Assembly (NCBI GenBank): GCA_964549815.1
Contig: CAZJVO010000002.1
Location: forward strand, 1-36,116
Source: an uncultured Dehalococcoidales bacterium
GTDB lineage: Bacteria > Chloroflexota > Dehalococcoidia > Dehalococcoidales > UBA5627
Length of the DNA stretch: 36,116 nt
Direction of reading: 5' to 3'
Part shown: one piece after another, positions 1-36,116 of the stretch
How the letters are laid out: each line of letters begins with the position of its first letter
Position numbering within the stretch: position 1 is the first letter of the stretch
Notes under the pieces: model-generated
What the model was told of the DNA's origin: nothing
The model's input: only the letters and a program-made list of their open reading frames with translations
Databases searched by the model: none
Made by a program: the position numbers and the translations under genes

Positions 1-1190
1 CGGAACCCACTCCGGTTGTAAGCTATGGGGTGGTGGACAAACAAGCAGGTGGAGCAATCGTAATTACCGCCAGCCACAACCCCGCTAAATGGAATGGCTT
101 TAAGGTTAAATCGAAGGACGGCGCCAGCGCTCCTGAAGAGGTGATATTTGAAATCGAGAAAAACATAGCAGGTCTCATCGAAACCGGAAGAATAAACCGC
201 CTTCCGCTTGACGATGCTATCGACAGGGGGCTGGTGGAATACACCGACCTGTATCCTGCCTATGAAGTTCAAATCGCAAGACTGGTTGATTTAGACGGCA
301 TTAAGAAAGCCAAACTGAAAATCGCCGTCGATTCGATGCATGGGGCAGGTGCCGGATACTTCAAAGCCCTGCTGAAAGACACCGGCTTCGAGATTATAGA
401 AATCAACGACCAGCCTAACCCTGCATTTCCAGGTATGAAACAGCCTGAGCCAATTGCTGTCAACCTTACCAGACTTTCAGAGCTGGTAAAAGCAAAAAGA
501 GCCGACGTAGGGCTGGCAACCGACGGTGATGCCGACCGAATCGGTGTTATGGATGAAAACGGCAATTTTTTGACCCAATTACAGGTGTACGCCCTCCTGG
601 CGCTATACCTGCTCGATGTCAGGAAGCAGCGCGGAGCCATCGTCAAGACAATCACGACCACCGGCATGCTGGATAAACTCGGAAAGATATATGACGTCCC
701 CGTTTACGAGACGAAGGTCGGTTTTAAATACGTGGCACCTTTAATGCTGCAACACGATGCCCTTATCGGCGGAGAGGAGAGCGGGGGATATGGCTTGAGA
801 GGGCATATCCCCGAGCGCGATGCCCTGCTGGCAGGGCTGTGTTTTATCGATTTCATGGTAAAAACAGGGAAAAAGCCTTCAGAGTTGCTGAAGGATTTAT
901 ATGATAAAGTCGGAGAGCACTACTACGACAGGCTGGATATAGAGTTTCCTGAAAATCAGAGGGCAAGCATCATCAGCCGCATCAAAAACAGCCATCCGAA
1001 AACTATAGATAACGTCAGTGTGGTAAAAGAAGATACCATCGACGGGTTCAGGTATACTTTATCGGATGGGTCATGGCTGTTGATCCGTTTTTCGGGGACG
1101 GAGCCGCTGCTGCGAATCTATACTGAAAGCCACAGCATGGATATGGTCAAAAGACTGCTGGAAATCGGCAAAAAAATAACCGGAGTTTGA
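1..1190 (+). CDS. phosphoglucomutase/phosphomannomutase family protein (alpha-D-phosphohexomutase), N-terminus cut by the window edge
   Basis: ORF 30..1190 stays open to the window edge. Visible motifs: catalytic Ser loop TASHNP, metal loop DGDADR, sugar loop GEESGG, phosphate loop RFSGTEP. Confidence 0.9.
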   Translation, partial: EPTPVVSYGVVDKQAGGAIVITASHNPAKWNGFKVKSKDGASAPEEVIFEIEKNIAGLIETGRINRLPLDDAIDRGLVEYTDLYPAYEVQIARLVDLDGIKKAKLKIAVDSMHGAGAGYFKALLKDTGFEIIEINDQPNPAFPGMKQPEPIAVNLTRLSELVKAKRADVGLATDGDADRIGVMDENGNFLTQLQVYALLALYLLDVRKQRGAIVKTITTTGMLDKLGKIYDVPVYETKVGFKYVAPLMLQHDALIGGEESGGYGLRGHIPERDALLAGLCFIDFMVKTGKKPSELLKDLYDKVGEHYYDRLDIEFPENQRASIISRIKNSHPKTIDNVSVVKEDTIDGFRYTLSDGSWLLIRFSGTEPLLRIYTESHSMDMVKRLLEIGKKITGV

Positions 1191-1194
1191 TTAT

Positions 1195-2262
1195 ATGATA
1201 GATTTAGACGACCCCAGTGTATACAGCAAATATGACCTTGAAAAAATGCTCAATCACCTCAATAATTTCCACGAGCTCTGCCGTGAGGCATGGCGAAAAG
1301 CGATGCTGCTGGAGATTCCTGCCGATTATGCCGATGTCGACAGGGTAATGATTCTGGGGATGGGAGGGTCTGCTATTGGCGGAGACCTTATCTCACGGCT
1401 GACTTTAAATGAGTCTGAGATTCCCATCACTGTAAACCGCAGTTATGACCTGCCGGCATACGTCGATGAAAGAACGCTTTTGATTGCCTGCAGCTATTCG
1501 GGGTACACCGAAGAGACGCTCTCTGCCCTTGGGCAGGGATTAAATATAAACGCAAAATGCATGGTGATTTCGACAGGGGGGAGACTCAAAGAGATTGCCG
1601 AAGAACGACACCTCCCTTTATTTACATTCGACTATAATGCCCAGCCCCGCGCCACCCTCCCGTTCAGCTTCATGGCCGAATTCTGCACTCTGCAGAAACT
1701 GGGAATCATAGGCGATAAATCGGCAGACATAGCGGAAACAATAAAGATTCTGGAGCAGCTCTCAGAACAACTGGATATCACGATTCCGATAGAGAACAAT
1801 CAGGCTAAACAGATGGCACAAAAACTCTACGGCAAGTTTATTTTCATCTATGGGTCGGAGATAACCACCGAAGTGGCTTACCGGTGGAAGACTCAGTTCA
1901 ACGAAAACAGCAAGAACTGGGCAGCCTGCGAAGCCTTCTCCGAGCTGAACCATAATACCATCGTCGGCTATCAATTCCCGCCAGATTTTATAAATAACGC
2001 CCTGATTATACTCCTGCGCTCCACCCTTTTATCGGAACCGATTCTGAAGCGATATCAGGCTACCTGCCGTATACTGGAACACAGTAAAATCAAGCACAGC
2101 ATAATAGATATCGGCGGAGAGAGTGCGCTGGCACAGATGTTGAGCCTGGTGCTACTGGGAGATTATATCAGCTATTACCTGGCTATCTTAAACGAAGTAG
2201 ACCCGACACCCATCGAGACCATCGATAAACTGAAGCGCGAGCTCAGAAAAAACCAACCCTGA
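1195..2262 (+). CDS. bifunctional phosphoglucose/phosphomannose isomerase (SIS-domain PGI/PMI family)
   Basis: 355-aa ORF starting 5 nt after the mutase stop. SIS-type nucleotide/sugar-phosphate loop MILGMGGSAIGGDL; length and layout fit the archaeal/bacterial PGI-PMI family. Confidence 0.8.
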   Translation: MIDLDDPSVYSKYDLEKMLNHLNNFHELCREAWRKAMLLEIPADYADVDRVMILGMGGSAIGGDLISRLTLNESEIPITVNRSYDLPAYVDERTLLIACSYSGYTEETLSALGQGLNINAKCMVISTGGRLKEIAEERHLPLFTFDYNAQPRATLPFSFMAEFCTLQKLGIIGDKSADIAETIKILEQLSEQLDITIPIENNQAKQMAQKLYGKFIFIYGSEITTEVAYRWKTQFNENSKNWAACEAFSELNHNTIVGYQFPPDFINNALIILLRSTLLSEPILKRYQATCRILEHSKIKHSIIDIGGESALAQMLSLVLLGDYISYYLAILNEVDPTPIETIDKLKRELRKNQP

Positions 2263-2265
2263 TCG

Positions 2266-2292
2266 TCATTTCTACCTTTGCAAAACGTAGGG
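2266..2292 (+). repeat. partial copy of repeat family R2 (gtcatttct.cctttgcaaa...)
   Basis: Matches the 5' part of the R2 copies at 35598-35642 (+) and 32262-32304 (inverted). It begins 4 nt after the isomerase stop. Confidence 0.5.
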
Positions 2293-2310
2293 GCGACCAA
2301 TGGTCGCCCG
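2292..2310 (+). terminator. GC-rich hairpin downstream of the isomerase gene (no U-tract)
   Basis: gggcgacca / tggtcgccc is a near-perfect palindrome 30 nt after the stop codon. It is followed by gcccttatacg rather than a T-run, so this is not a classical intrinsic terminator. Confidence 0.25.
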
Positions 2311-2354
2311 CCCTTATACGTATATAGCGGCATCAAAAAGACAATTATCGTGGC

Positions 2355-2393
2355 AAATCCCCTTTGATTCCCCTTTTCCAAAGTGGAAGAATA
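2355..2393 (+). repeat. repeat family R1 core, copy 1 (caaatcccctttgattccccttttccaaagtggaagaat)
   Basis: Nearly identical 39-mers at 33888-33926 and 35477-35515; an inverted diverged copy lies at 32384-32424. Contains an imperfect hairpin (attcccctt / aagtggaagaat). Confidence 0.85.
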
Positions 2394-2458
2394 TGCTCAT
2401 CTTCAATCGAAGAGAATATTTTGTTTTTATCAATTATAGTGCTATGGATTGCAAATTG

Positions 2459-2507
2459 ACGCCGCTATGGTTTCCCGATGCATCGGGACTCACCACAAAC
2501 GGCTTTT
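2459..2507 (+). repeat. repeat family R3 copy (gacgccgctatggtttcccgatgcatcgggactc...aaacggcttt)
   Basis: The reverse complement aligns with 32190-32242. The internal palindrome cccgatgcatcggg is matched there by cccgacaagtcggg. Confidence 0.7.
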
Positions 2508-2604
2508 ATTAAGGGACTCACGATGTTTGCATTTCCATGCTTAAATTAATATTCATTACATGAGGTGGCTGAAATATTACTAATATCTGATGATATTAAT
2601 ATAA

Positions 2605-2635
2605 ACACGAGAAAAATACGAAATATAATTCGTGT
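2605..2635 (-). terminator. weak hairpin directly after the small-peptide gene
   Basis: acacga (2605-2610) pairs with tcgtgt (2630-2635), immediately 3' of the TAG at 2636-2638 on the minus strand. It is followed by a U/A-rich stretch. The stem is short. Confidence 0.25.
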
Positions 2636-2770
2636 CTAAGTACCTCTATTAAGTCTTTTTGCTAATCCTGGTCCTTTTATATCTTTACGTATTTTTCTCG
2701 CTGAAGTTCCCCCTGCAAGCCTTTTCCCAATTCCAGGCCCAGTAATGTCTTTTCTAATTTTTCTTGCCAT
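2636..2770 (-). CDS. 44-aa tandem-repeat cationic peptide MARKIRKDITGPGIGKRLAGGTSARKIRKDIKGPGLAKRLNRGT (unknown function)
   Basis: Hand-translated and below the ORF-track cutoff. GGAGGA lies 6 nt upstream of the ATG (ggaggatactaaATG). The two ~20-aa repeats are conserved at protein level but differ by synonymous codons (ATT/ATA, AGA/CGT, GAC/GAT, GGG/GGA, CCT/CCA, AGG/AGA). Confidence 0.6.
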   Translation of the reverse strand: MARKIRKDITGPGIGKRLAGGTSARKIRKDIKGPGLAKRLNRGT

Positions 2771-2902
2771 TTAGTATCCTCCTAAGATATTACCAAATCA
2801 AAGACATGGCACAAGGACATTTATTATTCAATACTTTACGATATTAAAAATTTAAGGAAATCAGGCTTATTCTTTCTACTCATAACTAATAATTAAATCG
2901 TT

Positions 2903-3052
2903 TTATTTTGGTAAATGCCTTATCTTTCTAATGGTCTCTTTCTCATAAGAAGATATTTTATTACACTTATTAATATGATTTTGTAATCCACGATTAGTAA
3001 AAAATCCTCCACACACTGGGCAAGGAACATTTTTTGGAGTTAGTCTGGTCAT
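2903..3052 (-). CDS. 49-aa C2HC zinc-finger microprotein MTRLTPKNVPCPVCGGFFTNRGLQNHINKCNKISSYEKETIRKIRHLPK
   Basis: Hand-translated and below the ORF-track cutoff. G-rich SD-like ggggggtattatATG. Motif C-x2-C-x11-H-x3-C with F/L core residues. Starts 32 nt after the CAP gene stop on the same strand. Confidence 0.55.
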   Translation of the reverse strand: MTRLTPKNVPCPVCGGFFTNRGLQNHINKCNKISSYEKETIRKIRHLPK

Positions 3053-3084
3053 ATAATACCCCCCTTAAAACATCTGTAATAAAA

Positions 3085-3540
3085 TTAATCCGCAATGAAA
3101 GTAGCATATCCTCGACTTATGTTATAGGTAATTGTCCAATTACCTATTTGGATATTACTTAATTTAAATCCTATACCAATAGCACCCCTCGTGTATTGAC
3201 TACTCATATAATTAGCATGGTGCATTGAACTATTCTTCCATAGCTCATATAACTCTTGACTGCTACCAACCCCACCCATTGCAATATTTTCGCCATATCC
3301 CATATTTGAATGTACAAGCTTATCTATAGTAGCCATATAGATACTATACTCCTTTGCTTGATTTGCCATATTATCATCCCAAATTAATGGTGGTCTACCT
3401 TGGTTTATTCGTTCACTATTAATCAAATCAAAGGTACCTTTTGCTATATCATCTGAATTATAATACTGATTTACAGTAAATGTAGTAAATATCATCCATA
3501 ATGATATAAAAAGAAGAATTGCACCAACTAATTTCATCAT
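3085..3540 (-). CDS. CAP/SCP/PR-1-like (YkwD-type) domain protein with N-terminal signal/anchor helix
   Basis: 151-aa ORF. Hydrophobic N-terminus LVGAILLFISLWMIFTTF, then CAP-like blocks (INSERINQGRPPLIWDD, HSNMGYGENIA, LWKNSSMHHANYMS, GIG). AT-rich codon usage unlike the neighbouring genes. Confidence 0.75.
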   Translation of the reverse strand: MMKLVGAILLFISLWMIFTTFTVNQYYNSDDIAKGTFDLINSERINQGRPPLIWDDNMANQAKEYSIYMATIDKLVHSNMGYGENIAMGGVGSSQELYELWKNSSMHHANYMSSQYTRGAIGIGFKLSNIQIGNWTITYNISRGYATFIAD

Positions 3541-3555
3541 AACTTTTATATAAAA

Positions 3556-3583
3556 ATTATACTCGTGTATGTTTTCATGTCAA
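3556..3583 (-). promoter_or_regulatory. near-consensus sigma70-type promoter for the AT-rich islet genes
   Basis: The minus strand reads TTGACA (3583-3578), a 16-nt spacer, then TATAAT (3561-3556). The -10 ends 15 nt before the CAP ATG at 3540 and no SD lies in between. Confidence 0.5.
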
Positions 3584-3645
3584 TACATATACGATAAATT
3601 TGAAGATAATTTTTTCATATCGTGTTTAAAAGGCAATTTTTAGTT

Positions 3646-3684
3646 AAAAACAAAAAAGGCCGCAAAGCCGGTAGCCTTGCAGCC
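3646..3684 (-). terminator. rho-independent terminator after rpsI
   Basis: The minus strand reads ggctgcaagg-ctaccgg-ctttgcggcc (10-bp stem with 2 G-U pairs) followed by ttttttgttttt. It begins 34 nt after the rpsI stop. Confidence 0.8.
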
Positions 3685-3717
3685 TTCTCTCTTCCATATA
3701 AAATCGCAGGATGTATA

Positions 3718-4125
3718 TTAACGCTTTGTATATTGAGGCGCCTTGCGAGCACGCTTAAGACCAGGCTTCTTCCTCTCCTTGGCACGCGAATCACGCGTGA
3801 GGAGGCCATCCCCTCTTAAAGCCGCCTTATACTTCTCGTCTTCCTTTAACAGAGCACGCGAAATGCCCATCGAGATTGCTTCAGCCTGTCCGGATATACC
3901 ACCGCCATTTACCTTGACAGAGATATCGAATTTTCCCATGGTCTGGGTAACAATCAGCGGTTTCACGATAGCCTGCCGATGTTCCAAACAGTCAAACCGC
4001 TCTTCGTATGGCATACCATTGATTATAATTTCTCCGCTCCCAGGTGCCAGCCTTACCTGAGCAACAGCTGTTTTACGCCTGCCTGTTCCCTGCGAATAAG
4101 TCTTCTTTTTCAAAGCTCCCCTCAC
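3718..4125 (-). CDS. rpsI: 30S ribosomal protein S9
   Basis: GTGRRKTAVAQVRL...PQYTKR are signature S9 termini. Follows rplM. GTG start as in the ORF track; the exact start is uncertain. Confidence 0.95.
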   Translation of the reverse strand: MRGALKKKTYSQGTGRRKTAVAQVRLAPGSGEIIINGMPYEERFDCLEHRQAIVKPLIVTQTMGKFDISVKVNGGGISGQAEAISMGISRALLKEDEKYKAALRGDGLLTRDSRAKERKKPGLKRARKAPQYTKR

Positions 4126-4140
4126 AAACTTTCAACCGAT

Positions 4141-4563
4141 TTATTTCTTAGCAGCTACCTGCGCTGCATGGGGATGAGCATCCCCCGCATATACCTTTAA
4201 TTTCTTTATCATGCTGTTGCCCAGCCGATTATGAGGCAACATCCCTTTAACAGCATGCTCAATGACAAATTCCGGTTTGGTCTTCATCATTTCATCCAGA
4301 GAGATAGTTTTAAACCCGCCAGGGTAACCCGAATGCCTGTAATAGAACTTACCCGTCCCTTTGTTGCCACTGGTACGTATCTTCTCTGCATTGATAACCA
4401 CCACATAATCCCCAGTGTCTATATTACGAGTGAACATCGCTTTGTTCTTACCCATAAGTAAACGGGCAACCTCCGTAGCCAGGCGACCCAGCACCTGGTC
4501 CGTAGCATCGATAACATGCCATTCCCGTTTAATATCCGTAGCTTTTGCACTATATGTTTTCAC
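4141..4563 (-). CDS. rplM: 50S ribosomal protein L13
   Basis: [25 protein letters not shown] is a typical L13 N-terminus. Forms the conserved L13-S9 pair. Confidence 0.97.
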
Positions 4564-5356
4564 TATTTTCTTCCCCTAAGAATTTATTATAATTAACTTT
4601 CATCAGGCACAACCCTTTGGCAGGAGCCGCAGGACCGGCCAAACCAAGTTTTCTCGCATCCATTATACTATGAAACTCTCCTCCCGTCATCTTCCCCTGC
4701 CCGACCCTGATAAGAGCTCCGATAGTGTTACGCACCTGGTGCGGCAGAAAGGAGTTAGCTATAATATCAAAAACAACCAGCTTACCTTTTCTATCGAAAC
4801 AGGCTTTATCAACCCGACGCCTCGTGCTTTTTAATCTCACTCCCAGATTACTGGTAAATGAAGCAAAATCATGCTCACCGACAAGCTGCTGGGCTACCTG
4901 ATTCATAGCCTCGATATCCAGCTCTCCGCTGACCAGGAAAGAATAATCCTCCCATAGCGGTGAACGCACCCGGTTATTCAATATGTAATACTTATATTCC
5001 CGACTTACAGCCCTGCTTCTCACGTTGAATGAATCTTCAACCCTGTAAGCCGCCTTAATCGCTATATCAATCGGCAGATAATAATTCAAGCCGCTTACAA
5101 ACTTATCGAGCACTATTGCCGATTTCGTTTTAAAGCTGACCACCTGCCCTTTCGCATGCACACCAGTATCTGTCCTGCTGGCCGATGAAACCCTCGATTT
5201 CTCACCGGTTAATCGATACAGAGCTTTTTCCAGTTCGCCCTGCACAGTGGGAAGTTTTGCTTGCAACTGGAACCCAAAATAATTACTTCCCTTATACTCG
5301 ACAATCAGAACCAGCCTTCTGATTTCACTATCTGCCGGAGAGAAATTCTCCCCCAT
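4550..5356 (-). CDS. truA: tRNA pseudouridine(38-40) synthase TruA
   Basis: [12 protein letters not shown] and the catalytic RTDTGVHA motif. I prefer the ATG at 5356 (MGENF) over the TTG at 5365 in the ORF track. Overlaps the rplM start by 14 nt. Confidence 0.9.
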
Positions 5357-5392
5357 TATTAACAACCCTTATTCAAATTTTAATAAAACTGA

Positions 5393-5755
5393 CTATTTAG
5401 CTTTTTCAACCAGCTCCAGCTGCACCATCTGTGCACCATCGCCCTGCCGAGGCCCCAGCTTGATAATACGGGTATAACCCCCCTGCCTCTGCGCAAATCT
5501 CGGTGCGATGTCCGACAAAACCTTATCCACTACCCTCGAATCGTAAACAAAGGTTAACATCTGGCGCCTGGCAGCCAGGTCATTACGTTTACCCAAAGTA
5601 ATAGTTTTCTCCGCCAGACTCTGAATCTCCTTTGCCTTAGCTTCAGTGGTTACAATCTTCTCATAATCCAGTAAATCGGTCACCAGGTTGCGGAACATAG
5701 CCTTCCTGTGCGCCGAATCCCTATCGAACTTTCTTCCAGCTACTTTATGCCTCAT
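5393..5755 (-). CDS. rplQ: 50S ribosomal protein L17
   Basis: [24 protein letters not shown] is a canonical L17 start. Downstream of rpoA. Confidence 0.97.
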
Positions 5756-5779
5756 TTTTGCCTCTTCCTGCTTGTTTAT

Positions 5780-6775
5780 CTATTCGGCAGATTCTTTCTT
5801 TTTATTCTTCTTAGGTGAAGACTCTTCCTCTTCTTCCCCACCCATACTGAGAGAGAAGTTTAGCCCCAGCGCCTTAAGACGGTCCTGTACTTCCTGTCGT
5901 GACTTTTGACCAAAATTACGCAAGCCCAATAGTTCTTTTTCACCTGTACTGACAAGCTCTCCCACAGTACTGATGCCGCTGCGGCGCAGGCAGTTCATAG
6001 CCCTGACAGAAAGGTCGAGTTGCTCTACTGGCATATTGAACAGGTCCTGAGGTATCGAGGCCTTTAAAGCCTTCTTCTCTTCAGCAATCTGTGAAGCCTT
6101 GCTATACTCAACGAATGGTGCCATTTGCTCTACCAGTATGGATGCCGCACTGCTCATAGCATCTGAAGGAGTGATGGTGCCATCCGTCCAGATTTCAAGA
6201 TATAAACGCTCACGGCTGGTAGTCTCACCCACATGCATCGGCTCTATGTTGTAATTTACCTTGCGGACCGGCGTAAAAATGGCATCGATGGGAATGGTCC
6301 CGACGGACAGGTTATCTGTCGATTCGGCAGCCTTAAAACCCATGCCGATTTCCACATCGAAATCTACATAGAATCTCGCTTCCGGAGAATCCACCGTAGC
6401 GAGATACAACTCTGGATTCACAATTTCAAAATCCATCGACGGATTGATATCGCCTGCATAAACCGGGCCTTCTTTCTGTTTCTCCAGCGACAGTCTGGCA
6501 GGTTTATCCGAAAGCGATTTCAAACGCATTGCTTTGACGTTAAGTATAAACTCCAGGACATCCTCTTTTACATAGGGAATGGGAGAAAACTCATGCTGCA
6601 CCCCCTCGATTCGGATTTTGGTAACAGCAGCCCCTGGAAGATACCCTAAAAGTACACGACGCAAAGCATTACCAATAGTAGTCCCAAACCCCTTTTCCAG
6701 AGGTTCGACCATAAAGCGCCCGTATTTATCGTCACTTTCCACACATTCTATATTAGAAACAGCTAAACCAAACAA
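5780..6775 (-). CDS. rpoA: DNA-directed RNA polymerase subunit alpha
   Basis: YGRFMVEPLEKGFGTTIGNALRRVLL N-terminal domain and a helix-hairpin-helix CTD (LDLSVRAMNCLRR). The ORF-track start (TTG 6793) contains AAGGAGGTG at codons 2-5, so the in-frame TTG at 6775, 6 nt after AGGAGG, is the likelier start. Short acidic/lysine-rich C-terminal tail. Confidence 0.93.
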   Translation of the reverse strand: MFGLAVSNIECVESDDKYGRFMVEPLEKGFGTTIGNALRRVLLGYLPGAAVTKIRIEGVQHEFSPIPYVKEDVLEFILNVKAMRLKSLSDKPARLSLEKQKEGPVYAGDINPSMDFEIVNPELYLATVDSPEARFYVDFDVEIGMGFKAAESTDNLSVGTIPIDAIFTPVRKVNYNIEPMHVGETTSRERLYLEIWTDGTITPSDAMSSAASILVEQMAPFVEYSKASQIAEEKKALKASIPQDLFNMPVEQLDLSVRAMNCLRRSGISTVGELVSTGEKELLGLRNFGQKSRQEVQDRLKALGLNFSLSMGGEEEEESSPKKNKKKESAE

Positions 6776-6798
6776 AAGCCACCTCCTTGCCAACCCGC

Positions 6799-7422
6799 CT
6801 ATCTTGAGTAATACTCAACTACAGACGCTATATTGTATTTTGCCTCGATATCATCGGGCGTCGGCAAAGATAGAACCTTACCAACGAGCTTCTCCTTATC
6901 CAGGTTCAACCATCCTGGGACCGTCTTGCTTCCGATATTCTTGGACACCATCTTATAGTATTCATTCTTGACGCTGTTGCCATGCCAGCCTATAACATCC
7001 CCTTCCTTTATCAAACAGGAAGGGATATCGGTCTTTTTGCCGTTAACATCGATGTGCCCATGCTGAACCAACTGGCGAGCCTGAGCCCTGGAATCGGCAA
7101 ATCCAAGGCGAAAAACTACATTATCCAGACGCCTTTCAAGCAATACCAGGAGGTTTTCACCGGTGATGCCGGTCTTTCTTTCAGCCTCTGCAAATATACG
7201 CCTGAACTGTCTTTCTAATACACCATAGCTATAACGTACCTTCTGTTTCTCACGCAGCTGCTCGCCGCGATCCGAAATACGTCGGCGGCGTCCGGGCTGA
7301 GGCCCGGGAGCCTTAGGACGCCTATCGAGCGTGCACTTGGCAATACATTTACTGCCCTTAAGCATCAATTTATCACCACTGCGCCTGCACAGGCGGCAAA
7401 CTGCTTCATTATATCTGGCCAT
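6799..7422 (-). CDS. rpsD: 30S ribosomal protein S4 (Cys-containing N-terminus)
   Basis: [14 protein letters not shown]...KC..KC N-terminus and an S4 RNA-binding domain ([12 protein letters not shown]). Confidence 0.97.
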
Positions 7423-7425
7423 TCT

Positions 7426-7824
7426 TTAGACTCTCCTCCTTTTAGGCGGGCGGCAACCATTATGCGGGATGGGAGTTATATCCCTGATACTGGTGATATA
7501 TAACCCCGAAGCCTGCAATGCACGCACAGCTGCTTCACGACCACTTCCCGGCCCCTTAACATATACATCCACCTGCCGCAAACCATGTTCCATCGCCTTA
7601 TGGGCAGCATTGGTAGCTGCCATCTGAGCCGCAAACGGTGTGCCTTTGCGCGAACCCTTAAAGCCGGCGGCACCGGCACTTGAGGATGCAATAACGTTAC
7701 CTGCGGGGTCGGTCAAAGATATTATCGTATTGTTAAAAGTTGCCTGTATATAAGCCCTTCCGCTTGGAATAGACTTCCGGTCTTTTTTACTTACTTTTGT
7801 TTTTGCCTTTTTATTAGGTGCCAT
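7426..7824 (-). CDS. rpsK: 30S ribosomal protein S11
   Basis: [18 protein letters not shown]...[14 protein letters not shown] are S11 signatures. Confidence 0.97.
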
Positions 7825-7846
7825 ATGTTTTATTTCTCCCTTAATT

Positions 7847-8236
7847 CTACGTCTTAGCCATGCCGCGCTTCTGTCCTCTACCGGCTACTGTCTTCTTCTC
7901 ACCCTTTCTGGTGCGGGCATTGGTTCGTGTTCTCTGTCCACGAACGGGAAGATTACGGCGATGCCTCAGACCACGATAACAGCCGATATCTATCAGGCGC
8001 TTAATATTTAAAGTTACTTCTTTCCTGAGTTCACCCTCGACTATATACTCACGGTCAATTATTTCACGCAGGCGGCTGTACTCTGCTTCTGTCAAATCCT
8101 CCGCCTTAGTTGCAGGGTTAATACCAGCCTTCTCCAATATCTTCTGACTGGTGGTGGGACCAATACCATGAATATACTGCAATGAATATTTAATTTGTTT
8201 ATTTCTAGGGATATCAACCCCAGCTATACGTGCCAT
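7847..8236 (-). CDS. rpsM: 30S ribosomal protein S13
   Basis: [26 protein letters not shown] is a canonical S13 start. Confidence 0.97.
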
Positions 8237-8260
8237 TCATTCCTCCTTAAAAATACCCTG

Positions 8261-8374
8261 CTAACCCTGACGCTGCTTATGCTTGGGATTGGTACAGATA
8301 TTCCTGACCACGCCGTGCCTTTTTACTATCTTGCATTTTTCACATCGTCTTTTGATTGATGCTCTAACTTTCAT
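8261..8374 (-). CDS. rpmJ: 50S ribosomal protein L36 (Zn-ribbon form)
   Basis: Hand-translated as [37 protein letters not shown] (37 aa), below the ORF-track cutoff. Sits in the expected infA-rpmJ-rpsM position. Confidence 0.93.
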
Positions 8375-8409
8375 TATAACCCCTTATCTACTTTCCCCTG
8401 ATAAGCCGC

Positions 8410-8628
8410 TTATTTCAAACGATAAGTTATTCTCCCGCGACTGAGATCGTAGGGAGATAACTCAATCAATACCTTATCCCCGGGTAATATTCTAATGTAG
8501 TGTACTCTTATTTTACCAGAAATATGGGCTAAAACTCTATGCCCATTCGCCAGCTCTACATTGAACGTGGCATTAGGCAGAGCCTCTACCACCACACCTT
8601 CAACCTCAATAGCCTCTTTTTTAGCCAT
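8410..8628 (-). CDS. infA: translation initiation factor IF-1
   Basis: [22 protein letters not shown]...S1-like fold. The ORF track begins 3 codons earlier (8637), only 2 nt after the map stop; the ATG at 8628 matches homologue N-termini. Confidence 0.93.
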
Positions 8629-8639
8629 AATTTCCATCC

Positions 8640-9389
8640 CTATAACATGGTGAGCACCTCGGGCTCACCACCGGTAACAGCAATAGTATGCTCGAAATGT
8701 GCTGACAGGCTCCCATCGGCAGTATATACTACCCAGCCGTCCTTGCCCTGCCTGGTATGCCAGTCCCCGATATTAATCATCGGCTCGATAGCCAGCGTCA
8801 TCCCCTTTCGCAGCTCAATCCCGGTCCCCCGGGTGCCAAAATTCGGGATAAGCGGGTCCTCATGCATTTGCCTGCCGATGCCGTGCCCCGTATATTCTCG
8901 CACTACCGAAAAACCCCTCGACTCGGCATATTCCTGCACAGCAGCCCCTATATCTCCCAATCTGGCTCCATCATGCGCAGCAGCAATCCCGGCGGCCAGA
9001 GCCCCTTCGGTAACCTGCATAAGCTCTTTCGCTTTAGGGCTGAGCTCACCCACCCCTATTGTTATCGCCGAATCCCCCTGGAAACCTTCATATATTGACC
9101 CGGCGTCTATTGAGACGATATCGCCATTCTTAATAATTCTATCGCCGGGAATACCATGCACTATCTCGTCATTAATCGAAACACAAATACTGGCGGGGTA
9201 ACCATAATACCCCTTGAACGACGATTTCGCACCCAGCCTTTTCAATTCATTAGCCGCTATCAAATCCAGTTCCTTTGTTTTCATCCCCGGCTGCACGCTG
9301 TTCTTAAGAACCAGCAACACCTCAGCTACAATCCGCCCGGCCTCTCGCATGATTGCGATTTCCTTTTCGGATTTTAATTTAATACTCAT
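8640..9389 (-). CDS. map: type I methionine aminopeptidase
   Basis: 249 aa with metal-ligand context (IVSIDAG, GHGIG, LAIEPM, FEHT). Sits in the conserved adk-map-infA position. Confidence 0.95.
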
Positions 9390-9399
9390 TATTATTTAT

Positions 9400-10053
9400 T
9401 TAAAGGGCACTCTCACGAAGAGCCTTTATAATCCTCTGTGTTATATCTCCCACCTCTCCTTCACCATCCACTTCTATCAATCTTCCCGACTTCCGATAAT
9501 ATTCTATCAAGGGAGAGGTCTCATTAAAATAGACCTTGAGTCTGTTTTTTATCGTTTCTATATTATCATCAGGTCTCTGATAAAGCTCGCCGCCGCATTT
9601 GGGGCATCTTTTCTGTTCTTCGGTTAAAGCCCCCTCCATGCTGTAGGGTGTCTGACAATTACGGCATACCCAGCGCCCGCTCAACCGCCGTATCAGTTCC
9701 CCCTCTCCGACTTTTATATATACCGCCTTATCAACCTTTTTATTCTGTTTTTTGAAAGCTTCATCCAGTGCTTCAGCCTGCACCAGATTCCTGGGAAAGC
9801 CATCCAGGATGGCACCACCCCGACTCTCAGGCGCAGCCAGTTTATTTAACACCATCTGTACCGTTATCTCATTGGGGACCAGAACCCCCTTCTCCATATA
9901 TTCTTTAACCTTTTTACCCAACTCATCCCCACGCTCGACGGCCTGACGAAACAAATCCCCCGATGCTATAGGCACCAGTCCAAATTCAGCTGCAACCCCA
10001 GTAGCCTGTGTTCCTTTACCAGCACCCGGCGCACCCAGGAATACAATATACAA
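9400..10053 (-). CDS. adk: adenylate kinase (Zn-lid type)
   Basis: P-loop GAPGAGKGTQ and lid CRNC...CPKCGG. The ORF-track GTG at 10074 is followed by AAGGCGGA. The in-frame TTG at 10053 gives the canonical (M)YIVFLGAPGAGKGT N-terminus. Confidence 0.92.
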   Translation of the reverse strand: MYIVFLGAPGAGKGTQATGVAAEFGLVPIASGDLFRQAVERGDELGKKVKEYMEKGVLVPNEITVQMVLNKLAAPESRGGAILDGFPRNLVQAEALDEAFKKQNKKVDKAVYIKVGEGELIRRLSGRWVCRNCQTPYSMEGALTEEQKRCPKCGGELYQRPDDNIETIKNRLKVYFNETSPLIEYYRKSGRLIEVDGEGEVGDITQRIIKALRESAL

Positions 10054-10079
10054 CCCTGTTCCGCCTTTATCCACTTATT

Positions 10080-11384
10080 TTATTTAATGAAGCCTTCGTA
10101 GCGTCGCATCGAAAGCTGGGCTTCCATTTGCTTCATAGTATCCAGTACTACACCAACCACGATAAGCATACCGAAGCTGGACAGCGTAAGAGTGGTAACA
10201 TCGCTCACCAGGCTAACAATAAAGGGCATTACAGCAACCACTGCCAAAAATAGCGCTCCACCCCAGGTTATACGCTCTATGACCCCGCTCAGGTAAGCCG
10301 CCGTTTGCTTCCCTGGCCTGATACCTGGAACAAAACCACCCTGCTTTTGAAGAACACCGGGCAGGTCCTGCTGCTGGAATATAACCATGGTATAAAAGAA
10401 AGCAAAGACGAATACCAGTATAAAATACAATACCCAGTATATCAAGCCCAAAGGCAAGGCGGTATCAGGACTGAATATCTGTACCACCCAGTACCAGAAG
10501 TTTTGAGCTTCCGTATCCTGAAAATAGCTACCTATAATTCCCGGAAACATGACCAGAGCCATAGCAAAAATCAGGGGTATCATACCGGCAGTATTAACCC
10601 TCAAGGGAATATGGCTGGCTCCCGACTGGCGATACATACGCCCGCTCTTGAACACGCTCTTGGCATACTGCACAGGAATGCGTCGATGAGCCTCGGTGAA
10701 TATAACAATAAGCATAGTCGTAGCCAGTCCGACCAGGATGAGCACTATCAAACCAGCCAGTTGCCCCTGTTGCGCTGCCAGAATGGAGTCACCGATCATT
10801 TCAGGCAACCCGGCAACGATGCCAGCAAAAATTATAATCGAAATACCGTTGCCGATGCCATATTCGGTAATCTGCTCTCCCAGCCATACCAGGAACATCG
10901 TACCGGCTATCATCGTCATTATCATAGCGGTTGTTAACAGGGGATCGGAAACAGCTACAGCTCCAGCCCTTTGCAAAACAACCAGCTGTCCGTACCCTGC
11001 AAACCCTGCCATGGGGATTGTCAACCAGTGTGTTATCTGATTTATCCTATTTCTGCCTGCTTCCCCTTCCTGGGATAACGCCTGTAATTTAGGGATGACA
11101 GGCGTCATAACTGTCATGATGATGGAAGCCGTGATATATGGATAAACACCCATAGCGGCTAAGCTGAAATTCTTCATCGCTCCGCCGCTGAAGAGGTCCA
11201 TCATCCCCAAAAGGGCATTGTTTTCGAATAATGCTGCCAGAACGGTGGAATCCACTCCAGGCAGAGGAACATGCGCAATCAGGCGAAATACCACCAGTAT
11301 TCCAAACGTTATCAGGAGCCTCCGCCTCAAATCAGGCAGTCTGAAGGCATCAATAGTTGCCTGCAGAAGCCTCGGCTTAGCCAT
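10080..11384 (-). CDS. secY: preprotein translocase subunit SecY
   Basis: 434-aa polytopic membrane protein at the end of the spc block. Overlaps the rplO stop by 8 nt. Confidence 0.96.
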   Translation of the reverse strand: MAKPRLLQATIDAFRLPDLRRRLLITFGILVVFRLIAHVPLPGVDSTVLAALFENNALLGMMDLFSGGAMKNFSLAAMGVYPYITASIIMTVMTPVIPKLQALSQEGEAGRNRINQITHWLTIPMAGFAGYGQLVVLQRAGAVAVSDPLLTTAMIMTMIAGTMFLVWLGEQITEYGIGNGISIIIFAGIVAGLPEMIGDSILAAQQGQLAGLIVLILVGLATTMLIVIFTEAHRRIPVQYAKSVFKSGRMYRQSGASHIPLRVNTAGMIPLIFAMALVMFPGIIGSYFQDTEAQNFWYWVVQIFSPDTALPLGLIYWVLYFILVFVFAFFYTMVIFQQQDLPGVLQKQGGFVPGIRPGKQTAAYLSGVIERITWGGALFLAVVAVMPFIVSLVSDVTTLTLSSFGMLIVVGVVLDTMKQMEAQLSMRRYEGFIK

Positions 11385-11832
11385 TAGAAACCTCCACTAC
11401 CGTACCCCCCGCCGCCTCTATCTTGGCCCTTGCGGCTGCTGAGAATTTATCCGCCCTGATAGTAAGAGGACAACTGATATCCCCGCGTGATAATATTTTA
11501 ATCGGAGTTCTGGGATTTTTAATAATTCCAGCCTCCGCCAGTTTTTCTGCGGTAACCTCACTGCCAGCTTTAAAGGCACTAAGGCTACTCAAATTGACTT
11601 CCTCATATTCTACTCTGAATATATTGTTGAAACCGCGTTTGCGCGGTAGACGCTTAATCAAGGGCAACTGCCCACCTTCAAAGCCGGGCCTGACCTTATT
11701 ATTCCCAGCACGAGATTTCTGCCCTTTGCAGCCCCTGCCCGAATATGTGCCATGCCCGCTGCCATTCCCACGGCCGACGCGCTTGCGGTCCTTCTTAGAC
11801 CCCGGTGCCGGTGATAGTAATTCCTGCCTCAC
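11377..11832 (-). CDS. rplO: 50S ribosomal protein L15
   Basis: KKDRKRVGRGNGSGHGTYSGRGCKGQKSR Gly-rich L15 N-terminus. GTG start overlaps the rpmD stop by 1 nt. Confidence 0.96.
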   Translation of the reverse strand: MRQELLSPAPGSKKDRKRVGRGNGSGHGTYSGRGCKGQKSRAGNNKVRPGFEGGQLPLIKRLPRKRGFNNIFRVEYEEVNLSSLSAFKAGSEVTAEKLAEAGIIKNPRTPIKILSRGDISCPLTIRADKFSAAARAKIEAAGGTVVEVSNG

Positions 11833-12014
11833 TAGTTTGCTTCCTCCACTTTTACCAGGTGCCTTACTTTCTGAATCATACCCCTGACGGCATAGGAATC
11901 CTCAAGTACCACACTCTGATTTAATCGTTTAAAACCCAGAGCGGTTAAGGTCTTTTTCTGGTCTTCAGCATAACCAATTCCGCTTTTAACCAGTGTTATA
12001 CGTAATTTAGCCAT
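11832..12014 (-). CDS. rpmD: 50S ribosomal protein L30
   Basis: [14 protein letters not shown].. is a canonical L30 start. The ATG at 12014 sits 6 nt after GGAGG, whereas the ORF track begins at TTG 12020. Confidence 0.93.
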
Positions 12015-12552
12015 TGGCAACCTCCGCCTGCGTTTCCTGCACTTCAGGAAGAATGCCCTTGCGGCGTGCCAGGTGTTCTTTTGTATTCTTCATCTGACTG
12101 AGCCCGAGCAGAGTTGCTTTCGCCACATTGGTCTTATTGGCGCTGCCCAGCGACTTGGTCAGGATATCCTTAATTCCTGCAGCTTCTACCACCGCCCTCA
12201 CACCACCACCGGCTATAATACCGGTACCGGGTGAGGCTGGCCTCAAGAGAACTACCGCAGCTCCATATTTGGCAACAGTTTCATAAGGAATGGTGGTGCC
12301 TGCCAATGTAACCTCGACCATATTCTTCCTGGCGACTGCCCCGGCTTTATTTATCGCATCGGGGACTTCAGCAGACTTACCCATTCCAATACCTACATGC
12401 CCATTGCCATCACCGGATACCACAAGAGCACTGAAACTGAGGCGTTTACCACCCTTAACCACTTTGGAAACACGGTTGAGATAAACCAATTTATCGTTTA
12501 ATACCATTTCCGATGGGTCTACTCTATTTTTTATTACAAGCTTCTTGGTCAC
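12007..12552 (-). CDS. rpsE: 30S ribosomal protein S5
   Basis: [38 protein letters not shown] are S5 dsRBD signatures. Confidence 0.96.
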
Positions 12553-12567
12553 TTCAATAAACCTTCC

Positions 12568-12933
12568 TTAGAATTTTATTCCACCCTTACGAGCCGCATC
12601 GGCCAGAGTCTTGACCCTGCCATGATATTTATATCCGCCACGGTCAAAGACTACCTGTGTAACTCCGGCTTCCAATGCCCGTCTGGCCACTAAAAGACCG
12701 ACCATTTCTGCCTGATCCAATTTCTTTTTCCCCTCTATATCCCTGGCAATTTCAGGGTCGACAGTCGAAGCCGAAACCAGGGTGCGGCCCTGCGTATCAT
12801 CGATAATCTGAGCATAAATGTGCTGCAAACTGCGATATACACACAGACGCGGCCTATCGCTCGTACCACTAATCTTAGCCCTGACTCTGGCATGCCTTTT
12901 ATGGCGCGCCACTCTAGTTGCATCTTTACTCAC
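12568..12933 (-). CDS. rplR: 50S ribosomal protein L18
   Basis: [36 protein letters not shown] is a typical L18 N-terminus. Confidence 0.96.
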
Positions 12934-13487
12934 TACTTCTTACCCCCTCCGGCTTTCCCTGTCTTACCGGCCTTAATACGTACCACTTCTCCAGCATACC
13001 TGATGCCCTTGCCTTTATAATGATCAGGCGGATGCACAGCACGAATTTCCGCCGCCAGCTGCCCAACCTTTTCCTTATCGATGCCCTGCACCTTTATCTT
13101 GGTTTGCCCATCCAGTACAATGGACACTCCGGGAGGAGGAACAATTTCAACCGGATGTGAAAAACCGATACGCAGCACCAGCTTCTGCCCCGACAACTCT
13201 GCACGGTAACCGACACCTACGATTTCAAGATTCTTCTCAAAACCGTCGCTGACGCCTTTCACCATGTTATTCAGAAGTGTCCTGGTCAATCCATGCAGGG
13301 CGCGATACTGCCTTTCATCGCTGGGACGGGTCACCCTGAGTGACCTACCATCCATTGCAATCGTCATTTCGGGATTGAAACTCCGCTCCAAAGAACCCTT
13401 CGGACCGGTTACAACCACTCTGTTACCTTCAATTTTAACCGCTACGCCGCTGGGCATAGCTATTGGCATTTTACCTATCCTAGACAT
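12933..13487 (-). CDS. rplF: 50S ribosomal protein L6
   Basis: [31 protein letters not shown] is a canonical L6 start. Confidence 0.97.
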
Positions 13488-13511
13488 ATATAATCATCCC
13501 TCAAGATTTCT

Positions 13512-13910
13512 TTACCACACATAGCACAAGAGCTCACCGCCAACACCCTGTTGCCAGGCTCTTTTACCGGTCATAACACCCCTGGATGTAGACACTATGG
13601 AGATTCCCAGGCCGCCGTAAACACGAGGGATTTCAGTACTCTGAACATAAACCCTCAAACCGGGCTTACTGACCCTCTTTAAACCTGAAATCATCGGCTG
13701 ATTTTTATCAGCATATTTCAGAACTATTTTTATCTGCCTCTGCGTACGGCTCCCGACCACCTCATAGTCAGCAATAAAACCCTCTTGTTTGAGGATTTTA
13801 GCAATGTACAGCTTCATCCTTGAGGATGGTATAGATACCGAATCGTGCCGCGCCATTCCGGCGTTGCGTATTCGTGTTAACATATCTGCAATTGGATCTG
13901 TGACTGCCAT
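13512..13910 (-). CDS. rpsH: 30S ribosomal protein S8
   Basis: [13 protein letters not shown] is the canonical S8 motif. Confidence 0.97.
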
Positions 13911-13947
13911 CCCCTCTACTCCTTACTTTTTACATTTCAACCAGCCG

Positions 13948-14133
13948 CTACCAGCTGGATTTCTTTACTCCCGGAATCTGCCCATTGAGGGCTAGCTTCC
14001 TGAAACATATGCGGCATACACCGAACATCCTGATATAGGCGCGTGGCCTGCCACATAAACGGCAGCGATTATGCTGCTGTACGCCAAACTTGGGAGTACG
14101 TCTTGATTTTACAATTTTTGATTTCTTAGCCAC
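13948..14133 (-). CDS. rpsN: 30S ribosomal protein S14, short Zn-binding (type Z) form
   Basis: 61 aa with CRLCGRP...CRIC, i.e. the C+ zinc-ribbon form. Confidence 0.96.
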
Positions 14134-14682
14134 TTATTCTTCCTCTTTCGTAAAAGGCATCCCCAGCATTTCTAAAAGCTGCCTGCCTTCTTCGTCCGTC
14201 CTGGCTCCGGTAACAATGGTAACCTCCAATCCCCTCAGCTTATCCACCGATTCAAAACTGATCTCGGGGAAAACAGTTTGCTCTTTAAAGCCCAGCGAAT
14301 AATTACCAAAGCCATCAAATCCATCACGGGGCACACCATTGAATTCCCTGATACGCGGCAGAACAACATTTATCAGCTTATCGAGAAAATGGTACATCCG
14401 CTCTCCACGCAACGTTACCTTCAGCCCAATCGGCATCCCTGCCCTCAATTTGAAGGCAGCAATAGACCTCCTGGAACGGGTGATTACCGGATGCTGCCCG
14501 CAGATAGCCACCAGATCTTTTTCAGCAGCTTCCATCGCCTTGGCATTGGCAATAGCCTCACCAAGACCAATATTCAAAACAACTTTTTCAAGTCGCGGGA
14601 CACGCATGATATTGGCATAGCCGTATCGTCCCATAAGCCCCGGAACAACTTCATTCTTATATTTTTCCTTAAGCGCCGACAT
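14134..14682 (-). CDS. rplE: 50S ribosomal protein L5
   Basis: [15 protein letters not shown] and the conserved L24-L5-S14 order. Confidence 0.97.
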
Positions 14683-14994
14683 CTAATCAATCACCTCCCG
14701 GCAGGATTTACAATAGCGAACCCTCTTGCCATCCTCCAGGGTTTTAAAACCGATACGTACCGGATTATGACATTTATTGCAAAGCAACATAACATTCGAA
14801 ACATGAATGGATTCTTCACGTTCGATAATCCCAGCCTGTCTTGCCTGACCGGTCGGGCGGGCATGCCTCTTTATAAAGTTCACACCCTCAACGATAATCC
14901 GATTTTTCTTAGGGAAAGCAAATCTTACCCTCCCCTTTTTCCCCCGGTCTTTTCCTGCAATTACCAGAACAGTATCATTTTTCCTGATATTCAT
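14683..14994 (-). CDS. rplX: 50S ribosomal protein L24 with C-terminal CxxC...CxxC
   Basis: MNIRKNDTVLVIAGKDRGKKG KOW motif. The ATG at 14994 is preferred over the TTG at 15006 in the ORF track. Four Cys arranged as CNKC...CKSC. Confidence 0.95.
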   Translation of the reverse strand: MNIRKNDTVLVIAGKDRGKKGRVRFAFPKKNRIIVEGVNFIKRHARPTGQARQAGIIEREESIHVSNVMLLCNKCHNPVRIGFKTLEDGKRVRYCKSCREVID

Positions 14995-15010
14995 CTCTAC
15001 AAACAACTCC

Positions 15011-15379
15011 CTATAATACCTCGGGTGCCAGCGAGATAATCTTCGTAAAATTCTTATCTCTCAATTCCCGGGCTACCGGGCCAAAGATTCTGGTCCCCTT
15101 GGGATTACTTTCATCAGCAAGTATAACCGCCGCATTTTCATCAAATTTTATATATGACCCATCCGGCCGCCTGTATGGACATGCGCAACGTACCACTACC
15201 GCCTTTACCACTTCCCCTGCTTTGACCTGGGCTTCAGGAATAGATTTCTTTACCGTAGCAACGATTATGTCGCCGGCCACGGCATACTTCCTTCCCGTAC
15301 CCCCCAGCACATTAACGCACATCAATTGTCTGGCACCGGTATTATCTGCAACTTTAAGCCTGGTATAGGTTTGAATCAT
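15011..15379 (-). CDS. rplN: 50S ribosomal protein L14
   Basis: [16 protein letters not shown] is a canonical L14 start. Confidence 0.98.
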
Positions 15380-15394
15380 CTAAGTATATCCCTT

Positions 15395-15676
15395 TTAGAT
15401 TATTTCTCGAGGTTTAACCTCAGCTACTTCTTTCCTGGTAAGTATCTCCGCAACCCTCCACCTCTTCTCTTTGGACAGGGGGCGAGTTTCAATTATTTTA
15501 ACCTTATCTCCCGGTTTACAACTACTATTCTCGTCGTGAACCTTGTATTTGACAACTTTCCTTATAGTTTTGCCATATAACGGATGGTGTTTCAACGATT
15601 CGATCTCAACAATTACCGTTTTATTCATCTTCGTGCTGACCACATGGCCTATCCTGACTTTTTTGTTCGCTTCCAT
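15395..15676 (-). CDS. rpsQ: 30S ribosomal protein S17
   Basis: GHVVSTKMNKTVIVEIESLKHHPLYGK is a typical S17 OB-fold sequence. Confidence 0.97.
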   Translation of the reverse strand: MEANKKVRIGHVVSTKMNKTVIVEIESLKHHPLYGKTIRKVVKYKVHDENSSCKPGDKVKIIETRPLSKEKRWRVAEILTRKEVAEVKPREII

Positions 15677-15683
15677 AGGTTCC

Positions 15684-15881
15684 CTACCTTATCCCCAGTT
15701 CTCTTTCACGTATAATAGTTTTTAACAGAGCAATATCTTTCCTGGCCCTGGGTGGCTCACGATGATTCTTTAATTGCCTGGTTGCGGCTTGAAAACGCAG
15801 GGTAAAGTACTCTTTATAAGCCTCATCCAGCTTCTTCTTCAATTCCTCATCCCCGAGCGCTCTTAATTCATTAGCTTTCAA
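15684..15881 (-). CDS. rpmC: 50S ribosomal protein L29
   Basis: [18 protein letters not shown]...LRFQ is canonical L29. Confidence 0.96.
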
Positions 15882-16335
15882 CTTGAGTTAACTCCTTTTG
15901 CTCCGAGCCGGCAGCAACACCGAAACCGCTATCCTTAGATATAAATCTGGTATTGATAGGCAGCTTATATGCCGCCAAACGCATTGCTTCCTTGGCTACA
16001 TCTTCGGGAATACCGCTCAACTCGAACAGTATCCTGCCTGGTCTGACGACTGCCACCCAGTGATCGGGCGAACCCTTACCACCACCCTGCCTGGTTTCAG
16101 CCGGTTTAGCCGTAACGGGATGGTCAGGGAAAATTCGTATCCATACCTTACCACCACGCCGAATATATCTAACCATAGCTCTCCTGGCAGCTTCAATCTG
16201 CCTGGCGGTTATCCATGCCGATTCTACAGCCTGCAATCCAAAATCGCCGAACAATATCGTATCTCCCGCATGAGCTCTGCCGCGGCGGTGCCCTTTCTGA
16301 CTCTTACGGTATTTCACCCGTTTTGGTTGTAACAT
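15871..16335 (-). CDS. rplP: 50S ribosomal protein L16
   Basis: [19 protein letters not shown] is a canonical L16 start. Confidence 0.97.
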
Positions 16336-16366
16336 TGGTCTCCCCTTTATCTATCGCCTTCAGAGG

Positions 16367-17341
16367 TTAAGCCTCCTCAGCTTCTTCCTTTTTCTTTGCT
16401 CTGGTTTTAGCCGGCTTTGCGGCTGCTTCCTCAACTTCTTCCTCGACCATGACCTTCCTCTTTGCCCTCGGTTTAGCAGCTTTTTCAGCCCCTTCAACTG
16501 CAGGGGGTTCAGCTACTTTACTTTCTTCCCCGCTCTTCTGGCCCTCAGCTTCATCAGTTTCAACAGCCTTAGCTCTGGAAGTGCGTCTGGCTTTCGGTTT
16601 TTCCACTACTCCCTCTATCACTGGAGCCTCTGCATTATCAACTGTTTTTTCTTCAGAAACAACTTCATCTATAATCGCTTCAACAGGGGATTCCTCAACC
16701 GCTGTCTGTCCGACCTCTGGTAGAATATCCCCCCGGTATATCCATACCTTTACACCTATGCGCCCCATAGTAGTATGAGCTTCAGTAAAACCATAATCCA
16801 CATCCGCTCTCAGTGTGTGCAAGGGAACTCTACCCTGGTGCATCATCTGGCTGCGTGCAATTTCTGCACCTGCCAGCCTTCCCGAGCACTTTATCTTTAT
16901 CCCCAGCGCCCCTGCCTGCAGCGTACGGAAAATAGACTGCTTCATCGCCCTGCGATAAGCTACACGCCGTTCAATCTGCTCAGCTATAGACCTGGCTACC
17001 AGATAAGCATCCAGCTCGGGCTGCCTGATTTCCTGTATATTAAGTTGTATTTTCTTATCGATAAGCGATTCAAGGAATCGTCTAACTTCGTCTACTCTCT
17101 GCCCACCGCGGCCTATTACAATACCAGGACGAGCCGTATATATAGTTACCGCTACTTTGCTTGCCTGCCGTTCTATTTCCACCATTGAAACCCCGGCTTC
17201 GGCATATTTGTCACGAACAGCCTGACGGACTTTAACGTCTTCCTGTAAAAAATCTGCATAGTGTTTGTCGGCATACCATTTAGCCTGCCAATCACGGGTG
17301 GTGCCAATTCTAAATCCATATGGATGAACCTTACGTCCCAT
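16367..17341 (-). CDS. rpsC: 30S ribosomal protein S3 with a long low-complexity C-terminal extension
   Basis: MGRKVHPYGFRIG, a KH domain and the conserved core run to about residue 210 (VWIYRGDILPE). About 115 further residues are rich in E/A/K/V. Confidence 0.96.
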   Translation of the reverse strand: MGRKVHPYGFRIGTTRDWQAKWYADKHYADFLQEDVKVRQAVRDKYAEAGVSMVEIERQASKVAVTIYTARPGIVIGRGGQRVDEVRRFLESLIDKKIQLNIQEIRQPELDAYLVARSIAEQIERRVAYRRAMKQSIFRTLQAGALGIKIKCSGRLAGAEIARSQMMHQGRVPLHTLRADVDYGFTEAHTTMGRIGVKVWIYRGDILPEVGQTAVEESPVEAIIDEVVSEEKTVDNAEAPVIEGVVEKPKARRTSRAKAVETDEAEGQKSGEESKVAEPPAVEGAEKAAKPRAKRKVMVEEEVEEAAAKPAKTRAKKKEEAEEA

Positions 17342-17679
17342 TAAGCCTCCTGCTCCGCAACGATAACTGTAATATGGCTAGACCTCTTGTTGAAACGAGC
17401 TGCTCTTCCTCTAGCCGCTGCGCGAAATCTTCTCAGACTCTGTGCTTCGTCTGCATATATAGCTACGACCTTTAATTCCGCAGGGTCCATATGGAAGTTA
17501 TTCTCGGCATTGGCAGCCGCAGATTTCACTGCTTTAGCCACTACCTTCGCCTGCGGTGTCGGTGCAAACTTCAGTATGTTAAGGGCATCCTCAACCTTCT
17601 TCCCTCGCACCATATCAATAAGCAGCCTCACTTTACGAGGCGATAACCCTGTATTTCTGGATACTGCTTTAATTCTCAT
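17341..17679 (-). CDS. rplV: 50S ribosomal protein L22
   Basis: SPRKVRLLIDMVRGKKVEDALNILKF is a typical L22 sequence. Confidence 0.97.
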   Translation of the reverse strand: MRIKAVSRNTGLSPRKVRLLIDMVRGKKVEDALNILKFAPTPQAKVVAKAVKSAAANAENNFHMDPAELKVVAIYADEAQSLRRFRAAARGRAARFNKRSSHITVIVAEQEA

Positions 17680-17721
17680 CTTTAACCCTGCTTATAACCT
17701 TAACTCTTTTTATCTATACTG

Positions 17722-18006
17722 CTATGCAGTCTTTGCCGCTTTATCAGCCTTGGTGGTATGCCCTCTGAAAGTACGAGTAGGAGCAAATTCACCGAGTTTA
17801 TGTCCGACCATGTTCTCCGTTACAAAGATAGGCACATGTCTACGCCCATCATATACCCCAATATTCAACCCCACCATCTCAGGCAATATCGTAGACCCGC
17901 GAGCCCACGTTTTTATCAGTACCTTCTGCTTAGAGGCATTCGCTGCTTCCACCTTTTTCATTAGCTTGGCGTTAACAGCAGGCCCTTTTTTAATTGATCT
18001 AGACAT
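17722..18006 (-). CDS. rpsS: 30S ribosomal protein S19
   Basis: MSRSIKKGP...[34 protein letters not shown] is canonical S19. Confidence 0.98.
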
Positions 18007-18011
18007 TTTAC

Positions 18012-18839
18012 CTATTTACCTCGACGCTTAACAATCAATTTATCCGAAGCCTTGGTCTTTCTGGTCTTATAACCCAGAGCAGGCTTTCCCCAGGGAGTCT
18101 TGGGACCGGGCATGCCGATGGGCGTCCGTCCCTCACCACCACCATGCGGATGGTCACGGGGAGTCATTGCCGAACCCCTTACCGTCGGACGCCAGCCCAT
18201 AAGGCGCTTTCTGCCGGCCTTACCCAGCTTTATATTCTGATGGTCGATATTACCTACCTGACCAATAGTTGCCATACAATCACTGCGCACCCGCCGCATT
18301 TCGCCGGAAGGTAGACGGATTAAAGTATAATCACCCTCTTTAGCCATGAGCTGGGCAGCGGCACCGGCACTGCGCACCAGTTTTGCCCCACCCCCTGCCA
18401 CGGTTTCGATATTGTGAATCATGGTACCACTGGGAATAAATCTCAAAGGCATGGCATTACCCGGCTTAAATTCAACCCCTTCGCCGGTATTTATGGTATC
18501 GTTCACTCCCAGGCCGACGGGAGCCAGGATATAACGTTTTTCACCATCTGCATAGAATATAAGGGCCAAATAAGCGGACCGACCCGGGTCGTATTCTATA
18601 GCGGCCACCCTGCCTGGTACACCAATTTTATCCCGTTTGAAATCGACGATGCGAATGCGGCGCTTCATACCGCCGCCACGGTGTCTTACCGTCAATTTCC
18701 CCTGATTATTTCTTCCTCCGCTCTTTTTGACAGACAGTAACAGAGATTTCTCGGGCTTGCTCTTGGTAATTTCCTCGAAGCTTGCACCGGTCATGTTACG
18801 CCTGCCCGGAGAAGTCGGATTATACAATTTAAGTGCCAC
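18012..18839 (-). CDS. rplB: 50S ribosomal protein L2
   Basis: 275 aa with [16 protein letters not shown] and [13 protein letters not shown] signatures. Confidence 0.98.
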
Positions 18840-18854
18840 TTCTATACAATCTCC

Positions 18855-19139
18855 TTAAACGCCTTCGAATAATTCTATCTTTTCACCCGGTTGAAGAGTA
18901 ACGATAGCTTTTTTCCAGCTCGGCTCGGCTATTTCCCGCCTGCCCATTCTTCTCTTCTTGCCGGGTACCTTTATTATATTGACCGATGCAACTTTAACCT
19001 TGAATGCAGCCTCTACTGCCTGTTTTATTTGCGGTTTTGTCGCTTTGTCGGCTACTTTAAAAACATACTTCCCCTCAGCCTGCAATATCGTCCCTTTTTC
19101 TGTTATCGAGGGTTCACGTAATACTTCATACAGGTGCAT
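18855..19139 (-). CDS. rplW: 50S ribosomal protein L23
   Basis: ITEKG...YVFKV....K.QIKQAVE.AFKVKV are typical L23 blocks. Confidence 0.96.
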   Translation of the reverse strand: MHLYEVLREPSITEKGTILQAEGKYVFKVADKATKPQIKQAVEAAFKVKVASVNIIKVPGKKRRMGRREIAEPSWKKAIVTLQPGEKIELFEGV

Positions 19140-19140
19140 A

Positions 19141-19773
19141 TTAAGCCCCCTCCTTGCCCCATAACTGCTCTACCTGGCGTATAGCCGCTTCGGTCATAAG
19201 CAGTATTTTATGAGAAGTCATATCAACCACATTTAACAAATTGGCAGGTACTGTTTTCACTTCAGGGATATTACGTGCCGATTTGATAACATTCATTTTC
19301 ATTTCACTGGTCGCAACAAGAGCAGACCCATTGATATTTAAGGCCGACAATACCTTTGCCATCTCTTTGGTTTTAGGCTGGCTGAAATCGAGGTCTTCAA
19401 GAACTATAAGTTCATTATCCTTCAGCTTTGCCGAGAGAACACCCCTTATAGCCAGACGGCGCATCTTCTTCGGCATTGCCTGTTGATAACTTCTCGGTTT
19501 CGGGCCGAATACGATGCCGCCGCCGCGGCGCAGCGGTGATTTGATATTGCCTGCACGGGCATTACCGGTATGCTTCTGCCGATAGAGTTTTCTATTGCTC
19601 CCGGCAACCTCACCACGAGTTTTTGTACATGCAGTCCCCTGACGCGCATTCGCCAGCTGCCTCACGACCGCCTGATGCACCACTGCCTCATTAAAAGGAA
19701 CAGTAAAGACATCATCGCTGACATCGATTTGTTTGATTACTTCACCTGACATACTGTAAACTGGAATCTGCAT
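19141..19773 (-). CDS. rplD: 50S ribosomal protein L4
   Basis: KTRGEVAGSNRKLYRQKHTGNARAGNIKSPLRRGGGIVFGP is the L4 loop signature. Confidence 0.97.
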   Translation of the reverse strand: MQIPVYSMSGEVIKQIDVSDDVFTVPFNEAVVHQAVVRQLANARQGTACTKTRGEVAGSNRKLYRQKHTGNARAGNIKSPLRRGGGIVFGPKPRSYQQAMPKKMRRLAIRGVLSAKLKDNELIVLEDLDFSQPKTKEMAKVLSALNINGSALVATSEMKMNVIKSARNIPEVKTVPANLLNVVDMTSHKILLMTEAAIRQVEQLWGKEGA

Positions 19774-19776
19774 ATC

Positions 19777-20394
19777 TTATTTACCTGATTTCCCTATAAG
19801 AATTATTCCATTATTAGCCCCTGGCACAGCCCCTCTTACTACAAGGATGTTACGCTCGGCATCGGCTTTGACTACCACCAGGTTGCGCGCAGTAACCCTC
19901 TGGTTCCCCATACGCCCTGCCATGCGCATTCCTTTTTTAACCCTGCCCGGAGTTGTACCTGAACCGATAGCACCTGGAGCCCTCCATCTGTCTGATTGAC
20001 CATGCGTTTTGGGACCACCCGAAAACCCATGACGTTTCACAACCCCGGCAAAACCCCTTCCCTTGGATATTCCTGTAACATCTACCATATCACCGGGCTG
20101 GAAGATACTGACATCCACTTTGTCTCCGGCATTGATGCCTTCCACCTCATCCATCCTGAATTCCCTCAGGCAGTTGAAATCGCCTGTCCCTTTAAGATGC
20201 CCTTTTAAAGGAGAATTCAGTTTTTTGGCCTTGCCATATCCCAACTGAACAGCATTGTAGCCTTCCTTATCGACAGTTTTTACCTGTACAACAGCACAGG
20301 GGCTGGCATCTATAACAGTAACCGCCTCAGCCACTCCGTCTTCCCTGAAAAGCTGGGTCATCCCTAATTTTCGTCCGATAATTCCCTGTATCAT
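19777..20394 (-). CDS. rplC: 50S ribosomal protein L3
   Basis: MIQGIIGRKLGMTQLF is a canonical L3 start. Confidence 0.98.
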   Translation of the reverse strand: MIQGIIGRKLGMTQLFREDGVAEAVTVIDASPCAVVQVKTVDKEGYNAVQLGYGKAKKLNSPLKGHLKGTGDFNCLREFRMDEVEGINAGDKVDVSIFQPGDMVDVTGISKGRGFAGVVKRHGFSGGPKTHGQSDRWRAPGAIGSGTTPGRVKKGMRMAGRMGNQRVTARNLVVVKADAERNILVVRGAVPGANNGIILIGKSGK

Positions 20395-20408
20395 AATTTA
20401 TTACTCTT

Positions 20409-20717
20409 CTATAACTTAATATCTATGGAAACGCCCGACGGTAAATTTAAATTTGTCAGGGCATCAATCGTTTTAGAAGTGGTTTCGACTATATCAATAA
20501 GCCTCTTGTGAGTCCTCATTTCGAAAGCCTCCTGCGAATCCTTATCGATAAAGGATGAGCGTATCACACTGAACCTTTTTATTCTGGTAGGCAGCGGAAC
20601 CGGCCCAACCGTAACCGCTCCGGTTCTCTCCAGAGCGCCTACTATCTGTTGCGCCGCCTGGTCCAGTATTTTATGGTCGAAACCCTTTAGCTTAATTCGT
20701 ATTTTCTGTTTTGCCAT
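20409..20717 (-). CDS. rpsJ: 30S ribosomal protein S10
   Basis: [15 protein letters not shown]...RTHKRLIDI is canonical S10. Confidence 0.98.
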
Positions 20718-20740
20718 ATATATTTTGCTCCAGATCTAGC

Positions 20741-22825
20741 TTAACTTCCCACGGCGAGCTTAGATTTTAACTCGCTGGCCAATTGCACCGGCATCTCCTG
20801 ATACCGGTAAAATTCCATAGAATGTGTCGCCCTTCCCTGGGTCATCGACCTGAGGCTGGTGGTATAACCAAACACCTCAGCCAGGGGGACATGACAGCGA
20901 ATCGTCATGGTATCCCCGAAGGTCTCTATATTTTCCACCTCACCCCTGCGAGAACTGATATCCCCGATTATATCACCGAGAAACTGTCCGGGGGTAACCA
21001 CTTCCAGCTTCATCAAAGGTTCCAGAATAACAGGCTTCCCTTTCTTAACTCCATCCTTAAAAGCCATGGAGCCGGCCATCTTGAAAGCCATTTCCGAAGA
21101 GTCTACTTCATGATAGCTGCCATCATATAGAGTAACCTTGACATCCACTACCGGATATCCGACTACACCGCCGGTCTCGGTAGCTTCACGGATACCTTCT
21201 TCGGCTGCCTGTATAAACGACCTTGACAATACGCCGCCCTTAATCGTATCCACAAACTGGAAACCGCCGCCGCGTTCCAGCGGTTCCATCTCGATACGGA
21301 CATGACCATACTGACCGTGACCGCCCGATTGCCTGATAAACCTGCCTTCAGCCTTCACAGGAACGGTAATAGTCTCTTTGTAAGCCACTCTCGGCTGCCC
21401 GACACTGGCTTCCACCTTATATTCAGTCATTATACGACTGACAATAACCTCGAGATGGAGTTCCCCCATACCCGAAATTACCGTCTGTCCGGTTTCTTCA
21501 TTATAACTGACCTTGAAAGTAGGATCCTCCTCGGTCATTTTCTGTAATGCCTCGCCCAATTTATCCCTGTCTGCTCTGGTCTTGGGTTCGATGGCGACGG
21601 AGATAACCGGTGTCGGGAACTTGATGGACTCCAGCAAAACCTGGTTCGACATATCGCATAAAGTATCCCCAGTAAACGTATCCTTAAGCCCCATGGCTGC
21701 TACTATCGAACCGGTATCCGCTTCATCGATTTCTTCATGGTGGTTGGCATGCATTATTAATAAACGCCCGATGCGCTCTTTTTCACCGCGGGTCGAATTA
21801 TAAACCTGAGCTCCAGCCTTCACTTTTCCGGAATAAACCCGTAGATAAACCAGCCGCCCAACGAATGGGTCAGCCACTACTTTAAAAGCCAGCGCCGCAA
21901 AGGGTGCATCATCCTGAACAGGACAGACAACATCTTCTCCTGTAGCAGGTCTTTTCCCCCTTACAGGAGGCATATCCAGCGGCGAGGGTAAATAATCTAC
22001 CACAGCATCCAGCAGCAAAGTAATCCCTTTATTTTTCAGTGCACTGCCGCACAGAACCGGAATAGCTTTATTGTCCAGTGTTGCCCGCCGGACCGCAGCC
22101 CTGATATCGGCAGGGGTAATCTCTTTACCCTCCAGATATAGATTCATAATATTATCATCATATTCCGACAGACTTTCGATAAGTTCGCGGTGATACTCTT
22201 CCAGTTCGGCTTTCTCATTTTCAGGCATATCTACTTCCTGAGGCTGGTCATCTGGATTACCGCTCATGAACCATGCCTTCTTTTCGATAACATCGATTAC
22301 GCCTTTAAACATATCTTCCCTGCCCATAGGGAGTTGTATCACCAGGGGCTTGGCATGCAGTCTCTCTCTGATCATGGAGACACAACGCTCGAAGTTTGCC
22401 CCAACTCTGTCCATCTTATTGACAAAACAAATTCTGGGCACCTGATACCTGTCTGCCTGCCTCCACACTGTTTCTGATTGAGCCTCAACTCCAGCCACTC
22501 CATCGAAAACAACTATGCCGCCATCCAGTACCCTGAGGCTACGCTCGACTTCCGCTGTAAAATCCACATGCCCCGGAGTATCAATAATGTTGATGCGGAT
22601 GTCCTTCCAATGGCAGGTAGTAGCAGCCGATGTTATGGTAATACCCCTGGCGCGTTCCTGCTCCATCCAGTCCATCACCGCCGTACCTTCATGGGTTTCG
22701 CCTATTTTATAGGTTCTGCCGGTGAAATACAGTATTCTCTCGGTAACAGTGGTTTTACCCGCATCGATATGGGCAATAATACCTATATTCCGTATTTTAT
22801 CTAAAGGAAAACTTCTGGAAGACAT
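20741..22825 (-). CDS. fusA: elongation factor G
   Basis: G1 motif [25 protein letters not shown]. The start is placed at ATG 22825 ([13 protein letters not shown]), preceded by AAGGAA. The ORF-track start at 22933 would overlap rpsG. Confidence 0.96.
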
Positions 22826-22913
22826 AGTTGCAGTTCCTTTTTTTAGCTCTGTTGATATTTGTTCTTTTTTTATTTTCTCTTCAGTATTTAATGTAGTTGA
22901 AATCGTCAAATCA

Positions 22914-23384
22914 TCACCATCTATAGTGAGCAAAAGCCCTGTTGGCTTCCGCCATCTTATGAGTATCTTCTTTTTTCTTTACTGCGGCTCCCTGCCCCTT
23001 GGAGGCATCGATAAGCTCTGCCGCTAATTTCTCTGACATAGACTTCCCTGACCTTGCCCTGGCCGATTTTAATACCCACCTGATGGCAAGAGCAGTGTTT
23101 CTGCCCGGCCTGACTTCTACCGGCACCTGATAGGTGGCACCGCCTACGCGGCGGGGTTTAACCTCAAGTAATGGGGTAGCATTACGCAAACCCAATTCCA
23201 TCACACTAACAGGTTCTTTCCCTTCTCGAGTGCTTATAATATCGAGTGCATCATAAACTACACGTTCAGCAACAGTCTTTTTCCCACCGACCATCACTTT
23301 GTTTATCAACCGGCTGACCATCGCATTATTGAACCTGGAATCAGGTCGTATTTCTTTCTTCTTAACAACTGCCCGCCTTGGCAT
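22914..23384 (-). CDS. rpsG: 30S ribosomal protein S7
   Basis: [18 protein letters not shown]...AFAHYRW are canonical S7 termini. Confidence 0.98.
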
Positions 23385-23396
23385 GCTTCCTCCTAA

Positions 23397-23825
23397 CTAG
23401 GCTCCCTTAGCTTTCTTTTCCCGCTTGCTGCCATATTTGCTGCGTCCCTGCTTGCGGTTAGCTACGCCACTTGTATCCAGTGTCCCCCTTATAATATGAT
23501 AGCGGACACCGGGTAAATCTGGAACACGTCCTCCACGAATAAGTACCACAGAGTGCTCCTGCAGCTCATGACCCTCACCAGGAATGTAAGCCGTAACTTC
23601 CATATGATTGGTAAGCCTCACTCTGGCAATCTTACGCAATGCAGAATTAGGTTTTTTAGGAGTAGTGGTCTTTACCTGTATGCAAACACCGCGTTTCTGA
23701 GGAGACCCCTCCCCCTTAACCATCCTGTTCTTCAATGCATTATAGGTAAACCTGAGTGCCGGTGTCCTGGTCTTCTTGGTACCCTTCACGCGTCCTTTTC
23801 TAACTAACTGATTAACTGTGGGCAA
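23397..23825 (-). CDS. rpsL: 30S ribosomal protein S12
   Basis: (M)[11 protein letters not shown]...[10 protein letters not shown] signature. TTG start 6 nt after AAGGGGGA. Confidence 0.97.
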
Positions 23826-23950
23826 CTTATCCCCCTTAGCCTAACAATTTCAAAGGATGAGCTTTTGGCTCATCCTTTACTCGCCAATCGAATCGGCCAG
23901 AAATTTATCCAGCCAATTGCAAATGCTGAGGTGGCTAGCAACAGCATCTT

Positions 23951-23980
23951 AGTCTAACACAGGAATAAACGCTGTGTCAA
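23951..23980 (-). promoter_or_regulatory. candidate promoter of the rpsL-led ribosomal super-operon
   Basis: The minus strand reads TTGACA (23980-23975), an 18-nt spacer, then TAGACT (23956-23951). This would give a ~120-nt structured leader with hairpins at 23851-23880 and 23883-23897. Confidence 0.4.
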
Positions 23981-24042
23981 TAACCCTGGGCTCGTAAAAT
24001 TAACAAACAATTAGCAGATATAATAGCAGAAAATACCCCACC

Positions 24043-24071
24043 TTGACAAATATTTTTCGCAGTGATATATT
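24043..24071 (+). promoter_or_regulatory. strong sigma70-type promoter of the aromatic amino-acid operon
   Basis: TTGACA (24043-24048), a 17-nt spacer, TG at 24063-24064 (extended -10), then TATATT (24066-24071). Confidence 0.65.
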
Positions 24072-24108
24072 CCCGTTATAGTAAAAACAATGTGGAAGCA
24101 GAAAAATA

Positions 24109-24189
24109 ATGTTGTATAAGAATACCTCTTACTACTACTCTTATTATATGTTTACCTGGCGCAGCGACTGCGCCGTGGGGGGTATTTGA
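24109..24189 (+). CDS. candidate 26-aa aromatic-rich leader peptide MLYKNTSYYYSYYMFTWRSDCAVGGI
   Basis: Hand-translated. 6 Tyr, 1 Phe and 1 Trp, with 7 aromatic codons among 10 consecutive codons (24130-24159). Lies between the promoter and an intrinsic terminator upstream of the DAHP synthase gene. Weak SD-like GGAAG 10 nt upstream. Confidence 0.55.
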   Translation: MLYKNTSYYYSYYMFTWRSDCAVGGI

Positions 24190-24225
24190 TTGGTCTGCTG
24201 AGCGGTAAATTATAGTAAGTCTTTT

Positions 24226-24252
24226 AAAATCCTCCCTCGGGAGGATTTTTTT
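24226..24252 (+). terminator. intrinsic terminator (attenuator) in the aro operon leader
   Basis: aatcctcc-ctcg-ggaggatt stem-loop followed by ttttttt (24246-24252). It ends 68 nt upstream of the DAHP synthase start. Confidence 0.8.
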
Positions 24253-24319
24253 GTTATAAAAGATGGATTTTATCCTAACCCGGGTTTAGAATAGATATGA
24301 AACAGGAGGAATGGCACAG

Positions 24320-25393
24320 ATGATAATAATGGAAAAGGATGCTACCACAGAGCAGATCAACGATGTGATTACCGAAATAGAAAAGCATGGCTTAAGAGTA
24401 GATGTCTCTAAAGGGGAATTCAGGACGATTATAGGGCTCATCGGAGACGAGAGCAAGATATCGTTTACCAACCTGGCGCTCATGCCAGGGGTAAAAGAAG
24501 CCAGAATGGTTGAAACACCATATAAACTCATCAGCCGCGATTATAGTGAGCCTGTTTTAGGAAAAGATGAAACCCGCATCGTTAAAGTGGGGGATGTCCG
24601 TATAGGCGGGGACGAACCCATAATTATGGCCGGACCCTGTGCCGTGGAAAGCAAGGAGCAGGTTTTTCGCATTGCAAAGGAGGTCAGGGCAGCTGGAGCC
24701 AGGATTCTAAGAGGCGGAATATATAAACCCCGGAGCTCGGTGCATTCTTTTCAGGGGCTGGGTTCACGCGGTGAAGCCGAAGCTCGAGAAGCGCTCGAAT
24801 GGCTCTGCGCCGCCGGACATGAATATGGCATGCCGGTTATGACCGAGGTGAGAGGTGAAGACCAGCTGGAACTGATAGCAGAATACGTGGATATAATACA
24901 AATCGGTGCCAGAAACATGTATAATCAGGACCTGCTGAGCAAAGTCGGCAGAACCGGCAAACCTGTACTTTTTAAAAGGCATTTCGGTGCCAGTGTCGAG
25001 GAGTTCCTGTCTTTTTCTGAGTATATAGTGGCCGAGGGGAATAAAGATGTTATCCTCTGCGAACGGGGTATCGTACCTGTAGGCAAGGGCAACAGCTATA
25101 CGAGATACACCCTGGACCTGGGAGCAGTACCTGTGATTCGAAGAGAAACTTATCTTCCTATTATAGTCGACCCCAGCCACGCCGCAGGGCGTCGTGACCT
25201 GATATTCGATATGAGTTGTGCAGCTATCGCCATCGGTGCTCATGGATTGGTTATAGAAACACACTATAATCCCAAGGAAGCCATTGTAGATGCGAAGCAG
25301 ATGATAACCCCTGATGAGCTAAAAGATGTCATCGATGCCTCGCTGCAAATCAGCAAAATAATCACCCCCTATAAAAGAAAACAGATGAGATGA
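24320..25393 (+). CDS. aroF: 3-deoxy-7-phosphoheptulonate (DAHP) synthase, type I-beta with N-terminal ferredoxin-like regulatory domain
   Basis: KDO8PS-like catalytic core (IMAGPCAVES, KPRSS, DPSH) preceded by a ~70-aa beta-alpha-beta domain, as in Thermotoga-type enzymes. The ATG at 24320 is 10 nt after AGGAGG; the ORF-track ATG at 24311 is only 1 nt after it. Confidence 0.9.
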   Translation: MIIMEKDATTEQINDVITEIEKHGLRVDVSKGEFRTIIGLIGDESKISFTNLALMPGVKEARMVETPYKLISRDYSEPVLGKDETRIVKVGDVRIGGDEPIIMAGPCAVESKEQVFRIAKEVRAAGARILRGGIYKPRSSVHSFQGLGSRGEAEAREALEWLCAAGHEYGMPVMTEVRGEDQLELIAEYVDIIQIGARNMYNQDLLSKVGRTGKPVLFKRHFGASVEEFLSFSEYIVAEGNKDVILCERGIVPVGKGNSYTRYTLDLGAVPVIRRETYLPIIVDPSHAAGRRDLIFDMSCAAIAIGAHGLVIETHYNPKEAIVDAKQMITPDELKDVIDASLQISKIITPYKRKQMR

Positions 25394-26466
25394 AGGCACT
25401 AAAAGTAGAACTGGGAGATAATAGAAGCTACGATATACTCATCGGCAGCGGCTTGCTTGAGCGGGCGGCAAACCTTTTACAGGAAGCCTTTTCAAGTAAA
25501 AAATCCGTTATCATCACCAATCCGATTGTTAAAGAGCTATACGGCGACCGGCTGAAAGAGACCCTGGCCGACAGTGGATTGAGCCCTTCTCTGCTGACCG
25601 TACCCGACGGAGAAGCGTATAAATCTCTGGACACCGCCGGCAGACTATATACGGAGTTAACCGAATGCTTTGCCGAACGTAGTACCCCGATACTTGCCCT
25701 CGGAGGCGGCGTTATAGGAGACCTTGCCGGTTTCGTGGCATCCACCTACATGCGCGGGGTGCCGCTGGTACAGATGCCCACCACCCTGCTGGCGCAGGTC
25801 GACAGCAGCATCGGGGGCAAGGTAGCGGTAGACCATGGAAAGCTCAAAAACAAAATTGGCACCTTCTATCAGCCACGGCTGGTAATTTCAGATACGACAA
25901 CGCTGAAAACCCTGCCTAAAAAAGAGTTCGCCAACGGCATGGCCGAGGTCATCAAGAGTGCTATTATCAGGGATAAAGCCTTCTTTACCTTTATTAAACA
26001 AAAACTTGATAGAATTAACAGGATGGACAACGATGTTATAGAGGAAATGATTTTCCGTACAGCAAGTATAAAAGCCTCTATCGTGATGCAGGATGAGAGG
26101 GATACCGGACTAAGGAATATTTTAAATTTCGGGCATACTGCAGGGCATGCTATCGAAGCGGTGTCGGACTTTAAAATAGCCCATGGGCAGGCAATAGCCA
26201 TCGGAATGATAATCGAAGCCAGAATCTCTCAAAAAATGGGGACCTTCGAAGAGGATGAATTGAAAGACCTCGAGAAGTTGATATCGGATGTCGGACTGCC
26301 AACGAGGATGCCGGACATAGATAAAGATAGTGTTCTGCGAGCAATGCAGCATGATAAAAAAAATGCAGGCGGGAAAATCAAATTTGCTCTGCCCAGAAAT
26401 ACAGGAGACGTTTATATAACCGACGAGGTGGAGCTTGCAACAGTGAAGGAGGCAATGGAAGAATAG
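25390..26466 (+). CDS. aroB: 3-dehydroquinate synthase
   Basis: 358 aa with LGGGVIGDLAGF nucleotide loop and metal-binding HTAGHAIE. 4-nt overlap with the upstream gene. Confidence 0.95.
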   Translation: MKALKVELGDNRSYDILIGSGLLERAANLLQEAFSSKKSVIITNPIVKELYGDRLKETLADSGLSPSLLTVPDGEAYKSLDTAGRLYTELTECFAERSTPILALGGGVIGDLAGFVASTYMRGVPLVQMPTTLLAQVDSSIGGKVAVDHGKLKNKIGTFYQPRLVISDTTTLKTLPKKEFANGMAEVIKSAIIRDKAFFTFIKQKLDRINRMDNDVIEEMIFRTASIKASIVMQDERDTGLRNILNFGHTAGHAIEAVSDFKIAHGQAIAIGMIIEARISQKMGTFEEDELKDLEKLISDVGLPTRMPDIDKDSVLRAMQHDKKNAGGKIKFALPRNTGDVYITDEVELATVKEAMEE

Positions 26467-27120
26467 ATGAGAACTCCCCGCATTTGTGCTACCATTACCG
26501 ACCGGAATGCTGATATCTCACAGGCCGTCGATATAGCGGACTTATTTGAGATTCGCATCGACCTGGCGGGTAGCGGCTGGCAGGAGACGGCATCCAGACT
26601 GCCGAAACCATGGGTTGCATGCAACCGCTCAAAAGAAGAGGGCGGAAGCTGGCACGCCAGCGAAAATCAGAGGACAGAGGAATTGCTTAAAGCGCTTCGA
26701 ATCGGAGCCGACATAATCGATATAGAACTGGCTGCTCCCGAACTGGATAAAACCGTTCCCGTTATCAAAAGAAGAGCCGAATGCCTGATATCATCCCATA
26801 ACATGACTGAGACACCTGAGTTCGACGAATTGAGAGCTATCGTATTAAGGCAGATTGCCGCCGGCGCCGATATATGTAAAGTGGTTACCTTTGCCGTTAA
26901 AGCTGAAGATAATATAACTGTTTTGCGTTTGATTCCAGAATTCCAGGGCAAAAGGATTATCGCCTTTGCCATGGGAGAATCAGGGCTGGCCAGCCGAATT
27001 CTCTGCCCATTGGTGGGAGGTGAATTTACATATGCTTCTCTTGAGAGAGGAGCCGAATCCGCACCGGGGCAGATAACTGTAAAGGAACTGCATGAAATAT
27101 ACCGGATGGTGATGAAATGA
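26467..27120 (+). CDS. aroD: type I 3-dehydroquinate dehydratase
   Basis: 217 aa with a FEIRIDL-type N-terminal strand and a length and pattern that fit type I DHQase. Sits at the pathway-order position. Confidence 0.85.
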   Translation: MRTPRICATITDRNADISQAVDIADLFEIRIDLAGSGWQETASRLPKPWVACNRSKEEGGSWHASENQRTEELLKALRIGADIIDIELAAPELDKTVPVIKRRAECLISSHNMTETPEFDELRAIVLRQIAAGADICKVVTFAVKAEDNITVLRLIPEFQGKRIIAFAMGESGLASRILCPLVGGEFTYASLERGAESAPGQITVKELHEIYRMVMK

Positions 27121-27989
27121 TATCGAAGATTTCTGCCAGCACCCAAATCTGCGGTCTTATCGGAGACCCCGTGGAGCACAGCCTTTCCCCAGCAATGCAC
27201 AATGCCGCTTTTAAAAAAACCGGATTGAATTTTGTTTACCTGCCGTTTAAAGTAACCGCCAAAAACCTCCCGGGAGCCATTACCGGATTAAGAAGCCTGA
27301 ATTTCCGCGGCTTGAACGTAACTATCCCCCACAAAGTAGCCGTTATTCCACTCCTCGACGAACTGGACCCGGCAGCAAAACGGATAGGCGCTATCAATAC
27401 GATTGTTAACGATAACGGCCATCTCAAGGGCTATAACACCGATGCCGCCGGATTTCTCAAATCGCTGTCTGTAAAAGACATTAACCCCACAGGGAAAAGG
27501 GTTGTTATACTCGGGGCAGGAGGGGTTTCGAGGGCTATTACGTTTTCACTGGTGGAGCAGGGGGCGGAAATAACCATTCTGAATCGCAGCCAGAAGCCGG
27601 AATGGGTGGAGAAACTGGCAATAAATACACCCCTATCCTCAACAAACAGGGTACAAGTGATGGAGTTAAATGACGCCAATCTGCAATCGGCACTAAAGCA
27701 TACCGATATTCTGATTAATGCTACCAGCGTTGGCATGAACCCAGATGTGGGTAAATCACTGGTTCCACAGGAATTGTTCAGACCTGAAATGGTGGTCTTT
27801 GACGTCATCTATAACCCGGAAAAGACCAGATTACTGGCAGATGCTGATAAAGCCGGGGCCACAACTATCGGGGGGCTGGATATGCTGGTGTGGCAGGGCG
27901 CCCTGGCTTTCGAACTGTGGACCGGAATCAAAGCTCCGGTGGAGGCTATGAAAAAAGCGGCTGTAAATATATTATCTGCGCAGGCTTGA
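27117..27989 (+). CDS. aroE: shikimate dehydrogenase
   Basis: GLIGDPVEHSLSPAMHNAAF, NVTIPHK, NTD and the Rossmann loop GAGGVSRA. Confidence 0.95.
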   Translation: MISKISASTQICGLIGDPVEHSLSPAMHNAAFKKTGLNFVYLPFKVTAKNLPGAITGLRSLNFRGLNVTIPHKVAVIPLLDELDPAAKRIGAINTIVNDNGHLKGYNTDAAGFLKSLSVKDINPTGKRVVILGAGGVSRAITFSLVEQGAEITILNRSQKPEWVEKLAINTPLSSTNRVQVMELNDANLQSALKHTDILINATSVGMNPDVGKSLVPQELFRPEMVVFDVIYNPEKTRLLADADKAGATTIGGLDMLVWQGALAFELWTGIKAPVEAMKKAAVNILSAQA

Positions 27990-28057
27990 TTAAGGCAAAT
28001 TCACCAATGATGACAGAATAATAAGCCCGGTATAACAAAACTGATATACAGCCAGGG

Positions 28058-28085
28058 TTGTTAAAATGCTTCATATTATTATAAT
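28058..28085 (+). promoter_or_regulatory. possible internal promoter in the aroE-aroK gap
   Basis: TTGTTA (28058-28063), a 16-nt spacer, then TATAAT (28080-28085), within a 128-nt AT-rich gap. Sequence motif only. Confidence 0.3.
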
Positions 28086-28117
28086 ATGTATATAAGTTAC
28101 TATTTGAGATTAAGAAT

Positions 28118-28651
28118 ATGAAAACGAACATAGCTTTAATAGGATTTATGGGCACAGGCAAGACGACCATCGGGAAAACACTTGCCCAAAAACTCGGCAA
28201 AACATTTGTAGAGATAGATGCTCTTATCGAACAAAAAGCCGGAAAATCTATTGCCGATATCTTTAAAGAAGATGGAGAAATCGCCTTCAGACAGCTTGAA
28301 ATCGAGGTTACAAAAGAAATCGCCGAGAAGGATAACCAGGTCATAGCCTGTGGTGGCGGCATAGTATTAAACAGAATTAATATCGATAGGCTGAAGAGAA
28401 ATGCCGTTATCGTATTGCTGACAGTATCATTCGATGTCATCGAAAAAAGGGTTTCCGCCGGCAGCCGCATCAGGCCCCTGCTGGAAGGGAGCACCGACAG
28501 GGCAAAAACCATCAGGGAATTGATGGAGTTCAGGCAGCCATTTTATGACAGGGCTGCAGATATAAAAATCAACTCCTCAAACATCGGAATCGAAGCTACC
28601 GCAGATTTAATAATAGATAGGGTTAGAGAGAATGAAAGTAAGAATCAATAA
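28118..28651 (+). CDS. aroK: shikimate kinase
   Basis: P-loop GFMGTGKTTIGK and GGG(I)V motif; 177 aa. Confidence 0.93.
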   Translation: MKTNIALIGFMGTGKTTIGKTLAQKLGKTFVEIDALIEQKAGKSIADIFKEDGEIAFRQLEIEVTKEIAEKDNQVIACGGGIVLNRINIDRLKRNAVIVLLTVSFDVIEKRVSAGSRIRPLLEGSTDRAKTIRELMEFRQPFYDRAADIKINSSNIGIEATADLIIDRVRENESKNQ

Positions 28652-29888
28652 AAGCGAATTGCGCGGGCGGGTTGTCGCCCCCCCATCCAAAAGTTATACC
28701 AGCCGCAGCCTGATGTGTGCTGCACTGGCAAGAGGGAAAAGCCGGATTATCAATCCACTCTTATCCGATGACACGGAAGCCGCCAGTGAAGCGCTGGGGA
28801 AGGTGGGTATCAGAATAGAAAAAAAAGACGGCTACTGGGAGGTATTCGGTGGCCGTTTTCATGCGCCGGAAGGCGATATTTATTGCCGTGAATCCGCGGC
28901 AACCCTGAGATTTATGACAGCTCTATCAGCAATCATCCCCGGGAAATGCCGCCTGGTTCCAGGCCCCTCACTCGCCCGCCGCCCTATCGAGCCACTTATC
29001 ACAGCTATGAATAAATTAAAAATTAAATGCTACATGGAAGGCTCAACAGTGGTGGTTGATGAGGGAAAGTTCTGGGGGGGAAACGTAAGCATGAGAGGAG
29101 ATGTCAGCTCTCAATTTGTTTCTGCGCTGCTGTTTTTATGCCCGGTGGTAGAAGCAGGTTTGAACATCCGCCTGACCACCCCACCCGCATCAGGGCCTTA
29201 TATCGAGATGACACTCGGTTGTATGAAAGAGTTCGGTATAGATATGATTGCTTCTCCCACCCTTCAATTCTTTACCAGCGATTTCAGACCGTATAAAACT
29301 GCTGATTATACAGTTGAAGGGGATTGGTCTTCGGCTTCCTATTTGCTGGCAGCAGGAGCGATGACCGGAAGCATTGCTGTAACCGACCTTAACCTTAATA
29401 GCCTTCAGGCAGACCGGGTTATAGTAAACCTCCTCGGTAAAATGGGAGCGTCAATGCAAACCAAAAGAGATGTTGTTACCGCCAGCCGTTCTAATTTCAA
29501 AGCTCTCAAAGCGGACCTGACCGATTGCATCGACCTCCTGCCAACCATAGCCATGGTAGCAGCGATGGCTGAGGGGCAAAGTCTCTTCTACGGCATCAGG
29601 CGCGCCAGATTCAAAGAATCCAACCGTGTTACCGCCATCAAGGAAGGGCTAAAAAGGATGAACATCCCCGTAGTTGAAAAGGATGATTCTCTTGTCATTA
29701 CCGGGGGAAAGCCGGTTGGCGCCACTATCAACAGCTACGGCGACCACCGCATCGCTATGGCTTTCAGCCTGCTGGGGGCAGCCGTAGGTAACACGACCAT
29801 AGAGGGAGCTGAAAGCGTTTCCAAAACATACCCCCAGTTCTGGCAGACACTTGAAAGCCTCGGCGCAAAGGTAGAATACGATGTCTAG
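28632..29888 (+). CDS. aroA: 3-phosphoshikimate 1-carboxyvinyltransferase (EPSP synthase)
   Basis: 418 aa with [15 protein letters not shown] and DHRIAMAF motifs. Confidence 0.95.
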
Positions 29889-30969
29889 CAGCCTCGGTAA
29901 GCTATTCACCGTAACCAGCTTCGGTGAAAGCCATGGTAAACTGGTCGGGATTGTTATCGATGGCTGCCCCGCCGGGCTGCCAATAGACGAGGGGATGATC
30001 CAGTGCGAACTGGACAGACGCAAACCGGGTAAAGATGCTTCTTCGACCAGCCGCAATGAGGAAGACAGAGTAGAGGTTCTTTCAGGTGTTTTCAATGGAT
30101 ATACCACAGGCGCCCCGATATGTATGGCAGTCTGGAATAAAGATGCCCGTTCGGATAATTATGATAGAACACAGATATTGAGGCCGGGACACGCCGATTA
30201 CACAGCTTATATCAAATACGGGGGCTTTGCAGACCCCCGTGGCGGCGGTCGTTTTTCCGGGAGGGTTACGGCCGGATTCGTAGCGGCCGGTGCTATTGCC
30301 CGTCAGTTATTATCCATTGTCAAAACCGAGATTATAGCCCATACTATTGAGATAGGTGGAATAGTTGCCAGACCAGTGGATATGGAGTGCATAAGACAAA
30401 ACGCAAACAGAAATCCCCTGCACTGTGCCGATTCCGAAGCCGCATCCAGGATGATGGCCGCCGTAGAAAATGCCAGAGCTGAAGGAGACAGCCTTGGGGG
30501 TGTTATCGAGGGCATTGCTGTCGGGTTGCCAGCAGGACTGGGGGAACCCATTTTTGATAACCTTGATGGTGAAATGTCAAAAGCCCTGTTTGCCATTCCG
30601 GCAGTTAAAGGCGTGGAATTTGGAGCAGGGTTTAATGCCGCTCGATTGAGGGGCTCCGAAAACAATGACCCCTTCGATAATGAGGATGGACGGATAATTA
30701 CCAGAACCAACAGCTGCGGCGGCATACTGGGCGGAATCAGCAATGGGATGCCGCTGGTGGTAAGGGTAGCCATAAAACCGACACCCTCCATAGCTAAGAA
30801 GCAGGACACCATTAATTTGAAAGATATGACTGGAGCCGAACTGGAGATAAAGGGCAGGCACGACGCCTGTATTGTCCCCAGAGCCGTACCGGTTGTGGAA
30901 GCTATGATGTCCATAACATTATGCGATTTTGCACTCAGGGCAGGAATACTGCCGGGGATAATAAAATGA
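29881..30969 (+). CDS. aroC: chorismate synthase
   Basis: FGESHG, RPGHADY and GGGRFSGR signatures. Confidence 0.96.
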
Positions 30970-32033
30970 ATTTAGAAGAAATCAGATTGAAAGTCGACGA
31001 AGTAGATAAAAAAATAGTCGAGCTGATAGCAGAGAGAATCACCCTTGCCGAACAGATAGGCAGGCTGAAAAGACAGGAAGGACGCCAGATCGAGGATAAG
31101 CAGCGGGAAGAGGTAATCCTCGATAAGATAAAAGAGACAGCTGCCCAAAAGGGCTTGAAGCCAGCAGATATCGAACGCATTTACCGACAGATATTTATCG
31201 TTTCCAAAGGTATACAGGGGGCTTCTGTTGCTTTTCAAGGGGAAATCGGCGCCTATAGCGAGGAGGCGGCCATTAACTTCTTCGGAGCAGGTGTACAGGT
31301 CAAACCCTGCGAAACACTGGAGGATGTCTTCAAAGCCGTCGAACAGGGAGAAGTTCAGTTCGGCATTGTTCCCGTCGAAAACTCCATCGAAGGCAGCATC
31401 AGTAAGACATATGACCTGCTGCTGGAATCTCCATTAAAAGTATGCGGAGAAATCGAATTAAGGGTGTCTCATTGTTTAATCGCCAATCCCGGAGTCACAC
31501 TGGATTCGATAAAAAAGATCTATTCGCATCCTCAGGCACTGGGACAATGCCAGGCGTTTATCAAGCATCTTAAGTGCGAGCTGGTGCCCAGTTACGACAC
31601 CGCCGGCAGCGTTAAGATGATTAAAGAAAAGAAAATCATAGATGGTGCTGCCATCGCCAGCCGCCGTGCCGCCACTATATATAATATGAATATCATCAAT
31701 TGCGGCATCGAGGACAATCCCAATAACTTTACACGTTTCTTCGTTCTCTCCAAAGAGGATGCGCCGCCATCGGGGAATGACAAGACCTCGCTGGTGCTCT
31801 CGGTAAGGCACAAACCAGGGGCATTGTTCGAATGTCTGAAACGACTGGCGGAAAAAGACATCAATATGACCAAGCTGGAATCCCGCCCCACTCGCCAGAA
31901 ACCCTGGGTTTATAACTTCTACCTGGATTTCGAGGGACACCGGCTGGATGCCAGAGTGCAGGAGATGCTGAAACAACTCGAAGACTACACGATATTTCTT
32001 AAGGTATTAGGCTCTTACCCTAAAGCCAGATAA
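30966..32033 (+). CDS. pheA: bifunctional chorismate mutase / prephenate dehydratase (P-protein) with C-terminal ACT domain
   Basis: N-terminal AroQ CM helix ([20 protein letters not shown]), PDT domain ([15 protein letters not shown] motif in NNFTRFFVL) and ACT (ESRP). The start is placed at ATG 30966, forming an ATGA overlap with the aroC stop. The ORF-track start at 30921 lies inside aroC. Confidence 0.92.
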
Positions 32034-32132
32034 AAGAAGAACGATTAACTTTAAAAGCAAAACCGCCTTTATTTCCACTAATATCCTTCGACACGCTCAA
32101 GGCGAGCGGAAATAAATTGCCCTGCTATCGCT

Positions 32133-32242
32133 CAAAGCCGTTCGTACCCTTTCCCGATATATCGGGACTCAGGATGCTCGGATATTATCAAAGCCGCTCG
32201 TGGATGAGTCCCGACAAGTCGGGATCGAACCATAGCGGCGAC
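32133..32242. repeat. mosaic of R3-family palindromic modules
   Basis: caaagccg.tcgt occurs twice. tttcccgatatatcgggactc (32150-32170) faces the inverted gagtcccgacaagtcggga (32207-32225). 32190-32242 is the reverse complement of 2459-2507. Confidence 0.7.
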
Positions 32243-32261
32243 GAATAAAAAGACTTGCGCC

Positions 32262-32304
32262 AAAATCCCTCTCAATCTCCCTTTGCAAAGGGAGAAATGA
32301 CTAT
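32262..32304 (-). repeat. repeat family R2, inverted copy (contains the perfect palindrome tctccctttg/caaagggaga)
   Basis: The reverse complement matches 35598-35642 almost base for base. Confidence 0.85.
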
Positions 32305-32340
32305 CATGTCAGGCTATTTATATATTCCATAAAATTAATA

Positions 32341-32426
32341 CCCTTCGATTACTCTAAAAACCCCTTTACGTTTAAAATTGGACTTATTCTCCCACTTTGT
32401 AAAAGGGGGAATAAGGGGGATTTTAC
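32341..32426 (-). repeat. repeat family R1 (long form), inverted copy
   Basis: The reverse complement aligns with 35477-35565 (aaatcccc..ttcccc..caaagtgg.agaat....ttaaacgtaaag). Stem positions are changed but still pair (cttattc/gaataag versus gattc/gaatc). Confidence 0.75.
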
Positions 32427-32568
32427 ATGCTATGCTCAATAATAATTTTGCAAGCATTTAAAATCGAGCAGAGTAAACATAATTTTTAAGTGCACTAATA
32501 TAAGCCTTTTGAACTGTGTCAGCCCTGAATATGGTATCATTATAAAAAAATCGGGAATAATAAAAACA

Positions 32569-33450
32569 ATGACAAATATAAACAAAGTAGCCATCATCGG
32601 CGGTTCGGGGAAGATGGGACAATGGTTTGCCCGATTGCTTTTGCAGGAAGGCAAAGGCGTAACCATTATCGGCAGGAACAGGGATAAACTGGAAGAAGTA
32701 AAAAACAGGCTGGATGTTGCCGTCAGTACCAAAATCAGTGATATAAAGCTGGCGGATGCCGTGATTATCTCGGTGCCGGTAGATTGCTTCGAAGACATAG
32801 TAAAGCAAATGAGCCCTTACACCTATTTCGGGCAGCTCATTTTCGATATTACATCGGTCAAATCGGTGCCCGTCGAGCTGATGCACCGCTATATTACGAA
32901 CGGACAGATTCTGGGTACACATCCGGTATTCGGTCCCGGCGCTCGCAGCCTTACCAACCAGAACTTCGTGCTGACGCCGACGACGCCGCAGGAGGCAAAA
33001 CTGGCACAGGGGTTAGTGGATTTCCTGCGAAAAAGAGAAGCCAGAGTGCAGGTTATGACACCTGCCGAACACGACAGTATGATGTCGGTTATACTGGGGC
33101 TGGCTCATTTCATCGCTATCGTCTCGGCGGATAGCCTTGCCGGGCTGGAAAAGCTGAAAGAAATGGAATCCATCGGAGGCATCACATATAAAGTGTTGTG
33201 GACACTGGTGGAAAGCGTAATCTCGGAAGACCCCGATTTATATGCTTCGCTCCAGATGAACCTGCCGCAGCTACCGGATTTCCAACAGCAATTCCTTAAA
33301 AATACTGCCGAATGGACAGAGCTTGTGAAGAATAAAGACAGGGAGGAGTTCGTTCGCAGGATGAAAGCCATCCATGACCAGCTGGCAGCCAAAAGTGCCG
33401 ACTTCGGCAAAGCCTACGATAATATGTATAAAATAGCAGAGGGGCTTTAG
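32569..33450 (+). CDS. tyrA: prephenate dehydrogenase
   Basis: Rossmann loop VAIIGGSGKMGQWF, HPVFGP motif and a helical C-terminal domain. The ATG at 32569 (MTNINK) is preferred. The ORF-track start at 32509 adds 20 non-conserved-looking residues, and neither start has a good SD. Confidence 0.88.
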   Translation: MTNINKVAIIGGSGKMGQWFARLLLQEGKGVTIIGRNRDKLEEVKNRLDVAVSTKISDIKLADAVIISVPVDCFEDIVKQMSPYTYFGQLIFDITSVKSVPVELMHRYITNGQILGTHPVFGPGARSLTNQNFVLTPTTPQEAKLAQGLVDFLRKREARVQVMTPAEHDSMMSVILGLAHFIAIVSADSLAGLEKLKEMESIGGITYKVLWTLVESVISEDPDLYASLQMNLPQLPDFQQQFLKNTAEWTELVKNKDREEFVRRMKAIHDQLAAKSADFGKAYDNMYKIAEGL

Positions 33451-33470
33451 AGCCCCTCTCGTTATTATTG
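33438..33470 (+). terminator. hairpin terminator at the end of the aro operon (tyrA stop codon in the loop)
   Basis: agaggggct-ttag-agcccctct is a 9-bp perfect stem followed by cgttattattg. It has U-rich flanks on both strands, so it may act bidirectionally. Confidence 0.55.
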
Positions 33471-33510
33471 TCATGCTGGAAGCCACAAAGGGTGGCTGAA
33501 GCATCCGGGG
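33471..33510 (+). repeat. structured element H, copy C (tcATGCT-GGA-AGCCAC-AAAGG-GTGGCT-GA-AGCATccgggg)
   Basis: Same flanks, outer stem, internal loop and apical loop as the inverted copies at 34030-34068 and 34796-34834. The inner stem is fully swapped but still complementary. Confidence 0.75.
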
Positions 33511-33534
33511 ATGGGTGGCAAACTGTAAAAGAGG

Positions 33535-33771
33535 CTACGCCAGCAGCCTGTCCAGTTCCCCCTGGTCGAACCCGATAACCACCCTATCATCGACAACGAT
33601 TACAGGGACTCCCATCTGTCCGGACTTGCGAACCATCTCCTGCGCTGCAATGCGGTCGACAGCCACATTCACATCCTTATACGCAACGCCCTTCCGGGTA
33701 AGATACTCCTTCGCTCTCACGCAATACGGACAGGTCGGAGTGGAATATACTATTACATTCTTAGCAGTCAT
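33535..33771 (-). CDS. glutaredoxin-like (NrdH/YruB-type) small thioredoxin-fold protein
   Basis: 78 aa with the CPYC active site at residues 14-17 and GVPVIVVDD. AAGGAGGA lies 8 nt upstream of the ATG. Confidence 0.88.
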   Translation of the reverse strand: MTAKNVIVYSTPTCPYCVRAKEYLTRKGVAYKDVNVAVDRIAAQEMVRKSGQMGVPVIVVDDRVVIGFDQGELDRLLA

Positions 33772-33887
33772 TATTTAAATCCTCCTTATCGAATTTATAC
33801 ACATTATTATATATAAGGATGGATACCGATGATAGAACTTTTATCACATTGAGGATTTAGGTAGCTAAAACAGAGAAATAATCGTTG

Positions 33888-33926
33888 CAAATCCCCTTTG
33901 ATTCCCCTTTTCCAAAGCGGAAGAAT
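33888..33926 (+). repeat. repeat family R1 core, copy 2
   Basis: caaatcccctttgattccccttttccaaagcggaagaat differs by one base from 2355-2393. Confidence 0.85.
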
Positions 33927-34014
33927 AAGTTGGGTAAGTTTGCCGTTCTGGAGGGAGTACATTCGCTTCGCTCAGTATAAACTTCACGAACGAAGAATCC
34001 GTGGGATAAGGGAC

Positions 34015-34170
34015 TAGTTACCTTCCCCTCCCAGGATGCTTCATTCGTCCTTCACGAATTCAGCATGACAACTATAGAAATCCTCCCTAAAACAAAAAAC
34101 CCACGGATAATATTAACCACGGGTCTTGTTTTACTTCTCTTGTTGCCAAAAGAACTTCGTTAATATCAAT
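34015..34170. repeat. ~155-bp direct repeat, copy A (contains H element 34030-34068 and terminator-like hairpin 34094-34124)
   Basis: Differs from copy B (34781-34936) at about five positions by my hand alignment. Its right half is also paralogous to the 23S rRNA 3' flank (35686-35770). Confidence 0.9.
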
Positions 34171-34265
34171 CCTGAAACAGAGCGAGTCAAAACTATTCGC
34201 AGAATATGTCATAGGGATAACAATTTCTCTGCTTTATGCTATGATATAGAAGCGGAGGTACAGGA

Positions 34266-34472
34266 ATGAAAACAACTCAATCAAAAGCCGAAATCTATTT
34301 GATGGCTCTGGAATCACTCTCAGCAGCAGACAAAAAGAAGATTATCGCCCACCTACTAGAAGATGAAGAACTGAGGGAAGATATACTGGATGTCGCCCTT
34401 ATCCAGCAGCGAAAGGGAGAACCCGCACGTCCTTTCAACCAGTTTCTGGCAGAAAAAGAAGAGGCTAGGTAG
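34266..34472 (+). CDS. putative antitoxin paired with the RelE/ParE-family toxin
   Basis: 68-aa acidic ORF, GGAGG 7 nt upstream, ending 5 nt before the toxin start. I do not recognise the family from sequence alone. Confidence 0.6.
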   Translation: MKTTQSKAEIYLMALESLSAADKKKIIAHLLEDEELREDILDVALIQQRKGEPARPFNQFLAEKEEAR

Positions 34473-34477
34473 CCAGC

Positions 34478-34732
34478 TTGAGCTACGAAATCCACATTAT
34501 CCCTTCTGCGGAAAAAGAATTTGACAGACTGGGAGGCACAGTCCAAAAACGCATTATTAAAAAGATTTCGTCTCTTGAGGAGAACCCGCGCCCAAAAGGG
34601 GCACACAAGCTCAGCGGGCGCGAGGAATACCGGATAAGGGTCGGAGTCTACCGCATTCTATACATAATCAATGACGAAAATCATGTAATTACCATTGTTG
34701 CCATCGGGCATCGGCGCGAAATATATAATTAG
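34478..34732 (+). CDS. relE: type II toxin, RelE/ParE (RelE/StbE-like) family mRNA interferase
   Basis: 84 aa. The pattern ...ENPRPKGAHKLSGREEYRIRVGVYRILYIINDENHVITIVAIGHRREIY is the characteristic RelE/StbE C-terminal block. TTG start. Confidence 0.85.
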   Translation: MSYEIHIIPSAEKEFDRLGGTVQKRIIKKISSLEENPRPKGAHKLSGREEYRIRVGVYRILYIINDENHVITIVAIGHRREIYN

Positions 34733-34780
34733 GTCTCACTCTACTCCCCCCAAATAATAAACTAAAAATCCGGGGATGAT

Positions 34781-34936
34781 TAATTACCTTCCCCTCCCAG
34801 GATGCTTCATTCGTCCTTCACGAATTCAGCATGACAACTATAGAAATCCTCCCTAAAACAAAAAACCCGCGGATAATATTAACCACGGGTCTTGTTTTAC
34901 TTCTCTTGTTGTCCAAATAACTTCGTTAATATCAAT
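34781..34936. repeat. ~155-bp direct repeat, copy B (contains H element 34796-34834)
   Basis: Near-identical to copy A. It ends exactly at the hicA stop codon (34936-34938). Confidence 0.9.
34855..34890 (-). terminator. rho-independent terminator downstream of hicA (inside repeat copy B)
   Basis: The minus strand reads acccgtgg-ttaatattat-ccgcgggt followed by ttttttgtttt. Confidence 0.7.
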
Positions 34937-35163
34937 TACTGTAATAGCTTGATAAAATCTTTCTTTTCTACCTCGACATCCTTCAAGATTTTCATCAATA
35001 ATCCCTTCCCTACCGCTTCCCCTTTATGAACAGGGACTACAGTTGCCCGTCCGTCCGGATGTTTAAGGTAAATATGACTACCTTTTTGCCTGAATATCTG
35101 GAAACCCAGTTTACTCAAAGCCTTTATAATCTGTTCGCCTTCCAGAGACGGTAACTTCGTCAT
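34936..35163 (-). CDS. hicA: HicA-family toxin (YcfA-like mRNA interferase)
   Basis: 75 aa. LSKLGFQIFRQKGSHIYLKHPDGRATVVPVHKGEAVGKGLLMKILKD is the canonical HicA dsRBD-like pattern. ATGA overlap with the upstream hicB. Confidence 0.88.
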   Translation of the reverse strand: MTKLPSLEGEQIIKALSKLGFQIFRQKGSHIYLKHPDGRATVVPVHKGEAVGKGLLMKILKDVEVEKKDFIKLLQ

Positions 35164-35372
35164 ACCGCTATTCTCTGTACTCCTATAAATTGTAACTCCC
35201 CGCCTTCAACTTCACCCTCCACTTCCAGGCACAGTGAAACAACCTCTTTCATGCGTTCCATCAGTTCATCAAGAGACTTAGCTTGCGTATGACACCCTTT
35301 TAACTGAGGAACAGTGCCGATAAAATATCCATCCTCGTCCTTTTCGATAATGACTGTAAAATCCCTCTTCAC
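35160..35372 (-). CDS. hicB: HicB-like antitoxin (UPF0150 fold, short form without an obvious DNA-binding domain)
   Basis: 70 aa. FTVIIEKDEDGYFIGTVPQLKGCHTQAKSLDELMERMKEV matches the HicB N-terminal domain. GTG start 7 nt after GGAGG. The antitoxin-first order is reversed relative to classic hicAB. Confidence 0.82.
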   Translation of the reverse strand: MKRDFTVIIEKDEDGYFIGTVPQLKGCHTQAKSLDELMERMKEVVSLCLEVEGEVEGGELQFIGVQRIAV

Positions 35373-35414
35373 ACACCACCTCCAGATATTAAAGTTATTC
35401 CTTATATATGAGTA

Positions 35415-35443
35415 AGTCTATCTTAGTACAAACACTTTTTCAA
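35415..35443 (-). promoter_or_regulatory. candidate hicBA promoter
   Basis: The minus strand reads TTGAAA (35443-35438), a 17-nt spacer, then TAGACT (35420-35415). Motif only. Confidence 0.35.
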
Positions 35444-35476
35444 CCGTTTATTCAAAAACAGTTATAAATATTCACA

Positions 35477-35565
35477 CAAATCCCCTTTGATTCCCCTTTC
35501 CCAAAGTGGAAGAATCCGTCATGTATTAAACGTAAAGAAGACTATCAAATTATTCGCAAGGCAAT
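35477..35565 (+). repeat. repeat family R1 (long form), copy 3
   Basis: The core is identical in pattern to 2355-2393 and 33888-33926. The extension (..attaaacgtaaag..) matches inverted 32341-32383. Confidence 0.8.
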
Positions 35566-35597
35566 TGCCTTTCATAATAAATAACCAGACCAAACAT

Positions 35598-35642
35598 CAT
35601 AGTCATTTCTCCCTTTGACAAAGGGAGATTGAGAGGGATTTT
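35598..35642 (+). repeat. repeat family R2, direct copy
   Basis: catagtcatttctccctttgacaaagggagattgagagggatttt is the reverse complement of 32262-32304, with a 1-nt insertion in the palindrome centre. Confidence 0.85.
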
Positions 35643-35692
35643 AGCTATAAATCGACTATGACTCACATAAAAAGTGAATTTCCCCGAAAACC

Positions 35693-35723
35693 AAAAAACC
35701 CACGGACAAATGTACCTATGGGT
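35693..35723 (-). terminator. rho-independent terminator ~55 nt downstream of the 23S rRNA 3' end (repeat copy C, 35686-35770)
   Basis: The minus strand reads acccatagg-tacatttgt-ccgtgggt followed by tttttt. It is paralogous to the hairpins in copies A and B. Confidence 0.7.
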
Positions 35724-35776
35724 CTTGTTTTACTTCTCTTGTTGTCAAAAGAACTTAGCTAATATCAACTCTGAAG

Positions 35777-36116
<340 letters not shown>

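Follow-up and report, generated by a model that had tools for sequence, protein, structure and literature searches.

The closest described counterparts of the elements reported here are the ssrA-specific genomic islands (ssrA-GIs) of Dehalococcoides with their large serine recombinase DsiB (McMurdie et al. 2011, PMC3146451). Like the dnaN-targeting family that we describe, these are integrating, mobilisable islands of Dehalococcoidia that integrate at the 3' end of an essential gene present in single copy, generate a ~20-bp direct repeat, encode a recombinase of ~540 aa with its reading frame over the end of the target gene, and occur as tandem arrays and decayed copies with strain-specific cargo, a likeness of layout. 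We analysed a window of 36,116 nt, the whole stretch at positions 1 to 36,116 of contig CAZJVO010000002.1 (assembly GCA_964549815.1) of an uncultured Dehalococcoidales bacterium, in which three small genes lie in an AT-rich islet between a pgi-like isomerase gene and rpsI. We propose, with a probability of roughly 0.7, that window positions 2522-3645 are what erosion has left of an integrative mobilisable element with a large serine recombinase, namely its cargo end. The features of this interval, in window coordinates, are:

1195-2262, plus strand: pgi-like gene for a bifunctional phosphoglucose/phosphomannose isomerase, host flank (Pfam bact-PGI_C, E = 6.9e-47)
2281-2393, no strand assigned: dispersed intergenic repeats, genus-wide, in two units
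2281-2315: REP-like hairpin repeat unit, ~10 copies in the genome
2347-2393: second dispersed repeat unit, ~9 copies
2461-2521, plus strand: junction arm on the host side, with a copy of the dispersed "U" repeat (GCCGYTATGGTT...CTCACCACRAACGGC), then cttttattaagggaCTCAC
2522-2540, plus strand: L motif GATGTTTGCATTTCCATGC, left edge of the islet and terminal sequence of the element family
2560-2635, minus strand: two hairpins 3' of the pep44 stop, the first followed by a U-rich run; probable intrinsic terminator (fold energy -17.2 kcal/mol)
2636-2770, minus strand: pep44, a 44-aa basic microprotein with two ARKIRKDIxGPGxxKRL repeats, preceded by a GGAGGA Shine-Dalgarno
2790-2809, minus strand: putative degenerate copy of the dnaN 3'-end core, ccatgtctttgatttggtaa, approximately PMSLIW-stop, by eye against true cores CCNATGTTYGTNCARTGG
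2903-3052, minus strand: zf49, 49 aa, a stand-alone zinc finger of predicted beta-beta-alpha fold, followed by a basic helix at the C-terminus (C11-x2-C14-x11-H26-x3-C30)
3085-3540, minus strand: CAP/PR-1-like domain protein, 151 aa (Pfam PF00188, E = 8.8e-9)
3556-3583, minus strand: consensus sigma-70 promoter TTGACA-16-TATAAT; its end lies 15 nt upstream of the CAP ATG
3652-3690, minus strand: rpsI intrinsic terminator, right edge of the islet, conserved in the genus
3718-4125, minus strand: rpsI, host flank, last gene of a ribosomal protein gene run

An earlier note on this DNA had read the segment as a recently acquired AT-rich cassette with abrupt compositional shifts on both sides, and G+C content, tetranucleotides and codon usage set against the genome or host genes all agree with that account. 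Positions 2541-3645 have 30.1% G+C, against 45.6% across the 1.4-Mb genome; relative to 1105-nt genome segments (mean 45.7%, sd 3.7) this corresponds to z = -4.1, and only 0.12% of such segments are as low. The tetranucleotide distance of the islet has z = 6.6, and GC3 is 0.18-0.24 in its three genes versus 0.47-0.58 in pgm, pgi, rpsI, rplM and truA. The left edge is sharp, at 2540/2541, where the match of the window to an insert in the related genome G001 and to metagenome contig L025 ends; the right edge, near 3645, is the A-tract of the rpsI terminator. The islet is no assembly artefact, since two independent contigs carry it or its genes: L076 is 100% identical to window positions 2237-4106, and L025 has the trio at 91-95% identity, adjoining the rpsI terminator. 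Both stem from this one locus, in the same population or one very close to it.

Synteny of the isomerase-to-rpsI interval leads to the same conclusion, the islet being missing in sister genomes whose spacers are empty or otherwise filled. In none of the other 11 species of the genus did we find the three genes or any islet DNA, and 362 other genomes of the order have no close CAP homologue. The pgi-rpsI spacer is empty in G004 (494 nt) and G008 (682 nt), at 45% G+C, and is uninterrupted also in the insert-free G011, where the orthologous sequence reads ...cggcttaactgaCCTCAC / acttgtcagc, giving a presence/absence polymorphism with intact empty sites in these three genomes. G001, one of the genomes whose pgi-like orthologues are 78-89% identical (G001, G004, G007 and G008), carries a different, unrelated AT-rich insert at the same pgi-rpsI junction, and the G009 spacer holds other AT-rich DNA. 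With this absence in relatives, the empty sites and the unrelated insert in G001, the islet is a foreign, acquired cassette. We give almost no credence to the view that the region is ancestral and was lost in relatives, its AT-richness owing to local mutation bias or to selection on small secreted proteins. Purifying selection on the genes would fit such a history, as would the homologue of the CAP-module promoter that persists at the dxr locus of this genome, but absence from the 11 congeners and the order, intact empty-site spacers and unrelated cargo at the same junction in G001 speak against it, and the CAP gene is still equally low in G+C (32-34%) in a host of 52-56% G+C (L022). Synteny and composition already contradict it.

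The earlier note was right that the islet adjoins a cluster of repeats, but it missed that 2522-2540 is the terminus of a serine-recombinase element and that pep44 recurs among elements of this family. The L motif, a conserved terminus adjoining host DNA, is present in the window with 1 mismatch to the consensus. It occurs 5 times in this genome and 16 times in 7 of the 12 genomes of the genus; the reversed pattern, as a control, gave 0 hits. The 600 nt on its 3' side have 26-41% G+C in 15 of the 16 genus copies, while only 14% of 600-nt segments of this genome reach 41% or less, and the cargo differs at each copy. A role for the motif as promoter or terminator was rejected, its orientation to cargo genes being variable and no hairpin being present.

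Intact family members are AT-rich, 5-9 kb long and built in one order: L motif, variable cargo (often with pep44), geneX, p78, a Rep_trans-like protein, p123 and the large serine recombinase. The usual insertion is just past the last dnaN codons, with ~20 nt of the dnaN end duplicated. One member, G004:C16, is intact on a single contig, with the L motif (L075:1468), a 133-aa cargo gene, geneX, p78, Rep and the serine recombinase; it terminates at the dnaN stop codon, and its flanking direct repeat of 19-20 nt (cccactgtacgaacatggg / cccactggacaaacattgg) comprises the dnaN codons PMFVQW. The L motif lies at the cargo end of this element and of the metagenome element L029, and both encode the large serine recombinase, as does the core copy in this genome, G000:C26 (C26:1-4875). 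Rep is 83% and the recombinase 64% identical between the C26 copy and G004:C16, and the C26 recombinase matches the Pfam profiles Resolvase (5.6e-31), Recombinase (4.3e-28) and Zn_ribbon_recom (3.4e-13); the left end of the C26 element lies off the contig, and its L motif is thus outside the data. Contig C6 starts with an L motif and cargo and C26 with the element core, but the two starts do not overlap and could not be joined. A candidate right-hand terminal inverted repeat of a transposon-like element, the "R motif" (CATGAAAAGCAAG...), turned out to be coding sequence, the opening 30-55 codons of geneX. Most L islets are remnants: the 12 genus genomes have only 2 family recombinases versus 16 L motifs, and 5'-end pieces of geneX (31-55 codons) survive in the C15 and G001 islets and at several metagenome loci.

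For the window copy, the open reading frames listed at 2263-3717 include no serine recombinase gene, so that only a remnant or a non-autonomous derivative is possible. We infer that a copy of the element entered the pgi-rpsI spacer as a secondary site, after CTCAC beside the dispersed U repeat, and that geneX through recombinase, plus the far junction, were lost later. What remains would be the end motif, pep44 and a two-gene passenger module of CAP and zf49 with its own consensus promoter. This order of events, like any mobility that the remnant may retain, is a reconstruction. Against the eroded-end reading, the window has no recombinase, geneX fragment or recognisable far junction, and the right edge is merely the rpsI terminator. 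The 20-nt dnaN core of canonical sites is likewise absent at the window's junction and on the rpsI side, and only the degenerate string at 2790-2809 recalls it, a weak match 20 nt upstream of the pep44 ATG that may form the inner boundary of a pep44 mini-cassette. Two other origins for the sites were considered and dropped. A tRNA or tmRNA derivation of the U repeat, suggested by its GGTTCGA string, found no pairable T-arm and nothing relevant in Rfam; an attC/integron reading of the U and L sites found no RYYYAAC/GTTRRRY pairs by eye, and the recombinase is a serine, not a tyrosine, enzyme.

Rather than a dead remnant, the islet, or just its 290-340-nt pep44 part, might be a non-autonomous cassette that is still mobile, moved in trans by the serine recombinase of an intact element such as C26. 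This genome has such an intact recombinase, and this genome and G001 share a junction with different cargo; elsewhere, pep44 lies between two complete core-plus-L sites in direct orientation, 330-349 nt apart (L086, L097, L099 and L106), or is flanked by two copies of the dnaN core (L080). We nevertheless regard continued mobility as unlikely. The window has one good site only, the L motif, its inner core-like string being degenerate, and neither a circular junction nor a polymorphic empty site was observed in the same population, where L076 matches the window exactly and the difference in L025 is extra DNA, not a precise excision.

If the islet had instead come in by ordinary homologous recombination across its flanks, as may follow when DNA of a related strain is taken up, the L motif would be a mere dispersed repeat with no link to any recombinase. 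The spacer is indeed rich in dispersed repeats, no recombinase adjoins the window islet, and AT-rich islets are not rare in this genome, which has ~33 stretches of 1-2.5 kb below 36% G+C with the L motif at only 5. We consider this route highly improbable in view of how the motif behaves: it is oriented, with AT-rich DNA on one side in 15 of its 16 copies, and it coincides exactly with the cargo end in intact elements, beside the duplicated dnaN core. Near pep44, L-like motifs occur at 14 other loci and at L076, the window's own locus, and the orientation of motif to gene is that of the window in 23 of 23 hits, across unrelated metagenome lineages. The eroded cargo end of a serine-recombinase element thus remains our preferred reading.

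The association with pep44 extends beyond the motif. Homologues of this microprotein form 72 protein clusters in many differing contexts, and pep44 is a recurring gene of the serine-recombinase element family: three complete elements contain it (L029, L091 and L102), 13 of 57 metagenome loci have a divergent geneX upstream of it, and in 17 of 58 a copy of the dnaN core follows within 1.5 kb downstream. It was absent from 300 genomes of the class and from the 11 of the genus, which excludes the idea of a core gene of the class. Residues R3, K4, I5, R6, D8, G13, R17, L18 and K26 are invariant, dN/dS is 0.23, and the two halves of the gene differ by 10 synonymous and 5 non-synonymous changes. Its AF2 model has four short helices (pLDDT 72). 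In the element, pep44 most likely serves as a small accessory factor that binds DNA, for example a regulator or a recombination directionality factor. A helix-hairpin-helix assignment was rejected: no Pfam HhH profile matched at E <= 1, Foldseek against the PDB returned nothing at E < 4 and no HhH proteins, and only the helix-GPG-helix pattern resembles the motif. The hairpin pair that follows the pep44 stop is more stable than shuffled sequences (z = -3.7) and was not flagged by a simple terminator scan.

A bolder proposal, possible but doubtful, is that pep44 and its recombination site form a minimal serine-recombinase cassette of ~340 nt, in which pep44 would be a new 44-aa DNA-binding factor controlling recombination or expression, for example as a directionality factor. 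If so, this cassette would be the smallest self-contained unit of the dnaN-targeting element family, and a control role would explain why pep44 is the gene most often kept as elements decay.

The earlier note had also treated the CAP protein, zf49 and pep44 as one combination. Its descriptive claims about the trio stand: the genes are co-oriented, all on the minus strand, and each is under purifying selection, the two small reading frames being conserved (dN/dS of 0.12 for zf49, with pep44 as above), and the promoter it called near-consensus matches at 12 of 12 positions (3583-3556). A single functional three-gene system acquired as a unit would be consistent with this co-orientation and the short gaps behind one consensus promoter, with a terminator-like structure only 3' of the last gene, and with the same trio in two more metagenome contigs; those two, L025 and L076, however represent one and the same locus, as stated above. 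The neighbourhood survey found the families apart. In related metagenome contigs, CAP and zf49 sit together at another locus (dxr...cdsA) that lacks pep44, and their pairing is limited to the closest relatives, more distant CAP homologues (78%, 70%, 55% and 42% identity) having other neighbours and no zf49; at 55 of the 57 other loci, pep44 is accompanied by neither CAP nor zf49. The L motif, allowing up to 4 mismatches, was not found at the other CAP-zf49 loci L018-L021 and L022-L024, a point against the eroded-end reading. Homologues of the islet promoter are found in L019, where one precedes the CAP-zf49 module at the dxr locus, and as a remnant at the end of contig C91 of this genome. With CAP and zf49 pairing only in closest relatives and at another locus, the three genes are independent passengers and not one machine; a common system, very unlikely in our estimate, is largely refuted by the survey. 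PADLOC gave no matches for any of the three proteins, which also led us to drop a defence-system reading. A phage origin was set aside too: 50,697 phage records and IMG/VR gave no match to pep44 or zf49 and a single weak match to CAP.

The biochemical roles of all three passengers can only be proposed. The CAP assignment of the earlier note is borne out by the profile (PF00188, residues 37-123), which scores 36.7 bits against a cut-off of 21.1. A hydrophobic N-terminal helix, at about residues 4-22, could serve as a signal or anchor. Among 10 homologues H77, E84 and H107 are invariant and E96 nearly so, and these four residues would correspond to the canonical cavity tetrad. PDB matches are P14a/PR-1 and Pry1, and PHROG 16914 ("sporulation protein", moron category) matches at 1.2e-6. 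Against homologues, dN/dS is 0.18, a value that leaves out the window-L025 pair, in which an indel shifts the ungapped alignment. With bacterial YkwD-like CAP/PR-1 proteins the islet protein shares a Pfam CAP domain above gathering, the conserved His/Glu residues and a putative N-terminal export or anchor helix; it differs from them in its short length (151 aa), in having no Cys-rich region and in its TIGR02909 score, which at 33.4 bits is far below the cut-off of 171 for the YkwD subfamily. The product is probably an exported or membrane-anchored protein with a CAP fold that binds a ligand or lipid at the cell surface. We know of no established function for bacterial CAP proteins. One lead is the envelope and lipid phenotype of a Rhodobacter YkwD mutant (PMC5442454).

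For zf49, the ligand spacing agrees with the C2HC finger named by the earlier note, while the Pfam zinc-finger profiles all stay below gathering (zf-C2H2_4 18.5 versus 27; zf-C2H2 15.7 versus 25.2). Sub-threshold profile scores are usual for a single zinc finger. Homologues are 94% and 82% identical, and of the core positions F17, F18 and L23, F17 and L23 are invariant in 3 homologues. PDB sequence matches are INSM1 ZF5 (2.8e-5) and the RAD18 UBZ finger (0.065). The AF2 model has two short strands and a helix, with pLDDT ~80 in the finger, plus a further helix; the top Foldseek matches are nearly all beta-beta-alpha fingers, with an rmsd of 0.7-0.9 A in the five closest and every E > 1. Zf49 shares ligand spacing, an aromatic/Leu core and a predicted beta-beta-alpha fold with eukaryote-type C2H2 and C2HC UBZ4 fingers (RAD18, WRNIP1 and NEMO), but it is bacterial, stands alone in a protein of 49 aa and ends in a basic helix; it also differs from the Ros/MucR-type finger. 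It may act as a single zinc finger binding nucleic acid or protein, presumably co-transcribed with CAP. A few similar stand-alone zinc-finger microproteins exist in metagenomes. We flag zf49 for study as a bacterial stand-alone finger of eukaryote type.

Collectively, our data suggest that the insertion of small serine-recombinase elements, both at dnaN and next to a dispersed repeat at secondary sites, gives rise to short AT-rich islets, and that these islets then decay to recombinase-less remnants whose passenger genes are still under selection. This places the gene trio within an account of genome flux in uncultured Dehalococcoidales that is specific and can be tested. The 19-nt end motif may be used as a marker for such islets in fragmented MAGs, and pep44, a widespread unannotated 44-aa family, is tied to a mobile-element context and receives a first functional hypothesis.

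Set beside known systems, the pep44 unit invites comparison with integron gene cassettes, which consist of one ORF and an attC site and are moved by the tyrosine recombinase IntI. It too would be one short ORF with one recombination site, ~340 nt in all, sometimes bracketed by two sites in direct orientation; in contrast to integron cassettes, pep44 units have their own promoters, no attI/Pc platform, a serine recombinase and no attC-type structure that we could read. The staphylococcal cassette chromosome (SCC) with CcrAB/CcrC, compared with the ssrA-GIs before (PMC3146451) and here partly drawn from general background, is likewise a serine-recombinase island at the 3' end of an essential gene, with variable cargo and recombinase-less remnants, but it belongs to another phylum, targets orfX/rlmH and carries other cargo, and the likeness is one of layout. 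The ssrA-GIs remain nearest in layout. They target ssrA and have a core of DsiB, DsiA, RecF-like, ParB and Mom proteins, whereas the family described here targets the dnaN end and, in this genus, sites beside a dispersed repeat, has a core of geneX, p78, Rep_trans-like protein, p123 and recombinase, and is smaller at 5-9 kb, the window copy being without the whole core. As the class of mechanism is already known from the Dehalococcoides ssrA islands, what this locus adds is breadth and detail, not principle.

We propose, with a probability of about 0.7, that the AT-rich islet between the pgi-like isomerase gene and the rpsI terminator is what erosion has left of a dnaN-type serine-recombinase element that sits at a secondary site and has lost its recombinase. 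In the 1.41-Mb MAG (124 contigs, 91% complete) the window corresponds to contig C2, where the locus is arranged as follows:

3-1190 and 1195-2262, plus strand: pgm/pgi pair (bact-PGI_C, 6.9e-47), left flank of the islet
2522-2540: L motif, a 19-nt element-end sequence, GATGTTTGCATTTCCATGC
2636-2770, minus strand: pep44
2903-3052, minus strand: zf49
3085-3540, minus strand: CAP
3583-3556: perfect TTGACA-16-TATAAT promoter
3718-4125, minus strand: rpsI, 3' end of a ribosomal-protein gene run, right flank

The rplM, truA, rplQ and rpoA genes come after rpsI, all on the minus strand. An earlier note had described a low-G+C islet with three co-oriented genes, and composition bears this out: G+C is 30.1% at 2541-3645 versus 45.6% genome-wide (z = -4.1 against 1105-nt genome windows, 0.12% of which are equally low), tetranucleotide distance reaches z = 6.6, and GC3 is 0.18-0.24 in the three genes and 0.47-0.58 in their neighbours. 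All three minus-strand ORFs were found where that note had placed them. The promoter ends 15 nt ahead of the CAP ATG, the ribosome-binding sites of zf49 and pep44 are G-rich or GGAGGA, and the pep44 stop is followed by two hairpins (z = -3.7).

The three genes are real. CAP (151 aa) has an above-threshold Pfam CAP match and PDB matches to PR-1/P14a and Pry1, and across ten homologues H77, E84 and H107 are invariant and E96 nearly so. Homologues of zf49 at 94% and 82% identity keep every metal ligand, and for pep44 the homologues form 72 clusters (41-48 aa) in which a double ARKIRKDIxGPGLAKRL repeat is strongly conserved. Values of dN/dS against homologues are 0.18 for CAP, 0.12 for zf49 and 0.23 for pep44, whose two halves differ by 10 synonymous and only 5 non-synonymous changes. 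The locus also occurs on two independent metagenome contigs, one (L076) identical to window 2237-4106 at 100%, the other (L025) carrying the trio at 91-95% identity adjoining the rpsI terminator.

Comparison with relatives supports the earlier proposal of a recently acquired cassette. The islet's DNA is missing from all 11 congeneric species, as are the three proteins; 362 further genomes from the order contain no close relative of CAP, and 300 genomes from the class none of pep44. The isomerase-to-rpsI spacer is itself variable across the genus: it is empty in G004 and G008 (494 and 682 nt, both 45% G+C), holds two ABC-transporter genes in G007, and in G001 carries an unrelated AT-rich insert of 1.1 kb with a 239-aa ORF. 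A different AT-rich segment again lies at the rpsI terminator of G009 (L017:1-395, from G009:C156); it is 29-32% G+C, unrelated to the window islet and cut off by the contig end, and counts as a third insert type here. In a host of 52-56% G+C, the islet around a CAP gene of 70% identity is likewise only 30-38% G+C.

The L motif is not confined to the islet. Four further copies occur in the source genome, with AT-rich DNA on the same side every time, and the genus total is 16 copies in 7 of 12 genomes; the reversed pattern, as a control, has 0 matches in these genomes. The 600 nt downstream are 26-41% G+C at 15 of the 16 copies versus 42-51% upstream, and 600-nt windows at or below 41% make up only 14% of the source genome. 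Cargo differs at every copy, and Pfam gave no match for L-motif islet ORFs of 350, 308 and 427 aa. At most genus copies the motif comes after the initial half of a dispersed repeat, GCCGTTATGGTTCGACARGCTCAC; islet-free copies of the repeat run on as CACGAACGGC instead. In the window and G001 it follows ...gggaCTCAC, about 18 nt beyond the repeat, and in insert-free G011 the orthologous sequence continues from ...gaCCTCAC into acttgtcagc. The source genome (45.6% G+C) has about 33 stretches of 1-2.5 kb below 36% G+C (for example C15:9990-11290, C6:1-1126, C79:713-2300, C115:1599-2236, C40:1001-3500 and C70:5251-7250), five of which begin with the L motif and differ in their cargo. The repeat unit of 2347-2393 recurs at 33881-33927 and 35477-35515, flanking a toxin-antitoxin cassette region behind the 23S rRNA gene, a hotspot in which the L motif is not present.

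On the far side of two islets lies a second conserved block, geneX codons 1 to 30-55, and geneX belongs to the element core of the source genome:

C26:1-4875: element core, 30-40% G+C throughout; geneX (298 aa), p78, a 402-aa protein, p123 and a 504-aa large serine recombinase
G004:C16: complete element within one contig; L motif, 133-aa cargo gene, geneX, p78, Rep (83% identical), recombinase (64% identical)

The C26 recombinase matches Resolvase (5.6e-31), Recombinase (4.3e-28) and Zn_ribbon_recom (3.4e-13), and the 402-aa protein weakly matches Rep_trans (E = 0.001); the contig begins 98 nt before geneX, leaving the cargo end unassembled. The G004 element terminates at the dnaN stop codon, and the final dnaN codons (PMFVQW) are repeated immediately ahead of its L motif. 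Directly upstream of it is a second AT-rich remnant (L075:1-1100, G004:C16:13000-14100; 24-31% G+C), whose 203-aa ORF is accompanied by 21 codons from the recombinase N-terminus, suggesting that elements stand in tandem here. In the source genome, dnaN ends ...VVMPMFVQWD and is directly followed by DNA of 26-35% G+C up to the contig end (C70:5529-7499), which is what one would expect at the main landing site of the family. The 12 genus genomes contain 16 L motifs but only 2 recombinases of this family, so most of the islets with an L motif lack one.

Our survey of pep44, covering 52 loci from a metagenome scan and five further loci, places this peptide in the element family. Whole or as a 5' fragment, geneX lies upstream and divergent of pep44 in 13 of 57 loci, and L029, L091 and L102 preserve the full order recombinase, Rep, p78, geneX, pep44. 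L-like motifs (up to 3 mismatches) occur in 14 other pep44 loci and in L076, which is the window locus itself; 23 of 23 matches lie, as in the window, on the opposite strand from pep44. In 17 of 58 loci the dnaN 3' core recurs within 1.5 kb downstream of pep44, and in 11 of these the L motif immediately precedes it; in nine loci a core copy is found 38-201 nt upstream of pep44, several being the end of dnaN itself. At L086:3399-3760, L097:1859-2226, L099:358-706 and L106:3921-4285, pep44 is bracketed by two complete, directly oriented sites (dnaN-core-like arm plus L motif) 330-349 nt apart, with a conserved 110-nt 3' region containing a hairpin between them. The window has a weak dnaN-core-like string at 2790-2809, 20 nt upstream of the pep44 ATG, so the L motif, pep44 and this string may once have formed a mini-cassette, with CAP-zf49 beyond it. 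In the intact element at L029:5344-8583 (JGI Ga0136851_10000029), the stretch from pep44 to the L motif encodes an AAA_13 ATPase along with a Lit-like Peptidase_U49 protein, a pair that is a candidate anti-phage system, and an HNH protein is encoded immediately upstream of pep44.

The suggestion that the trio forms a new three-gene system did not hold up. CAP and zf49 occur with a homologous promoter and without pep44 between dxr and cdsA on related contigs, whose housekeeping proteins are 70-85% identical to those of the source genome, and 55 of 57 other pep44 loci lack both genes, the two exceptions being same-locus contigs. Among CAP homologues, those at 78% and 70% identity have a 161-aa zinc-ribbon membrane protein facing them instead of zf49, those at 55% stand alone, and one at 42% lies among small ORFs, one with a weak Phage_rep_org_N match. 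PADLOC returned 0 matches for the three proteins, and no phage relatives of them were found apart from one weak CAP match. In L022:3769-5009, L061 and L062, the 78% and 70% homologues come after a 66-aa protein predicted to have two membrane helices, and the convergent 161-aa protein, next to trpS, follows them; this is a recurring partnership of the CAP clade that differs from CAP-zf49. Downstream of dxr in the source genome (C91:5229-5396), a homologue of the CAP-module promoter is kept (tatcgtataagtattgacattccgttgtataatt), directly followed by an apparent IS end at the contig edge; CAP-zf49 may once have stood there, as in L018-L021. The start of contig C62 (1-490) encodes an IS3-type OrfA. 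In L019:5117-5422 (ENA ERZ3460579 NODE_3467), a 55-nt stretch is duplicated around a dispersed repeat and an N run, probably reflecting population heterogeneity (repeat insertion present or absent) poorly resolved by scaffolding.

CAP probably functions extracytoplasmically, judging from its N-terminal hydrophobic helix and conserved cavity; a Rhodobacter YkwD mutant with an envelope/lipid phenotype (PMC5442454) is the one bacterial lead we found. The zf49 ligand spacing, C-x2-C-x11-H-x3-C, reads as a beta-beta-alpha finger (AF2 pLDDT about 80). Its best sequence matches are INSM1 ZF5 and the RAD18 UBZ finger, and its structural neighbours are nearly all beta-beta-alpha fingers, at non-significant E-values. 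A profile search of 1.8 billion representatives returned mostly multi-finger, eukaryotic-looking proteins and a handful of stand-alone relatives of 44-53 aa. For pep44, AF2 predicts four short helices (pLDDT 72), a structure with no structural neighbour found. Given its positive charge, adjacency to recombination sites and divergence from the geneX operon, the most economical guess is a DNA-binding accessory factor, which could be a regulator or directionality factor.

What is new here is the 19-nt end motif, the use by this element family of secondary sites beside a dispersed repeat, and the link between an unannotated pep44 family and serine-recombinase elements. A literature search on integrative serine-recombinase elements with dnaN as attB returned no match. 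The architecture of the dnaN-type elements is closely parallel to that of the Dehalococcoides ssrA islands (PMC3146451), in which the repeat is 20 bp long, the DsiB recombinase (~540 aa) overlaps the target, and both tandem arrays and decayed copies occur.

Follow-up and report, generated by a model that had tools for sequence, protein, structure and literature searches.

A candidate aromatic leader-peptide attenuator upstream of a shikimate pathway gene cluster in Dehalococcoidia

The aromatic amino acid locus and its promoter

The locus lies on the forward strand of the window, the whole 36,116-nt stretch of uncultured Dehalococcoidales DNA that was analysed. Pfam assignments and the ORF map placed a run of aromatic biosynthesis genes at 24311-33450, in the order DAHP synthase, aroB, aroD, aroE, aroK, aroA, aroC and pheA, with tyrA at the end. 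The true start of the DAHP synthase gene is probably the ATG at 24320, and its product carries an N-terminal ferredoxin-like domain (PF18152 in Pfam), in agreement with the allosteric domain that had been predicted there. The pheA gene, which encodes a CM-PDT-ACT protein, ends at 32033 and is followed by a 475-nt gap before tyrA (32509-33450). The original prediction had placed the complete pathway from shikimate to Phe and Tyr under the control of a single leader. The gene content was as claimed, but control by the leader may not extend to all of these genes, given the gap before tyrA and the presence of promoter-like sites 3' of the leader terminator and 5' of aroK. Candidate promoters were placed at 24264-24292 and 28058-28085. 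The site downstream of the terminator is conserved and could let transcription bypass attenuation.

A sigma-70-type promoter was identified at 24043-24071 on the forward strand, consisting of TTGACA (24043-24048), a 17-nt spacer that includes the TG of an extended -10 element (24063-24064), and TATATT (24066-24071). All positions of this promoter were as first read, and it matches the consensus at 11 of 12 positions, with transcription predicted to start at approximately 24078.

For comparison, we assembled 50 related loci from Dehalococcoidia and Chloroflexota that had sufficient upstream DNA, giving 51 sequences with the window included; the DAHP synthases of these relatives are 92 to 62% identical to that of the window. 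The same layout was found in all 50 relatives, namely a promoter, a short ORF with an aromatic run, a hairpin, a G-run, a stop codon and a terminator. An exact TTGACA was present in 49 of the 51 members, and the distance from the end of the -10 element to the leader ATG was mostly 20-38 nt. One of the loci is from a Dehalococcoides mccartyi assembly (L040).

The leader ORF and its aromatic codons

Downstream of the promoter is a leader ORF of 26 codons (24109-24189, forward strand) encoding MLYKNTSYYYSYYMFTWRSDCAVGGI and ending in a UGA stop codon at 24187-24189. Its Shine-Dalgarno sequence is weak (GGAAG at 24094-24098), and in most of the relatives this signal is weak or absent. Within the ORF, ten consecutive codons at 24130-24159 (YYYSYYMFTW) include five Tyr, one Phe and one Trp codon, which confirmed the seven aromatic codons noted at the outset, and we propose that this run is the site of ribosome stalling. 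The run by itself is only modestly unusual, as one other stretch of ten codons with at least seven aromatics occurs in the six frames of the 36-kb window, inside another gene.

An equivalent leader ORF was found at all 50 of the related loci, although the peptides have strongly diverged and vary in length from 23 to 36 residues. All 51 elements retain an ATG in frame with the aromatic run and a stop codon soon after the G-run. Family leaders have between 5 and 10 aromatic codons, with means of 4.5 Tyr, 3.1 Phe and 1.3 Trp per leader and a Trp codon that is near-universal; the leader in the window is dominated by Tyr. Aromatic residues make up 31% of the family leaders versus 6% of the proteins of the operon, and the operon products (the shikimate pathway and pheA, possibly also tyrA) match the amino acids that the leader encodes. 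Constraint acts at the level of the codon. Tyr, Phe and Trp codons interchange among the relatives with no fixed nucleotide motif, and in-frame TTY codons outnumber TTR codons by 117 to 2, showing the wobble position to be restricted to pyrimidines.

Outside the aromatic run the peptide sequence is not conserved, and relatives differ in their C-terminal frame yet retain the RNA motifs. At the C-terminus the residues G-G/G-E-G are conserved, and these coincide with the G-run of the RNA, which covaries with the terminator arm (see below). Searches of Pfam and NCBIfam with five representative leader peptides returned no leader family match at E-values up to 10. Aromatic FYFFG pseudo-ORFs upstream of DAHP synthase genes in Bathyarchaeia were also considered and were rejected, being T-rich DNA of promoters and tRNA flanks; on inspection by eye these archaeal loci, which served as a negative control, showed no G-run or terminator architecture.

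The terminator, antiterminator and nested hairpin

An intrinsic terminator, comprising segments 3 and 4 of the predicted switch, lies at 24226-24252 on the forward strand, upstream of the DAHP synthase start, where it had been expected. Its hairpin (AAAAUCCUCC / CUCG / GGAGGAUUUU, 24226-24249) has 10 pairs and a folding energy of -14.8 kcal/mol, and it leads into a U-tract of 7 U (24246-24252). A hairpin resembling a terminator and a U-rich tail were detected by script in 47 of the 51 sequences and by eye in the remainder. The terminator thus occupies the position between leader and first structural gene that is typical of a classical attenuator. The 3' arm falls into three different registers in the MAFFT alignment, and for this reason covariation in the terminator was left uncounted.

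Segment 2 (24172-24188, forward strand) consists of the G-run core GGGGGG (24177-24182) and its flanks, and has as alternative partners either segment 1 or the 5' arm and loop of the terminator. The second of these pairings, in which the G-run joins CCUCCC (24231-24236) and the adjoining loop, would form the antiterminator, and it was supported by several lines of evidence. In the window the antiterminator duplex has an energy of -18.3 kcal/mol. Across the alignment 84.4% of the cells were paired, giving a covariation score of 0.241 that was reached by none of 500 shuffles (0.155 +/- 0.012) and that compares with at most 0.116 for slid controls. The consensus structure returned unprompted by RNAalifold was this same antiterminator, with compensatory changes at four of its seven pairs, and lineage variants such as GAGAGG:CCUCUC (L015) and GGGGG:CCCCC (L026) could be read by eye. 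Taken sequence by sequence, the antiterminator had z below -2 in 45 of 51 cases, and in a test of cognate versus non-cognate strands it had z=-6.4. This helix and the terminator exclude each other, as in classical attenuators.

Nested between segments 1 and 2 is a perfect 7-bp hairpin, GGCGCAG-CGA-CUGCGCC (24158-24174, forward strand; -12.8 kcal/mol), at the position originally given. Its 5' end falls at the Trp codon, and its 3' end lies one base before segment 2 as that segment was first delimited (24175-24186) and three before the core of the G-run (24177). This hairpin also covaries: in alignment A3, 81.6% of cells were paired compared to at most 53% when the arms were slid, and none of 500 shuffles reached its score. 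It may cause RNA polymerase to pause, or it may stack on the antiterminator.

Predicted pairing of segment 1 with segment 2

Segment 1 (AGAAUACCUCUUACU, 24119-24133, forward strand; core 24121-24132) is proposed to act as an anti-antiterminator, pairing with segment 2 when free of ribosomes. Its core AAUACCUCUUAC (24121-24132) can form 9 Watson-Crick and 3 G-U pairs with GUGGGGGGUAUU (24175-24186). When this pairing was counted in fixed register on the MAFFT alignment, column-wise covariation was not seen; the counts were uninformative, with no variation among close relatives and other registers in use among distant ones. Duplex z-scores and a permutation test of cognate versus non-cognate strands were used in their place. 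The 1:2 duplex of the window has an energy of -16.8 kcal/mol and z=-3.7 against shuffles, and the permutation test over 27 lineages gave z=-4.07 (p=1e-4). The complementarity is specific to lineages, being found in roughly half of them, and by duplex energies and z-scores the helix is absent from one large clade (referred to here as the L029-type clade) and is missing in about a third of the family. The 1:2 helix that had been predicted for the window appears to be real there and in about half of the lineages, but it is not a feature of the whole family.

Separately, a trend toward a stronger 1:2 helix where the stop codon is far was observed (rho=-0.25, p=0.08).

The minimum free energy fold of the window also contained a long-range helix joining the codon run to the spacer before the terminator (24139-24157 with 24204-24220), to which the Rfam Phe_leader model also aligns. 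This helix was rejected as a general anti-antiterminator as its mean z across the family was -0.1 and only 2 of 51 sequences were below -2. Its cognate test gave p=0.0075, a value for which an interaction with GC content could account.

Ribosome geometry, folding and the proposed mechanism

The leader stop codon of the window (24187-24189) is 4 nt past the G-run and adjoins segment 2, as predicted. Most of the relatives are alike in this: in 39 of 51 elements at most 12 nt separate the G-run from the stop codon, in the other 12 the distance is greater, and the median is 8 nt. Across the family a median of 16 nt lies between the end of the last aromatic codon and the G-run, so a ribosome stalled at the codon run would leave the G-run free. 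The placement of the stop codon is therefore such that a terminating ribosome would mask the antiterminator strand and a stalled one would not, and folding with ribosome masks agreed with this. When the RNA was cut before the 3' arm of the terminator, the antiterminator formed with the ribosome stalled at the Tyr codons and did not form with the ribosome at the stop codon.

At equilibrium, the terminated fold of the full window leader (-48.4 to -50.3 kcal/mol) was favored over the antiterminated fold (-39.9 kcal/mol) in all ribosome states, and the terminator likewise won in every ribosome state of the other clades with strong terminators. Equilibrium folding was therefore set aside as a test of the switch, and the RNA truncated before the 3' arm was the informative comparison. 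Based on the gap of about 9 kcal/mol, the ON state must be kinetic, and we infer that the switch of the window rests on co-transcriptional kinetics. The trp operon also has a terminator that exceeds its antiterminator in thermodynamic stability, implying kinetic control. The L029-type clade behaved otherwise, as the probability of the terminator at equilibrium was approximately 0 with a stalled ribosome versus 0.94 with a ribosome at the stop codon.

As judged from these sequence comparisons, the element is very probably a ribosome-mediated leader-peptide transcription attenuator that would sense charged tRNA-Tyr, tRNA-Phe and tRNA-Trp and would gate read-through from the strong promoter into aroF-aroB-aroD-aroE-aroK-aroA-aroC-pheA. 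The trp-style logic originally put forward is supported by the conserved aromatic ORF, the covariation of the 2:3 helix and of the nested hairpin, and the geometry of the stop codon. In the proposed sequence of events, transcription would begin at approximately 24078 and a ribosome would initiate at the AUG at 24109. If aromatic aminoacyl-tRNAs were scarce, the ribosome would stall within 24130-24159, covering segment 1 (24119-24133) and leaving the G-run (24172-24188) exposed. As soon as the 5' arm and loop of the terminator (approximately 24227-24239) were transcribed, and ahead of the 3' arm, the G-run would pair with them, the terminator would be blocked, and RNA polymerase would read through. 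With an ample supply the ribosome would proceed to the UGA at 24187-24189 and occlude the G-run, the terminator (24226-24252) would fold, and transcription would end. If the leader were not translated, segment 1 and the G-run would pair, enclosing the nested hairpin, and the terminator would form in this case too.

Alternative explanations

The recurrence of the whole architecture at 50 loci, with covarying helices, is far beyond chance. One could still imagine that an AT-rich intergenic ORF happened to fall beside an ordinary terminator-like hairpin, since a second stretch with at least seven aromatics in ten codons exists in the window, and since scans for promoters and terminators found consensus-like sites at near-background rates. 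Set against the conservation and covariation across 51 sequences, from lineages down to 62% DAHP synthase identity, such a coincidence is effectively refuted and scarcely conceivable. We also regard it as very unlikely that the small ORF has a functional peptide product (a membrane micropeptide or a RiPP precursor, for example), with the hairpin and U-tract serving merely as its terminator. The position of the ORF is conserved and aromatic-rich peptides may be membrane-active, but a functional product is at odds with the lack of conservation outside the aromatic run, the range of lengths (23 to 36 residues), the varying C-terminal frame and the absence of a peptide family match, and the one conserved C-terminal feature (G-G/G-E-G) coincides with the covarying G-run of the RNA.

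Two other explanations retain RNA-level control and differ in the signal. The occlusion of the G-run by a ribosome at the stop codon fits any slowing of translation, and in the L029-type clade an uncovered G-run is always predicted to give the ON state, so that the attenuator might report general translation capacity or transcription-translation coupling in place of aromatic supply specifically. However, the enrichment of aromatic residues in the leader (31% versus 6% in the operon proteins) is conserved in all lineages and matched to the operon products, which would be difficult to account for if the response were not specific to amino acids, and we consider this explanation improbable. A trans-acting protein of the TRAP or PyrR kind, or a small-molecule riboswitch, might instead read the UAU/UAC/UUU repeats or the hairpin, with the ORF being incidental. 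TRAP binds triplet repeats, and the run of U-A-Y and U-U-Y triplets superficially resembles a TRAP target; the leader Shine-Dalgarno is poor, and the archaeal loci illustrate how T-rich DNA can mimic aromatic ORFs. This reading is nonetheless quite improbable when weighed against the in-frame ATG and the stop codon just past the G-run, kept in 51 of 51 sequences despite their divergence, the pyrimidine restriction at the wobble position, and the exchange of Tyr, Phe and Trp codons without a retained nucleotide motif. The family also has no complex conserved aptamer-like fold apart from the one small hairpin, and no riboswitch or T-box model matched the element of the window (E up to 10).

Comparison with known attenuators

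Attenuation through the leader peptide remains the preferred explanation, and one counterpart in organization is the E. coli trp operon (trpL, Yanofsky), which has a 1:2 anti-antiterminator, as is proposed for the element described here, and likewise a 2:3 antiterminator and a 3:4 intrinsic terminator, regulatory codons in or adjoining segment 1, and a stop codon positioned for a terminating ribosome to block segment 2. There is no sequence similarity between the two. The trp leader has two Trp codons whereas that of the window has seven aromatic codons of three kinds; moreover, the Dehalococcoidia element has an additional covarying hairpin inside 1:2, places segment 1 at the 5' edge of this run, and in one large clade lacks the 1:2 helix. 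The mechanism is most likely classical ribosome-mediated attenuation, and our understanding of the mechanism itself is unchanged by this element.

The T-box and riboswitch covariance models of Rfam 15 gave no match in the region 23700-24500, even with E-values up to 10, as the original prediction of a leader-peptide attenuator would have it. T-boxes, which control aromatic genes in Firmicutes and some Chloroflexi, resemble the element in that an RNA terminator and antiterminator respond to tRNA charging. However, a T-box leader binds tRNA and is over 200 nt long, and the element described here is approximately 145 nt in length, has an ORF and has neither a specifier loop nor a T-box motif. In Rfam the best resemblance was to RF01859 Phe_leader, whose alignment took in the aromatic codons and the terminator. 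At 32.7 bits (E=0.0018) the window is well short of the 55-bit gathering threshold, which none of 20 relatives attained either. That family, the gammaproteobacterial pheL-pheA leader, shares an aromatic-codon leader followed by a CCUCCC...GGGAGG U-tract terminator. It differs in that pheL, a Phe-only leader, has pheA as its sole target, and in that the helix aligned by Rfam, between the codon run and the downstream spacer, is not clearly conserved in the Dehalococcoidia element.

The original prediction overstated the novelty of a mixed-aromatic leader. The nearest precedent is the aroR leader (Phe-Tyr-Phe) of Corynebacterium glutamicum. According to the summary in PMC11802643 of work by Neshat et al. 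(2014), it lies upstream of aroF, and ribosome stalling under aromatic limitation raises read-through; aroR is reported there to respond to Phe and to be unresponsive to Tyr. Compared by this description, both systems have a leader-peptide attenuator with a mixed aromatic cluster directly 5' of a DAHP synthase gene, and such an arrangement is therefore not new in concept. The differences are of lineage (Actinobacteria versus Chloroflexota/Dehalococcoidia), of codon content (three aromatic residues in aroR as so described versus 5 to 10 aromatic codons with a near-universal Trp), and of the operon, which here comprises the shikimate pathway and pheA. No family covering the element was found in Rfam, Pfam or NCBIfam, and neither a description of it nor Term-seq, reporter or ribosome-profiling data on it were found in the literature searched in full text, a coverage outside which the attenuation survey of Lopatovskaya et al. 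(2010) falls.

Lineage variants and significance

Taking these observations together, we tentatively suggest, as a reading that we would not quite call probable, that the elements constitute an undescribed, class-wide attenuator family, the first leader-peptide attenuator found for Chloroflexota, in which three aromatic amino acids are read by one leader and the wiring depends on the lineage. On this reading the clade of the window and about half of the lineages would have a trp-like switch of four segments to which a nested hairpin is added, and the L029-type clade appears to have a minimal switch of three elements. In that clade the antiterminator is very strong (-23 to -29 kcal/mol), the terminator is weak (-8.3 kcal/mol) and the 1:2 helix is absent, from which it would follow that the switch is ON by default, with the terminating ribosome as the sole anti-antiterminator; the CCCC loop of its terminator would serve only to pair with the G-run. 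The four-segment and three-segment variants would then be a natural series for studies of attenuator evolution.

The element can be annotated, and a covariance model of it could enter Rfam. As it is present in a Dehalococcoides mccartyi assembly, the prediction is testable in a cultivated organism. The Dehalococcoidia include the organohalide-respiring Dehalococcoides, of importance in bioremediation, and abundant subsurface and marine lineages, and to our knowledge very little is known of gene regulation in the class. The supply of Tyr, Phe and Trp in these bacteria would be controlled at the level of RNA, in addition to the allosteric control that the ferredoxin-like domain of DAHP synthase is likely to exert, and a conserved attenuator of the aromatic pathway would imply that transcription and translation are tightly coupled in Dehalococcoidia.

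Organization of the aromatic leader region

The original prediction placed a strong promoter, a short ORF rich in aromatic codons and an intrinsic terminator ahead of the DAHP synthase (DAHPS) gene, and all of its coordinates were borne out when positions 23800-24500 were read. The promoter (+ strand) agrees with the consensus at 11 of 12 positions, with TTGACA at 24043-24048, a 17-nt spacer, and TATATT at 24066-24071 with TG in front. The leader ORF (24109-24189, + strand) encodes MLYKNTSYYYSYYMFTWRSDCAVGGI and is the sole ATG-started intergenic + strand ORF here; its Shine-Dalgarno sequence is weak (GGAAG, 10 nt upstream). The nested hairpin GGCGCAG-CGA-CUGCGCC (24158-24174, + strand) lies within the ORF, whose UGA stop codon (24187-24189, + strand) is adjoined by the G-run GUGGGGGGUAUU (24175-24186). 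The terminator, AAAAUCCUCC-CUCG-GGAGGAUUUU, occupies 24226-24249 (+ strand), with U's to 24252.

An out-of-frame mini-ORF of nine codons (window 24090-24119; AUG 24090, MWKQKNNVV, stop 24117-24119) runs across the leader start codon. It is probably incidental, because no matching ATG was found in the 20 nt upstream of the leader starts of relatives.

Conservation of the leader among related loci

The aromatic run by itself is not decisive against chance; the comparative data are. Aromatic codons also make up at least 7 of 10 in one further stretch of the window, in the fusA antisense region, and T-rich promoter DNA at archaeal loci yields FYFFG-type pseudo-ORFs too. The DAHP synthases of these Bathyarchaeia loci (L052-L074) share 58-61% identity with the Dehalococcoidales enzyme, suggesting that the gene moved between domains. 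About 120-160 nt upstream of DAHPS, a tRNA gene in divergent orientation accompanies conserved promoter-like DNA that is rich in T (GGTTAAATTTTACTTTTTCGG ... TTTAAAT) and translates as FYFFG pseudo-ORFs. By eye, their upstream regions had neither the G-run nor the terminator architecture.

Our comparison covered the 50 loci from Dehalococcoidia or Chloroflexota whose upstream DNA was long enough, with DAHPS identities from 92 down to 62%. All 50 have, about 160-320 nt upstream of DAHPS, a short ORF, 23-36 codons long, in which at least 5 of 10 codons in a stretch are aromatic (e.g., MISQKFNAYYYFYYFFWRQSAGEGFV and MLLNIDPRGQIYYAYFYFTFSWRHKPHPGGS), and downstream of every leader is a hairpin whose tail is U-rich. 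An exact TTGACA is present in 49/51 leaders, and the -10 element mostly ends 20-38 nt ahead of the leader ATG. A leader has on average 4.5 Tyr, 3.1 Phe and 1.3 Trp, with an aromatic share of 31% versus 6% in the operon proteins. Codons starting with TT inside the aromatic runs were TTY in 117 cases and TTR in 2, a restriction absent in the other two frames; this bias is a coding signature and not a nucleotide motif. The order of elements is the same family-wide: aromatic run, UGG, small hairpin, G-run, stop, spacer, terminator.

Many lineages retain the nucleotides of a (C/U)AUGA motif directly after the G-run (family alignment columns about 40-50; window 24183-24192), which in most of them provides the UGA stop. 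In a few (L022, L028) it lies in another frame and the leader extends 20-28 nt further. The AUG within the motif could start a tiny second ORF, such as AUG-AGC-UAG in the L029-type clade.

Mutually exclusive pairings and their energetics

Across the family the G-run has its complement in the terminator 5' arm and loop. In a MAFFT alignment of 51 leaders, 84.4% of cells in this antiterminator were paired, and its covariation score was 0.241 versus 0.155 +/- 0.012 for shuffles (0/500 as high) and at most 0.116 for slid partners. Unprompted, the RNAalifold consensus of the hairpin-to-terminator region was exactly this antiterminator, with compensatory changes at 4/7 pairs. Variants seen by eye include GGGGAGGG:CCCUCCCC, GAGAGG:CCUCUC (L015) and GGGGG:CCCCC (L026), with flanks CUU...AAG, CUG...CAG and CCC...GGG. 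Duplex energies per sequence had a median of -19.4 kcal/mol and z fell below -2 in 45/51; a permutation test of cognate versus non-cognate partners in 27 lineage representatives gave z=-6.4. The nested hairpin also covaries (81.6% paired versus at most 53% when slid; score reached by 0/500 shuffles). MAFFT sets the terminator 3' arm in three different registers, and the covariation counts cover the antiterminator and the nested hairpin.

The originally proposed pairing of the 5' part of the ORF with the G-run region, over 12 positions (9 Watson-Crick, 3 G-U), was correct. In the window this 1:2 helix (24119-24133 with the G-run region) has -16.8 kcal/mol and z=-3.7. About half of the lineages have a comparable helix of different sequence directly ahead of the aromatic run, as seen by eye in AAUACCUC:GGGGGGUAUU (window), GACCCUCGUGGG:CCCGGGAGGGUC (L009), AAACAUCUCUC:GAGAGGUGUUU (L015) and GAGUCUCCCAG:CUUGGGAGGCUUU (L048). 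The same permutation test on 27 lineage representatives gave z=-4.07 (p=1e-4); a count in a single fixed register of a 16-sequence alignment was uninformative. Duplex energies and z-scores revealed no 1:2 helix in the L029-type clade.

The minimum free energy fold of window RNA 24078-24252 is -50.3 kcal/mol, compared with -48.4 kcal/mol when 1:2, hairpin and terminator are forced and -39.9 kcal/mol when hairpin and antiterminator are forced. Termination is thus the thermodynamic default in these window folds, and read-through would have to be kinetically trapped. RNA cut ahead of the terminator 3' arm was folded under a ribosome footprint spanning -15 to +12 relative to the A site: the best fold with the footprint at the Tyr codons was the hairpin plus an extended antiterminator; with the footprint at the stop codon, the G-run was masked and the antiterminator not formed. 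In the L029-type clade the antiterminator (-23 to -29 kcal/mol) is set against a terminator of only -8.3 kcal/mol, and the full-length equilibrium itself switches, P(terminator) being ~0 for a stalled ribosome or no translation and 0.94 for a ribosome at the stop. The stop lies no more than 12 nt past the G-run in 39/51 leaders (median 8). Between the end of the last aromatic codon and the G-run the median distance is 16 nt, and both spacings fit the attenuation model.

Operon context

The leader is followed by a DAHP synthase with an N-terminal ferredoxin-like domain (PF18152 + PF00793), then aroB, aroD, aroE, aroK, aroA, aroC and a CM-PDT-ACT pheA; rpsL, rpsG and fusA are upstream and divergent. 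The listed start of the DAHP synthase ORF, ATG 24311, is just 1 nt past AGGAGG 24304-24309 (window 24304-24322). The true start is probably ATG 24320 (MIIMEK...), which has 10-nt spacing to AGGAGG and agrees with the relatives' start (ATGATA). DAHP synthase relatives place the window in Dehalococcoidales, Chloroflexota (best match 92% identity). At the window edge (35777-36116, - strand) lies the 3' terminus of a 23S rRNA gene (Rfam LSU_rRNA_bacteria, 325 bits), which could serve for taxonomic placement.

Between the attenuator terminator and the DAHP synthase gene is a promoter-like site (24264-24292; TGGATT, 17 nt, TAGAAT). Its hexamer regions, TATGGATTT and GATATAGAATAGA/TACAAT, are kept in close relatives (L001-L011 and L073), with a variable spacer; it could provide attenuator-independent basal expression or else be a conserved 5'-UTR element. 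A second such site (TTGTTA-16-TATAAT, 28058-28085), in the AT-rich 128-nt aroE-aroK gap, may serve aroK-aroA-aroC-pheA as an internal promoter. A YYYNMYISYY stretch in this gap (28074-28103) looks aromatic and is not an ORF with a start codon.

The prephenate dehydrogenase gene (tyrA) lies beyond a 475-nt non-coding gap (32034-32508), which makes its co-transcription with the operon uncertain. The gap holds many nested inverted repeats (32152-32171/32205-32224; 32262-32284/32402-32424; palindrome 32276-32295) and an Rfam scan of it at E up to 1 gave no match. The region could correspond to a structured RNA, or to a repeat or small mobile element.

Relation to known regulatory elements

A T-box or riboswitch reading of the element found no match in Rfam 15 at E up to 10. 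No Rfam 15 family describes the element, the best match being Phe_leader (32.7 bits, gathering 55; E=0.0018), and gathering-level matches to it were absent from the window and 20 relatives. Five representative leader peptides matched no Pfam/NCBIfam leader-peptide family at E up to 10, the sole match being weak and unrelated (Kei1, E=0.041). In relatives, gathering-level Rfam matches to the pan motif (RF01749; L016 417-503 and L021 2609-2694, both - strand) and, at the Dehalococcoides mccartyi locus L040, the Moco/tungsten riboswitch (RF01055; 2542-2661, - strand) lie just upstream of the aro leader promoter and are divergent from it.

Full-text literature searches yielded no aromatic leader described in Dehalococcoidia or Chloroflexi, an older survey (PMID 20198868) being outside their scope, and such an element is absent from the main text and one supplementary file of an ncRNA survey that includes D. 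mccartyi 195. A precedent for the concept of an aromatic leader ahead of aroF is C. glutamicum aroR, which encodes a Phe-Tyr-Phe leader upstream of aroF and attenuates that gene (PMC11802643).

Comparative and thermodynamic evidence supports the trp-style interpretation first made from the sequence, and makes a classical ribosome-mediated attenuator the very likely function of the element. Within that known mechanism it forms a new family, conserved across Dehalococcoidia, in which the presence of the 1:2 helix is lineage-specific.

What the first reader, a model, noticed from the sequence alone, without database searches (positions are those of the whole stretch)
34015..35777. Two toxin-antitoxin cassettes bracketed by copies of the 23S rRNA 3'-flank, suggesting a tandem insertion hotspot
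Three paralogous copies of the sequence immediately downstream of the 23S rRNA gene are present. Copy C (35686-35770) is the genuine 23S trailer plus terminator. Copy B (34781-34936) ends exactly at the hicA stop codon. Copy A (34015-34170) lies upstream of the RelE-type pair. A and B are ~155 bp long and differ at only about five positions. All three share ...aaaaaaccc.cgg[loop]cc..gggtcttgttttacttctcttgttg.caaa..aactt.g.taatatcaa. After the shared block, copy A continues cctgaaacag..gtcaa, which resembles ctctgaagcaggtcaag, the last nucleotides of the 23S gene next to copy C. So a few bases of the rRNA 3' end appear to have been duplicated as well. The layout is A - relBE-like - B - hicA/hicB - (R1, R2 repeats) - C - 23S. 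This is what serial site-specific integration into one attachment site produces. In Dehalococcoides, genomic islands integrate in tandem at the 3' end of ssrA, each bounded by a direct repeat of that end. No integrase is visible in this window, so the mechanism is inference.
Basis: partly seen in the sequence, partly recalled or inferred. Interest (0 to 1): 0.66.

Follow-up and report, generated by a model that had tools for sequence, protein, structure and literature searches.

The report
Toxin-antitoxin cassette array behind 23S rRNA
Right after a stand-alone 23S ribosomal RNA gene of an uncultured Dehalococcoidales bacterium, two toxin-antitoxin gene pairs sit between three copies of the rRNA gene's own tail and terminator; related genomes carry none, one or several such small cassettes at the same spot, so this is a real gene-insertion hotspot whose recombination enzyme has not been found.

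Summary
Three direct copies lie at A 34012-34180, B 34778-34946 and C 35676-35779. A and B are 96% identical over 159 nt, and all three share an ~85-nt core. On the minus strand this core ("T") is the 3' external spacer of a solitary 23S gene: the 3' strand of the pre-23S processing stem, a small hairpin and a covariation-supported intrinsic terminator. The cassettes are hicBA and a ParE/RelE-type pair.

- an empty site with one T;
- hicBA with two T;
- hicBA plus relBE with three T;
- toxin-deleted remnants;
- other cargo (AIPR, restriction-modification remnants, small membrane ORFs).

T was found only at this locus in the sequence I could search. In two more distant clades the distal copies start inside the last 9-14 nt of 23S, whatever lies upstream. 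That fixed boundary, the constant orientation and the empty sites favour site-specific integration at the 23S 3' end. No integrase was found. The variable 3' extent of the repeats, hairpin swaps and deletions show homologous recombination and gene conversion reshaping the array. Verdict: a real hotspot, a new variant of stable-RNA-gene integration sites, with the mechanism only partly resolved.

The parts
35777..36116 (-). 3' 340 nt of a solitary 23S rRNA gene (the window ends inside it); no 5S, 16S or tRNA nearby
   Evidence: Rfam LSU_rRNA_bacteria, 325 bits, model positions 2590-2925; no tRNA; relatives L002, L082 and L084 show a complete 23S with no adjacent rRNA genes
35676..35779 (-). Copy C: the genuine 23S 3' external spacer. 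It holds the 3' strand of the processing stem (TGCTTCAGAGTTGATATTAGC...), a small hairpin, and a terminator hairpin (stem arms 35699-35705 and 35715-35722) followed by a T-run
   Evidence: leader-trailer pairing shown in relatives by cofold; hairpin covariation
35594..35645 (.). R2, a REP-like palindromic element; an inverted copy lies at 32259-32309
35477..35515 (.). R1, a REP-like element; further copies at 2355-2392 and 33888-33926 and an inverted copy at 32382-32423. It is a dispersed family, unlike T
35373..35445 (-). P: the hicBA promoter, 5'UTR and RBS (TTGAAA-17 nt-TAGACT). It is native to this hicBA family, because it is also present upstream of hicB at unrelated loci (L086, L090)
35160..35372 (-). 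hicB antitoxin (70 aa)
   Evidence: Pfam HicB_lk_antitox, E=5.7e-7
34936..35163 (-). hicA toxin (75 aa); its stop codon abuts copy B
   Evidence: Pfam HicA_toxin, E=9e-20
34778..34946 (-). Copy B: T with a type II terminator hairpin (stem arms 34866-34872 and 34883-34889) plus about 75 nt of 'ext'. It lies between the convergent hicBA and relBE pairs
34478..34732 (+). ParE/RelE-family toxin (84 aa)
   Evidence: Pfam ParE_toxin, E=2.5e-14
34266..34472 (+). Putative antitoxin (68 aa, no Pfam hit); a promoter-like site lies at 34217-34245
   Evidence: conserved with the toxin in L085, L094 and L095, and kept alone in L036
34012..34190 (-). Copy A: T (type II hairpin, stem arms 34100-34106 and 34117-34123) plus ext. 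It continues directly into the ancestral flank toward glrx. Its 5' end reaches the trailer start and possibly the last few 23S bases
   Evidence: its ext and distal flank are orthologous to the single-copy sites of L002 and L004
33535..33771 (-). Glutaredoxin-like gene: the conserved anchor on the far side of the variable region
   Evidence: Pfam Glutaredoxin; conserved in relatives

Best explanation
The repeated unit T is the 3' end and 3' external spacer of a single-copy, stand-alone 23S rRNA gene. It consists of the 3' strand of the pre-23S processing stem, a small hairpin and a Rho-independent terminator. The stretch between this terminator and the glutaredoxin gene is an accessory-gene hotspot in a group of uncultured Dehalococcoidia.

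Small units of the form [T copy + cargo] have been added in series at the 23S 3' end. Each addition leaves another direct copy of T. The cargo is mostly addictive or defence modules: hicBA, relBE/parE-type, AIPR and restriction-modification remnants.

I think the insertions arose by site-specific recombination at an attachment site overlapping the last ~10 nt of 23S and the start of the trailer. The recombinase would be encoded elsewhere or since lost, and the incoming unit would supply a replacement 3' spacer so that the rRNA stays functional. This step is inferred.

After insertion, the array is demonstrably remodelled by homologous recombination, gene conversion and deletion between T copies. 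These processes remove cassettes (empty sites), swap terminator hairpins and delete toxins first. The extra T copies also serve as terminators and insulators between cassettes.
For: Shown:
- T is the trailer plus terminator, and it pairs with the 23S leader. The hairpin has two compensatory pairs across 14 variants and needs G-U pairs on the 23S-sense strand.
- The locus varies among relatives: an empty site in L002; hicBA with two T in L007, L084, L091, L092 and L099; three T in the window and L085; other cargo in L081-83, L085 and L100.
- T occurs only at this locus.
- In clades 2 and 3 every distal copy starts at (GG)GCTTGACC, which is the last 9-14 nt of 23S, even though the upstream flanks are unrelated.
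- All copies share the 23S orientation whatever the orientation of the cargo genes (window; L104).
- In clade 3 the T variant goes with the downstream cargo: X->y against X->w.
- In L100 the repeat identity is limited to a 32-43-nt core and the two copies have different terminators, as expected for attL and attR.
- Remodelling is visible. Window copy A carries a type II hairpin where L094 (95% identical overall) carries type III. L104 has a hybrid hairpin. L036 and L095 have lost hicA, or hicA and relE, together with the middle T, while keeping the antitoxins. L082/83 look like L084 after deletion of hicBA between repeats.
Against: - No tyrosine or serine recombinase lies in the 36-kb window, in any cassette, or within 6-9 kb upstream of the 23S gene in L002, L082 and L084. 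L084 has only an IS-type rve transposase.
- No excised circle and no element carrying T was seen; the only viral-contig hit, to a looser trailer-start pattern, is a chance match.
- The 3' extent of the repeat differs between genomes and includes locally adjacent host sequence (ext in the window, the hicBA promoter in L084). A fixed att core does not predict this.
- In clade 1 the hicA|T junction sits ~11 nt after the 23S end rather than inside the gene.
- hicBA divergence tracks 23S and housekeeping-gene divergence, which suggests long vertical residence rather than recent mobility.
- Most comparison loci are short metagenomic contigs.
Confidence: 0.45

Rival explanations
1. Homologous recombination and duplication only. 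One or a few illegitimate events once duplicated the 23S trailer and terminator next to a captured toxin-antitoxin module. Since then RecA-dependent unequal crossing-over, gene conversion and exchange with related strains, using 23S and T as portable homology, have generated all gains, losses and rearrangements. No dedicated recombinase or att site exists.
For: - Repeat extents differ between genomes and include the neighbouring host sequence.
- Copies within a genome share lineage-specific features, which indicates concerted evolution.
- Hairpin-only swaps and a hybrid hairpin are present.
- Deletions end in or near T.
- An invariant 25-nt block 5' of the hairpin could serve as a minimal homology segment.
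- No integrase was found.
Against: - This model does not explain why at least four independent distal copies, each with an unrelated upstream flank and spread over two further clades, begin within a few nt of the same position inside the 23S 3' end.
- It does not explain why L100 shares only a 32-43-nt core.
- It does not explain why even a 140-nt non-coding spacer (X in L104) is neatly bounded by complete T units.
Confidence: 0.3
2. Decayed genomic islands. Full-size integrative elements with their own integrases once inserted at the 23S 3' end. Genome streamlining then deleted everything except the addictive toxin-antitoxin or restriction-modification modules and the att repeats. The array is therefore a fossil, not an active cassette system.
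For: - The cargo is dominated by addiction and defence modules.
- Decay starts with the toxin.
- hicBA divergence is consistent with vertical descent.
- Dehalococcoides ssrA islands include integrase-less members (PMC3146451).
Against: - Repeated independent decay down to units of 0.2-0.9 kb, while keeping complete T units at every boundary, is improbable.
- Near-identical T copies within a genome (96-100%) argue for recent recombination.
- Very close relatives (95-98% identical) differ in cargo: L085 has AIPR after copy A, and L094 has a different hairpin.
Confidence: 0.15
3. An RNA-level function. The extra T copies are kept because they carry the 3' strand of the 23S processing stem. They would act as decoys or partners for the pre-23S leader, or yield a small RNA derived from the 3' spacer. 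This would couple toxin-antitoxin expression to ribosome biogenesis.
For: - T pairs extensively with the 23S leader.
- A 25-nt block is invariant in the three window copies and in nearly all relatives' copies (three distal copies carry 1-2 substitutions).
- In L100 the distal repeat is essentially just the stem strand.
Against: - In distal copies the stem-strand part accumulates substitutions: TTAGCG becomes TTAACG in A and B, and L007 and L036 carry stronger changes. The terminator part stays intact.
- T keeps the 23S orientation even next to oppositely oriented cassettes, so it is not part of their mRNAs.
- L112 has hicBA at the site with no second T.
Confidence: 0.05

Closest known systems
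Dehalococcoides ssrA genomic islands (McMurdie et al. 2011, PMC3146451)
   Same: Tandem accessory units lie downstream of a single-copy stable-RNA gene in the same bacterial class. Each unit is bounded by a direct repeat of that gene's 3' end. The number of units varies between strains, and some units lack integration genes.
   Different: There the repeat is a fixed 20 bp from inside ssrA, the islands are many kb long, and most carry a conserved integration module with the serine recombinase DsiB. Here the target is the 23S rRNA 3' end, and the repeat is 32-165 nt, mostly the external spacer and terminator. The units are 0.2-0.9 kb, and no integrase was found.
Integron cassette arrays and integrase-less attC clusters (CALINs)
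   Same: Both are arrays of very small cassettes, often toxin-antitoxin pairs and sometimes inverted with their own promoters. The cassettes are separated by structured repeats in one orientation and do not encode their own recombinase.
   Different: No R''/R' core-site pair (RYYYAAC...GTTRRRY) is present. The hairpin has 7-8 bp arms and behaves as an RNA terminator. The repeat is a copy of the neighbouring rRNA gene's tail, and no intI was found. The integron features are from my own knowledge.
tRNA- and tmRNA-targeting integrative elements in general
   Same: A direct repeat starts inside the 3' end of the RNA gene, and the incoming unit supplies a replacement 3' end so that the gene stays intact.
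   Different: I found no report of an rRNA 3' end or external spacer as the target in the searched literature. The 'elements' here are minimal cassettes.
Recombinase-less modules that use host Xer recombinases (IMEX elements at dif; pdif modules on Acinetobacter plasmids)
   Same: These are small modules, often toxin-antitoxin pairs, that lack their own recombinase, are bounded by recombination sites and can form arrays.
   Different: No dif-like 28-bp site was identified in T, although I did not test this rigorously. pdif sites flank modules in inverted orientation, whereas T copies are direct. This comparison rests on my own knowledge.

Membership tests
Site-specific integrative islands at stable-RNA gene 3' ends (ssrA-GI / tRNA type) | The distal boundary is a direct repeat of the target gene's 3' end | tested here: met
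   Distal copies in L100 and L104 start at (GG)GCTTGACC, the last 9-14 nt of 23S. Window copy A reaches the trailer start, with only weak similarity to the last 23S bases.
Site-specific integrative islands at stable-RNA gene 3' ends (ssrA-GI / tRNA type) | Presence/absence polymorphism, with single-copy empty sites in relatives | tested here: met
   L002 is empty; L007, L084, L091 and L099 hold one cassette; the window and L085 hold two; other loci hold other cargo.
Site-specific integrative islands at stable-RNA gene 3' ends (ssrA-GI / tRNA type) | An element-encoded integrase next to one att site | tested here: not met
   No recombinase lies in any cassette, in the 36-kb window, or in the 6-9 kb beyond the 23S gene in L002, L082 and L084.
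Site-specific integrative islands at stable-RNA gene 3' ends (ssrA-GI / tRNA type) | A fixed repeat core or crossover position | tested here: inconclusive
   The 5' boundary is nearly constant, but the 3' extent ranges from 32 to 165 nt.
Site-specific integrative islands at stable-RNA gene 3' ends (ssrA-GI / tRNA type) | An excised circular form with a recombined att site | not testable with these tools
   This needs reads or PCR. The permuted cassette order in L104 against L105 may be an assembly effect.
Integron / CALIN cassette array | attC sites with paired R''(RYYYAAC) and R'(GTTRRRY) boxes and a long imperfect palindrome | tested here: not met
   No R''/R' pair 45-150 nt apart on either strand of 33900-35800.
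Integron / CALIN cassette array | intI integrase and attI next to the array | tested here: not met
   The array abuts a 23S rRNA gene, and no integrase lies in the flanks.
Type II toxin-antitoxin modules | A small adjacent gene pair with recognised toxin and antitoxin domains | tested here: met
   HicA, HicB-like and ParE/RelE toxin hits exceed the Pfam cut-offs. The 68-aa partner of the ParE/RelE toxin has no Pfam hit but is conserved next to it.
Rho-independent (intrinsic) terminator | A G+C-rich hairpin followed by a U-run, with pairing conserved by compensatory change | tested here: met
   RNAalifold on 14 variants gives two pairs with double-sided compensatory changes. The 23S-sense strand folds far better than the opposite strand. 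The simple scanner missed the hairpin because its loop is 10 nt.
Dispersed REP/MITE-type repeat | Copies scattered through the genome, unrelated to one locus | tested here: not met
   T appears only at the 23S-glrx locus in the window, in about 1 Mb of related loci and in the metagenome scan. By contrast R1 is dispersed. No whole genome could be scanned.
Xer-dependent modules (IMEX / pdif) | 28-bp XerC/XerD binding sites flanking the module | not tested
   T was only inspected by eye. The dif sequence of these organisms is unknown.

The most novel reading that the evidence does not exclude
Some Dehalococcoidia have an active, integron-like cassette platform anchored on their single 23S rRNA gene. 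In it, small mobile units each carry a replacement copy of the 23S 3' end and external spacer (processing-stem strand plus terminator) as their attachment site. A recombinase encoded elsewhere in the genome inserts, excises and reorders them.
Probability: 0.2. Interest if true: 0.75.

Novelty: new variant of a known kind. Interest (0 to 1): 0.55.

Why it matters
Integration at the 3' ends of tRNA and tmRNA genes is textbook. An rRNA gene as the anchor is not, because rRNA genes are usually multi-copy and organised in operons. In Dehalococcoidia the 23S gene is single-copy and stands alone, which apparently makes its 3' end usable as an insertion site.

If the site-specific reading holds, every inserted unit must bring a working processing-stem strand and terminator for the host's ribosomal RNA. 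That would be an unusual constraint linking mobile DNA to ribosome biogenesis.

There are practical consequences too. These repeats break metagenomic assemblies right at the 23S gene, since most relatives' contigs end inside T. The locus is also a compact, PCR-addressable marker of strain-level variation and of toxin-antitoxin and defence-gene turnover in an uncultured group.

Tried and rejected
1. Dispersed terminator or REP family: rejected. T occurs only at this locus, whereas R1 and R2 are the dispersed elements.

2. Uninformative genome scan. My first genome-contig scan used an exact 22-mer that differs by one base (GACCC against GGCCC) from even the nearest relatives. Its zero result therefore says nothing about dispersal.

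3. attC/integron sites: no core-site pairs.

4. Phage or plasmid attP carrying T: two scans of IMG/VR with T-core patterns found nothing. A looser trailer-start pattern hit L103 once, inside a 956-aa ORF with no flank similarity, so it is a chance match.

5. Integrase in the neighbourhood: none. L084 has only an IS-type rve transposase 4 kb upstream of the 23S gene.

6. 'Copy C has a recombinant hairpin'. I first read it as a type I/type II hybrid. L085's C copy then showed a fully paired third allele (CCCATGGA/TCCGTGGG), so it is ordinary compensatory evolution.

7. Crossover in the terminator loop, treating the hairpin arms as recombinase-binding sites: rejected. In L104 three of four hairpins are perfect in the array, and they would all be mismatched in excised circles.

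8. Assembly artefact for the window: rejected, because independent contigs reproduce the arrangement. It cannot be excluded for the permuted cassette order in L104 against L105, because segment X occurs twice.

9. T travels with hicBA: rejected. hicBA homologues with the same promoter sit at unrelated loci without flanking repeats.

10. Literature searches for rRNA 3' ends as integration sites or for toxin-antitoxin arrays in Dehalococcoidia found nothing specific.
Full report
**Observation**

The three copies exist as described. The repeat finder gives A 34012-34180, B 34778-34946 and C 35676-35779. A and B are 96% identical over 159 nt, and all three share an ~85-104-nt core (alignment). The invariant 25-mer CAACAAGAGAAGTAAAACAAGACCC occurs three times in the window and never in 100 shuffles.

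Rfam places the 3' end of a bacterial 23S rRNA on the minus strand at 35777. C is therefore the gene's real trailer, and all three copies have the orientation of the 23S gene. The window holds no 5S rRNA and no tRNA.

The cassettes are:
- hicB/hicA, at 35372-34936 on the minus strand;
- a 68-aa putative antitoxin plus a ParE/RelE-family toxin, at 34266-34732 on the plus strand.

Pfam supports HicA, HicB-like and ParE_toxin.

**What the repeat is**

Read on the minus strand, the core ("T") has three parts. First comes TTGATATTAGC..., then a small hairpin, then a hairpin flanked by an A-tract and a T-run.

In relatives that carry the whole gene (L082, L002), the first ~40 nt pair with the 23S 5' leader to form the long pre-23S processing stem.

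The terminal hairpin occurs in at least three alleles:
- type I, CCCATAGA/TCTATGGG;
- type II, CCCGTGG/CCGCGGG;
- type III, CCCATGGA/TCCGTGGG.

These differ by compensatory changes. RNAalifold on 14 variants finds two pairs changed on both sides. The 23S-sense strand folds much more stably than the opposite strand, because several pairs are G-U. T is thus the 3' external spacer plus an intrinsic terminator.

A and B carry ~75 nt more ("ext"). This is simply the sequence that follows the terminator in the single-copy sites of relatives L002 and L004.

**Who it is and what relatives look like**

The neighbouring prephenate dehydrogenase places the window in uncultured Dehalococcoidales; the best relative is 89% identical at the protein level. 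The order 23S - T - variable region - glutaredoxin - aro genes is shared by a clade of MAGs. The variable region differs between them:

| Locus | Content between 23S and glrx |
|---|---|
| L002 (376-kb contig) | one T, no cassette |
| L007, L091, L092, L099, L084 (L084: 1.5-Mb contig, probably long-read by its name) | T - hicBA - T |
| Window; L085 (98% identical) | hicBA and relBE, with three T |
| L094 (95% identical) | A - relBE - ext, then a different hairpin |
| L095-97 | hicA and the middle T lost |
| L036 | both toxins and the middle T lost, antitoxin genes fused tail to tail |
| L082, L083 | small membrane ORFs |
| L081 | a 225-aa ORF |
| L085, after a damaged copy A | an AIPR abortive-infection gene |

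In a tree of the neighbouring gene, each hicBA-bearing genome sits beside a genome with no detected cassette; only L002 is demonstrably empty, because the L004 and L008 contigs end inside T. Gain and loss therefore appear recurrent.

**Not dispersed**

A degenerate 24-mer of the core hit only three JGI metagenome contigs, all at this locus. A relaxed search of all fetched loci (about 1 Mb) found T only here. No viral contig credibly carries it: two T-core patterns found nothing, and one looser hit is a chance match inside a phage ORF. My first genome-collection scan was uninformative, because its exact 22-mer differs by one base from the relatives' T.

**Wider distribution**

The same hicBA family sits behind the 23S gene in more distant clades.

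- L100-102 (23S 3' end 85% identical). The layout is 23S - DR1 - own terminator - hicBA - DR2 - a different terminator - restriction-modification remnants. The direct repeat (DR) is a 32-43-nt core, GGGCTTGACCTGCTTCAGARTTGATATTAGT, and it includes the last bases of the mature 23S.
- L104-111. At least four T copies follow the 23S gene. They separate a 140-nt REP-like segment, an inverted hicBA pair and a forward hicBA pair.
- L112. hicBA lies at the site with no second T.

hicBA homologues with the same promoter also occur at unrelated loci without flanking repeats. The promoter therefore belongs to hicBA, and T belongs to the site.

**Evidence bearing on mechanism**

Four observations favour a site-specific origin:
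- At least four distal copies with unrelated upstream flanks begin within a few nucleotides of (GG)GCTTGACC, inside the 23S 3' end.
- T always has the 23S orientation, whatever the orientation of the cargo genes.
- In L104-111 the T variant goes with the downstream cargo: X->y against X->w. The unit is therefore [T + cargo], as if each insert brings a replacement 3' spacer.
- In L100 identity is confined to a short core and the two copies have different terminators, like attL and attR.

Five observations count against it, or point to homologous recombination:
- No integrase lies in the window, the cassettes or the flanks of relatives.
- The 3' extent of the repeat varies and includes local host sequence. 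It is T+ext in the window. In L084 it is T plus the hicBA promoter, reaching right up to the start codon of a small membrane ORF.
- Copies within a genome share lineage-specific features.
- Hairpin-only swaps separate close relatives, and L104 has one hybrid hairpin.
- hicBA divergence parallels 23S divergence.

Deletions clearly use or remove T. L082/83 look like L084 after loss of hicBA between repeats. L036 and L095 lost their toxins first, which is the route by which an addictive module can be lost without harm.

**Conclusion**

'Serial site-specific integration' is the best explanation for how the units arose, and I put it at about 0.45. The enzyme is missing, however, and much of the present structure reflects homologous recombination and gene conversion. 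A recombination-only model remains a serious rival at about 0.3.

The nearest precedent is the set of ssrA islands of Dehalococcoides (PMC3146451). The differences are the 23S 3' end as target, repeats that consist mostly of external spacer and terminator, sub-kilobase cassettes and no integration module. I found no description of such an array in the searched literature.

I rate it a new variant of a known kind, of moderate interest.

Noticed in passing
window 2355-2392, 32382-32423 (inverted), 33888-33926, 35477-35515; also 32259-32309 and 35594-35645: Two REP-like palindromic elements recur in intergenic regions up to 31 kb apart: R1 (AAATCCCCTTTGATTCCCCTTT.CCAAAG.GGAAGAAT) and R2 (AAAATCCCTCTCAATCTCCCTTTG.CAAAGGGAGA). 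They also occur in relatives. They form a dispersed family, distinct from T.
   Followed up: partly
window 35777-36116; L002 11793-14755; L082 8561-11523; L084 6667-9627: The 23S rRNA gene stands alone, with no 16S or 5S within several kb on either side. It has its own leader-trailer processing stem and its own terminator.
   Followed up: partly
L084 10296-10567; L083 140-350; L112 ~1000-1193: A small membrane ORF of 42-61 aa (MAE(E/G)..KK...LIGLGVG...) recurs downstream of the 23S gene. In L084 and L082/83 it is driven by a duplicated copy of the hicBA promoter, 5'UTR and RBS, identical right up to the start codon. In L112 it has its own promoter. How the hicBA promoter came to be duplicated in front of it is unexplained.
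   Followed up: partly
L036 2133-2459; L095 83-893: Remnants without toxins. In L036, relB and hicB converge and overlap after loss of relE, hicA and the middle T. In L095, relBE is fused directly to a truncated hicB. This fits toxin-first decay of addictive modules.
   Followed up: yes
L085 1790-3153; L100 1329-3462: Other defence-type cargo lies at the same site. L085 has an AIPR (abortive infection) gene that starts right after a copy A lacking its 3' hairpin arm. L100 has a BsaWI-type restriction endonuclease fragment plus an N6/N4 DNA methylase.
   Followed up: partly
L104, L105, L107, L108, L110 (whole contigs): Across several samples of one JGI study, the same cassettes appear in different orders after the 23S gene (23S-X-Y-Z against 23S-Z-X-Y-Z), and they have different exits (X->W, Z->V). 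This could be real shuffling or amplification. It could also be an assembly effect, because segment X with its flanking T copies is itself repeated.
   Followed up: partly
window 33470-33525 and 34016-34052 / 34791-34818: The 'ext' part of copies A and B is an imperfect inverted repeat of a sequence just downstream of the prephenate dehydrogenase gene (GGCTGAAGCATCCGGGGATGGG / CCCCTCCCAGGATGCTTCA). It is another REP-like family, and L002 carries a ~43-nt insertion in it.
   Followed up: no
window 33438-33459: A perfect 9-bp hairpin (AGAGGGGCT...AGCCCCTCT) lies between the convergent prephenate dehydrogenase and glutaredoxin genes. It looks like a bidirectional terminator.
   Followed up: no
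relatives' contig ends (L003, L004, L008, L036, L081, L001): Many MAG contigs stop inside T or at the 23S 3' end. The repeat and the rRNA gene systematically break short-read assemblies at this locus, which may hide such arrays in MAG collections.
   Followed up: no
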